This document shows positions 1-64,000 of a stretch of 64,000 nt of DNA, piece by piece; positions within the stretch are counted from its first letter, which is position 1; every line of letters starts with the position of its first letter. The notes beneath the pieces were generated by a model. That model was not told the origin of the DNA. It saw only the letters and a list, made by a program, of their open reading frames with translations, and searched no databases. Made by a program: the position numbers and the translations under genes. Origin of the DNA: Camelus dromedarius (lineage: Eukaryota); assembly GCF_036321535.1 (NCBI RefSeq), contig NC_087436.1, positions 33,172,001-33,236,000 on the forward strand, given 5' to 3'.

Positions 1-1104
1 GGAATCAGATATATACAGACTATGTGTATGTGTCTAGATACATTGTTTCCTAGCTTTGCTCTCTAAGAAGCGATAAAGCCCCAGTAACAATGAGCGCAGT
101 TAGTTTCGATATCTTGGTTTCTAAATACCATTCTCAAATTAAAGGAATGAGGCTAACTTGGAGAAGTGACTGATCCATGTCTGGGTAAGGAAATTTCAGC
201 GTAAACCTACATGTTGAAAGAACACAGGAACCAGCTTGAAGGAGCTCCCAATGACCACATATGGGGTGATTAGAGCAATGAAATAAATAATTGTAACTAT
301 GAATGTAATTAATAAAATAAAATAAAAATTGATGAGTTCATTGAGTTATAGGTAATTGAATAAATAAATTCATTAGAGGTTCTCTCTCTTGGAGTAAAAT
401 TCCATGTAATTAATGAAGCAGAAAGGATGGAAATTGAAAGCACTGTATGGCAATCAACACAGTAATAACTGTTGCATCAATGAATGCTAGAACTAGTTGG
501 AAAAACTATGAGACACAAGATTAATGCAGAGTCTCAAAATAGATACCTAAAAGATATTTATTAATTACACAGGAAAAATAATTTTTTATTATTTTTTTGG
601 CATAACCTGGTAGATACCATCTCAGTCAACCAGTAACAGACATATTGCTATCACTTGTCTCTTGATTTGATGCACTGAGAGGAGCACATTGTCACTTATG
701 TGGAATTCTTATCAAAACACAAAACCTGAATTTAATCATGCAGAACAAACTTACAACGAGGGCTTGTCTATAAGATAATTCTTCAGAAGTTTCAAGGCCT
801 TGAAACATAAGCAAAGAAAGAAGCACTGTTACAGATTGTAGAAAACTAAGGCGACATGACATCTAAATGCCATGTGAGATCCTTGGTTGGATACCAGATC
901 CTAAAAGGATATTAGTGGGTGAAGTGGTTTCTGTAGATTATTTAATAGTGTAGTATCACTGTTACTTTTCTGATTCTGGTGCTTTCCTATGGTTGTGTAA
1001 TAAGTTACCTTTTAGAGAAGCTTAGTGAAGGGTAAATGGGAATTCTTTGTAATATATTTTCAACCTTTTATAAGTCTGAAATTACTTTGAAATGAAAATT
1101 AAAA
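1..1104 (+). mobile_element. Ancient L1 (L1MC/L1MD-like) 3' region
   Basis: gatatcttggtttctaaataccattctc and the terminal ...atgggaattctttgtaatatatttttcaac...aagtctgaaatt...aaaattaaaa resemble L1MC/MD 3' ends. Confidence 0.7.
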
Positions 1105-4100
1105 GATTATGGTATGTGTAATGATAGCAGAATGTATATGTTCCAAATTAGCATATATGCTTGTGAGAATAATTTAGTCAAGAGGTTGTCAGAGAGTCAT
1201 TAAGGAGGGTGAAAGCTAACTGGTTTTGGAAAAAATTTTTTTATTTCTGTAGATGAGCAAAGATTTTAATATGCTAATTTGAACATTCCAGTAGGGAGAT
1301 AGAGAAAATAGCCCTTTTATCTGACTTTTTCTCATGGAACCCCTCACTGCTATTAAGTTCCACGGATGTACTTTATTAAATGCTAATGCAAACAGTGGTT
1401 AGCCAGGAGAGTGTTTTTAGTATAGAATTGACATAAAAAGTTTAACCTTTGTAGAAATTGAGTTCAATCACAATCACTTGCTCCAAAACATAAATATGCA
1501 TAATTGGGATCTCAGCTTGTGTCCAGACCTTCAGCCCATTGCTGGGGCTCACACATATCTGGGTATATTTGGTGAACTGACAGGATGGGCCCCAAAAGAA
1601 GGTCTTTGCACTGGGTTGAGGAGCCTCTGGGAAAAAAAATTTCATGCTTTTGCCACATCTGGCAAACTGACAATGTGGCAGGAAGGTAGTTTTGAAGACT
1701 CTCAGCAGAACAACAGTAACAGTGACAATGATGACAATGATGACAAACTAACTATACCAGAATCATGTGTCAGCACAATGGATTTAAGCGGAACAGGCCG
1801 AGTAGGAAGAATGGCAATGAACAGGCAATCCTTGGCTAGGGTCTGTGTTTAGATCCCAGTGATAGGGAAAGTTGAAATGAAACCTGAAAGATGCATTTCA
1901 CTACACTGAGTAAAACTCACCCACATCTCCCACCACTGTTCTCACAGAACCCTGCAGCTTCGGTCCCAAGTCCTTCAGCACTCCCAGGTGATGCCAGCAG
2001 CCAGAGCTTTACCCTTTCTCGCTCTTCCAGGTGGAGCATTGGCAAAGATGTCCAACCAATCAGCTACAAAGAATTTGATCGTGAGCATATTTGTCGCATA
2101 CCCCCCATATACCCCTCTTGTCGTATACAAGAGCGATCCCCAAATACATAAAGGTGGTTAACATTGAGGCATTTTGAGTTCTAGCCATTTTCTGAAACTA
2201 TTTTGATGATTGTTGCTTGGTGCTGGGAAGCCGGGCAGCAAGGGCCTCTTCTTCCCATTGCATCTGTAGGTCTATAGGAATTGGGTATGGCTCTTTGGTC
2301 TCAAGGCTGACTTGGCCTGCCCAGTTGAGGTTCAGTGAACAATAACTGATATTACACTTTTAAGTTAAATCTGAGCAAATTTGTAAAGTCAACTGAATGC
2401 ATTGTGATGGCAAACAAGTATACAACATAACCTCCGTAGCTAAAACTTGTTTTTGAATGTGCTTTGCAATATATCACCATCACATTTCATTTTACTCATG
2501 CAAAGTGAAGTTAATGACAGGTATAACTCCAGCTGCTTGTGAGGGCACATGTGTAGTATGTGGGAAGAGTGCTGGGAACATAGAGTAGAAAGGTGTGGGA
2601 TGACAGCATTTAAGCATTTGGCTTACCTTTTTAAAATTTGTTTAGTTATATTTTGTTAGTGATCCATCATTTGACCTTTCTATGCTACTTAGAGGGAGAT
2701 TTCGTCTAGATTTTCTTCATCAAAAACTGTATGTCTGTTACTCTGCCACAATTAGAGAGAGGCATGAGTCGTAAAATTTCGTTTTTAGGCCCTTTGGATA
2801 GTTGCCTTTTATAACATCCTCATTCCTCTAAATATATTCCAAGCTAGCCTGGATTTTCTTCTGTGGCTTTGCTATGGTTCTGTGTGCAACTACTTAGGAT
2901 ATACATATATTTTCAGTCACATGTCCTGTCTCAATTTACCTTTTCCTGGACAAATGAAACTTTTTGGTTGCTTAGCTACAGTACTATATACATTCTCAGA
3001 CCTAGAGTTTTAATGAATTTTTCCTTATATATATGTTTCATGTAAGTCCAATCCAAACAAAACACACTGTTCACTTTGCCACCGAATAGGAATTGACCCC
3101 AGCTAAAGAATACTTGGCCTCTTCTCTGTGTTAATAGGCTTTTATTAACATCCTTTTGGACCTTTAAGTTCCCTAGCTGAGAATTCTTCTTCCCAATGTC
3201 TTAAGTTTTCCTTGCCTTCAAGAAGAATAAGACAGCTGCCATTGAAATATGACTCTGGGCCTACTCAGTTGTCCACGCAGTCTTCTCACTGCTGGGGATG
3301 TTCCCATCCAACTCAAGAGTTCACTGCGGTCGCATGAAAATCTACCCAGGGTCTCAGGGAAGATGGGTGTGACTAAAACTCCTGAGATGGTTGATCCCAT
3401 CTGTTACTCCTGGGACTAATGAGTATTTGGGGAGAATAGTGGGAGGAGGAACTGAAAGCTACAATACAATCTCACTCAAACCTGGGTTGCATGAAAAGAC
3501 TAGTAGGAATAAAGATAGTCTTAAGGTAAAAAAAATACTGTCTTCTATCTTGACAGTTTTTCTAAGCTCTCAGTACATATTTCTGCTTCCATCTTATATA
3601 TCTGTACTTGTTTTTAAATTTCCACTAAGACAGTTATAGCAAAAGGAAAAATAATGACATATTCATGAAAAAGCTTCATAATTAAAAAAATAGTCTTTTA
3701 AATAGATCATTTTGTTTGGTCTTGAAAGTAACTATGTGAAATAAATAGGGATTTTATTATTATTGCTGCTTATTTTCAGGTCTGGATACTAGAGAATTTA
3801 AATGATTTGGTCATGCTCATATAAACACATATTAATAGGTTGTAGAGAAAATGAAATTGAGGTCCAGGTCTTGCAACTACACAAATTAGGACTATTCCAA
3901 CCATGCTCTGCTCATATTCCTCTCTACTGGCTCCTTCTCTTAGCTTATTTTGTTCTGATATTGTCCATATTTTCCCAGGGTGTTCAGTACACCTCCATAC
4001 TTGCTCTTTGTATGGTAGCTTCTTAATCCCTGTCTTTTAAATTCTTCATTCAAAACTTCTTTCATCATACCTTCAAAGAATTATAAAATTATAGGTCATT

Positions 4101-4514
4101 AATCTTGGAAGACACATACTTTAGTCCAAATCCCAAAGAATGTTTAATTTTTTTCTCCACAAAATCCTGGACATATGTTCTTCTGTCTTATCTTAAGTGT
4201 CACATTCAAATTTTCATCCTAGTCCTGCTACCAGGAGCTAACAAATGCTCGTTCTTTGTAGTACTCAAAGACAGATTTCATTTTCTAAAAGCTCTTTTCT
4301 TAATAGACTAAATAATATTAATTTTTATTAGTAATTTGTCTATATGTTTCAAATCAGCTAGGCATCTTTTAAATTCAAGTGACAACAAACTTGATCCAAA
4401 CTTAAACTTTAAAAAGGAATTAATTTTCTTGCACAACTGAAATATCTAGAATTAGGGCCAGTGACAGGACTGAATTGGTATAGAGGTTCAAAAACACTCC
4501 CATATTGATTATAA

Positions 4515-4700
4515 AAGGACAGCATGAAGGAATTTTGGAGGAATGGAAAGGTTCTGTATCACGACTGTGATAGTAGATACTTAACTCTATGCATTTGTCA
4601 AAGGCCATATAATTATATCAAAATAAACCATACAGAGTATATTTCATTGATGTAAATCTAAAAAATCAATTAGAATGTGGGGATAACCCAAATTGGGATG
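4515..4700 (+). mobile_element. Ancient L1M 3' UTR fragment
   Basis: ggacagcatgaaggaattttggagg...gttctgtatc...ctatgcatttgtcaaa motif. Confidence 0.55.
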
Positions 4701-6977
4701 ACATTTTTATGCCTACTGTAAAAACCAGCTATCTCCATACTATCCTTACAGTGGAATAATATAACACAGAACAAAAATTAGAATTTTTTCAGATGTAGCA
4801 GATGAATTTTCTAGTGTTGGATATGAAAGAAGCAAAGAGAAATATAAATGCTGTCTTTGAATATTAGTATAGAATATAATAGTCAAAGAACAAGGTATTC
4901 AATGGAGGGAAAATAATGGAAACTTCTTGCTTTGGATTTACTAGTTTGAATACATGGGCTTATATTTATGTGTGATATGATAATTACATTTATCTCGACA
5001 TATTTCAGCAAAAGAAGAACTAATCATTATTTAAACACCTAATGCAATTCCTAATTAGAACTCAATTCCTTGTGTTGAAATCTCAAACCATGTAAATTCC
5101 AGTATAATATTTTATGCAAACTGCAATTTTTGCAATTGTTAACTATTCATTTTTTTTTTATTTAGAAGAGAGTAAATTAAGTGTTTTCTCCAGGTTCTTA
5201 CATCTTGATTATTTGATTATACTCATTGACTCACTTTATTCAATTTCCCTCTAAGTATTTATGTTTGCTTTTCTTCCTGTCAACGAAAATAAAATTTAGA
5301 CATGGAGTAGTATTTATTGGCAAAAGAGTACAGAATTCTATTCATGAGAACCATAAACAGTCTATCTTAAAAATACTACTACATTGTACTCAGGTCAAAA
5401 TAAAAGCTTTTAGTGAATTATATTATCTCATTTTTTGCAAAGTCTTTATATCTAGGTGTTTGCAGCAGAATGGTATTATCAAAAGCATAGCTCACTAGAA
5501 TACTTAGAGCATTTTCTTAAAAACCAGCATTTACTGGCTAAAATACTTACCAACTCTTAAGCTGATTTAAGGATCAAAGCTGTATTTATTTTTAATTCAT
5601 CTAGTAAGCCATGCAAATCTTGAAGACACTATGTTTCTAATCACACTTCAAACGATGTCAGTCACTGCACTGGATTTTATGATGGCTAGGATGCTTTAAA
5701 ATCGTTGAAGATATAATTTCTTTTTTTTCATTAAGTCAAAGAAATTCTTCTTTTACATAAATATTAGAGTTAGACAAGCATCCAAAAAGCCCATTTGACT
5801 TGATTTTTTTTTCATCTTCATTTTGTGCTTCATTTATTCTCCTTTCTCATGCTTTTGACTGTAAAAATAAATTGCTTATTGAACATTCTGGTATAGTTTA
5901 GAATTTATGTTTTAAGTAACTTTTTCCATATGCTTGTTTTTGCCTCCATGAGGTCTCTTTGTCTCAACTTTCTTCACTCCTTACTCCAAAACTAAAGAAA
6001 AAAAATCTTTAGCTTTCCTTGTTATGTTTGGCTATAATGTGTAAAATCAGTCATTCTCAGCTCTCTCCTGTAAGTTCATAATTTCAATTAGCTTCCTTAT
6101 AAAATTTCCCTCCTGACTCCATTGCCCAGTTGAAATAAGTTTGAACTTCCCCGACTCCCAAGAAATGGGATGTGCAGGAAGACAGTGATTAAAGGATTAA
6201 AAAGAAACCTCTACAAATCCTATTTCTTCTTTGAAGAAAATGAGGTCAAGTTTTGCCATGTTTTCTGCCTGGCTTCAGAGTTCATGGCTGGCCGTGAATA
6301 TTTGATGATTTAAAATGGCTTTTGGCTCTCTCTTTTTAAAAACAAGGTTAGTTATGTGTGTCATATGAACTCCTGCATTTGTGGTAGCACACACTAGAAT
6401 TAAGGTTATTACTCTTTTTTCCATTACTGTATGCTGTCTTTGCTCAGAACTTTCTCAAGAATACTGTTTCTTGAATTGGAAGTTTTAATGCTTGGCCTCA
6501 GTGGCTGACCAATTACTGTTCATCTAAACTCATTCAGATCTTCAAAGACAGAATCAAAACAAATAATGGAGCATGGTAGAGACAAGGATGTTAATTCCCC
6601 TAAAATAAAAATAAATTAGGCAGTATCTGTGTAATCAAGGCAGAATGGGTTGTTACTGAAATTTACATTACAGTTTTCCAAAGCCTTTCACCAATGTCCT
6701 GTTAGAAGCAGAAATTAGGAAAAAGATGTGATCAAACTGTTGGATAATATACTGAGAGTAAAACTTACTCTATTTTTTTCATTTTTCTTCTGTTTTGGAA
6801 ATGAAATTAACATAAACTGCATGATTTAGGTGTGCATTTTATTTGACTCTAGAATTATTAATTAAATCTCTTCTCATTCATTTTTCTGACATTACGTCTG
6901 TTCCCTATGCCCTCTAGAAGATCACAGATGGTGGCTTAGAGATTTTATATCCACTATCTTCAATGTCCTTGGCAATG

Positions 6978-7372
6978 AGTGGTACTCTGGAGCCAGTTCA
7001 TTCTGGATCATGAGAGCTGACTGTTAACATTTTCAGGAATATGTGAGCAAATGTTAAACATAGCTGCTATTAAAAATAAATATATAAATATACAATAAAA
7101 TAAACCATATTAAAAGCAAAAATTATTGTTTCTTAATTATTTTACTATATGTTTCTGTGGTTATTTATGTCTAATGTATCTGGCACAAGGTAATGCTACC
7201 TTCTGCTGTGCTACTGTTCATTTATCCCTAACTCTGTTTTCAGTGATGTCATGTTGGCAGCTTGAAATTGGCCATGATGGGAGTATTTACACTGTGTAAA
7301 TGGAAATGCTGCTAATCAGAGCTTTCCCCCACATCTTTCACTCGAGAGGGTTTAAATTTTACCAGCCTATCT
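6978..7372 (+). mobile_element. hAT DNA transposon MITE, MER63-like
   Basis: agtggtactctggagccagttca...gagagctgactgttaacattttcaggaat and cagcttgaaattggccatgatgggagtatttacac resemble MER63. Confidence 0.7.
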
Positions 7373-7755
7373 CTGGATATAGTGTACCTTAAAAAAGAAC
7401 CTAGAACTTATTCAGATTCTTAACATTGCTTTATCCAAGTCTCATTTATCTTGACCTTTGATTGTCATATTTATGTGATTATTCTAGCCTTTCCAGGAGA
7501 AAAATATGGAAGTTAAACAGATATTAAGTAAACTTGTGTTTCTCTAGTCTCTATCACCATTCTAAAAACTGCTTCCAAATTCACCTAGAAGATTCAAGAG
7601 AATCAACTGATATACTACTAAAAAGAATAAAATAGTTCAAGAAATTTAACACAGGATCAAGATGACATTCAACTCATGAGGAAAAGGCTAGAATACTTTG
7701 AGTAATTAATATTGATTTGGAAAAACATAAAATTAATTTCTAAATCCTCAAAAAT

Positions 7756-8203
7756 TGTGAAGGGTCTGCAATTTCCCTCTGCATATAAGCTAACATGTTA
7801 GCCTGCTATAGTTTCATGGATGCTTGTAGAAGAAATGAGACTTAGATCAGTGATTAATTATATTTTATTACTCACTGCTTTCACAGTGGCTAGAGTGTGA
7901 TAATTTTTCTGTCCATTCCCCAGTGCTCAAATCCCACAGATTTTCACAAAGAGGGCCAGAAGCTACTTGCTATAAAGTGGGTTGCATTGCAGAGAGGGAT
8001 CTTTTTCCTAGGGAACTTATTCTTAAAGAATTGGTAGTAAACCTGCTTGTCCTTTGCCCAGGAAGGAAAAATTACCCTCCTATGCCAAGACTGCTTACTG
8101 TACCAGCATCCTTGGAGATAGTCTGGAACAAAGGGCAGTAACTGCCTTTCCAGTTATTATGACATGCAGATATGAGCGACTTATGGAGAATTGTCTCCTA
8201 ACA
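7756..8203 (-). mobile_element. ERVL solo LTR, LTR40-like
   Basis: TG...CA termini. Minus strand starts tgttaggagacaattctccat, includes cctttgttccagactatct and ends gacccttcaca. Confidence 0.7.
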
Positions 8204-8549
8204 CTGACTCCAAGTCATTTATACCTGCAAGAAATAAACACTAGGTGAATTAAAGACAAAAATATAAAAATAAATAAGGTAATGAGTAAGTGATACTGAA
8301 AATATTTTTGAAGAAAATAAAGCAGAAATGTTTTAGACTCTGTGCTAAGGAAATTCTTAAACAAGTGACAAATTTTCTTCTCAAAGTAAGAAAATACTGA
8401 TAAATGTTATTACATAATCATTTTTGAATTTAGAACAAGGTAAATTACAGATGACAGACTTGGAGAAATTATGTGCATTGTTAATACTGACAGTATTATG
8501 GCATTACTGGAAATACGGTATGGCGATGCATTAAAAACTGGCAAAGATT

Positions 8550-9003
8550 GAGAAAGAGAAAGAAAAATAACATATGAGATCACTCATATGTGGAATCTTA
8601 AAAGACAAAAAAACAACAAACAAAGCATAAATACAAAACAGAAATAGACTCACAGACATAGAATACAAACTTGTGGTTGCCAAGGGGGCAGGGGGGTGGG
8701 AAGAGATAGACTGGGATTTCAAAATTGTAGAATAGATAAACAAGATTATACTGTATAGCACAGGGAAATATATACAAGATCTTATGGTAGCTCACAGAGA
8801 AGAAAATGTGACAATGAATATATATATGTTCATGTATAACTGAAAAACTGTGCTCTACACTGGAATTTGACACAACATTGTAAAATGATAATAAATCAAA
8901 AAAAAATGTGGAAAAAAAAGAAGTTGCAGTATATAATATATACAATGGAATACTACTCAGCCATAAAAACTATAAAATAATACCATTTGCAGCAAAAAAA
9001 AAA
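8550..9003 (+). mobile_element. 5'-truncated young L1 (ORF2 end + 3' UTR) with an appended ~75-nt segment and second poly(A)
   Basis: Homologous to the reverse complement of 32545-32905. 17-bp TSD aaaaactggcaaagatt at 8533-8549 and 9004-9020, preceded by TT. Confidence 0.95.
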
Positions 9004-9089
9004 AAAAACTGGCAAAGATTAGATCCACAATATATACAAATTTCCTTTTAAGCAGTTAAAAGAACAAAGCAAAAAATAAGAAAAAAAAA

Positions 9090-9800
9090 CCCCAAGGTAA
9101 TATAATATAAGCAAAAGATATGATCAGTTTATTTACATAAGAAGTACAAAATGCCAATAACAAATTTAAGAGGTCTCACTGGAAATTAAATTCATGTTTT
9201 ATCTTTTTAATCTTTCAGTTTGGTAAATAAATAAACAAAGAGACAAATAAGTAACAAGTATTTCTGATAACATAGGGAAATGGGCGATGCTATATACACT
9301 TTTGGTAGGGGTCTAATTTATTATAGTCACTTTAGAGGGTAATTTGGCAGTATCTATTCAAATTTAATATTCACATATCTCAAGACCCAGTAATGTTTTT
9401 CATGTTTACTCTGGAGAAACACTTTCTATATCCCTAAGGATCTATGTACAAAAAAAAAAATTAAAAATTATTCATCATAGTGTAACATAAGAATAACCAA
9501 GATAGTCCAAAAAATGACCCAAATATGGAATACTATTAACAGCTGAATGTCTTCAAGACATATTATGTAGTGAAAATTGTAAACTGCAGGCTGATATCCA
9601 CACCATGATATCACTTATGGGTGTGGAGATAGGAAGGGGGAGAGAGGGCAGAGAGAGGGAGAGAATTGGAAGCAAACGATGTACCCGCACACTGGTATGT
9701 AAAAATGAAGTAAAAGAATACATAGCAAATTGGTAATTATAGCTGGCAGTTTATAGTCAAGAACTTTTTCTTTGCCTGTGTTGTTACTTTTTAATTTATT
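9090..9800 (+). mobile_element. Ancient L1ME-like ORF2 end / 3' region (fragments also at ~7560-7750 and 8205-8500)
   Basis: Degenerate motifs such as ggtaatttggcagtatct, gacccagtaat and atggaatactat. Confidence 0.5.
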
Positions 9801-10781
9801 TTATATTTTTATTTATTAACTGAGTAATGGATATTAGTGAAGTATTTACTCAAAAATACTTCCTGGCAAAATTATATTTTATCATATAAAGAGATAAAGT
9901 GTCCATATATTCACACATTTTGTTTTATGAATTCAGCTGATCCATCCTGGTAATTTTTTACCTGTGTATTCATCCTTGGACCCACCACCATCTTCAAGTT
10001 ACAGGTCATGAAATAACTGATTTATAATACAGGCGCTTATGATCCTATTCTGTTTTTTAGTTAATTAGAAAGGGAGAGAGAATGATAATGGAGTTGAGGA
10101 AAGTCATAAATATCACATCTATCTTAGTGACTGCTTATAGATCAGGACCTCAGCATTTACCTCTAGATTATAAGATAGCAGAAGGAGAATAAAATACATG
10201 TTGTATTAAAAAAGTAGAATGATTTAGTGATATTATAGTCGAGCCTTCCTTGATTTGTCAGCACCTTTGATTTTCATCTAATCCAATTATGGTTGATTCT
10301 GAGATTTCTTCTTTCCTGTAATGTGACTATTTTATTACCATCAGGATAAGTTAATAGTATGAAGTGACCAACAAGCTATTTTTGCTTTGCAAACATCTAA
10401 ATGACATTGTTTAATTTATTTGCTGGAGAAGTCATTCTTGTATTTTCCTGTAGGTGGTAATTACTTTAAAGATAATAATGGCAGGCATTAGATACAGTAG
10501 TGGTTTTAATGGTAAGAGAAAGTGGAACCAGAAACAGATGTCTTATATTATTAGATGATCAAAACCTTTATCCTAGAGCAATGATGGACCTTGGAAGAGT
10601 AGTTTTTATATTTTACTCTCACTGTTAATTATGCTTTGTTTGATTATGAGGCTAGTAAAACAAATGCAAAGTCTCCTAAAAGCTAGGAAATAATGGTTCA
10701 TTTAGCTTATATTATTCCTGATGAAGACCTGACAGAGCTGAAATACAAGACTTAGTTTTCATTCTTCTTTCTAATATAAAT

Positions 10782-10806
10782 ACACACACACACACACACA
10801 CACACA
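10782..10806. repeat. (AC)n microsatellite
   Basis: Read directly. Confidence 0.95.
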
Positions 10807-10819
10807 AAATTCAAACAAA

Positions 10820-13800
10820 TGAAAAAATATAGAGAATAATATGAATATTCATGTGTCTTTATCTAGGCTGTTAACATCTGAATTATGTACACTGTTTGCT
10901 TTTTAAAGATTATTTTAAAGCAAAAATCCAATTAATTTTATGTTTGAAATTACTCATGTGTCATTCCCTACTCTAAAATTTATCCTGTCTAGAGGGAAAC
11001 ATTGTTTGGGATTTGGCATTATCTTCCTACATGTTTCATACTTTTGTTCATATGTGTATTTCATAAAGAGTACATATATACTATTCTGTAAGTTTTATAA
11101 TTTCACATGAATTATATCATATTCCATGTATTCTTTTAAATTTTGCTTATTTCTTTTAATTCAATATTGCTTTTGAGATTTAGCAACGGAGTAAATAAAA
11201 ATGGAGTTCTGTTAGCCTCAGATCTTCTTTGATTCATCAAATAATCATTACAAATAAAGTGGAAGCCTTTGATATGCCCATCCTTCAAGAACCATTCTTT
11301 CTGTTCCTCCTGGAGATGAACACTATCATAAATGCTATGACCAGTCAAAATTACTTGCACTTCCACACATATATGTATGTAGAAATAAAAAGTTACATTC
11401 TTTTGTGTGTTTGCATATTGTAATTATGTGCACTTTGCATTTCTGTCATTATGAAATATTCTTTTTAATTCTAACGGTACTTTTTGGAATAAAGTCTGTT
11501 TTTATTTGTGTTTGTATTGCCGCTCCAGACTTCTTCTGTTTACTGTTTGTATAGTTTATCTTTTTCTAGCCTTTCATTGTCAACTTCTTTGTGCCTTTAT
11601 ATTGAAAGGCACATAGTATATAGTTGGATCTTGCTTTTTTAATTCAGTCTGGTAATCTGCTTTTTATTTGGAGAACTTAATCTATTTATATTTAATGTAA
11701 TTTTTGACATGGTTGGATATAGCTTTCTCATTTTACCATTTTTCTCTATATTGTCTAATTTTTAGTTCCTTTGATCCCTTTCTATCTTCATTTATATTAA
11801 TTAAATGTTTTAAATGTTCCATTTTATTTTAGCTTTAACTCTTTGTTTTATATTTAAGTATATTCTCTAGAAATTATAAAATGCATCCATAAGTTATCAC
11901 AGTTCAATTAGGATTTATATTTGTTGGGGAAGGTCATTGAAAGGACATGACTGCTAGTTGCCCTGTGAGCTGGACCTGGGCAATAGGAAGCCTTTCATCT
12001 CCTTCTCTGTCCTTGGAATGTGTGCTCTGTTTGCCTTCCCCATGTGGGATGTTGCCCATGGACAGAGGCTTGAGATAGTAATGTAGTGTTGAGACCATGT
12101 GGATGGTATATGTGATTGAACCCAGTTAAGGCGTCTGTATCAACTTTTAAAAATTCTGGCAGGCAAGTGTGGAGATCTACTCATTTTGTGTCCTGTGGCC
12201 CCACAATAAACCTCAGTATTTAAGTTCCCTTGCTTATTAAACCTGCCGCCTACTATCTAGAGTGGTCTGCCTCTCTTTTCAGTCTCTCTCAGCCTTTTGC
12301 ATATGGGGGTCATTTTCAGATTACACCCAGGAAGCTCTAAGGAGGTTGCAGAGGAGTGATAATGGACTACTTTATGTAGAGTATGGGAAGATTGTAGCAG
12401 TTTAATTTTATCTAAAATGCCCTCCTATCCTTTTTGATATGTTACCATATATATTAGGTTTATCTGTGTTAAAAATTATATAGTAAAGCATTATAATTTT
12501 GAATCAGTCATTTTTCTTTATAACAAAATAAAAATTGAAAAATGTATATCTCATATTAGTACATAAAATTGTCATTTTTTATTGTTTTATTCTTTCTTGT
12601 AGATTTGAGTTTCTATCTGATACGAAGTTTTATCCCTTCAGTCTTTCAGCAAGCAACAATGTTGACTAGAAATGGTGAGTGTATATACCCTTTTTATTTC
12701 TAAATTAATCAGATAGCTTCTAATGTTCCTTAATTTGAGTAATATTATTATAGGCTAATCAAGTTTATTAACTTAAAGTATTTCTGTGTTAGTTTACTAA
12801 GAGTTATTATCATAAATGAGTATTTAATTTATAAAATCTTGACTATATTTAGTGGGATAATCATGTTTCCCTTCTTCAATCTGTCAATATAGTGAAGGCC
12901 ATATCTAGAATTCTTAACTAAAGCCAATCTTTGTATTCCTAAGATAGAGACAACTTAGTCACTTTTTAATTATCGCTTTTCAATATAGTATGAAATTTGA
13001 ATCATTTTGGATTTTTATATTTATAATAATGAGTAATATGAATTTTTAATTTTCCTTTTTTAATACTATCTTTATTCTGGTTCCTTATTCATAAATAAAT
13101 TCTTTAGTAGTTCTATGAGTAACAAGATGTTAATGGCAAATTGTCTCAATTTTTGTTTGCCTGAAAGTACCTTAATTTCATTCTCATCTTGACTGATTAT
13201 TTTTCTTGGCATATATTAATTATTGGAAATTATTTTTCATCGCTTACTCCATTTTATTCTGGCTTCTACTGTTCTTTTGCAAAACCTATCAAAGTAATTT
13301 TATTTTTCATAATTCTTTCCTAGTAATTTATCTTTTCTCTCTACTTACTTTAAAGTTATTCTTTCTCTTGGGATTCTGTAGTTTTTACTACTGCAAATTT
13401 AGGTTTAGATTCTTACTCACTTATTACATTCAGTAATTGTCACCTCATGAAATAAGAATTTAAGCAGTCCCTTAAATGTTTTAATGTCTCAACCATTATT
13501 TTTTAAAATTTTTACTCTCTAAATTCTGTCTAGTTTTTCATTTTAGAAATCCTATTACTCAAAAGCTGGATTTCTTCATTCTCTCTCTGATGGTATTTAA
13601 CCTTTCTTTCCTGTTTTTTATTTATTTGTCTCCCTATGTTCTAAAACATGCTTCTATTTTACCCTCAAATCTCTCTAATATTTTTATGAGATATTTTGTT
13701 ATATTTTAAACTGATAATTGTATTTCATTAATTACTTAAAATATACTTATTTTATAGTTTTGTCTCAGACGATTACTAGTGGATGTACTTGGTGGTCTAA

Positions 13801-13900
13801 TTCTACTGGTGCTTTGCCTGCTGACTTTTTCTTATGGTGTTTTATAATTTTGGAATTGTGAGCTTGTTTTCAATATACCTTCAGCTGTGGAAATTCTGTG
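10820..13900 (-). mobile_element. Cluster of ancient L1M fragments interrupted by an LTR
   Basis: T-rich reverse L1 motifs, e.g. ataaagtctgtttt, atagttggatcttgcttttttaattcagtctgg, tctcaatttttgtttgcctgaaa. Confidence 0.55.
11922..12350 (+). mobile_element. ERVL-class solo LTR (subfamily not assigned)
   Basis: GC-richer ~430-bp island in L1, starting TG and ending CA, with aagttcccttgcttATTAAAcctgcc poly(A)-signal context. Confidence 0.65.
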
Positions 13901-13912
13901 AAGCTTGAAGGG

Positions 13913-14153
13913 AGGATTTGATTTACTTCTACAAGGGGCCTGTTTTATTGTTAGTTTTTTAGCTGAGTGTAATCCCTAAATGAGCAAATAATGTAAATTA
14001 AAAAACGTATTTTATGTCATTATAGATCCACAGAAAAGGATTTGATTTACACTATGAGAGACCTGTTCTATTGTTAATTTCTTAATGTGCAGTGGTCTCC
14101 ATTCAAACAAAAAATGTAAATTAAAAAATCTATCATATGTCATAGTAGAGCCA
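13913..14153. repeat. Diverged tandem duplication, ~124-bp period, 2 copies
   Basis: aggatttgatttac at 13913 and 14037, each followed by cctgtt.tattgtta, aatgtaaattaaaaaa and tatgtcat. Confidence 0.85.
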
Positions 14154-15324
14154 TGACTAAACATTTCTCTATCTTTTATGGTTTACATCACATTGGAGAT
14201 TGACCTAGCAGAGAAAAATGACACTGATAAACTGCACATTATAATAAAATTTCATGTTATTTCTTTTTTAATAAAAAATGACCTGAAAATTCTGAGTGAT
14301 AACATGGAAAAATAATAGTTATAAATGATTAAAGTATTGTAAATATTATTTTACTATGCTGAATTAAAACATTTACTTAAAACTAGTACACTGTAATTTT
14401 AAGGGGCAGTTTTACTAATATAATTATAATATTAGGAAAATAATTTCATTAATCTGTGCCTCCAGGAACTAAAAATTTCAGAAATAAGTGAACCTTTGAA
14501 ATGTATAAGTACCAGAATTTACAATAACATAAACCATTTGTTATATTCTTAATGAATATGATAACAAAATAATAACATATTTATTAATTGGTAGTTCATG
14601 TAGGTCTTCATAATGCCAGTTTATCTGATTTTTAGAAAAGTCCTAAAAGAGACATGGCATATATCATTATAGTCATTTTACATATAGTAAAATTAACCTC
14701 AGCCTAACTAAATAACTTTCTTTCTAATACTTGGAAGTGAGATCTGGTCCCAGATTATGTGACACTAAAGTTATTACTCTTGTAATCACACTTCTATGCT
14801 AAAAATACTCAGAATATACATTAAAAAACAAAACAACAACAACCAAAAAAACCTCAGAGTTTTTTCTCACTATGAGTTTTATAACTGTTTTGATTAAATT
14901 TAAAAGTTTCTGGAAATTATAGAAAAAATCTCAAGGAACAGAAATGTTGTAATCCAGATTTTCATTGAATTCTTTTTCTGTGGTATGGGAGTTAAACAAT
15001 TGTAATTGCAGCTTTAAAAGGATGCTAGTGTGTTAAATGTTGAGTCTCTGGGCACCAGATTTGTCATGTAATAAATAATAAAATGATATATTCCTTTAAT
15101 TACTTAATTCAACAAAAACAAATTATGTATGATCTCAAACATTGTCACATTGCAGATTTTCCTTGTTAAATCTAACAATAACCAACTATTGGATGGAGCT
15201 AAGAGAATTTCTATATTTGGCATATTTCCATCCAGTTGAATACAGCATACTTTTAGCATCTAAAGTTTTATTAAGAAAGCATGTCTGAGTTAAGCCTTTG
15301 TTAAGTGCTGTAAATAATAGCATG

Positions 15325-15329
<5 letters not shown>

Positions 15330-15360
<31 letters not shown>
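15330..15360. repeat. (AC)n microsatellite
   Basis: Read directly. Confidence 0.95.
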
Positions 15361-15364
<4 letters not shown>

Positions 15365-17619
15365 TATATACATTTTATATATATGTATAAGAAGCTATAA
15401 TACATATATCTTTTGCTATATTTCCTATCTTATAAAGTAAAAATATGTTCTACAGAAGAGATTGTAGATGACAGTATACTGTTCTGTCAAAAACTATTTT
15501 GATTTGAACTTTGATTTTGTATATTTTACTGTTAGTCTATGAATTCCTGTCACATTGGGGCTGTGAGCTCACATTATTTTACTTTGGATATAATTTAGAA
15601 ATTGTAGTTGAAGTATAAATGTTTATCAGTAAATGTAAATTATTTTGTAGTATTTATTTAGCATATTGTTTAAGTATACATATTCTCCATAATGATATCC
15701 ATATGTTTCTGTCATCTTTGCAAAAACTTTATTTCTATATCAGGCTAAATTATGTGCTTGCCTATTCACTTATTTGAAGTTGTTCATTACAAGTTGAACT
15801 CCATGAATTCTACAATTTACATTATTATTATATGATAAAAACTTAAAATTTTCAATTGATTCCATGGGTCCAGTATCATTTTGTATAGTAGTTTGAAATT
15901 CAAAATAATTAGAAACACAGGAGTTTAAAAAAACTCAGTGTCATGCTTTAAGTATGTGTATATATATTATCAACAGTAACTTTCTGTGAGATGTCTAGGG
16001 GCTACTTGGGAACTATGCACAATCTTGGGTCCAGAGTTGTTTGTTCTCTTATTTAGTTTTGTTTGATTTGGATGGCAAAGTTTTCCTCCTATGTTCTGAT
16101 TTTTATTTTGTTCATTTGTGAGACTACTTTCTTTCACTGAAGTTATTTATTTCATCTTTCAAACTGTTTTAATTGCAAAGAGTTTATTAAAATTTATAAA
16201 ATGTATGGGAAAAAAGATTACTAGAAGGTGTATGAAATACCTCCATACACTTTGGGAGAATATTAAATTTGAATACAATTCAGTGTCACCAACTTTTGGC
16301 TACAAAAATAAAAATTAATTGTAAATTAAGCACAATGTTTTAGTAGAAACTGGTATATATAATAATTCAGTTTTATATTTATATGATGTTTTCATTTAAT
16401 GCAATAATTAGATATTGCTGTAAGAAGAAAATCATATATTAAATCTTGAGCAACTTTAAGAGATCCCACTTATTAATATAAACATGCACTTATTAAAGAA
16501 TCACTCATATTTTTAATGTTATAGTTATAAAGAATTAGAAGCCTCAATAAAATTTTAATCAACTCCCCTTTATCCCTAAAATAATGCATAATTCAAAATT
16601 TCCCCTAAAGATAACTGTGTGTCTCACATATGCTGAAAGTAATTCCACCAAGAAAAAACTCTGTCACTACCCTAATAGGGCAAGGGATAGTCAAGAAAAA
16701 CATCTTTCCCTGACAATTCATTTTTTCCCCATGACATAATTTATAGAAGATTCCCTCAGTTCAGTTTTCCCTTAAGGACAAGATCATTTGAAAACACTCA
16801 GCATTTTCTCACAACAGAAGTATCTAGCAGTTTTTTGTTTGTTTGTTAGCTTGTTTTGAAAACCCTTGCTCATTGGAAAAATCTGGAATTTAAAGAGATC
16901 AAATTTATCAAGGCAAAGCAGAAAACAGTGTCAGGAGCTCAGCAGAACAATAATAAACAGTCATCTCCTGATGCCACGTGTCCCAGCTGAAGGAGTCCTG
17001 CTGATCCATTTCTTTTACCAGTCACATAACACTCTCTTTTATAGCAGTGCCTCAGGGCACAGTGAAGAGCTTGGATGTTGAATAATTTTTCTCATTGAGC
17101 ATCTGTCCTTGAGACTCTCATGCATGTGTTACTGACTTTGTTCTGTGGCATATCCTCAGGTATGCAAGAAGGCATGGAGCATGGAATCTGAGTCAGTAAA
17201 TTTCTGCAATTTCATGAGTCTGTATCCAGCCATACTATCTATCTACCTAGTGAAAATGGGTAGCTGAAATTTTCAAAAGAAATACAAATGGAAAGCTTTA
17301 AGCAAAAGATACTCACTATACAGCAACACAGTCTTATGATAAACAAAACCAAAGAAGAGGAAGTCAAATAATATTCAAGAAATTTAGTAAATTCCTTAAA
17401 AAATATTAAAATCCTACAACTGCATATACTCAGCTATCCCTGTTCCCTTCCTCATCCTGTCAATGTCTGTCTCATCCTAGTTTCTTTCATGTTATCTATT
17501 TCTCTATTTTCTGTGCTTCTTTCTTGACAGTTTAAAGGAATACTAGAATTACTATGTTTTCATTAAAGAGATCAAAAGTACCTGAAGATATTCAGAGAGG
17601 CGGGTTAGTGCATTAAATG

Positions 17620-18480
17620 TTCAAATTGGCTGTTTCCTTACCGACTTTCGGTCTCAGGGTTCTATTATTGAAAGTGGGTTTTTTTTTAAAGTCTCCTACT
17701 ATTTTTGTATTGTTCTTAATTTCTTCTGACCTTATATTTGTTTATATATTTAAGTGCTCTAATGTTGGGTGTATATAGTTTTTAAATTATTGTGCCTTCC
17801 TATTGAATTAACCCCTTTATCTTTATATAATGGTTTATTTCATGATAGTTTTGACTTAAAGTCTGTCTTATATAAGTATAACTAACTCTGGGTTACCATT
17901 TAATGTGGATTATCTTTTCCATCCCATTACTTTCAGTCTATGTGAACCCTTGTATCTAAAATGGGTCTCTTATGGACAGGATTTTACTGGATTTTGTTTT
18001 TTAATATTCACTCAGCTATTCTATGCCTTTTGATTGGAAAGTTTCATTCTCTTACATTTAAAGTGATTATTGATAAGTGAGGAATTATTATTACAATTTT
18101 GTTAAATTTTTTTCTCTGTTTTGTAATTCTTTTATTTCTTTCTTCTTTTGCTGTCTTATTTTGTTTTTTCGTGATTTTTTAGTTGTTTGGTTTCATTCTT
18201 TTCTCTTTATCTTTTGGGTATCAGCTATGGTTTTAACTTTTTGGTTACTTGAGACTTGTATAAATCTTCTTGTAAAATTGTAAACATCTGTTATAATTCA
18301 ATAACAATCTAAGCTTAATTATATACAAAAACTCTATACCCTTGCCATCCTCACACACACTGCCTTGTGTAAGTTCTTGAAGTCAAAAATTACTTCTTTG
18401 TGTATTACGCATCTGTTACCAAATTTTTGTGATTTCAATTATTCTTAAACTTGTATTTTTTAACTTTCATATTAGAGACA
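17620..18480 (-). mobile_element. Old L1 fragment (ORF2 endonuclease start and spacer)
   Basis: Visibly homologous to 36200-36700 (aagtctcctactatt, aagtgctctaatgttgggtgtatata, tatcttttccatccc). Confidence 0.8.
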
Positions 18481-18489
18481 AAGGTAAAA

Positions 18490-18892
18490 TTTCTAAACAG
18501 GATTGTAAAGGGATATCTGCACTCTTATGTTCATTCCAGCAGTAGAAGAAAGGGAAGATGTTGGTCATAGGGTACAAAAGTTTAGTTATATGGGATAAGT
18601 AAGTTCTGGGGATCTGATGTCTAACATGTTGATGATAGTTAACAATACTGTATTGTTATACTTGACATTTGCTAGGAGGATAGATCTTAAATCTTCCTAA
18701 CACACACACACACACATACACACACACACACACACACACTCAAATGGTAATTATGTGGAGATAATAGCTACATTAATTTTCTGGATTGTGGTAATAATTT
18801 CATAATGTATACACATATCAAGACATCAAGTTGTGCACCTTAAATATATACAATTTTATATGTCAATAATATCTCAGTAAAACTGTTAAAAA
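18490..18892 (+). mobile_element. L1MA-like 3' end containing (CA)n
   Basis: gggatatctgcactcttatgttcatt; atagttaacaatactgtattg; catcaagttgtgcaccttaaatatatacaattttat. Confidence 0.8.
18700..18739. repeat. (AC)n microsatellite with one interruption
   Basis: Read directly. Confidence 0.95.
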
Positions 18893-19719
18893 CTCATATC
18901 CTATAGAAATGAACCCTCTATATCTAAAATATTTTAGAATTACTATATAATTTGAATATTTATGCAAAAACATTTTATTCTCATCTAAAGTTCTTTATCT
19001 GTGTCCATAAAAGGCTCTTTGGGTCAATTAATAGGCAGATAATAATTTGTGGGATATTGTTTGAGATTCAATACATAGTGTATCAAATTGCATAAAGCAT
19101 ATAATAAATTTTTTAAAAAGACTTGTTTGAGAAATAGAGTTAAATAAACTTCCAAAATGTTAGCTAAATAACTGTCAAATAGTTACAAATGCATCTTGTA
19201 AGAGGGTGGAATTGCACACCAAGTGGGCTGAAATAGTCAGGAAGGATTGTTGCTGCATGTAGGTACTGAGTTAACATAGTGCAATTGAGAGATAAATGAA
19301 TATACATCTTCAGAGGACAGAGAGCAGGCCAATGGACGGGGGTAAAGAATAGGTTAGTGTTCGAAATCAGGTTGGTTACATTAAATGGCATTAGGCTGTG
19401 GAGACTTTTTTTCTTTTTCTTTTATTATTCAAAATTACAAACATTTACAAAAGTAGGGAGAAGATATTCATTATCAGCATAAGGCCAATCTTGTTCCCCC
19501 ACCTATTACCCCTGGATTATTTTGAAGCAAATCTGAGCCATCATGTAATTTCAAATATGAATAATTCAGTAAGTTTCTCTAAGAGATAACTATTCTTCAT
19601 CCTTTAAAAAAAAATCATACCATAGTACTATTATCACATCTGAAATAACAGTATGTCCTTAGTAGTATCAAATATCCAGTCAATGTTGTACAGAATATTA
19701 GTGTAGAATTGAGATTCAA

Positions 19720-20450
19720 AATTTCAGAAGAAGCAGGTGTATGGAGAAGAAAGATAGGTGTTTGAGTTCAGAGATTGTTAAATTTGATATGCCTATTATG
19801 TATCTAAGGAGATGCTAAGAAAGCAGTTGGATGTAAGGGTCTTATGTTTAATGGGAGGCTTATATTGGAGATCAGACTTTAGAAGTCATTAGCATTTAGA
19901 CAAGATTTAAATGTGAGCACCAAGGAAGTCCGGTGCTCTATTAATTCTATTAATTCCTCAAGGGATGAAGAAGAATCAGGTAAAGGCAGTATGATAGGAG
20001 AAAAATGGGGAAAAGAGAATGTTGTAGTGGCCATGTGAAGAAAATCTTGTTATTGGGGTGGGGTGATCAATCATAGAAAATGCTGATGGCAGATCCAGTA
20101 AAATGATAACAGGATAACAGCCATTGGGTTTTAGCACGATGAAAGTCTTTGATGATCTTGACAAGTGTAGTTTCTGTGGAATAGTGACTTTAAACCTGAC
20201 TGAAGTGACTTTCTAAGAAAACAAGAGGAAATGAATTGGAGAGGATTATTTAGAAAAGAGTAGAGACAATTTAACCATAATAACAAAGAAGAAAGCAGAG
20301 TATTTGGCCATTGTGCTTATAAATGAGCAGATACACTGATGAGAACTTGTTGAAGTTCCCTTCTATATGTTTCTGAGAAAAGTCAACAGCTGAGTCAGTT
20401 GTGGGATGTGTTGATAGTTTGAAAAGAGAGAAGTCATGAAATAGATTTTT
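19720..20450 (-). mobile_element. L2 LINE fragment
   Basis: gttaaatttgatatgcctatt...ggagatgc...gcagttggat and ccattgggttttagca...gatcttgacaag are reverse L2 motifs. Confidence 0.7.
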
Positions 20451-20579
20451 GGCAGATTGAAAAGACTAGGTGATATGCTAAGACTACAAGCCTATAATTA
20501 AGGGTTGATATGATGTTTGTAGTTGTGAATTTCATGTGAGACTAATCTTCATGTTTATATATAATATGCATGTAGAATT

Positions 20580-23500
20580 AGAAGAGAACACAGAAATGGG
20601 CATTGTTTGAATATGTTCATCTACACAAAAAACCCCAATAGATTTATTATAAAATTATTTTAACTAATAAAAGGCATCAACATTGTTTCAGGATATAAAT
20701 TTAATTTAGAAGCTATATATACATTTCACTATATTGTTCACAGTAAGAAACTAAAATATGAAATCTAAGGATTACTTATAAACATTACACAGGAATTTAG
20801 AAAAAATGTAAGTGTAAAAGAGCTATGAAAATAATAAAGAATCCATATTTCAAACATTATAATTGGAGAAAATGACATCTCAACCTTGTAATAAAACTGT
20901 TGAAATCAGGAGACAATACAATTTATAAAAGTTTAAAAGAGAGATTATTTTCAAAGGAGTTCATAAGACTGACAGAAATAACAGAAACCAGAAAAATCAC
21001 AGAATCGTATTTTTAAAGAAATGAAAGGAAGTATGTAACTGTCACCTTGGTCATTGAAAATAGCCTTCTAAAATGAACAAGAAATAAAGACATTTTTCTT
21101 TTACTTTCCCCCCAGAAATGAGTGTTTACTTGTGCAGTGGAAGTGACAGAGATTCCTGCTCCTTCCCAAGCAGTTTGGGACATTTGCTCCCTATAAGTAG
21201 TGAATTAAAGCAGGAGTTAGTGATACTTTGTGACTCACACAGCAGTGATCACGCCCCTCCTGCATGCTTCCACCATAAGTAAGGATTTCTCTAATCCCCT
21301 ACCTCCCTTCTTCATGTGCTTACCTGGTAGACATCCATGGTGTGACGTCACCTTGTGTTTGGGGTTCTGTACGCTGTCCTACACCTAGCCTCTAGAAGTA
21401 AATTAAGATTTCAGCTTAGGTTTCCTTACCCATTTCTATGGGTCACAGATGCAGGGAAGCCTGTCTGTGTTTTCTGTCTCTCCTCAAAGGGGTTTGCCCT
21501 CTGTGGAATTCGTACTTTCTGACTTCTCTGTCTCATTTCCTTTATGAGATCAAGGAAAATTATTATTTTATGGTTGATCTAGATGTTCAGAGTGGGACTG
21601 ATGCTCTTTCATCTTTCTCTAAAGGCATTTGAAAACAAACATGTGAGGATTCATCATTATTGTACCTGCAGTAAAGAAAAGAATAGAATGTGTTCCTTCA
21701 ATCAGAAGGCAAATAATCTTAGATGGAACCTCAGATATTAAGAAGAAATGATACACCACAATAAAGGCAAATATATGGATACGTTTAAATAAATTCTGAC
21801 TAAAATAAATAATGATTTGTGGGTTTAAAATATTTATACAATTAAAGTATATGACAACACTAGTATATAAGTCAGTATAAGAAGGACAGTAATAAAGAAA
21901 AGGCATTCTAAGATCCTTGCATTTTCCTTCAGGAAATAAGGTTCTGATTTTAGTGGTCATGGATATTTAACTATGAATGCAATGAATGCATGCATGGGTG
22001 CATATTGTAATTTCTAAAGTAACTATAAAAGAAATATGACATTAATAATAGAATAATTCAATCCAAAATGAACATTCAATCCAAAATAAACTATGGAAAG
22101 AGAGAAAAGTAAACACAGGACAAGAAGAACAAACAGAAAGCAAATGATAAGATGGTCGATCTAAGCTAAAAATGAGCAGGACAATGAATATTTCATAATG
22201 ATTAATGATTTTATGGTGATAAAAAGTCAGCTTACCAGGAAGATGTATAAATTCAAACTATATATACATATATATATATATGTATATATAGTAGCATATT
22301 TTCAATGTACAAAAGAGGTGGACTTGAAATGAAAAGACAATGCTACACATTTAGTGGGAAATTTTAATACACCTCTGAAAATTGACAGAAGAAGCAGAAC
22401 AATCATTAAGCACGTAAAAGATTGAGCAACCAGAGTATACAAATAGCAAAAGGCATTATCTTAAAGTATACATGGAACATTTATAAAAATTGACCTTAGG
22501 CTGGGGAGTAAAGTATGTATCAACAAATTTTTTTTTTAACAAATATCTAAAGAGTGAAATCATATAGAATGTGTTCTCTACCATGGTAGACTTACTCTAT
22601 AAAGAAGCAAACAAACAATTACTAAAACTTACCATATGTCTGATAATTAACTTCTAAGTGAAATACACTTCTAAATAATCATAATGTTAAAACTCAGGAG
22701 ACATCTCTGGGCAAGAGGAATGATACTTGATTCGGAAAGGTGCTAGTAAAATTGTATTTCATTATCAGTTTTACTCATTTATCTGTACTCTCATGTTTTT
22801 TGTACCTTTTGTATTATTTTTACTTTAATAAAAATTAAAATGTGGGTATAAAAATAGACAGATGTAAGTAGACTAAAGGAAAATATAACAGAGCTGACAT
22901 GCTGAGTCATATATATAGGAAAAATTGATCTCTGACAAAATAGCATCACAAATCAATGAGCAAAGATGAATTGTGTGTTAGTTTTGGGAAAAATAGCCTA
23001 ATAAATAAAAATAAGTAATAAAAATGTCAATTCTATACCTCAGAGCATATACAAAAGTGGAAACCAAGTGACTAAACTTCAAATTTGAAAAGTAATACAC
23101 ACACATACACAGACAGGAGAATGTGTGTGACTATGAAGTGGGGAAAGACTTCTGAAGACAAACTATTCTAGCCATAAATCAAAAGAAAACTGATAGATGT
23201 GCCCACATTAAATGTATGTTCAAGGACACAGATGATGGGTTTAGAGAATATTTCAAATGAGTATAGGTTAAATATCTAGAAAGCACAGAGAACTGCAAAT
23301 CAACAAAAAAGATAAGAGCCCCCTATGGAAAAAAATATACGAAGTGTAATGGACAATTCACAGAAGAGAATTTAGTGAGAAATCAATGATTATCAATCTC
23401 ACCAATAACCAGAGGAGGGGAAAAGAAGGTTTTTTTTGTTTTTGTCAGTTTAAATCCATCAGATTGACAGGTATGAACATGTCAGGTAGTTCCAAGTGAA

Positions 23501-23900
23501 TGTATAGAGGTGTGGAAATAAGAAGCCTCATGATTCGCTCATAGGAGACTAAAACAATCCAGTCATTATGGACAGCAGTTAAAAGAACTTAATGAAATTA
23601 TGCATTTATATGGAAACCCTAAGCATATATTCCAGAGAATTTCTTGCACAGGTCCATAGAGTCAAAAGCCTGAAGGATGTCAATGCAGCATTTTTGTGGT
23701 GGTTGAGGAGTTAGTGAAGACCCAGATTAAATACAGTGGACATATAAACAAAATGTTATCAGCCAATCAAATCAATTGGAGTATAAACATCTACAGAAAC
23801 TTGAGTTGATGTTCAAAATTGATTTTTAATAAAAATTTAAAAATCAGTATAATTATAGCAAAGTATCATCTGTATACATTAAAATACACACCACACACAC
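20580..23900 (+). mobile_element. Patchwork of ancient L1M/L1ME fragments
   Basis: A-rich, with degenerate ORF1/ORF2 motifs (cataagactgacag, acatggaacatttataaaaattgacc, ggacaattcacagaagag). Confidence 0.5.
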
Positions 23901-23961
23901 ACAGGAAATATGTTTTTGCCAGGGTACATGAATATGCAAGAAAACACATTTAAAGATATGG

Positions 23962-24021
23962 TATATATATGCGTGTGTGTGTGCGTATATATATATACGC
24001 ACACACACACGCATATATATA
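23962..24021. repeat. Perfect 60-bp palindrome of alternating purine-pyrimidine
   Basis: tatatatat gc gtgtgtgtgt gc g tatatatatata c gc acacacacac gc atatatata equals its own reverse complement. Confidence 0.95.
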
Positions 24022-26112
24022 TGTATACACACAGAAAATGAGGGGGTTGAACATTGTGATGAAAAATGAAGGAGAAAACATAAAAGAGAACAAAAGAGGG
24101 CTCTTACAAGAATGATCATTATACGTTCCTTGAACAGAGAAGTTATGATCAACTCACTAGGGTCAAAAAAAGTCATATATATGCAGAAGAAAAAATTGCA
24201 TTTAGATAAGTCATATGCCACCATTTTTATGTTGTGGGATGTCAGGCTTTTATTTTTGGATCGCTTGCCCTACTCCACTTTATTCTTTTTACATAGATGT
24301 AAAAGTGAAATTGAGCTGAGTGAAATAGTAGAAATCCTTGGTTGGAATTCCTTGCCAGAATGAATCATTAAAGTCATGTAAAAATCTGTTGAAAAATGAT
24401 CTTCAAAATGAGAAACATACTGACACTAAATATTAGTTTATTAGTAACTTATCATACATTTTGTTCCAATTGCAGAGTTCTTAGGACAGTTTCTTTTACA
24501 TGATAGGAGGTTTTTTCATGATAGGAGCTTAACAGGGTATATTAAAGAGGGACTGACTTCTCAAAATTTTATTTTGCAAATTGTTCATTGCTAACCACAC
24601 TTAATATGTAAGACTAATCATAGCATCCAACTTAATATTGAATTTTTCTTCAATAATATAAATTAAGAAAGTTATGAGAATGTTCTTCTAGAACATTTAG
24701 TTTTAGCATCAACATGATAAGGGCTCTTTGTGCCCGATTAAATTCTTATACACAGATTAATACTTTCACTCTGTCTTAGGATGCCAGCTCTGTGAGTGGA
24801 GGGTGCAGCATTGTGTAAGCAAAGGGAAAGGTAAAAATGCTCTCAGATACAAAGGCTGCACAAAAATAATTTCATAAGCACAATTACCATCTGTTTCTGG
24901 GTTCAGCTAATGAGAGAACTCGCTTAGTTGCACATCGGCTCAATCTGAAAATAATAAAACAATGATTTCTGTGAGTTTAAAAACATGCCCCTCTAACCTC
25001 CCCTTCTCAACCTCTAGTTTGACTTGTTGAAAAACAAGGAAAACAAATAGACATGTGGCCACCCACGTAGTTGTGTAAAGTGAAAAAAAAAAAGTGAAAA
25101 TAACGTGTGACAGAATGCCTGAAGGTTTCACTTAGTCCTTCACACATGGACTTAATCACTTTGGCAAATTCTCTCTCCCTCCCATATGAACTTTACAGAC
25201 CATTTTTCAAATTAAAAGTGCCCTCTCTTTCATGTTTTAAGAACTAGTGGCTCAGGGAAAAGCTGGGAAGTGATTTGGGAAACTGTGTCATCAACTAGGA
25301 ATTTTACTGCTTTTTAAAATTCCCTGGAAATGTGCCAATAATGTAGAATGTTAAAATTTCTGAGAGCTTCTTGTTATGTGTAATGGTACGTATGTATATG
25401 TGTGTGCACGTGAACACTCATTATCTAAGTCCTCTCTCAAACTGGAAATGGTTCAGTTCCATTGGAGACATACACTGTATTAAGGCAAATCAATGTTCCT
25501 TTGGGATTTCACTCTTAGAGTTACTTCTCAGGGCTAACTGCCATGCAGATCAGTGATTGGAGCTAATGAGCACAATCATATGACTGCATTAACAATGGAG
25601 AGTGACATAATTCTAAACCTACTGAACACTTTTTCAGACAAGACCACTTTATGGTCTTTACCAGTTCTTTAGAATTAGAAAACAACTAGCTCTCTAGTGG
25701 AATGGGAACCTTTCCTTTCCTGATACCCTCTACAGTTCAAGTTTACGTGGAAAGTATGAACAACTTTGCAGAGTAACAACTACTGTAAGGCCTCAGTCAC
25801 AGAAGGATTTCATAGATCTGTGTACACAGAGCTGTTCAGCAAAATCACATCACAGTCTCCATTTAATTCAGTAGTTTTAAGATCAACAGGCAACTTGGCC
25901 TGTTAAAGGTGCTCTTGCGAGTGCTCTGTGGATGCATTGTTTACCTTAGCCTTGCTATTCGTCCTTCTTAATTCCCTTGCTTCATATCTGTTCCGTAAGT
26001 TCCATTCTTCTTGACATGCTTCCTATGTAAAGTTGATATTTGGCAAAAGACCCTCCACCAATCAAAACTCTTTTACGTCATCACTTCCATATATTTGTCA
26101 GTCATGTAACTG

Positions 26113-26329
26113 AAAGGTTGGCAAGTATTTTCTATAAACAGCTAGATAGTATTTTAGGCTTTGTGGGCCAGAGGGTGTCAGTTCTAACTAAATCTGCTGT
26201 TGCAATGTGAAGGTGGCCATACATAATGTGAAAGAATGAGTGTAGCTGTGTTCCAAAAAAATTCTTTATTTACAAAAGTAAGTGACTGACTGGCTTTGGC
26301 CTTTGGACTATATAGTTTGCTGACCTCTG
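26113..26329 (+). mobile_element. MER58A (hAT-Charlie MITE)
   Basis: ggttggcaa...tattttaggctttgtgggcc...gctgtgttccaa..ctttatttacaaaa...tagtttgctgacctctg with terminal inverted repeats. Confidence 0.85.
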
Positions 26330-26429
26330 GACCATGAGTGCTCAGATGGGGAGAGGAACTTCCACTGATTTAAGGCTTAAGTTACACAGTCTTTGCATTG
26401 ATATAAACACAAACACCGTTTCTTTTTTT

Positions 26430-26615
26430 GGCAGCATGGCCTAGTGGTAAAGAATGTAGGCTTGGTGACAGTCAAACTGCAGGCTCTGTGGTTTTCGAAA
26501 AGTGACAAACTTTCAGATCTTTATTTTTCTCATCTGTACAATGGGATGTAATAATACATATTCCAAAGATTTTGTTCTGAGATAAAATGAGAAAATTGTG
26601 TATTAAGGGGGCAGT
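26430..26615 (+). mobile_element. MIR SINE
   Basis: ggcagcatggcctagtggtaaaga head and the core tttctcatctgtacaatggga. Confidence 0.7.
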
Positions 26616-27420
26616 ATAGTTGTGTCATTTTCGAGGTTTTGTTTTCAGAAAGTGAGCTCTAGATATAGTAAATAAATTATATTGATACAGTTTCCTCTAT
26701 AAAATATTCCATAATCAATGATGTGTTGGGCGTTGTTATGACTAATAATGTTAGTTCAAGATTAAAATTGGAGCAGGGAAGCAAAATGGAAGCTGTAAGA
26801 AACAAAAGAGGATCCCTAAATTTCAAAGATTCCATGGACTTCATCTGTCCTATTTGTACAGTTTGTTACCTTATTACCTTGAAAATTGTTTTCAGTTCCT
26901 AATGAAAGCTGTGAACACTTTATAATGACTTTTCATACATAAACACTATGAACAAGAGATGAGAGGTCTATTAGGAAGAGGGAATTTGAAGTGGTTCTCA
27001 ACTGTCTAGAAGTGAGTCACTTAGCTCAGCAGTATTTACTTGAAGTCACAGTACTCTGAATCTGAGCTTCTGAGAAATTGCTCATGTTTCCTCTTCATTG
27101 CCTTTTCCCAGCAAAACTGGAGCACGGAAACTCTAGCCTCCATACTCAAAGCTAGTATTTTTACCTCATCAACTCTGAATTATTTTCATGATCCCTGACA
27201 GAAATATGTTAAGAACAAATATTGTTATTGTAGTATGAACCCAAATGGAAATGGTACAAAATATGAATCTATTTAATAAGTATTTATGTTCAAGGTTGGT
27301 TGACTTAGAGATATGCATCGAGTTAAAACTGTGTCTTTACTACTGCTTTAAGAAAAGTGTAATGTGTGAAATTCAGCATGTATTTTTAAAATTCTCTCCC
27401 TGTGATACAGTTGTTTCACT

Positions 27421-27842
27421 GATAAGCCTAGATGTAAAGATTTGACTGTTGCCAGACTGAATGCCTGCGATGATTCCACTGGATCATTAGACCATGGCTA
27501 GTGCCAGCAGATCCCACAGAAACTGAGGACCTGTACTCTCCTTTGTACTTATGGGAGTGAATCTTCATTAATATTTGTCAATTTGAATTTATTTCTAGAG
27601 TAGATTGGTTAGTGTGAATGCATGAATACTGTATTATTTTTAAAGTTAGAATTCCATGCTGTGTGTTTAGAGAGCTTCCAAATTTTTCAGAGCAAGGGAG
27701 TTTCTCCTCCATATGTACAAAGGGGAGTACAGGTCCTCAATTTCTGTGGGACCTGCTGGCACTAGCCATGGTCTAATCGTCCAGTGGAATCATCCCAGGC
27801 ATTCAGTCTGGCAATAGTCAAATCTTTATATCAAGGCTTATC
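27421..27842. repeat. Long inverted repeat: 134-bp arms (27421-27554, 27709-27842), 154-bp spacer
   Basis: Manual ungapped alignment of the left arm against the reverse complement of the right arm gives 124/134 identical. Confidence 0.97.
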
Positions 27843-30339
27843 TTTTGATGAGATTTACAGTGACGTGCAAAGAAGAGTTTGGTGGTGATGCTGTCTAAGA
27901 ACACTGGTTGCGTGTACAGCAAATGACCAAGTAATCAAGCTCTTATCTGTATCTTCTTGAGGTTTTCAAGAATGTCCTGCTTTCCTTTGCAGTATAATTT
28001 CTTGACTAGTGAGTTTCCATATTTGTCTTTTAATGTAGTTCAAATACCCTACTTATGTAAGTTCCTGTGTTTTATTATAAATGTGTTTTTAAAACATTTT
28101 TTCTTTCTGAGTTTACTGTAGTATGCTAGGCCCCGTGAATAAAATCATCCAGTTTCTCTTCAAGAATATTGTAGCATAGGCCAAACTTTTAAAAAGTTTT
28201 ATTTAAAATAAAGATTGCAACATAGAAAAGATGTGTTGTTAGTTCATGAATAGCGTGTGATGTACAGCTTGAAGGAATGTCAGTATTCTTTATATTAGCA
28301 TTCAGAGTTTATTGCCAGTTTAAAACAATTTGTGATGGCTAATGTGTACATAAGTGACATATACTCTGGTACAGTGTAGACAGTGAAGGTAGTTTTTCAG
28401 CTGCTAAGTTAATTTTTTTAAAAAAAGATTCAAGTGGGATTTACATTCTGTAATAGTTTTGTTATTCAGGAGTGGAGGAAGATAAAGCTGAAAAGGCAAT
28501 AGGACTCTTAGATAATTTTCTCCTAGACCCACAGTCTGTATTTTAAACTATATTTAGCTTTCAAATTTCTTTCAGTGCAGTTAAACACCACCAAAAGTTT
28601 TAATAATAAATGGCAGATTTTTTTTCTTTCTAATCTGGGGAAAACAACATAATTGCTCTTTCTTTCTTTGCTGCTCACACTAATGGTATTTTTTTTCTGT
28701 CATATTTTTATTATCCTTCAAGCCTTTCTGTTACTGAGCACTAAAACTGCCATCATTGGCTGTTGGTGGAAGTCCTGTAACTTTCCCTGTGTGTACAGGC
28801 CCCATGAGGACAATGTTTGCCTTATTCCTCATCAGTGTCAGTTTTTACCAAACTCTCAGTTGAGGGGGAAAAGGAAAGTGTTGAAAAGTATGTACCCTCC
28901 CCAGCCTTTTAGGGAGGGAGATGTGGGGCTGGGATTTTCTCCACGCAGATTTCATCACGTGCATTATTCTCCCTGAGCACTGATTGGCTGGCAAGATGTG
29001 GAGAACTCCAGATTACTGAACTCCTACTGGGGTACCAGAAATAAATAAATATGACCAAGGATTTCCAAATCTGCAGCCAGCCAACCAGAGTATGAGACCA
29101 CAACACAATGGCTACAGTGTGTCTTGCACGATTTTAAAACCCTAGACAACTGGACTTGAATTCTTGATAGGCAGTGATTTTACATTGAAAAGATCAGATG
29201 AGTTTTGGCTGGCTTGTGCCTCTGAATGCTGGGATCAATTATTATTTGGGAATCAGCTGTTTCTTTTTTTCTGATAGGAAACATTGTGATGGAAGGAATT
29301 ATTACATTGTCACATTGTTTTAAAAGCTGAGCTCCAGGCAGCCTTTGCTCATCCCTGGCTGGTTCAGCTTGATCGGGACTGATGGGAGATCAACTTCTGG
29401 TTCTTGCCATAAACCTGCTTTATCATCTGGGAAGGTGCAACTGCAAACCACTATTTCGTATTTTCAGGAGTTTATGATAAATTTTCCTGGCACACTGAAT
29501 TTAACAATAAATTAAAGGCTTTCATATTTTATTATTTTACAAGGAAGAGCTCTCAGCACCGCCACACACTTAGTATTCCAAAGGAAAGGTTTGGCACAAG
29601 AATAGTAAAGTTTCAGTACTAGATATTCAAGCATGAACTCCACAAGCAAAGGTCTTTAGTTTTTTAAATTTGCTTTACTAGCCAACGTGATGGGCTCAAT
29701 ATTAAAGTGCTTGTTTCTTCATTGAATCCTTCATAAGCAAAATGAAGTTTCAAGGTGTGTCAGTTTTCTGATAATTCAAAGAAAAACATGTTTACATTAA
29801 TTTCCTGTGCTTTTATTTTATATAGTGGCTAAATGTTCTCAGCTATTCGCTCACTCTAGGAAATCTCTATGATCATCAGGTGAGGAATTTTTAAATTTAC
29901 TTTAGTATCTTCACCTCAGTGAATGTAAATCTCATGTATTCAGCGGGAGAACTTGGAAGACAAAGAATGCCTTTTCCCAGTTCTCCCTGTCAAAACACAG
30001 GCCCCCAATTTGAACACATCCCACAAAATATTTACTCATAATATAGAGTACTTGTTTATAATATTTTGTAAGACTGTATAGTTTATATATGTTGTTCTAA
30101 ATTACTATATCGGTATAACCACTAAGAGATACGTACCTGTACAGATTTTACAATTGCATGGAGTTAGGTTTCTGAACTCATCTCAGACAGGAATTGGGTC
30201 TTTTAATTTTTTCCCAGTTGAATTTAATTCTCTGCCTTCAATGGTAAGATGATAAATATGGTCTTACTAACTGTATACCAAATATGATAAGTTTAATTAA
30301 AATTAATTATAAGAACTAAGTGAAAGTTAGTGAAGCTCT

Positions 30340-30530
30340 TCAGAGCATTGTTAGATATTTTAGATTAATTATTTCTTTTATTATACAGTAACTCCGTAAG
30401 GTAGAAACTGTTGTTATGTAAGCTTTGTAGGCCCTAACACTGAGACAGGGAGACGATAAAGTCTTACTCGAGGCTCCACAGCTACCTTGAACAGAGTGGT
30501 GCCTGATCTTAACAGCTCATATTCCTCACC
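30340..30530 (-). mobile_element. MIR SINE (degenerate)
   Basis: aacactgagacagggagacgataaagtcttactcgaggctccacagcta resembles the reverse MIR core. Confidence 0.5.
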
Positions 30531-30619
30531 ACTAGACTACTCTTAACAGAGATTTTGGAAACCCATTCTATGTCTTGACTTTTAAATGCTCAGAGAATAG
30601 AAGCAGGAATACCATACCA

Positions 30620-30845
30620 TCCCATTCTTTTGGAGCTCCTAGTGCATAGGGGTAGCTAAATAGGCAAATAAACAAAACTGTGTGATGCGTATTACAATAA
30701 ATATACACACAAATGTCCACTGGAGGTCAGAATCAGAGCTGTTGCATTTGCCTGATGAAGCTAGAGAAAGTATCCTAGGAGAAGTAATATTTGTGCTGGA
30801 TCTTAAAGGAACAGTAGAAAATTTCTGGGTGAAGTTTCAGGGAGA
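30620..30845 (-). mobile_element. L2 fragment
   Basis: cctaggagaagtaatatttgtgctggatcttaaagga, a reverse L2 3' motif. Confidence 0.5.
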
Positions 30846-31729
30846 ATCTCACAGATGAGTGAACAGAATATGGGAAGGCTTGTAGGTATAAATTTTAGTA
30901 AAGCATTTTACCCAAGGGGGAAATTGAGTTGCTTTATGTTCTCCTGTTTGTTTTGCAGTCTGAAGTTTAATACCAACCTTCTTAGAGAGTTCTAATTTCT
31001 TTTTCTTTTTAAACACAGTGGCACTGCCCAAAAATAGTAAATAAAATATTTAGCTTCAAAGAAATGTTATTCATTATTCAAGTACCATTGATTTATAATT
31101 TCTTATGCATCAGATTAAGATTACTGATCTGTGGAGGTCAATATCTGATTTTCTTATCAAGATTATGTGAAGGAAAAACCGGGCTGATCTAAAGATAACT
31201 CACAAGTCTGGGAATGTGAAGGAGAGGCTGGGCTGGGCTAACAAGATAACTCACAAATCTAAGTATTGGAATACTGATCTGAGTTCTGCTAGACTAACTT
31301 GTAAATCTAGGTTAATTAGTGTTGGTTTGCTATTCATGTTTTTTGCTAGCCAGCTGGGTTTTCAAAGATACATATCTGGCTTTGGAATGTTGGTTTGCTC
31401 CCTCCCCGCCTCCACTTTTGTGATGATAATGCTGCTAAAGCTGTTCCATGCCTATTGGCCGAATACCGAAGCTTGTACTTTACCCTATAGAACCTCATGC
31501 GCACGTCTTGGAGGTGCTCAGAGCTTCGGAGCAGAAGCCCCTCTGAGCCCGCAGGCGTAATACATCTGAGTACTCCAACCCTCCAAGTGGTGCTTGTTTC
31601 TTGACTGGCCTGTCGTTTCCGTAACAATTAAAAAAATCTTATGAATTTTCAATGGATTGCAGATTCTGCAGTTGGAGAGGATGCAAACCAGTAGAAATAG
31701 ACACCTTGACAAGGCTATGAAATGACTGA

Positions 31730-31850
31730 ATCTAAGCTTCAGGAAGACAGGAATTTTGTCTTTGTTCATTGCTTTATCCCCAGTAGTACTAGAATAATCC
31801 TGGCAAATTGTGGACACATCACAAATGTTTGTTGAATTTTTTTGAGTGAA
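31730..31850 (+). mobile_element. L2 3' end
   Basis: taagcttcaggaagacagg...tttgttcattgctttatcccca...aaatgtttgttgaat. Confidence 0.7.
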
Positions 31851-32522
31851 ATAACAGTTAGGTATGAAGAAAACATACAGAAACTAATTAACTAATATAA
31901 AAATATTAGGAGTTATTTAGAACAATTGGTAAAAATACACATCTGTAGGTAGGTGTACAAAACAGTATATAACAGGTGATGTTCTGAACAGATATCTTGA
32001 ATAGACAGGAAATAATTAAATCATGCTGAATATTTTCTTCAATAAAATGTGGAGACTTTTTACCTTTTAGAAAAAATTCAAAAATGATTAGAATAAAAAT
32101 AGTCAGTGATCAAAGAAATAAATTTCTCTTTTGGAAAATTTACTTTTGTTGAATGTATTTCAACAATGTTAATAAATCAAGTGTTAGTATAATCTAATAA
32201 TTTAATTTAAATATGTGCTCATTTCAATACATAGCAACTACTGCAATGTTTCTTTGTGTTAAATAGGCAAAATTGAAGTTGGGTGTTCTATTGAAAACCA
32301 CTTATATAACAATGAAAATTAAAGTCGCAGTATAGTTGAGGATTTTTTCCAGTTTTTCCCTAATAGTATTCATTATTATAGGGTTCAGTTATTTAAAGAG
32401 AGTGAAAGTATTAACTTCTTTGATTCATTTTGAGCAATTAAATAAGAAAATTTCGTTCTTTCCCCTGCAGTTGAAACATAGGTAATTCAGCTGATTATGT
32501 GCTAGCTTCTGTTACTCTAAAT

Positions 32523-32538
32523 CAAAATGATCCTTTTT
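32523..32538. repeat. Target-site duplication of the full-length L1 (left copy, 16 bp)
   Basis: caaaatgatccttttt, identical to 39647-39662. The boundary with the poly(A) tail is ambiguous by a few T. Confidence 0.93.
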
Positions 32539-32740
32539 TTTTTTAACATTTTTTATTGATTTATAATCATTTTACAATGTTGTGTCAAATTCCAGTGTTC
32601 AGCACAGTTTTTCAGTTATTCATGGACATATACACACTCATTGTCACATTTTTTTCTCTGTGAGTTATCATAACATTTTGTGTATATTTCCCTGTGCTAT
32701 ACAGTGTAGTCTATTCTACAATTTTGAAATCCCAGTCTAT

Positions 32741-32762
32741 CCCTTCCCACCCTCCACCCCCC
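32741..32762 (-). other. G-rich tract of the L1 3' UTR (G-quadruplex-capable)
   Basis: Minus strand GGGGGGTGGAGGGTGGGAAGGG has four runs of 3 or more G. Confidence 0.7.
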
Positions 32763-32854
32763 TGGTAACCACAAGTCTGTATTCTCTGTCTGTGAGTCTA
32801 TTTCTGTCCTTTATTTACGCTTTGTTTTTGTTTGTTTGTTTTTGTTTTTGTTTT

Positions 32855-35800
32855 TTAGATTCCACATATGAGCGATCTCATATGGTATTTTTCTTTCTCT
32901 TTCTGGCTTACTTCACTTAGAATGACATTCTCCAGGAGCATCCATGTTGCTGCAAATGGCATTATGTTGTCGGTTTTTATGGCTGAGTAGTATTCCATTG
33001 TATAAATATACCACCTCTTCTTTATCCAGTCACCTGTTGATGGACATTTAGGCTGTTACCATGTTTTGGCTATTGTAAACAGTGCTGCTATGAACATTGG
33101 GGTGCAGGTGTCATCCTGAAGTAGGGTTCCTTCTGGATACAAGCCCAGGAGTGGGATTCCTGGGTCATATAGTAAGTCTATTCCTAGTCTTTTGAGGAAT
33201 CTCCACACTGTTTTCCATAGTGGCTGCATCAAACTGCATTCCCACCAGCAGTGTAGGAGGGTTCCCCTTTCTCCACAGCCTCTCCAGCATTTGTCATTTG
33301 TGGATTTTTGAATGACGGCCATTCTGACTGGTGTGAGGTGATACCTCATTGTAGTTTTGATTTGCATTTCTCTGATAATTACTGATACTGAGCATTTTTT
33401 CATGTGCTTTTTGATCATTTGTATGTCTTCCTTGGAGAATTGCTTGTTTAGGTCTTCTGCCCATTTTTGGATTGGGTTGTTTATTTTTTTCTTATTGAGT
33501 TGTATGAGCTGCTGATATATTCTGGAGATCAAGCCTTTGTCGGTTTCACTTGCAAAAATTTTCTCCCATTCCGTAGGTTTTCTTCTTGTTTTACTTCTGG
33601 TTTCCTTTGCTGTGCAGAAGCTTGTAAGTTTCATTAGGTCCCATTTGTTTATTCTTGCTTTTATTTCTTCTAGGATAAAGTGTTTGAGATGTATGTCAGA
33701 TAATGTTTTGCCTATGTTTTCCTCTAGGAGGTTTATTGTATCTTGTCTTATGTTTAAGTCTTTAATCCATTTTTTGAGTTGATTTTTGTATATGGTGTAA
33801 GGGAGTGTTCTAGCTTCATTGTTTTACATGCTGCTGTCCAGTTTTCCCAACACCATTTGCTGAAGAGACTGTCTTTATTCCAATGTATATTCTTGCCTCC
33901 TTTGTCAAAGATGAGTTGACCAAAAGTTTGTGGGTTCATTTCTGGGCTCTCTATTCTGTTCCATTGGTCTATATGTCTGTTTTGGTACCAGTACCATGCT
34001 GTCTTGATGACTGTAGCTCTATAGTATTGTCTGAAGTCTGGGAGAGTTATTCCTCCAGCCTCTTTCTTTCTCTTCAGTAATGCTTTGGCAATTCTACGTC
34101 TTTGATGGTTCCATATGAATTTTATTATGATTTGTTCTAGTTCTGTGAAATATGTCCTGGATAATTGGATAGATATTGCATTAAATCTATAGATTGCCTT
34201 GGGCAGTGTGACCATTTTAACAATATTGATTCTTCCAATCCAAGAGCATGGAATATCTTTCCATTTTTTAAAGTCTTCTTTAATTTCCTTCATCAATGGT
34301 TTATAGTTTTCTGTGTATAATTCTTTCACCTCCTTGGTTAGATTTATTCCCAGATATTTTATTACTTTGGGTGCTATTTTAAAGGGGATTGTTTCTTTAC
34401 TTTCTTCTTCTGTTGATTTATCGTTAGTGTAAGGAAATGCAACTGATTTTTGAACGTTAATCTTGCAACCTGCTACCTTGCTGAATTCTTCAATCAGCTC
34501 TAGTAGCTTTTGTGTGGACCTTTTAGGGTTTTCTATATATAGTAACATGTCATCAGCATATAAGACACTTTTACCTCTTCTTTTCCAATTTGGATCCCTT
34601 TTATTTCTTTCTCTTGCCTGACTGCTGTGGCTAGGACTTCCTAGGACTTCCAGGACTATGTTGAATAGGAGTGGTGATAGTGGGCATCCTTGTCTTGTCC
34701 CAGATTTTAGTGGGAAGCTTTTGAGTTTTTCACCGTTGAGTACTATGCTGGCTGTAGGTTTGTCATATATAGCTTTTATTATGTTGAGATATGTTCCCTC
34801 TATACCCACTTTGGCGAGAGTTTTTATCATAAATGGGTGTTGAATTTTATCAAATGCTGTTTCTGCATTGATTGAGATGATCATGTGGTTTTTGTCCTGT
34901 CTCTTGTTGATGTGATGTATTACACTGATTGATTTGCGTATGTTGAACCAGCCTTGTGTCCCTGGGATGAACCCCACTTGGTCATGATGTATAATCTTTT
35001 TTATGTGTTGGATTCTATTTGCTAAAATTTTGGTGAGGATTTTGGCGTCTATGTTCATCAGTGATATTGGCCTATAATTCTCTTTTTTTGTAGTGTCTTT
35101 GCCTGGTTTTGGTATCAGGGTGATGGTGACTTCATAGAATGAGTTTGGGAGTATTCCCTCCTTTTCGATCGTCTGGAAGAGTTTGAGAAGGACTGGTATG
35201 AGTTCTTCTTTGTATGTTTGGTAGAATTCCCTGGTGAAGCCGTCCGGTCCTGGACTTTTATTTGTAGGGAGGTTTTTAATTGCTATTTCTATTTCCTTTC
35301 TAGTGATTGGATTGTTCAAGTGTTCAGATTCTTCTTGATTCAGTTTTAGTGGACAGTATGTTTCCAGAAACTTGTCCATCTCCTCTAGGTTATCCAGTTT
35401 GGTTCCATACAGTTTTTCATAATATTCTCGTAAGATATTCTGTATTTCTATTTTGTTTGTTGTAATTTCTCCATTTTCCTTTCTTATTTTGCTAATTTGT
35501 GCTCTCTCTTTTTTCTTCTTTGTGAGTTTGGCCAGAGGTTTGTCGATTTTATTTACTTTTTCAAAAAAAACAGCTTTTGGTTTGGTTGATTTTTTCTATG
35601 GTCTTGTTAATCTCTATTGTATTTAATTCCTCTCTGATCTTTATTATTTCCTTCCTTCTGCTGCTTTTTGGGGCTTTTTGTTCTTCTTTTTCTAATTCAT
35701 TCAGGTGGTGGGTTAAATTGTTTATTTGAGATTGTTCTTCTTTTTTGAGGAAGGCCTGTATCGCTATAAACTTCCCTCTTAGCACTGCCTTTGCTGTGTC

Positions 35801-36661
35801 CCATAGGTTTTGAGTGGTTGTGCTTTCATTATCATTTGTCTCAAGGTATTTTTTAATTTCAGCTTTGATTTCCTCATTGATCCATTGTTTTTTCAATAAC
35901 ATATTGTTTAATCTCCATGCTTTCCTTTTTTTCTCCTTTGTTTCTCTGTTGTTGATTTCCAGTTTCATGGCATTGTGGTCAGTAAAGATGCTTGAGATAA
36001 TTTCTATCTTCTTAAAATTGTTGAGGTTTCTTTTGTGCCCAAATGCATGATCGATCCTGGAAAATGTTCCATGTGTACTTGAAAAGAATGTATATCCTAT
36101 TTTTTTGGGGTGTAATGCTCTGAAAATACCCACCAAATCTAGTTTTTCTATTGTAGTATTTAATTTCTCTGTTGCCTTGTTTATTTTCTGTCTGGAAGAT
36201 CTGTCTAGTGATGTTAATGCAGTGTTAAAATCTCCAACTATGATTGTATTCCCATCAATATCCCCCTTTATCTCTGTTAGTAATTCTTGTATGTACTTAG
36301 GTGCTCCTATATTGGGTGCATATATATTAACGAGTGTAATATCCTCATCTTGTATCACTCCTTTAATCATTATAAAATGTCCTTCTTTATCTTTCTTTAT
36401 GGCCTTTGTTTTAAAGTCTATTTTGTCTGAAATCAGTACTGCAACACCTGCTTTTTTGGCTTTTCCATTTGCATGGAATATCCTTTTCCATCCTTTCACT
36501 CTCAATCTATATGTGTCCTTCTCCCTAAAGTGGGTGTCTTGTATGCAGCATATTGAAGGTTCTTGCTTTATTATCCAGTCTGCCACTCTGTGTCTTTTGA
36601 CTGGAGCATTTAGTCCATTAACATTTACAGTAATTAATGATGGATGTGTGTTTATTGCCAT
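32855..36661 (-). pseudogene. ORF2: L1 ORF2p (endonuclease / reverse transcriptase), disrupted
   Basis: EN motifs NVNGLN, VGDFN, SRIDH, TDH; RT motifs [26 protein letters not shown]-terminal CWRGCGE..HCWWEC. Lesions: frameshifts at ~35563-35570 and ~33770-33775, a 10-bp duplication at 34631-34650 plus a 1-bp deletion near 34563, and a TAA at 33056-33058. Residual frame ends ..SLICGI* at 32855. Confidence 0.97.
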
Positions 36662-37067
36662 TTTGAACTTATCTTTGCAGTTGAATTGGTATATCCTCTT
36701 TGTTCCTTTCTTCTTCCTTTTGTGGTTTGGTAATTTTCCTTTGTATTATCATGGATTTTATTTAATTTTTGTGACTCCTTTGTAAATTTTTGGCTTGTGG
36801 TTACCCTTTTTTGTAAATCTGTCAACCCATTACTATAACTGTTACTATTAAAGTGATAGTAACATGATCTCAAACCCATCCTACTGTTAAAAAAATTTAA
36901 AAAAGAAAGAAAAAAATATATTCTATATTTCCCTGCCTACCTCTCCCACTCTCAGTGATTTGTATGTCTTCTTTTATAATTTCATGTTTACTTTATTTGT
37001 AGTTCATGAGTTATCACCTTTCCAGTTGTATGTTTCTCATTTCTGTAGCATCCTGCTGCTTTTCTAT

Positions 37068-37971
37068 TTAGAATATCCCTTTCAATATTTCTTTTAGCAT
37101 GGGTTTAGTGTTGCTAAACTCCTGCAGCCTTTTTTTTTGTCTGTGAAACTCTTTATTTCTCCTTCTATCCTCAAGGATAACCTTGCTGGATAAAGGATCC
37201 TAGGCTGCATCTTTTTTTTATTCAGGGCTTTGAATATATCTTGCCACTCCCTTCTGGCCTGTAGTGTTTGTGTAGAGAAATCAGCTGAGAGCCTTATGGG
37301 GGTTCCCTTGTAACTTACTCTTTGCTTTTCTCTTGCTGCCTTTAGAATCATTTCTTTATCCTTGACTCTGGCCATCTTGATTATTATATGTCTTGGTGTG
37401 GGTCTATTTGGGTTCTTCCTGTTTGGGACCCTCTGAGCTTCCTGTACTTGGATATCTGATTCCTCTTTAAGTTTGGGAAGTTTTCAGTCATGATTTCTTC
37501 AAAAACCTTTTCGATCCCCTTTGATCTTTCTTCTCCTTCTGGGACCCCTATGATGCGAAGATTGGGACGCTTTATATTATCCCATAGGTCCCTTATGCTA
37601 TTTTCATTATTTTTTATTTGCTTCTCTTGTAGTTCTTCTGAATGGGTGCTTTCTATTGCCCTGTCTTCTAGATCACTAATTCGTTCCTCTGCATTATCTA
37701 GTCAGCTTTGCACAGCTATTAGATCATTCCTCATCTCTGTCAATGAGTTTACCCATTCTACTTGGCTCTTCTTTATAGCTTCAATTTCATTTTTGACATA
37801 TTTTATATCTCTAAACACTATCTCTTTTAATTCCTTCAGCAATTCGATCACTCCTTTTTTGAAATCTTGATCTAGTAGGCTATCGATGTCCATTTCGTTG
37901 ATCTTTCTTTCAGGGGATTTCTCTTGTTCTTTTAATTGGGAAAGGTTTTTCTGCTTCTTCATCTTGCTCAT
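37068..37971 (-). pseudogene. ORF1: L1 ORF1p (RNA-binding chaperone), disrupted
   Basis: MSKMKKQKN...; coiled coil, then DLWDNIKRPNLRIIGVPEGEE, RPTPRHIIIKM, GTPIRLSADFS and ILYPARLS. Premature TGA at 37702-37704 (likely CGA>TGA). Frameshift in the T9 run at 37130-37138. Natural stop at 37068-37070. Confidence 0.95.
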
Positions 37972-39646
37972 ACCTCTTTGGCACTGTGGTGTATGGAGTA
38001 TCAGTTGTTTATTTTGGTCCTTAAGGATTTTATGTATCTGATGCCTATTTAGGAATAGAACTTAGGAAAAAAGAAAAAAAAATAAGAGAGAGAGAGAAAG
38101 AATTTTAAAAGAAGGGAGAAAGAGGGTTTGAAAACAGTATATAATAAATAATAGAAGAGTGAGTTGAAGCAGAGTATTAATCGGGTTGAGACATCCTTTT
38201 AAAACCTTTACAAAAAAAGGGGGGGGGGGAGATGAATAGATGTATTTGAAACCTGTGTCTAATCAATAGCAGGACATCAAAACCCAAGAGAAATAGAAAT
38301 GAATTAAGAAGTAAAGATTAAGAGAGTAATAGAAAATAGAACAGGTAAAAACAGATTAAAAAAAAAAAGGGGGGGGGGGGTTGTCGGTGTTCTCCTGGAG
38401 TCTGTGTGCTTTTAATGTGAAGTCTTTCTGTCTTCGTCCTGTTTTGGAAGCTCAGCTTGCTGTTTTCAGAGGCCCTCCGTTGGTGCCCTCTTCTGTGCTG
38501 CTCCCAGCACCTGTAGGCAAGCAGATCGCGCCTCCTCCTAACACTGGGTCAGGTGCAGCTCTCTGCTGTGGGTGGGCGGGTCGCTGCCCCTCCCGATGCC
38601 GCAGTCAGATGTTGCAGACTGGCCAGGTAGGAGGGCGGGTCGTGCCCCCTCCCAGCACCTCGGTCAGGGGCTGTGTTCCTGCCCAAAAGGCGGGGGGCCG
38701 CTCTCCCTCTACCTGCACCGCCGGTAGTACCACTCTCTATGCGGCTGCGCGCTCCGCCCTGGTCGGCGCTCCGCGGTGGGCTCGGGGAAGACGGAGGGAC
38801 AGCCCTGTCCCTGCTCTGAACCAAAACCCAGCTCCTTGTTTGTCTTTGTGGAGCAAGTTCTCTGAGGGACCAGGATGGAAGGATCCTATCTGCCCCGGGC
38901 TGCAGGCCAGTCTCAGTCTGGCCTTTGCGGCTGCTAAGCCCTTCGGTGCGGATGCAGGTTTCGCCCCTGCCCCCGCCTGAGTGCTAATCGCGGAGGATAT
39001 GGCGGCTGTGCCTGAGCCCCGCCTCTCTTCCCCGGAAAACTTTCTGTGGGTTTTCAGCGATGGGGGTGTGCACCCTTCCCCCCAGAGCACCTCAACCTTG
39101 CTGTTTTATGGAGGGCCCAGGTTGTTCTGCCGTGTGCACCCACAGCCACGGCGCGCAGCCCCTTGCGTTCCCCCGGGGCTGCCTCCGTGCAGCCGCCCCC
39201 GTCCTCCGGCAGGCTTGGGCAGTCTGGCCCTGCCCGCGGCTGCCGGCCCACGTCTCAGGCTGGGTGTCGGGGGGACGCTCTGTGCCCGTTTAACTTAGTT
39301 CTGTTAGTCAAGGGCTGCTCTGTACAGATCTGAGCCTCGGAGGCTCCCCCTCCGTCCCGCTGGCCTCTCAGTTGGAGAGGGGAGACCCAGCGAGCGAGCG
39401 CCGGTCCTCCTTTGCCGCTCCCTCCCCGCGGGACCCGTCCTGTGCTGCTTTGCCTTTTGCTCTTTCTTTTTTCCTTTTCTCCTACCAGATTTTTGGCGTC
39501 TTTATCTTTTGAAGAGGGCGATGTTCTGTCGGAGTTCCACAGGTGCTCTGGTTGGCTGAGTGGGTCTGTAGATGTGGGTCTTGGTGTATTTGTGGGAGAG
39601 GGTGACCTGCGAGCGTCCTTCTACTCTGCCATCTTCTCCGTCTCTC
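37972..39646 (-). promoter_or_regulatory. L1 5' UTR / internal Pol II promoter; CpG-island-like from ~38500 to 39450
   Basis: The only extended GC- and CpG-rich segment in the window. Lies between the element 5' end and the ORF1 ATG and contains several GGGCGG boxes. Confidence 0.85.
39628..39635 (-). promoter_or_regulatory. YY1 motif at the L1 5' end
   Basis: Minus strand begins (g)gagagacggagAAGATGGCag. AAGATGGC about 12 nt from the 5' end is the conserved YY1 position in mammalian L1s. Confidence 0.75.
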
Positions 39647-39662
39647 CAAAATGATCCTTTTT
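39647..39662. repeat. Target-site duplication of the full-length L1 (right copy, 16 bp)
   Basis: caaaatgatccttttt followed by aac. On the minus strand this reads gtt/aaaaagg, the L1 endonuclease consensus TT/AAAA. Confidence 0.93.
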
Positions 39663-39984
39663 AACAACTGTTTATGATCTAAACCATTAAGTAAGCCTTC
39701 CAATATTGAGCCTATATTGATAACAATCCTTTTTTAAAAGAGAATAAGAATGATTTTTTTCTTTCTTTGTGATTCATATATATTTTGTTTATTGATCTGA
39801 TTGTAATATACTAACTAGGCCTTCCACGACAATCTTGAAGCAGGAATGGGGCTTTGTTTGGTTTCATTCCTAATGTTAAATGCAGTGAATTTGGCATTTC
39901 ACTGTTATATTCTATGGAGGTTTTTTATTACTAGCTTTCATAAGCTTAATGAAGTTCCTTTCTATTCCTCATTCACTTTTTAAA

Positions 39985-41525
39985 AATTAATAAACATTAA
40001 ATTTTTGAATAGTTGTAGATTTATAGAAAAATGTGAAAATATTACTATACCCATTTTCCCTTATTATGAACTTTACATTAGTGTGGTACATTTTTTATAA
40101 TTAACAAACCAATATTGATACATTATTAAAAATTAAAATTATTACTTTGTTCAGATTTCTTTAATTTTGCCTCAGGTACTTCTTCTGTTCCAGGATTCCA
40201 TCCCTGATACCATGTGACATTTAATCATCATGTTGCCTTCAGCTACTCTTGGCTGTGACATCTTCCACAGAGATAAAGTGTTTGCATCACACCACATCAG
40301 GTCCATACTATCAACATGACTTCACTGTCGATGTTAACCTTGATAACCTGGCAGAGGTAGTGTTGTAAGGTTTCTCCACTGCAGTGTTACTCTTTTCCCT
40401 TTGACTATACTCTTTGGAATGGAGACACTTTGTGAAGGCCACACTTCAGGAGTGAGGATTTATGTTCTACCTCCTTGAGGGTCAAGTGTCTACATAAATT
40501 ACTTGGAATTCTTCTGCATGGGATACTTGCCTGTTCTCTCCCATGTGTTTATTTATTCAGTCATTTATTTGTATCAGTATAGAATCATGGATATTCATTT
40601 CATACTTGTGTTATAATCCAATACTACTTTATTTATTTTGCTGCTCAAACTGTTCCAGATTTGGCCATTGAGATCTCTTTCAGTTGGCTCTTGGGTTCTT
40701 TTAACATACCCCATTATTGTGTTTTTGTTTGAATGCTTCCTTATTTTTTGGCACTGGACAATGCTCCCCGTTCATTTTATATGTTTTCTTTCCTATTTCT
40801 GGAATCAGTCATTTCTCAGAGGATCCTTGGTTCTTTTTATTAGAAAATTGTACTAAAAAACAAGAATGAAACACTAGATGTGCTTGTTGCTACTGAGGCA
40901 TGATTGCTTGTAGGCCGTTTTTAAATAGGTAAATATATGGGTGTATACTAATCCATATACATACCCAAATAATATAACCCTCTATGTTTATATTAAGCTA
41001 AACATCAGTTCATACTGATGTCTCCAACTCTAATGCATTACCACATGGATCTCCTCCTCTTGATTCTGTGTAACCTTCCACTCTAACAGGGAGAAACCTG
41101 GCTCCCACCATCCACTGTCCACTTCTGTAATTATTCAGCTCCAGTATACATATAGAGTGGTTTCTGAATTTATTAACCCATACTTCCCTGGGAAACAAGT
41201 TTATAGTGCTATGTGAGGTTCCGTCTGCTTTTAGTCTGTAGACTCCACATATTTCTAGTTCCTTAGGTCAGCAACTTTCCTCCCCACCCTGTTCAGGAAG
41301 GTTGATTAATCCATTTGTGATAAAGATATATTCTTTTGTCACTTTCTGCATTCCAGCCAGGGATCTCCTGACCTCTTAAATGATTTTCTAAAAAGCTGCA
41401 TTTATGAAGTTTTACTCGGTGCTGCTGGCGTCATGTATCCACCATTACAGCATCATACAGGATAGTTTCACCCACTTAAAAGTTATCTGTGCTTCACCTA
41501 ATCAGCCTCTCTCCTTCCCGTCATG
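39985..41525 (-). mobile_element. L1MC-like 3' region
   Basis: tagtgtggtacatttttt..accaatattgatacatta; gttataatccaatactac..gctgctcaaactgttccag; tgatgtctccaactctaat. Confidence 0.8.
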
Positions 41526-42055
41526 GCTGACAGTCTTTTTTAACAATATGAATTTACATATCAGTGACTGAATATGCTAGCTGAGGGAGTACTATGGGCT
41601 GTTTCCTTTATTATCTTTGACTTATTATTTAACCAAACACAGGTCTCCTTATACCGTTTTTTAAGAAGTTCTGAGATTTGACATTTCTGGGCCCATAAAA
41701 ATAGTTTCTCTAATTTTATTGGATGAGTCAGTAGCCACATATTTTGTATTCCTGGACAGGCCCTGTTTTCTTTTGTGTAAGCTCTGTTCAGAAACACCTT
41801 GAGACATTAGCACTGAGAACTTTACTCTTTAATGATGCAAACAATCCTTTTCATATTACCTATTTATACTGAATCAACTCTGCCCTCACAGTAAGAGGGA
41901 CTTCCCTTATATGTGCCTAATTTTAATGACAATAATCAACTATGAATCTGGCACACTCAATAAAACTTGAACTGTATGTACCATGTGATAAGCGATCTCT
42001 TAGTTGTGTCATGAAATTTTGGTTTTCATAAAGAATTTTAGCTGTGGCATATACA

Positions 42056-42589
42056 TGTAGTGGACATTCTGGTTGTCTCTCCAACAAGCTTTTTGCTATT
42101 CCTGTTACGTGTAGCAGCCATGTAATTTGGTAGCAGTTAATCCCATCTGAAACTCTAGCAATGAGTCTTGAGTTATCTGACCCTAAGGAGTTAGTTCCAG
42201 TAACACAGACTTCCACCAACCAGCACGTGGCATTCCCTTGGCCGCAGGAATTAGCACAGTGGTAGCATAATCAATGTAATACTCAGAACTTTTTTAGGTT
42301 GTTACTGGATGGTATCCCTTTTCTACATCTCCTAGATGTGAGAAACTATGACCCCAGTCACTGGTGGCATCCGTATTGTGACCCTGAGAGGAGCCAGCCT
42401 GAGGACATAGCTCATAGAAGAAGGTAGAGGTGAGAAACATCAGATATGTAGACCTAGGGCCTTTATCTTGTCCCACTAGAAACCTACCTCAGGACACTTC
42501 AGTGATATGCTATAGTAAATCCCCTAATGTGATTAAGTTGCTTCAAGTTTTCTATTATTAGCAATTCAAAATACTCAAACAGATAAACA
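42056..42589 (+). mobile_element. Old MaLR LTR (MLT1J/K-like)
   Basis: Starts tgtagtggaca; contains gagccagcctgagg; ends ttttctattattagcaattcaaaatactcaaacagataaaca. Confidence 0.6.
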
Positions 42590-43134
42590 TAACTGGGAAG
42601 AATTTAGTAAACTAGCATTCTTGTGTGTCTCCTCTGACCCTGCTTTGTCAGTTCTTCCCTTTTTCTCAACTTTTTCTGATCACCTATTTTTATAGATTAC
42701 TTTTATGTATCACATCTAGACAATCTGTTTAAAATGTGAAAGAAATTATTTTCATGAATTAAAAATTTCCGAGGGCTCTGTCAGCGTAAAGCTCAGGTGT
42801 GAAATGAAATACCAATAAAATAAAGATTTTAAATAATATACTTTATGATTCTTATAATTTTTCTTATTATAGTTCTTTTGTATCTCCTGGACATGAAAAT
42901 ATTACACAGATATAAAAACAGCTATTTTCTACCCTGCATCTAATATAATAATTAAGGATGTCCAATATTTTATATGCACTTTGACTAACATAGATGGTTA
43001 TAGTCTCATTATATACATTATGTCTAATACTACAGCTTAGCTCCTCTTAAATACTTGGTTTTGGTCTGTTTCATAAGTAGATGAATATTTATCTTCCTGT
43101 TTTTACAACCTGTTCCCCAAAATGCTTCATAGTA

Positions 43135-43335
43135 GACTAATATTAATTGAAAACGTACTGTGTTAGAGATTTTACTGCGGTTTAAACCCTTCTAACTACC
43201 CTAATATGTAGGTATACCAATTCATTTTGTAGATAGATGATTGGGTTTCAGATAGATTTGGTCTCCTACCCAATATCACACAGCTACTAAGTGATCCAGG
43301 GTGTTTGAAACTTAGGCCTGTCTGACTCTAGAGTT
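43135..43335 (-). mobile_element. MIR SINE
   Basis: cattttgtagat...tcacacagctactaagtg...tttgaaacttagg..tgtctgactctagag. Confidence 0.7.
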
Positions 43336-44466
43336 GCTTAATTTACTCATTGGATTTTCAGGTTCCCCAATTCTTCCATCCTTCATCTTTTCTTCTCAGT
43401 GCTTGACCATGTGTGTATAAAAATAATACTGTTTTGATCTAGCCTGAGACACTCTCCATGAGGGGAGGAGAGAGAAAAGTGGGATTAAAGGAAGGAGGAA
43501 GAGAACTCCCCCCTGGCTGCAGTCACTGCTGGAGCAGATCAGAACAATCCAGTCAGTTCTCAGGGTGAAGCACATGTGGATAGCAGAGTGGACATGTTGC
43601 AAGTGGCTTCCCCAATGCTGTGTGGTGAGAACGTGGGCTATAGATGAATCCCCATGCTTCTCAGGGACTCTGATAGTGTGGAGCCTACTTGTAGGGGTAA
43701 GCATCTAAAAGAAATCCACATGTTCTTTTGAGACTCAAGTTTATTTACTTATTCTTTTTCCTCTGAAGTTGGGTGAGGGGGAGGTGAGTGGCACATCGTT
43801 TTTATTCTTCCATAATATGGCCCATGTGGGACTCCTTTTGCTTGACAGTTCTTATGATTCTAAACTGATAATGATTATCCCTTTTTAATTAGGTATAATA
43901 TTGCATCTTGCTTGCAAAGCCTTTTATTTTAACTGTTTAAAAAACCATTTTTTACTTAAAAATTCTCAGTAACTAAAAACTTACAAGAAAGATTTATGAG
44001 ACACTGAAATTTCACTTTTTTAGAATAAAAGTTCAATAAGTAAAACTACTCTTCCAGTTCTTCTGACACCAGAGAACAATTCAATAAATAAATATTATAC
44101 ATTTTGATTATCAGACCAGGCTTAGTGATTCCTTTGGAGATGTCACAATAAAATTTCACTCAGGGCAAAAACACACTGAGTTATGTGATAAGACATGAGG
44201 ACAATTCACCTTTACCTGAAAAATGGAATATATTGTAGGATAGGTTCAATTATGAGAGACTGTTGAATGCAAGTGCTGTAATTCTTTATATCTTTAGAGA
44301 GTATTGAGTAGTAATGACTAATAAGTAGACTTTTCTATAGCTAGATAAAAGGAAAAATATATTTGGAACATTTCTGTTAATGGAAATCAAAGAAATATTT
44401 AACTTATTTTTTAAGTTGATCACTCCAAACGTCTAAATCAGAATAATCATAGCAAATAGATATGTA

Positions 44467-44603
44467 CCGTCATACCCCAGTATCTGCAGGAAATTGGTTC
44501 AAGGATACTTTGTGAACACCAAAATCCACAGATGTTCAAATCCCTTATATAAACCACCTAGTACAGTTGGTTGTCCATATCTGCAGATGTGGAGTGCTAA
44601 TGG
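44467..44603 (+). mobile_element. TcMar-Tigger MITE, MER2-like
   Basis: Flanked by TA. ccgtcataccccagtatctgcagg..ttggttc..accaaaatccacagatgttcaaatcccttatataaa, with an inverted terminal copy ctgcagatgtggag. Confidence 0.7.
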
Positions 44604-46249
44604 TATTAGGTATTTAAATAAAATAATTTCCTCTTTCATGTGGGCTAATTTTCCTCAATGATTCAATTAGCTAAAAAAAGGGGGAGGGCGGTGGAATCTC
44701 TCTCTCAATCTAATTAGGTAGGTCTGAAATTTTATATGGAAACGTCTTCTGAGCAGCCATATGGTTGAACATAAGTATGTTGGAGTTGAAATCATTGGAC
44801 AGGAGATTTTTTTGAAGATGTTTATTCTTTGCAATCCAAGTCTTTTTCCCTAGGAGTTCATTTTTACAATGGGTCATTAAAGTTCCACAGATCAACCCTA
44901 TCTTGCTTGTTTTGGTGCTGTACAGGAAGGAAGAAGGAACTTATTATTCTATCCTTAAAAAATTAATGATGATTAAAATACTCTGATGAGTATTGGAAAG
45001 TATGACAATAACATACATATTATATAGTCAAGGTGAAGTTGTTACCTAAAATATGCATGACTTTTATGGCCTTAGTATGTCCTTGGTGGCTTTCTGTTGT
45101 TGAGGAAACCTGAATAACAAGAAGATGGAATGTAATATTAACTTAATTAACTGAGAGTAGAAGTTTATTTTTCATACAGTGATTTTTTTTTTCTTCGGCA
45201 CGTATACTAGTAGAAATACTAGGTATTTTAGTTTGAAGGAGATAGAAAAAACTTTTACGAATTGCTAAAGTTCACAAGAATAAAATGCAGGGCTGTTTTT
45301 TCTACCCAGATTCTTGAGGCAGTTCTTTTCCATGTGGATTGGCCCTTAGTCTTTCTAATAAACTCTGTGTCAGTTTTAAACTAGTTTCAACCCAGAGCCT
45401 CTGCATATTTGGCACCATTGAAATGTGTATAAAAAGACTTTAGTGAAAAGTTTGTTCTATAAATTTGCCTTAGGGATGTTTGGAGTTTTCAATTAGGTAT
45501 TTTTATTTATATATATATAATGTGTGTATTTGCAATTATATGCTTATACCATTCATATGATCACAGTAACCAACAGAAATATCAAAGTGTGATTCATCAT
45601 ATCCATTTTAAATTATTAAACAATTACATCTTATGGCACTGTACATGTGGCAAAATGCCATTTTTAATGATGAGACACTTGTCTTATTGTGTATTTTGTG
45701 CATAATGTAAACAAGAACGAAACAAGGTAATTTGTGAATTTTCAAATTAAATAAAAACAAAAGAATTAATGTCCTTGAAATCATTTTTGGTTCTATTTTT
45801 TAAAAGTTGAAGAATTCATAGGTTTTATATTCTCATGATATTTTAAACTAATGTGGATACAAAATATAATATAATATTTTAGAATAAAATGTAAATCATA
45901 TTTCCATTATTTCATAGTTCTTAGATTGTTCATTTTTAAAACATTGAGCATATATAGAAAGAAAAGTGGAGTGCATAAATATCCATCTGGATAATCCCAA
46001 TAGGAATAATTTGCTTTGATTATTTGGCTGTTTTAAGCTTTGATTCTTCATTTTAATTTTTGGAATTGCAGTTAAATTTTCTTCATACACAATGTACCAT
46101 GACATTTACATAGCTTTGTATTGTATTATATAATGGTATGCTATTAAGCATGTTGTCTTACTTATACTTCATAATAAACCTGGAACATGGGCAAGAAATT
46201 TAAGAGTTTTCTCCACTTCATGGGGCCACTAAAGTGAGAGACAAGAACA

Positions 46250-47220
46250 GAAACAAGCAGTACTGAGAAGCTGTATTCTTTCCATTTCCGCTTGTCTGTT
46301 GCAAAGAGTGCAGCAGATTGTAACAATATATATGATATAGATGGATAAATTTAACAAGAATTGTGCATGCCTATTTGAAGATATTGGCTGGATTTTACTG
46401 ATGGGCATGGAAAAATATTTGAGTAACTGGTGAGAGAGATGAGAAGTCAACTCTCTCCAAGTTAACCTATAAACTTCACACATTTCTAATCAAACTCCCA
46501 GTGGGACTTTTTTTGGAACTCGTCAAATGATTCCCAAGTTTATCTAGAAAAAAATATAATAAATAGCCAGAACTTTTATTTTTAAAGAAGAGCACTGCCC
46601 CCACCAGACTGTAAAATACACTATTAAATCGTAAAAATAATATGCAGTAGACTTCTGCCAGACTAGACAGAAAGATCTGTGAAACAGAAGAGAAACACAC
46701 AAACAGAACAACTCTATATGGAATTTCAGTATATGATAGAAATGATATTTCAAACTCATGAGGAAAGCATGGATAATTGAATAAATTGTGTTGGAGCCAA
46801 TAGGAAAGAATCTCACACCTTATACCAAACTAAATTCCAGATGAGTTAAATATTTATATGGAAAAACTGAACTTACAAATCTACTGGAACAAAATATAAG
46901 TGAATATTTATATACTCAGACATAGAAAGGATTTTCTAAGACCTAATACCTAAGTAAGAAAGATTTATAAATTTAAGTACATAAAAATGTTAAAATTTAG
47001 TGTGGCCAATGATCATAATTAAAATTTAAAAGGCTAATACCATTAATAATTAGGAATCTCATCAATTAATATGAAAGGTATGAACACACTAATATAAAAA
47101 TGAGCAAAGAGCAAATGTAAGTAATTTACTAAAGGAGAATTACAAATGAACAAAAATTAAACACAAATGTTTACCAGATTAACAAAATATGTGCATCAAG
47201 TCAAGGCAGCAATTAAAGGA
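46250..47220 (+). mobile_element. Ancient L1ME-like ORF2 3' fragment
   Basis: ctcacaccttataccaaactaaattccagatg and ggaaagcatggataattgaataaattgtgttgg. Confidence 0.6.
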
Positions 47221-47589
47221 AAAAATAACAGTGATTTTCATCAAATGTTGAGAATACAAAAAGTTTTTTAAGACTTTCATGCAGCCAGCTTTGTAAGTGC
47301 TTATAATACACTGATTGTAAATCAGAATTTGTGCATGTTTCCCTGTAAAAGTATCTAAATTTCAGTTGAACATTGTGATAGGAATAGGTAATATGTAGAC
47401 TTTGATTTACTCCAGTATTGACTTTGACAAGTGTCAAATTGTACAGGGGCCATGGGCATAGTGAGATGACATTGTATTACTAGCATCATTTAAAAATTCT
47501 TGTCTGCTGCTCATGAATAATCTAGTGGAGGCCTAATGGAATACAGTGCTTTGAGGTGTCATCTTTATACCTTTAAGAGAGGTCTGGGA

Positions 47590-47830
47590 GCAGATTTAGC
47601 AAGCTAGGCACTGACTTAGGGTATCCAATTTAAGGGGACTCCAAAACAAACAAACTACAAACAAGGAACCCTCAGTAACTAAGATAAATAGTACTTTAAT
47701 GCAATATTTTAAGAAATTAAATTAGTGCAAGAATTCCTGATGAGCAATATTTAAAAAATTTAAATAAAGACAGAATCAATATTCCTGATTACTTTTTCCT
47801 ACATCCTCTGATATGACTCTGCATGGCACT
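47590..47830. mobile_element. hAT MITE, MER96B-like
   Basis: ctcagtaactaagataaatagtactttaatgcaatatttt...aaatttaaataaagacag. Confidence 0.5.
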
Positions 47831-48269
47831 ACTTTTAAAGAATAAGATCAAAAGGACATTTCCAAATGTCCCTGAGAATTCAAACTGCTGGTTCATAGTA
47901 ACAGCGGTAAATATTAGAAAGGAAAACTATTTTGAACCTCCACTAATTCTCTCTCTTGAGGCAAACTATTCTAGATGGCCAAAGACCTAATTTATTAAAC
48001 TAATTTGGGATAAAAAAGAAAATATGAGGGAGTATTAAATTATGCTTTACAGATAGGATAATGGACCATCTCCTCTTACTCCTTTCCACTCTGACCCCAG
48101 AGAGAGGAAGGTCTAATATGCTGTAATTGGGCCCTGGTGCTAGGGATAGGACATTCAGACAAACGAACTATGTGAGTCAATTTCTCTATAAAATGCATTC
48201 TTGACACTTCTTCCTTTTGGTTGCTTTGTGTTCCCCTTCTCCTACTCAGACTTTCTAATGACCTTGAAA

Positions 48270-48510
48270 GAAACAGTAGGGTATAAAAGTTAAGAATGTG
48301 GCCTCTGGAATTAAACTGCCTGGATCTAAATCCTGGCTCTATCACACCTGTTATCTCAGGCAAGTTACTATATTCCTCTGCAAAATATTACTATTATCTG
48401 CAAAGTGGGTCTCTCAAAGTTCTTGTGAAAATTAGATTAATACATGGAAAGTGCTTAAAGCAGGGTCAGGCTCGTAGGATATACTTATAACACTTGGTCA
48501 TTACTATCTT
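48270..48510 (+). mobile_element. MIR SINE
   Basis: gttaagaatgtggcctctgga..actgcctggatctaaatcctggctct..ggcaagttac..gaaagtgctta. Confidence 0.8.
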
Positions 48511-49384
48511 ACTATTACATACGAAGAACATGGAGACTTCTCTCCAAGCCCCTGTTCAGCAGGAGAGAAGAGAGCAAAGATGTTTGGGACCAAAGACCCA
48601 GTTTGTGTGTTCTCTATCACTTAGGAAACTATGACTAGAGAAATAAATGGGTTAGAAATTTTGACAGCTGAACCCTGAATTTCCTTGTCTTTGAAGAAAT
48701 GACATTGATTATTGATAATTACCTAAACATGTGGACATTAATTTTCTGTAGTTGTAATTTTACATGAATTAATATAATTTCAAATAATGTAATGTGAATT
48801 ATAAATAGGAGTTTTATTTACTTTTTTACATTAACTTAATATTTTAAAACTATAACCATTTTCCTAAAAATTCAGAATTTGAAGGGATTCAGTGGAGCAA
48901 AATCTTCAAAGCCACGTTGCTCATTTTTCATATTTGTACTTTCTAGATATTTTTCCTCCCCATTTTGTGTTGTTCATGCCGAAGTAGAATCTTCTTAAAT
49001 TCTGAACTGGGATGCTAGGTTTTGTGTAGATGGGTTCCATAGATGGGTTTATTTATCTTAAAAAGTGACTCAATAACCTGAAATCATACTGAAAAATATG
49101 TGGTTTCAGGTGCTAATGATTTTCATTGATGAGTCACATGACAGCTGAAAAAATACCATGAAAATCATAGAGTAGAAGTTGGGGTGCAGATTCCATGTTA
49201 CCACATGAGAAAGTATATATATATGGGTCCATATTTTAGGTTTTCCAAAATGCAAATATATAAAAAGGGGTATTATAGAAGCTAAAAGGGAAAGAAAGAT
49301 GTAATAAAATCATTTTAAATTCTTTGGTGTACTTAAATCCATACACATTATGTTTATAATTATAAATATGTTTCCCAACATTAA

Positions 49385-49862
49385 AAAAGTATTGAAATAT
49401 ATTTGATATAAAATACTTCATAAATTTAAGGCATACAACAGGTTGATTTGACATATTTATATATTGCAGTATGATTGCCTTGTAGTGATAATTAGCACTT
49501 CTATCACACCACATAATTAACATTTCTTTTTAGTAGTTGTTTTAATTAAGAAATTGACACAACATTGTAAACTGACTTTACTTCAATTAAAAAAAAATAA
49601 AAAAACTAGTCTCTTAGCAAGTTCGATGTTTATAACATGATACTGTTTTCTGTATTTACTGTACCGTGCACTACAACTCTAGGACTTACTATTCCTTGCA
49701 AGTCTGTGCCCTTAAACAACATCTGACCTATCCGCTCTCCTCCCAGCCCCTGCTCACCACCACTTAATCTGTTTTTACAGGTTGGGTTTTTAAAGATTCT
49801 GCTTATAAGTGATACTATACTGTACTTGTCTTGATCTGACTTATCTCACTTAGCATAAGGCA
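49385..49862 (-). mobile_element. L1MA-like 3' end, interrupted by the 49550 insertion
   Basis: attgaaatatatttgatata...taaatttaaggcatacaaca...ctcttagcaa...tctgacttatctcacttagcataa is a typical reverse L1MA 3' UTR. Confidence 0.75.
49550..49606 (+). mobile_element. Very short L1 3' terminus inserted in an older L1
   Basis: gaaattgacacaacattgtaaactgactttacttcaatt plus A-tail matches the last ~45 nt of the other L1 3' UTR copies. Confidence 0.75.
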
Positions 49863-50364
49863 ATTGCTGTGACTGTAGCGCATACTTGACCATAAGGTAT
49901 AACTCCGTTGTGAATTTGTGCCAGAGCCCAAGGTAAAGAAAAAGGAAATTGAGAGTGAAGACTCTCCGAGACTGGAGCTCTGTCTACTATTTGCTGAAGA
50001 ACTTTTGAGCCTGCCTTGTAGCAGGGATTGTTATAGTGTATCAAATTTTCCTTTTAGACCTTGGTCATAATTGAGAATTTATAACCACAGGAAATGTTTT
50101 CCGTTGTATAATTCTGGCCACCTTAGACATTCGAGATATGTTGGAAGGATGTTTGGAGCTCTTTTACAGAATCCTGTTGGGGTAGAATATGTTTCTCATA
50201 ATTGTCTGATCAAAGATGCATCTGGTACTTCTCAAGCCCTTTGACCCGAAGCTTCTGGTTCAGTAGGTCCGGGATAGGGGGATGGAGGCATATTCCCGTG
50301 ATATGTCAATGAGGGAGTATGTTAGAAACAATTTGCCTTTAAAAAGCTAAAAGCTTTCTTACAA

Positions 50365-50610
50365 TTAATGTGTCTACGTTGACATATCATTATCACCCCA
50401 AAGTCTGTAGTTTCCATTAAATTTACCTCTTGCTGTACATTCTATGTGTTTGAACAAATTTATAATGACATGTATCTACCGAAGTACCAATACGCTATAG
50501 TGGAGGAGGCAATGCATATGTGAGGAAAGGGAGTATATGGGAAATTTTTGTACCTTCTGCTCAACATGCTGTGAGTCTAAAACTGCTCTATAAAGAGTCT
50601 TTTTAAAAAA
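50365..50610. mobile_element. L1MC-like 3' end with an inverted 5' part
   Basis: 50365-50480 is reverse L1MC 3' UTR (cattatcacccaaagtc). 50481-50610 is the forward terminal segment (atatgggaaatttttgtacc...aaaactgctct). Confidence 0.65.
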
Positions 50611-50719
50611 CTAGATCTAAAAACTGAACATCAAAACTGGAATCAACATTTGAAATAAGCAAATGCTGAAAAACACTGTGTTTAGGAGATTTTGAAGAGA
50701 AGATTTGAGAATATTAAAA

Positions 50720-50925
50720 AGAATAGATAAACAAGGTTGTACTGTGTGGCACAGGGAAATATATACAGGATCTTGTGGTGGCTCACAGTGAAAGAGAGTG
50801 TGACAAGGAATGTCTATATGTTCCTGTATAACTGAAAAATTGTGCTCTACACTGGAATTTGACACAACATTGTAAAATGACTATAACTCAATAAAAAGAA
50901 TGTTTAAAAAAAAGGGAAAAAAAAA
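50720..50925 (+). mobile_element. 5'-truncated young L1 3' UTR copy with A-tail
   Basis: Aligns to 8729-8910 (e.g. tgtgctctacactggaatttgacacaacattgtaaaatga identical). Has AATAAA and an A-rich tail. Confidence 0.92.
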
Positions 50926-50949
50926 GAAATGATCAGATTGCTCTGACCT

Positions 50950-51030
50950 ATTTTTTTTAATTTATTTTTTACTGAAGTATAATTGATTTACAATGTTAGT
51001 TTCAGGTGTACAGCAGAATGATTCAGTTAT

Positions 51031-51069
<39 letters not shown>

Positions 51070-51248
51070 TATATATGTACACAGGCATGTATTTTCAGAT
51101 TCTTTTCCATTATAGCTTATTACAAGATATTGAATATAGTTCCCTGTGTTAAAAAGTAGGTCCTGTTCTTTGCCTATTTTTATATATAGTAGTGTATGTC
51201 TATTAATTCAGAACTCCTAATTCATCCCTCCCCTCCTTTCCCCTTTGG
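50950..51248 (-). mobile_element. Older artiodactyl-type L1 3' end containing an (AC)n repeat
   Basis: T-tail then actgaagtataattgatttacaatgttagtttcaggtgtacagc...aagatattgaatatagttccctgtg, ending in a C-rich tract. Confidence 0.85.
51035..51064. repeat. (AC)n microsatellite
   Basis: Read directly. Confidence 0.95.
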
Positions 51249-52389
51249 GTCTGACTGATGTTAATACAGATTTTGAGCCCCAGTTTTTCCCCAGTGATGC
51301 TTGATGGCTCATTTATTCACCCTTCTTCGAATTTCTCATACTGTGTTAAAAATCCCACCCATTCCCAACTTAAGCCACAGTCATAGGTCAAATATTCTCA
51401 TTCTGAAGCCAGTAAGGAAACAGTTTTTACTGGGTGTGAAATCACTCTAAAACCTCCCGTTTACCTCTCTTCGTTCCTTTCTAATGCAGAGGAAGACATT
51501 TTCCTTCGCTTTCACAAGGAAGTTTCTTCACTGCTTCGAGTGTGTCCTCAGGACCTTTCTCCAATAACTCTCCTCCCTCTCCTATTCCCTGTATTTTTGA
51601 ACTCCCGTCCTGTTTTCCTTGCTAGCGCCTTCCTCGTCAAATCTTCCTCACCCTAAGGAGATTATTTCTCACAGTGCTGCTTTCTTAACTGGCATCTCAT
51701 GTCTTATTTTCTCTCCATCGTTACTCAAATTCTTGGAGGAATCACTGGTCCTACTGTCTCTTTTTCCTTATCTCCCACTGATTTCTCAATTCATTTAGTT
51801 CTTTTAAACCTTGTCAACTAGTATTTCCCTCTTCCTACTGGTCATGTCCCAATCAGTCATCTAAGTCTTCCACCTGCTGGTCGTATTTGCACATTTGTAC
51901 TATCAACACTTCTTAAAATTCCTGTCCTCTGGCTTCCAGAATGCCATTCTTTCCTGAGTCTCTTATTATTTATATATTTGTTTTTCCTAAGACTCCTTTG
52001 ATAGCTTTTCTTCTGTTAAGTTATACTTTCAAAAACGTAAAATCATAACTCTAATATGAATATAGAATGAATACTTGTCAAGCATTCAACTCATTAATTA
52101 AGGAGGGAACAAATAACAATACTAAAAATGGTTAAATATGCTTTTTGTAAAGATAGAAATGTATTTGTGTATGTCTGTATGGGTGTAGTCAATTTCATAA
52201 CATTAGGATAAAATTCCTGGGTTAGATGGTTAGATACAGCACTGATTCATATCTTATAGACAGTAAACTGTATATTTGGTGATTATTGTTTATCTTCCTC
52301 ACAGCTCTAATTGTTCTCTCTACACCTTGCTCTGCTTGTAGGATAAAGTGAAGGAGTTAAGTCTTGCTGAGTTTGTTGTGACTGATGAT

Positions 52390-52545
52390 TGTGTTAGCTT
52401 CTTATTGCTGTTGTAACAAATTAGTACAAACTTAGTGTCTTGAAACAACACAAATGTATTTTCTTACAGACCTAGAGGTCAGAAATCCACAGTCGGTTTC
52501 CCTGGGTTAAACTCAAGCTGATAGTAGGTTTGTTCCTTCTGGATG
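52390..52545 (-). mobile_element. MLT1C/D-like MaLR LTR fragment
   Basis: attgctgttgtaacaaatta..acaaacttagtg..aaacaacacaaat..gaggtcagaa. Confidence 0.7.
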
Positions 52546-52697
52546 TAGATGAGGCTCCTTCTAGGTGATTACAGCCACTGTCATGACTCACAACGTGCAC
52601 AATATACAACAGGTTGAACTTCTCTTTTGATTCCCAGACCCCTTCTCCTGCTACTCACCCCCCCAGTTTCTCTAACTGATTGTCTCACAAGCATCTC

Positions 52698-53051
52698 TGT
52701 CTCAGTCCGTTCGGACTGCTATAACAAAGTACCATAGACTGGGTGGCTTATAAATGACAGAAGTGTATTGCTCATAGATCTGAAGCCTGGAAGTCCGAGA
52801 TCATCGTGCAGCAAAGTTTCTGGTGAGGGCCCTTTCTGAGTTGCAAACTGTGTCTTCTCATTCTCACATGGCGAGAGGGTTGAGAGAGCTCTCTCGGGTC
52901 CCCTTTATAAGGGCATTAATCTCATTCAAAATGGCTCTACCTTCATGACCTAAGTACCTCCCAAAGGCCCCACTTCCTAATAGCACCACGATGAGGGGTT
53001 AATATTGCAACATGTGAATTTTGAGGAGACACAAAGCTTCAATCCATTGCA
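52698..53051 (-). mobile_element. MLT1A-like MaLR solo LTR
   Basis: TG..CA termini. ctgctataacaaagtaccatagactgggtggcttataaa...cctcccaaaggccccac...tgaattttgaggagacacaaa. Confidence 0.88.
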
Positions 53052-56000
53052 GTCACAATCTAAGCATGTCAAAAATTCATGCTAATTTTCTATCTCAGAT
53101 ATGCTTCTCCTTCAGTATCTTAATATTAATATCCTATCTTAATAAACAACTTCATTTATATTGGGATGGGTTCACTCTTGGTCCCATTTTCTCTTCTTCC
53201 TCATGTCTAATAAGTTAAGCAAGTCCTGACAAGTTTACATCTATAACGTGTCTCAAATCCCTTCTCTCTGCTGACCTAATTAGCCTTGGCCATTATGACT
53301 TAGTGCCCAAATACTGCAGAAGCTTACTAATTAGTCTCCCTTCTTCTTCACAACCTCTATCTAGAATCCATTCTCTGTAGAACAAAGAGAATGACTTATT
53401 TCGAATGCAAATATCTTCATCCCCCATGAAATTCTGGCAATGGTTTACAATCCTGTAGGACTTGTTAGAGATTTTATGTAATTTGATGCTCTCTCCCTAT
53501 TTTTTTCTCTTCTGCTCTCTCCATGTTTATTTTCTGATTTACTGCCAACCTCTGGTACCCTGTGCTGTACATGTTTGTATCTCACTCATTTTTTTGAGTT
53601 TGCTTTAGGATTTCAAGCTCCTTATGCTGTAGGGCTTTGTCTTAAGTTAGTTCTTTACCTGAAATCCCTCATTTAATATTATCTGACTGCCTTCAACTTT
53701 TGTGTCGTGCACTAGTTGATTGCTGCTTCCTTCAGGTGGCCCTTCTTGACCCATTAGATGAAGAGTAAGCAAATTGTCTAGGTTCCCTGTCTATATTCTT
53801 TCATAGCAGCTAATATTTTCCCCTACAATCTTCCTTACAGTTCTAATTGTACACTTAATCTGTAGAACTTAAAAAAAATCTGTCTACCTTATTAGACTGT
53901 CTGCTCCTGGATGACAGAAATAGTATCTCTTTTCCACTGCTGTATACTTACTACTGAGGATAAAACCAGGCACTTGGTAGCACTGAATAATGTACCTGTT
54001 GAATAAAGGAATGAATGAATAAATGAATGAATTACGCTTAGTATGCAGTGATTGATTCTGTTCTCAGGTTTCTTGAATGACAACTGCATAGAACCATGTT
54101 CACAGTTGTTTTCTAAGTAGATGTAAGCTAGGACAGAAAATACATCTTCTTGAGGACCTATCTTGTTGTTTTTTTCCCATCAAGACATAAATTTTGATTT
54201 TGTATATTTCAACGTACCCCAGGTTATGATTAATAAGTAGCTGAGGCCAAAAAACAAAACAAAGCAAAACTCTTACTATGTTATGTGATTCTCAAGTCTG
54301 AATTGTGGCATTACTAGTCTCTCGGTTTATTTAATGAAAAATCCAAAAAATTTAAGGAGAAACACACATCTTGGGAGGAAAAAGTATAAAGATGACAAAG
54401 GAAATATACAAATAAGGGGAAAGAAATGCCATTTTAATTAGAAAGAAAACAGATAAAATTACAGGCACTATTACAGAGCTTCACATAGAAATAAATTTGG
54501 TGATGATATTGCCATCATATTTATAATCTCTACAATATTGATATTTTATTCTTCTTTTCTTTTCCCTAATGGGCAATATAAACCCATACAAAAAACATCT
54601 GGCTTTATATTTTTACAAACACATCTTGGTGCTTAGGTGTTTGAAATCAAGCAGCTGTGGTTAGATGTTAACTTACACATCAACATTAAATATGCTTATG
54701 CCAATTTTGAATTAATTCATGTGTTAAAACATGAACATTTAATACAACTCTGAACTATGCAAAGATTATGAGGTTTTAGCTTAGGTGGAGTAAACTGATA
54801 TTTTTAAAACCAAAAAAAAAATGACTTGAAAATATAATTTAAAAGTAACACTTAATTTTTGTACTGGTTAGTATTTGCAAAGCACTTTTATGACTATAGA
54901 ATACTCTTTTAATTCTCATTTCACATATGAATAATAAGAAATAGAAATTATAGTGGATTACCAAAGATCACATGTCTCTACTATGGGTAGTATTATAGAA
55001 ATTCACCAAAAGGTTTCTTTTAGACTATTGGGATAACTTTAGTTTTAACAAAGAGAGAAATTTTAACTCTCTACTTCAATATATTTAATTTTGATATTTC
55101 CACTTTAAACAGGTTCTAAAAATTCTGGTATTTTGATTGATTGTGGAAAGAATTGGTAAGAAACATTTCAGTTTATCACATTAACATTAATAGGAGTCTC
55201 CATTTTGCATTTTTGATGGAATGTGTTAATAAGAGAAAGAATAGGTAATATTGTACACTGCTAATAATTGAAAATACATTCCCTAAAAGACACAAAAATA
55301 ATCAATTGATTTTGAAACCCTACCACTTAAGAGTCCACAGCCATTAAATGTTAAATTCTAGTGACTGACTTTGATTTTAAAAACAAAAGTTTCATATATT
55401 TTTTTTTTTAAAAAGCTGTCTCACCCTACAAAAATTTATTACAAAGCCTAGGGCTATTAAAATATTAAAACACATTCTTGGCCACTTGATTTACATTTTT
55501 GGAATGCCACCTAGTCTCCCGCAACACTTGTAATTCTCTTCACATTCAGATACACTCTGATGTACCTGACCCCCCCCTTATGAAGTTAAAACAAAAAAAA
55601 TCTTTTATGGGCCATGGTAATATTCTTAGTGTCTAAATTTATATTGATTGCTAGATTGCTAAGTGTCTATTTTGTTCTTTTATTTTTCTGCTGATTAAAA
55701 ACAAACCTCTCATTCTTATGAGATGCTCATTTTCTATAAAGTGCTTCAGGTACGGGCTCAGACATCCAGGGAGGCTTTTTTTTTTCCAGCCATTAAGAAA
55801 ATATTACCTGTAATACTAAATTTATCCCTAATGTTGCAAAGCTGTAAATATACATATGTCATATATATCTTGAGTTTCAATCAGCTTCTTGCCCATTACC
55901 TGGTGATAACCTGCCTGACCGACAGGTAGAGAAAGTGAGCTGTGAATGATATCTTACAAATTCCCAGATTCAGCTACACCACAGAATTTCCAGTTAAATA

Positions 56001-59000
56001 ATGAAATACATTTCTTTTTAAAAATTGCTTATCCTATGTATTCTATTTTGCCAAGGACTAGATTAAACTGAACTTTCAACCGGAAAGAGTACTCATACTG
56101 TTGTGCTTTCCTGCCTTGCCTTGGTATCATTTCGTATATTTTGATCATGGACATTCAAGCTTCTCCAACTATTGAGCACTTTTGATAAAATAAGCAACAT
56201 AAGAAGAAAATTCATTTGACTTACCAAGTCTTTCACCATTTAAAAAAATATATGACACATTGTCTCAGGCTTTTTATTCTCTTCAAAGAATGGTAACAAA
56301 ACAATACAAATCAAGTGTGGAATGAAGAAATGACTAAAGAGTGTCCAAAATATATTTCCCTTTCATAGTATTCCTAGGAATAGCTAAAATGTTGAACAAC
56401 GTTAAGTTATGTTAAGGAATCAAAATACTATAGAACAGATGTATTAAACATCATATGACTAACTTTGAGCTCAGTTTGAAAAATCCATTTAGTGATTACC
56501 GACGACCACTGACATTTTATTTCTTTTTCTGGAATTAATTCCTTGCTTCTGTGAACATCTTGCCTTTACCACTGTGTTCATTCTTTCACCTTGGCTGACA
56601 CCATTTGCAGACTGATTGGAATACAGCCAGGAACCTCCCAAAATCTTTCAAACAAACATCTCCTTCCTCTTCCCATCCAGACCTTTCTATAGACATTGTA
56701 CTCATTACTATCTCTATAAAGTATTAGGGAAATTTTAGAATGATGACCCAGTATGGGCCTCAGATAATTTTACCCATGTCTTTTCACAGTTTTGATTGAT
56801 TTAAAGTGTTCTATATTACAGTTTCTTGAACAGGATAGAAAGAAGATCTCCCACCCCTCCCACAAGTTATTCCCTTTAGCTGGCCATGTGCTGCTCAGTT
56901 TTAAATATTAGCTGTCCAAAATATTCAGTATCCTTTTTGAGAATGATTAAGGGAATATATATCAAATAGTATTGACTGATAACGTTAGAACACTGTGCTA
57001 ACTTAAGAATGACATTTCTTTGTTTTGCAACAATTAAGACATCACTGGAAATGGTTTTTGTGGAATGTTGTATTTTTCAACTTCTTGGACTGTACAAAAG
57101 TATTACTTTATTTCTCCTGGCTCAGTTCCTTATGTTAATAGTTTTTACAACTGGTTATTGAAATCGGCTATATGTGTATGGTACAGTCATATAAGCAATA
57201 CTAATATCTGTGGTTTAATTTTCTGAACTTGCTATTTTGGTTAATCTATTTTCTGTGATTTGGTTTAGATGTCTACTCAGACCTATTGAATGATTCTTTA
57301 ATTCATAAATGCCTTTATTCAGTGTTTATCAATAATACCAAAGGGCACGTTTTCTACAAAATTGTGGAAGAAATAAGCCATTCTTCATCCTGAGGGCATT
57401 CAGTATTTAGAATATCCTTAACAGTGATGGGTACAGATTTTTTTTTTCTGTTTCATGACCTAAAATGAAATATTTGGTAGCCTTCTCTGTTCTGACAAAG
57501 TCAAAGTCAAATCTTTGGTACAAAATGGAATTGGATGGGGAAATTGGATGAATCCAGTCAGATTCACTATTGGGAGGAATGCATATGCATACATAACATA
57601 CACATAGACTCAAATTTTATGGCTTCTGAACATAAATCAGTAAAAAAGGAAAACTTTTTGCAGAAGCAGAAAAGTTGTCACTTAGATAGTAACTGAGTAA
57701 GTGCTAAATCACATTCTCTCTTCAAATATTTCTAATTATTTTAACCCTTCTTTTGTTGTAGAAAGTTCCTCTTCTCAAAGTGGAGCATGAACTTAGCTGG
57801 TGGCACAGTGTATGGGAGGTTAGGGGAAACACTAAGTGACCATGACACAGCTTCTAGAATGCTAATTTTACAGAAGAGTGAGTAATTTTCATTTTAATGT
57901 GCTTCAGATATAATACAGAATTTATTACGACCTGAACATATAAACTTGTAACTTCAAAGAAGTTTCCTGACTTTCACAGTCCACTTCAGAAGACTTCTCT
58001 TTCTCATCATTAGAGGTACTTCCGTGAACCACTTTGCCAAACAAGTGTCTAGATTGTACTGAAAGTAGTTGGCATGGCTGACATATTTTGGTTTAAGGAG
58101 CTCCCTGTCTGAAAGAACTTTTTTTGCTACTCATTTGAACCCAAATGCTTATAATGATTAGAATCCTTATAATGATTGCAATCTCTTTGAGTTTTTCAAT
58201 GAACTTTTAAAAATATCTATGCCATTAGGAAAGGATGATTAATTACACTGTCATTTATTATCACAATAACTTGTACTTCCAATAGATAAGCAATAATGTA
58301 AGTTTAAGAAAAAGAAAATATGGCATATCTGTTTAGGCAAGGTAATAAAGCAGTAATTATATGGAATACCCTGATTCTCACTCCATCACAAACACATACA
58401 TATATACTATTAATGAAAGTAGTCACATGACATTGAATAACTAAAGGATTATATAAAAATATTGAGAATTTCATGAAATGCATGAAGTAGAAGGTATAAC
58501 TGATTGATCATTCAGCTTGGAAGGTAAATGTGCCCGGGATTTACTGAGATTGGTACCAATACGTTGGTCCAATATGTACTGCGTCATAAATAGATTTTTT
58601 CAAGAGAGATCAGTTTGCTAATAAGTTGTGTGTCTGTTTGCAGTCTGACACAACCCAAGCACAATTTGGGCTCTTAACCTTATGGCCTTTAGTTCCCTCA
58701 CTATATACAGATCTAAGGCTAAGATTATTTCAAAAGCCAAGCATAATGCCTAGACCCACAAACTACTTATTACATTTTAAATCTTTTCTTACCTCTCTAT
58801 TCTACTTTTACTACATTTTGTTAATTTACTACTAGATGTAAATCAATAATGTCATTGGCCAGAAAAGAGCTATATGTGAAATTATGCCACTGTTCTTTTA
58901 CTTCATAGTAATTGGAAAATGGTCAACTAGTTCAAATAATCAATGAGATTTACTGCTACACACTTTAGCATCCAGTAATGCTTTTTTACTTTGAATTTTT

Positions 59001-59569
59001 CTTGTTTTTATCTGAGGTCTCTGCCTGTATTGAGTCAATTTTATTATCATTACCGGTACTCTCAATCTTTTGGCAACATCTCGGTAGCCTTAGGGAGGGC
59101 AGCCAACCAGCTAAATGAGCAAAGGCAGAAACAGGAGTTGGTGGGGAGGGTTGAGGGAAGAGAGACCAGGAGTTCAGCCAACCAGTCAGCCAGGGGACTC
59201 AGCTAGTTCCAAGAGGTCAGGCATCAGTCAGCCAATATTTGATAAACAAATGAACTCAGCTACTGAGCTTCAGTCAGCCTCATTTTACTGAGTTCTATCT
59301 TGGGAGAGAGATGACCTGACTCTTCCTTTAAATTCCAGAGGGTCTTCCAACTAATCACTGTGCTCTGGAGCCAAACTCTGAAGAGCGTTACATATGTGGC
59401 AAAAAATTACATCCTTTTCATCTGCATGGGGAAGATAAAAATGTGAAACAAAATTCAAAGACAATCTATTTGCCAAATATCCAGATCAATAATGGTGTAA
59501 TAATATTCTAAGTCTCACAGGATGGAACAAACGGTTTAATTTTTTCATTATTTTCATTCATCATTTTAA

Positions 59570-60320
59570 ATTTGCTTCTTTATTTTTATCTATGATAAAA
59601 TAGATAAAATAGTTTGAAATAGTTTGAATTAGTTTAAAATTTGCATACAGCTTGCCAGACAGTACAAAGAATGTCTAAGTTCTAAGTACAAAGAACTCTC
59701 TAAGTACAAGAAAGTATATTCCCTCCCAAAGTATATTCTAGACTCAGATTAACACAATAATGCATATGTTCGCTCTCTCTCTCCCCCACAGAACAAAATT
59801 CTCCTACATTGCCATCACACAGTTCTCCCAGTCAAGAAATCATTGATTTACTATTATCATGCAAATTTTACCAATTGTCCCAGCAATGTCTCTTTTTCCT
59901 TCTTGTACCAGATCCTGTCCAGAAATACATGCTGCACTTAGCTATCATTTTTCTTTGATTTGTTCCTAATTCTTTCCTTGTCTCTCATGTCCTTGATAGT
60001 CTTGCAGAATACAATCATTTCATTCTATCAAGTGCCCTCAACCTGGGTCTGTCTAGCATTCCTTCATGAACAGACTCAGCCCATGCTTTTTTGCCTAAGT
60101 CAAGTCACTATTTTCCCTTTTGCATTTGACTGATATTTTGTGGGTTGATATTCCAATATTTTCTAATATTCTATACCTCATAAACTTTCACCCACTGGCT
60201 TTAGAATCCATTGATGATTCTTAATGTATACAACAACTACTACTATGTTGGTTACTAAATGATGAATGTCTATTTTGTTTATTCTTTCTACATTGATTAG
60301 TTAGCATTCTACTATTTCTT
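59570..60320 (-). mobile_element. Ancient L1MC/ME-like 3' region
   Basis: caaattttaccaattgtcccagcaatgtc and atccattgatgattctt. Confidence 0.5.
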
Positions 60321-62269
60321 ACATTCTGTGATTGATATGCTGTTCCCTTTTAATGTAGGGCTTGATAATATGATTTCAAAATTTTTGAAGTCAATGATTA
60401 AAAGGAATAGTTATATTTTAAACTTTAAATAATCAGTACACATTTTATTTTCAGTAAGAGGATCCTTGAGAAGGAAGCAAAACCAAACAATGACAATTGT
60501 CTAAATTTAAGTGGATTAAAATTGCTGCATGATGATAACTTCTCAAAATAACCAAACGGGGGAAAAAAAACCACACAAAACTCAAGACTGCCAACAAATT
60601 AATTATAGACATTGGCAATGTTTATGTTATAACCAAATATTATAATTGTAGATCATGCTACATACATGTCAATACAGGAAACATTTTGGTTGTAATTCAA
60701 AGGAAGTATATGAATTTTGATATGACATATGTAGTAATATATATGATTATGACTTTTTGAAATTATGTGTTCATCACTGACATAAATTTAATTGAAACAA
60801 CTGTAAAAAAGTGCAATCTATATAATTTTCCTTCTTTTTATAGATCTTTCAATAATAGTCAGCATTGCTTATTTTTTATTGAGGTATAACTGACATATGA
60901 CATATAATATTATGACTTGTTTCTTGATAAGACATACCATTTGATATTCAGTTATCACATACTCACACACAAAGAAGAGTCAAGATGCTAAAATATAAAA
61001 CCCTTCCTAGATCTGGTACTCTAATAGATGAAGTTTCCATTATTCCTTATTTTCTATGTAACCAAGATAATTCCTGTTTGACTTTCCACCCTTTCTTAAT
61101 ATATGTATCCCTCCCAACACTCCTGCTTTTTCTTTTGGACAAATGCCTCATGTTTAAAACAGAAACTTACCCTGACAAAAAATCATTTATTAGCATGGCA
61201 TCTATTTATAGCCTAACTTAGATATAATCTAGAATGATATGTCCTACAGACACAATGCTTAGGCACAGTTAGCTCTGAGTATCAGTGATTGTATAATTCT
61301 TTGCTGTCTGGAAGATTGCATAGCTTATATGAATCTAATCATAATAGAAGAAAAAAGTGCCCAGCAGTGAGAAGTTTGGTAATGCCTAGGGCCATGAGAT
61401 GGAGAAACCAAATAGAGAATAATTCAGTAAGATTTGGGAGGGTAGCTTGTTACCTGAGCCTTTTGGTAAGAGATTATCAGAAATGCTAGCATACCCTGAT
61501 TATGCCTAAAATCACTGAAAGAAACTAGCTGCTATTTTTATTGTTATCCCCATCATTATTTTTATCCATTCATTTGAAGTTTTCTGTAAATGAAGCATGT
61601 CCTTTTTTATGGTACCACTATATCTCCACCACCACTATATGATATAATCCACTAACTGGCTCTTTCAAAATTGAACTTGGTTCCTGGTGACAGTCCTTCT
61701 TAACACTAAGAATCTATGCAACAGAGACCAAGTACATCAGTATTCTCAGTAATATTTTCTTGGCCTAACTTCATTGGCCCACATGGAAGGAATTGGGGGT
61801 AATTTTGAGATAATTAGAAATAGTACCAATTTCTTGAATTATTTTTGAAATTAACATGGAACTGAAACATTATATTAGTGAGACTTGAAGATTCTCAGTT
61901 AATTGGAGTTGAAAGGATTATCCATATACCTAAGTGTCATATACCTATACCTATTTATGTTATCATTTTGTTAGAGAATGACATAGGTTATGTGAAAAAC
62001 TGTGTTTTAATGAAGATATGTATTTCTAACTTGGTTTCAATATTTTTTTTTCAGATTGAGTTGTCTGACAGTAGTTTAAGTTCATGATCTGTTTTTATAT
62101 TTAACATACTATGTAAGAAATGCTAACCATTGCACCTTTAGTTCAAACGTGTTTTTTAAAGTGTATTTTCAGAAGTCCTATATTTCTAAACTTTAAAGCC
62201 TTGTTGGCCATATTATTCATATGAATTAAGAGATGCAAATGGAATTTAAAATAATATTAATTGAAGAAT

Positions 62270-63215
62270 CAATTTAAAAAATACTGCTGATACATGCAAA
62301 AGCATGGGTGAATCTCACTCTAATGTACTATCTATTATGAAGATAACTATAGAATTTGGACAAAAAATTTTTAAAGCTTAAAAGCTCTGGAGAGTGAACA
62401 AAAACAAGGGAGGCAAACTGAAACTTGGCAGGAGACACTGGCATAGCATTTTTGGAGCTTTAAGCTGCAGGTGGCCTGTGTCATGCAGTATCATGGGTTG
62501 TCAAAATCACTAATAGAAACATACTAACTTTTTGGCCAGAGGAGAATCTGTGTGAAGCAGTCATCACTAGAAAATGAGGGTGGAATCCTGGAAAGATAGG
62601 ATCACAAAAGGAGTTCCCCAATTTTTGGTCTGTAAACTTTGCCCAACTCTCTTGGACAACCATGGATACAAAGAACTGATTCAGTATAGCTTTCAGCTAA
62701 GGCTAAAACACCTGAACTGAAATTTGAATTACCACTCATATGGAGAAAAGGCTTTGCAATTTAAGACTAACTTAGTTAAGTACCTGCTGAAATATAAACA
62801 TCAATATCCTTCAAAAAATATAATAGAATTCAGTCTACACACAGAATATTGATAAGTCCAGGATACACTCCAAAAGTAATAACATTCAAAGAACCAGGAA
62901 AATATAATCCAAAGAGGCCAACTCCAAGATATACCCAGAGTTGGAATTGTTGGAGGAAGGCTTTAAATCTGGTATTATAAGTATGCTTAAGATGGTCGAG
63001 GAAAAAAAGTACATTCAGAATGATGAAAAGATAGGAAATAGCAGAGAAACTGATAATATAAAAAGAAACCAAACGAAAATTCAGAACAAAAGATACAATA
63101 TTTAAAATAAATATTTTAAGGGATGGTCTTAAAATTAACGTGGGGATGACAAAGATAAGTGCACTTGAAGATAGCTCATTAAAAATGATCCCATCTAAGG
63201 AAAAGAAAAAAAAAA
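62270..63215 (+). mobile_element. Ancient L1M 5'/ORF1 region
   Basis: Degenerate ORF1 motifs: gaaatagcagagaaac..ataaaaagaaacc, ataagtgcacttgaagatag. Confidence 0.5.
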
Positions 63216-63444
63216 TGAAAACCTTCCTTTATTTAGAATTTATGTGTAGTTTTTTTTTCTCAAATGATAATTTAATTTTTGTATTTGGAAACCCTAAGCT
63301 CAAGCTTGTTCTCTTATTTAAGGTAAGTACTTTACTAACAATTTCCTCTTTGAAACACAATACTGCAGGACTTGAGAGGTACAAGCACACAGGTGATAGA
63401 GCAAAAATTGAAACCAAATAATCCTGAAAGTAGTTAAATCTTAG

Positions 63445-63447
<3 letters not shown>

Positions 63448-63481
<34 letters not shown>
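63448..63481. repeat. Pure T34 homopolymer
   Basis: Read directly. Confidence 0.95.
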
Positions 63482-63482
<1 letters not shown>

Positions 63483-64000
63483 GCTATTTCTATATCAGGG
63501 TATAATACCATTTCCCCATAATATAATCATTATGGAAATGTAACCATATGTAAATGTTTCCTGTCTACATTTTTACAACATGTGAATTTTAGTCTACCAT
63601 GAGTAAATAATATGAATTATAAGTGCAATTATAAGTGTAATTCTTTCTTTGGTATTTTTCATGAATTTGTCACTGTCCACCCCCTTCTTGGTACATTTGG
63701 GAATAGGAGGAATATGGCAGGTGAATATTGCCATAGAATTGTAGATAAAATTTCATGTAGCATAAAATACTTATAATTTATATATAAACAATCAAACCAA
63801 TAGGGTATATGAAAATACAGAATTCTTGTGCGATACCCATTAACTTCATTTGCAACTATTAGAACTAGGCTTCAGTGTGAGAAAGTTTGATTGCAGTAAT
63901 TGCAGCTTCATGACTTTTCTGGTGTACCTTGAACGTGTGGAGTTTTGAAGACCTTGGTGAAACTACCGTCTCTTCTTTCAGCCTAGAACTGGCCTAGTTC

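Follow-up and report, generated by a model that had tools for sequence, protein, structure and literature searches.

A 134-nt-armed hairpin in a dromedary gene desert is best read as a neutral template-switch inverted duplication

Long inverted repeats can originate in a single mutational step. Under the four-point model for template switches one event yields an inverted repeat, and the apparent structures that result may be kept without selection (PMC5453318, PMC10710096, in the available text of both). Such events have also founded miRNA stems (PMC10710096; 10.1101/2021.04.15.439925), and the examples in these sources reach lengths of 83 nt and 59 bp, respectively. Non-repetitive inverted duplicates have been catalogued in human and other vertebrates, with camelids outside the catalogues (PMC5398296, PMC5414712, as far as the available text goes). 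According to the former, intergenic inverted duplicates in human are expressed barely above mirror controls (7.8% versus 7.4%), and some are argued to be functional, as are some in Drosophila (PMC3176832, in part). A different class with inverted ends is formed by the MITEs, derivatives of hAT, Tc1/mariner, PIF and piggyBac transposons, families of which are reported from camelid genomes in the available part of PMC8605555. Finally, the hairpin and pseudogene loci of mouse oocytes give rise to endo-siRNAs through a pathway that relies on a rodent Dicer isoform. In the accessible text of a 2026 review endo-siRNAs are minimal in non-rodent oocytes, and another lineage is not ruled out (PMC13399003).

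The window analysed here is a stretch of 64,000 nt (C1:33,172,001-33,236,000), and the hairpin lies within it at C1:33.20 Mb. Its parts are:

27421..27554, no strand: left arm, 134 nt, 46% GC, single-copy except for the right arm
27555..27708, no strand: spacer (loop), 154 nt, 31% GC
27555..27569, no strand: inner 15-nt imperfect extension, complementary to 27694-27708 at 9/15
27694..27708, no strand: partner of the inner 15-nt extension, from the repeat finder and alignment
27709..27842, no strand: right arm, the left arm's reverse complement at 124 of its 134 nt

A sequence-only reading of this DNA had described arms of 134 nt with 10 substitutions, no gaps and a 154-nt loop, and realignment confirmed all of this, the arms being identical as reverse complements at 124 of 134 positions (92.5%). 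On the plus strand four of the differences form G-U pairs (27434, 27448, 27484, 27539) and two are A-C mismatches (27511, 27523); the other four are same-base mismatches (27430, 27468, 27485, 27549). The stem contains 124 Watson-Crick pairs out of 134, or 128 with wobbles counted, and the uninterrupted helices of 37 bp and 25 bp were recovered as described. Depending on the strand it comprises 126-128 bp, and it is very stable on both. The arms are indeed GC-richer (46.3%) than the 500-nt flanks (34.4% and 32.8%), and the loop has 31.2% GC. Folding of 27400-27860 as RNA gave -271.2 kcal/mol on the plus strand (z -24.85) and -255.7 kcal/mol on the minus strand (z -23.68), values that none of 100 shuffles reached in either case; the fold is thus far beyond chance, and the strands are about equal. 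According to the repeat finder the arms continue inward, to a length of 149 nt with 89% identity, although the 15 added positions match at only 9. The outer edge of the arms is abrupt, with an in-register match of 23/75 beyond it.

With 134-nt arms, 92.5% identity, 46% GC and a 154-nt spacer, the hairpin falls under the Lirex definition of a long inverted repeat (arms over 30 bp, over 85% identity and over 20% GC; PMC5414712, in the accessible text). It likewise belongs to the LL class of PMC5398296, which in the text available has an arm of at least 36 nt, a spacer of at most 1 kb and a stable fold. For unique DNA it lies at the long, high-identity end. Literature searches returned no paper describing the element, so that it appears undescribed, while its kind, the non-repetitive long inverted duplicate, is already known.

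Fold-back chimeras are a familiar library artefact, and this counts for the idea that the hairpin was created during assembly. However, the arms differ at 10 sites, and 15 of the 24 public sequencing runs listed contain all 72 words sampled from 27250-28000. When the five rows from three studies that were marked as a possible source (P1, P3, P4) are left out, 10 rows from four studies, every one of them of organism A, still hold all 72 words. The hairpin is therefore real DNA, and the independent runs effectively refute an artefact, the probability of which we consider negligible.

The arm and a 661-nt stretch around it, searched as DNA against the 2.3-Gb genome (2.31 Gb), found only themselves. 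A 24-mer pattern allowing up to three mismatches gave four matches, two of them self; the other two (on contigs C7 and C2) were rejected as a parent or target locus, as they did not extend and were identical at only 49/134 and 47/134 positions, seed included. A second pattern, a 27-mer, gave two matches, both self. The absence of a match does not by itself prove rarity; the identical genome search with a nearby old repeat, run as a sensitivity control, returned 52 non-self matches at 66-84% identity, and searches able to find such copies revealed no multicopy family for the arms. The description of the arms as apparently unique DNA is thereby upheld. The parent or trans target that had been proposed as a thing to look for in the same genome was not found, nor was any near-perfect complementary target elsewhere, in a search that a match split across exons could escape.

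The same searches bear on the idea that the hairpin is the remnant of a rare non-autonomous DNA transposon, a MITE, with the 134-bp arms as terminal inverted repeats. Both the 422-nt size and the layout with inverted ends fit such an element, and families of this kind are on record for camelid genomes (PMC8605555, in part). Nevertheless, MITEs are multicopy families, and the hairpin is single copy in searches that detect 66-84% copies of another repeat. Moreover, a target-site duplication is absent: among 121 boundary pairs (4-12 nt, boundaries shifted by up to 5) a lone 4-mer came up, and its shift would trim the arm itself. Inspection of the flanks by eye showed neither TA nor TTAA. We therefore regard a transposon origin as very improbable; the palindromic MITE that the sequence-only reading held against its own proposal is represented here by neither a genomic family nor a target-site duplication.

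Further origins were rejected on the basis of family databases. Rfam gave 0 matches at the gathering score in the 64-kb window and 0 at E up to 1 in 26500-29800, which speaks against a known RNA family or a canonical pri-miRNA. Neither of the open frames that cross the arms (49 and 48 aa, two among seven proteins tested) had a Pfam match, and a coding or pseudogene origin was rejected. Scans for orthologues, all of very low power, gave 0 matches in a first metagenome set, 0 in a viral set, and in a second metagenome set one match (47/134, on a contig with 58% GC) that was judged to be chance.

Taken together, we assign a probability of roughly 0.7 to the reading in which the hairpin is a selectively neutral, lineage-specific inverted duplication, made by template switching about 8-26 Myr ago. 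It shares with the described template-switch mutations (types 1-4-3-2 / 3-2-1-4 and 1-3-4-2 / 3-1-2-4) a local, single-copy inverted repeat that could arise in one step, a spacer, a sharp outer edge, a possible short imperfect priming match and the lack of a target-site duplication, whereas its arm of 134 nt compares with 28-83 nt in the examples (PMC5453318, PMC10710096, in the available text). This length, which exceeds the published examples cited above, counts against our reading. As for the mechanism, we infer that during replication or repair the nascent strand turned back on itself or switched to the opposite one, probably primed by the short imperfect inverted match between 27555-27569 and 27694-27708, a presumed pre-existing quasi-palindrome. 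A stretch of 134 nt would then have been copied backwards before the strand returned to its template, leaving arm, 154-nt spacer and inverted arm, after which each arm would have gathered point mutations independently. Both the abrupt outer edge (23/75) and the 9/15 inner extension agree with copying that started from an imperfect inverted match. The product may fold as single-stranded DNA, or as RNA under passing transcription, and would have no selected job. Based on this one genome we predict both that the duplication is lineage-specific and that it lacks compensatory changes. If it is neutral indeed, it provides a clear mammalian case of a long (134-nt) duplication of template-switch type whose age can be estimated, and it exceeds in length the published examples that we found.

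A self-comparison of 264 kb (the window with 100 kb on each side) provided a local yardstick. It contained 82 inverted matches, 10 of them with a spacer of up to 3 kb, and among these 10 the hairpin has the highest score. Since no inverted repeat in the 264 kb whose spacer is under 3 kb surpasses it, it is uncommon at such a scale, which also counts against our reading. The one ranked second lies 128 kb from the hairpin:

L022:1311-1441 / 2668-2798 (C1:33,327,311-33,328,798): second inverted duplicate, 131 nt, 117/131 identical (89%), 1.2-kb spacer

Its differences comprise 8 transitions and 6 transversions, with 4 G-U and 4 A-C pairs. This duplicate sits inside an old multicopy repeat, which we take to be ERV-L-like. 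Other genomic copies of that repeat match its right arm together with the flanks; at the left arm they match only an arm-sized piece, on the opposite strand. The left arm is thus a later inverted copy in dead sequence, and the region evidently gains inverted copies like these, in size and in age, through neutral processes. If the hairpin is neutral, the two cases together suggest that events of this type steadily supply raw material for dsRNA substrates. The spacer of the 131-nt duplicate also holds a 57-nt imperfect palindrome at 1819-1875.

The loop of the hairpin is less easily explained by one event. Its halves, taken in the register of the arms, are complementary at 33 of 75 positions, where 27% is expected, and of 31 registers compared this one ranks first (P 0.0014 by binomial; 0.16% of 1917 windows of real DNA; dinucleotide-shuffle P 0.0002). 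With the first 15 nt removed, 24/60 positions still pair in register (P 0.02). That the peak falls exactly at the register of the arms is the main support for another history, in which an older palindrome reached deeper into the loop and its outer 134 bp were made alike again from time to time, through conversion between the arms or template switching, or else were retained as an element at the DNA level in the INTU-FAT4 desert (see below); the 8% divergence would then date the last conversion and not the birth. Template switching does make the arms of inverted repeats alike (PMC8604942, in the text available). In addition, the inner 15 nt have 9 matches, above chance (P 0.007), and yet 6 mismatches, too many for the rate of the arms (P 0.0005). 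On the other hand, the differences in the loop include 31% transitions, equal to random, and a gapped alignment of its halves is no better than shuffles (P 0.90; with LASTZ-like gaps P 0.19 and 0.92). Neither result supports a full-length palindrome that is old and has decayed; it is moreover unlikely that pairing would have fallen to 44% with no indel at all, and the outer edge is abrupt. A similarity between the outer flanks (score 44 versus a shuffle mean of 31; P 0.027, 300 shuffles) was rejected since the alignment is gappy and AT-rich. An older palindrome therefore seems to us quite improbable, and we read the excess as the priming quasi-palindrome plus chance, or as small later switches, which leaves it partly unexplained and counts against a single template switch. 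The 131-nt duplicate shows no such excess (13/75 in register).

The differences between the arms look neutral, as the template-switch reading would have it, though they are only 10 in number, give low power and come from one genome. Transitions make up 6 of the 10, against 42/70 pooled over three local repeat yardsticks, namely two L1-end pairs with one copy in common (21/35 and 13/21) and the 131-nt duplicate (8/14). The chance that at least four of six transitions yield wobbles is 0.34 on the named strand and 0.69 on either strand, in keeping with the sequence-only view that a 4 versus 2 wobble split is weak evidence. The argument built on A-C mismatches as sites favoured by ADAR fared less well, for it is strand-symmetric: the minus strand has four of them and the plus strand two. 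When the same differences are placed at random, the longest perfect run averages 35 (25 observed, P 0.90) and the longest paired run 46 (37 observed, P 0.73). Both observed runs are below the random average; thus no miRNA-sized core has been protected, and with 10 differences and correspondingly low power no excess of pair-keeping over pair-breaking changes was seen. This small number counts against our reading as well, because in a single genome compensatory changes, and hence a stem maintained by compensatory pairs, are invisible.

For the age of the duplication we used the K2P distance between the arms, 0.079, and a mutation rate of 2.5e-8 per 5-year generation, i.e. 5e-9 per site per year (PMC8605555, in the available text). 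The arms would at this rate be about 8 Myr old (3.6-15), and at slower rates 18-26 Myr (8-50). Camelids split from the other artiodactyls about 60 Myr ago. The duplication is accordingly estimated to be younger than that split, unless conversion reset the clock.

The hairpin is intergenic. Family searches placed Plk4_PB1 at 32.42 Mb and Intu_longin_1 at 32.56 Mb of C1 on one side, and on the other giant cadherin exons (1544 and 1774 codons) at 34.27-34.39 Mb and Sprouty at 35.78 Mb. Elsewhere on C1 the searches placed Lig_chan genes at 5.68 and 57.6 Mb, TIR genes at 13.58 Mb (one) and 95.2 Mb (three) and an Eph receptor at 66.97 Mb. We take the longin and cadherin exons to be those of INTU and FAT4, and the gene order of C1 to be that of human chromosome 4 reversed, which would place the corresponding human site at 4q28, between INTU and FAT4. 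Within the INTU-FAT4 gene desert, the hairpin is separated by 0.64 Mb from the INTU-type exon and by 1.07 Mb from the closest of the FAT4-type cadherin exons found. A crude exon finder, which would miss non-coding or weak exons, showed nothing convincing in the 264 kb. Being far from any gene found, and with halves that have drifted like unselected DNA, the hairpin is most likely an old copying scar.

The neighbourhood does contain one large mobile element:

32523..39662, minus strand: full-length L1 of about 7.1 kb with its target-site duplication, both ends approximate

It has RVT, endonuclease and ORF1 domains, with ORF1 and ORF2 broken into several long frames, and a matching target-site duplication of about 16 nt at both ends, read by eye. 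Its 5' end, at about 38300-39650, is CpG-rich (72 CpG, observed/expected 0.59) and is, judged by composition, the only promoter-like element near the hairpin; a sigma-70 promoter scan is not meaningful for a mammal. The L1, whose sense strand is the minus strand, points toward the hairpin; 4.7 kb separate its 3' end from the right arm, and within this interval the minus strand has 7 AATAAA hexamers. Short 3' ends of the same L1 family occur at 8551-8970, 49550-49605 and 50720-50997 of the window and are 89-90% identical to one another where measured; around 50811-51047 two such ends are arranged tail to tail, which gives a weak inverted repeat. A long A-rich stretch at 20000-24400 resembles by eye what we take to be an old plus-strand L1 fragment. 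The perfect 35-nt inverted match at 23961-24021 is made of TA and CA/TG microsatellites and has a simple-repeat origin.

The L1 gives some substance to the other reading of the hairpin, in which it is a transcribed dsRNA with a selected role, either as an ADAR substrate or as a Dicer or Drosha substrate that yields small RNAs. If the stem is transcribed, the visible route would be minus-strand read-through from the L1, opposite to the strand favoured in the sequence-only reading; such read-through by a full-length L1 could occur in the germ line or early embryo, and an unannotated lncRNA would be the other likely route. A stem of 126-128 bp that is very stable on either strand and a CpG-rich L1 5' end pointing at it would suit this reading, as would the expression of some intergenic inverted duplicates (PMC5398296, in part) and, taken at face value, the share of sampled words in the RNA run X16 (see below). 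But the crude finder revealed no host exon in the 264 kb, and the genome searches no further locus that might be targeted; the mismatches have a neutral spectrum and leave no core protected, and a read-through transcript would have to pass the 7 AATAAA hexamers between L1 and arm.

Comparison with the known RNA systems does not favour a selected role either. The mouse-oocyte loci resemble the hairpin in that both would give a long near-perfect duplex if transcribed; for the camel hairpin, in contrast, no parent mRNA or trans target was found, and it thus fails the target test for a gene-regulating endo-siRNA. Furthermore, the minimal endo-siRNA of non-rodent oocytes goes together with the lack of the truncated Dicer (PMC13399003, in the accessible text). 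A 134-bp stem with a 154-nt loop is also unlike the 35-bp stem of a pri-miRNA (PMC10710096, in part), and in the available text of PMC12553114 vertebrates are without long miRNA hairpins. The length of the stem and its mismatch types would suit ADAR on either strand. Known long dsRNA substrates of ADAR include inverted SINE pairs and intronic editing-complementary stems; unlike these, the hairpin is not a SINE pair and is not in any gene found.

Public RNA runs were also considered. Among the 24 rows three are recorded as RNA, and of these X16, labelled reproductive system, contains 0.31 of the 72 words, in contigs only, while X19 (0.11) and X20 (0.04) hold small shares that are no evidence. 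In X16 the contigs add up to 847 million letters, or about 0.42 of the amount in the runs that hold all words (1878-2298 million); with contigs equal to about 0.42 of a genome, a share of 0.31 would be explained by genomic carry-over. Two further rows are guessed to be RNA (X17 with 0.26, X18 with 0.25), and each of the five holds a smaller share than its contig letters divided by 2000 million (ratios 0.26-0.73), as genomic carry-over would give. The run index consists of 31-letter words, which heavily edited or small RNAs would escape.

We therefore consider the selected-RNA reading disfavoured and, on the sequence evidence, unlikely. The sequence-only reading had kept two explanations side by side. 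The neutral fold-back duplication has held up, with a single-copy arm, an intergenic position, a neutral substitution spectrum and, not far away, an inverted copy of similar size within a dead repeat. The selected RNA structure gained no support, as neither a host gene nor a trans target was found, pair-breaking changes are not depleted, no core is seen and the strands fold about equally. A bolder variant would have the stem of about 130 bp, born by template switch within camelids, driven in minus-strand read-through by the young L1 4.7 kb away in germ line or early embryo, and edited or diced, so that two independent mutations would have produced a non-rodent hairpin endo-siRNA or a de novo small-RNA locus. 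We hold this to be a long shot. Transcription together with dicing or editing would nevertheless show a new hairpin RNA gene arising outside rodents.

Some minor features of the surroundings are worth recording. A CpG- and GC-rich patch at L022:5950-7200 (C1 about 33.332-33.333 Mb) lies in the gene desert at about 132 kb from the hairpin; it contains a TGACGT motif that is presumably CRE-like, and could represent the promoter of an unannotated transcript. The open frames at L003:5044-6067 resemble what we take to be retroviral pol fragments. Lastly, four Sprouty-like fragments with the same score and one TGA each were found on four contigs (C35, C67, C117 and C15), and these probably constitute a duplicated pseudogene block.
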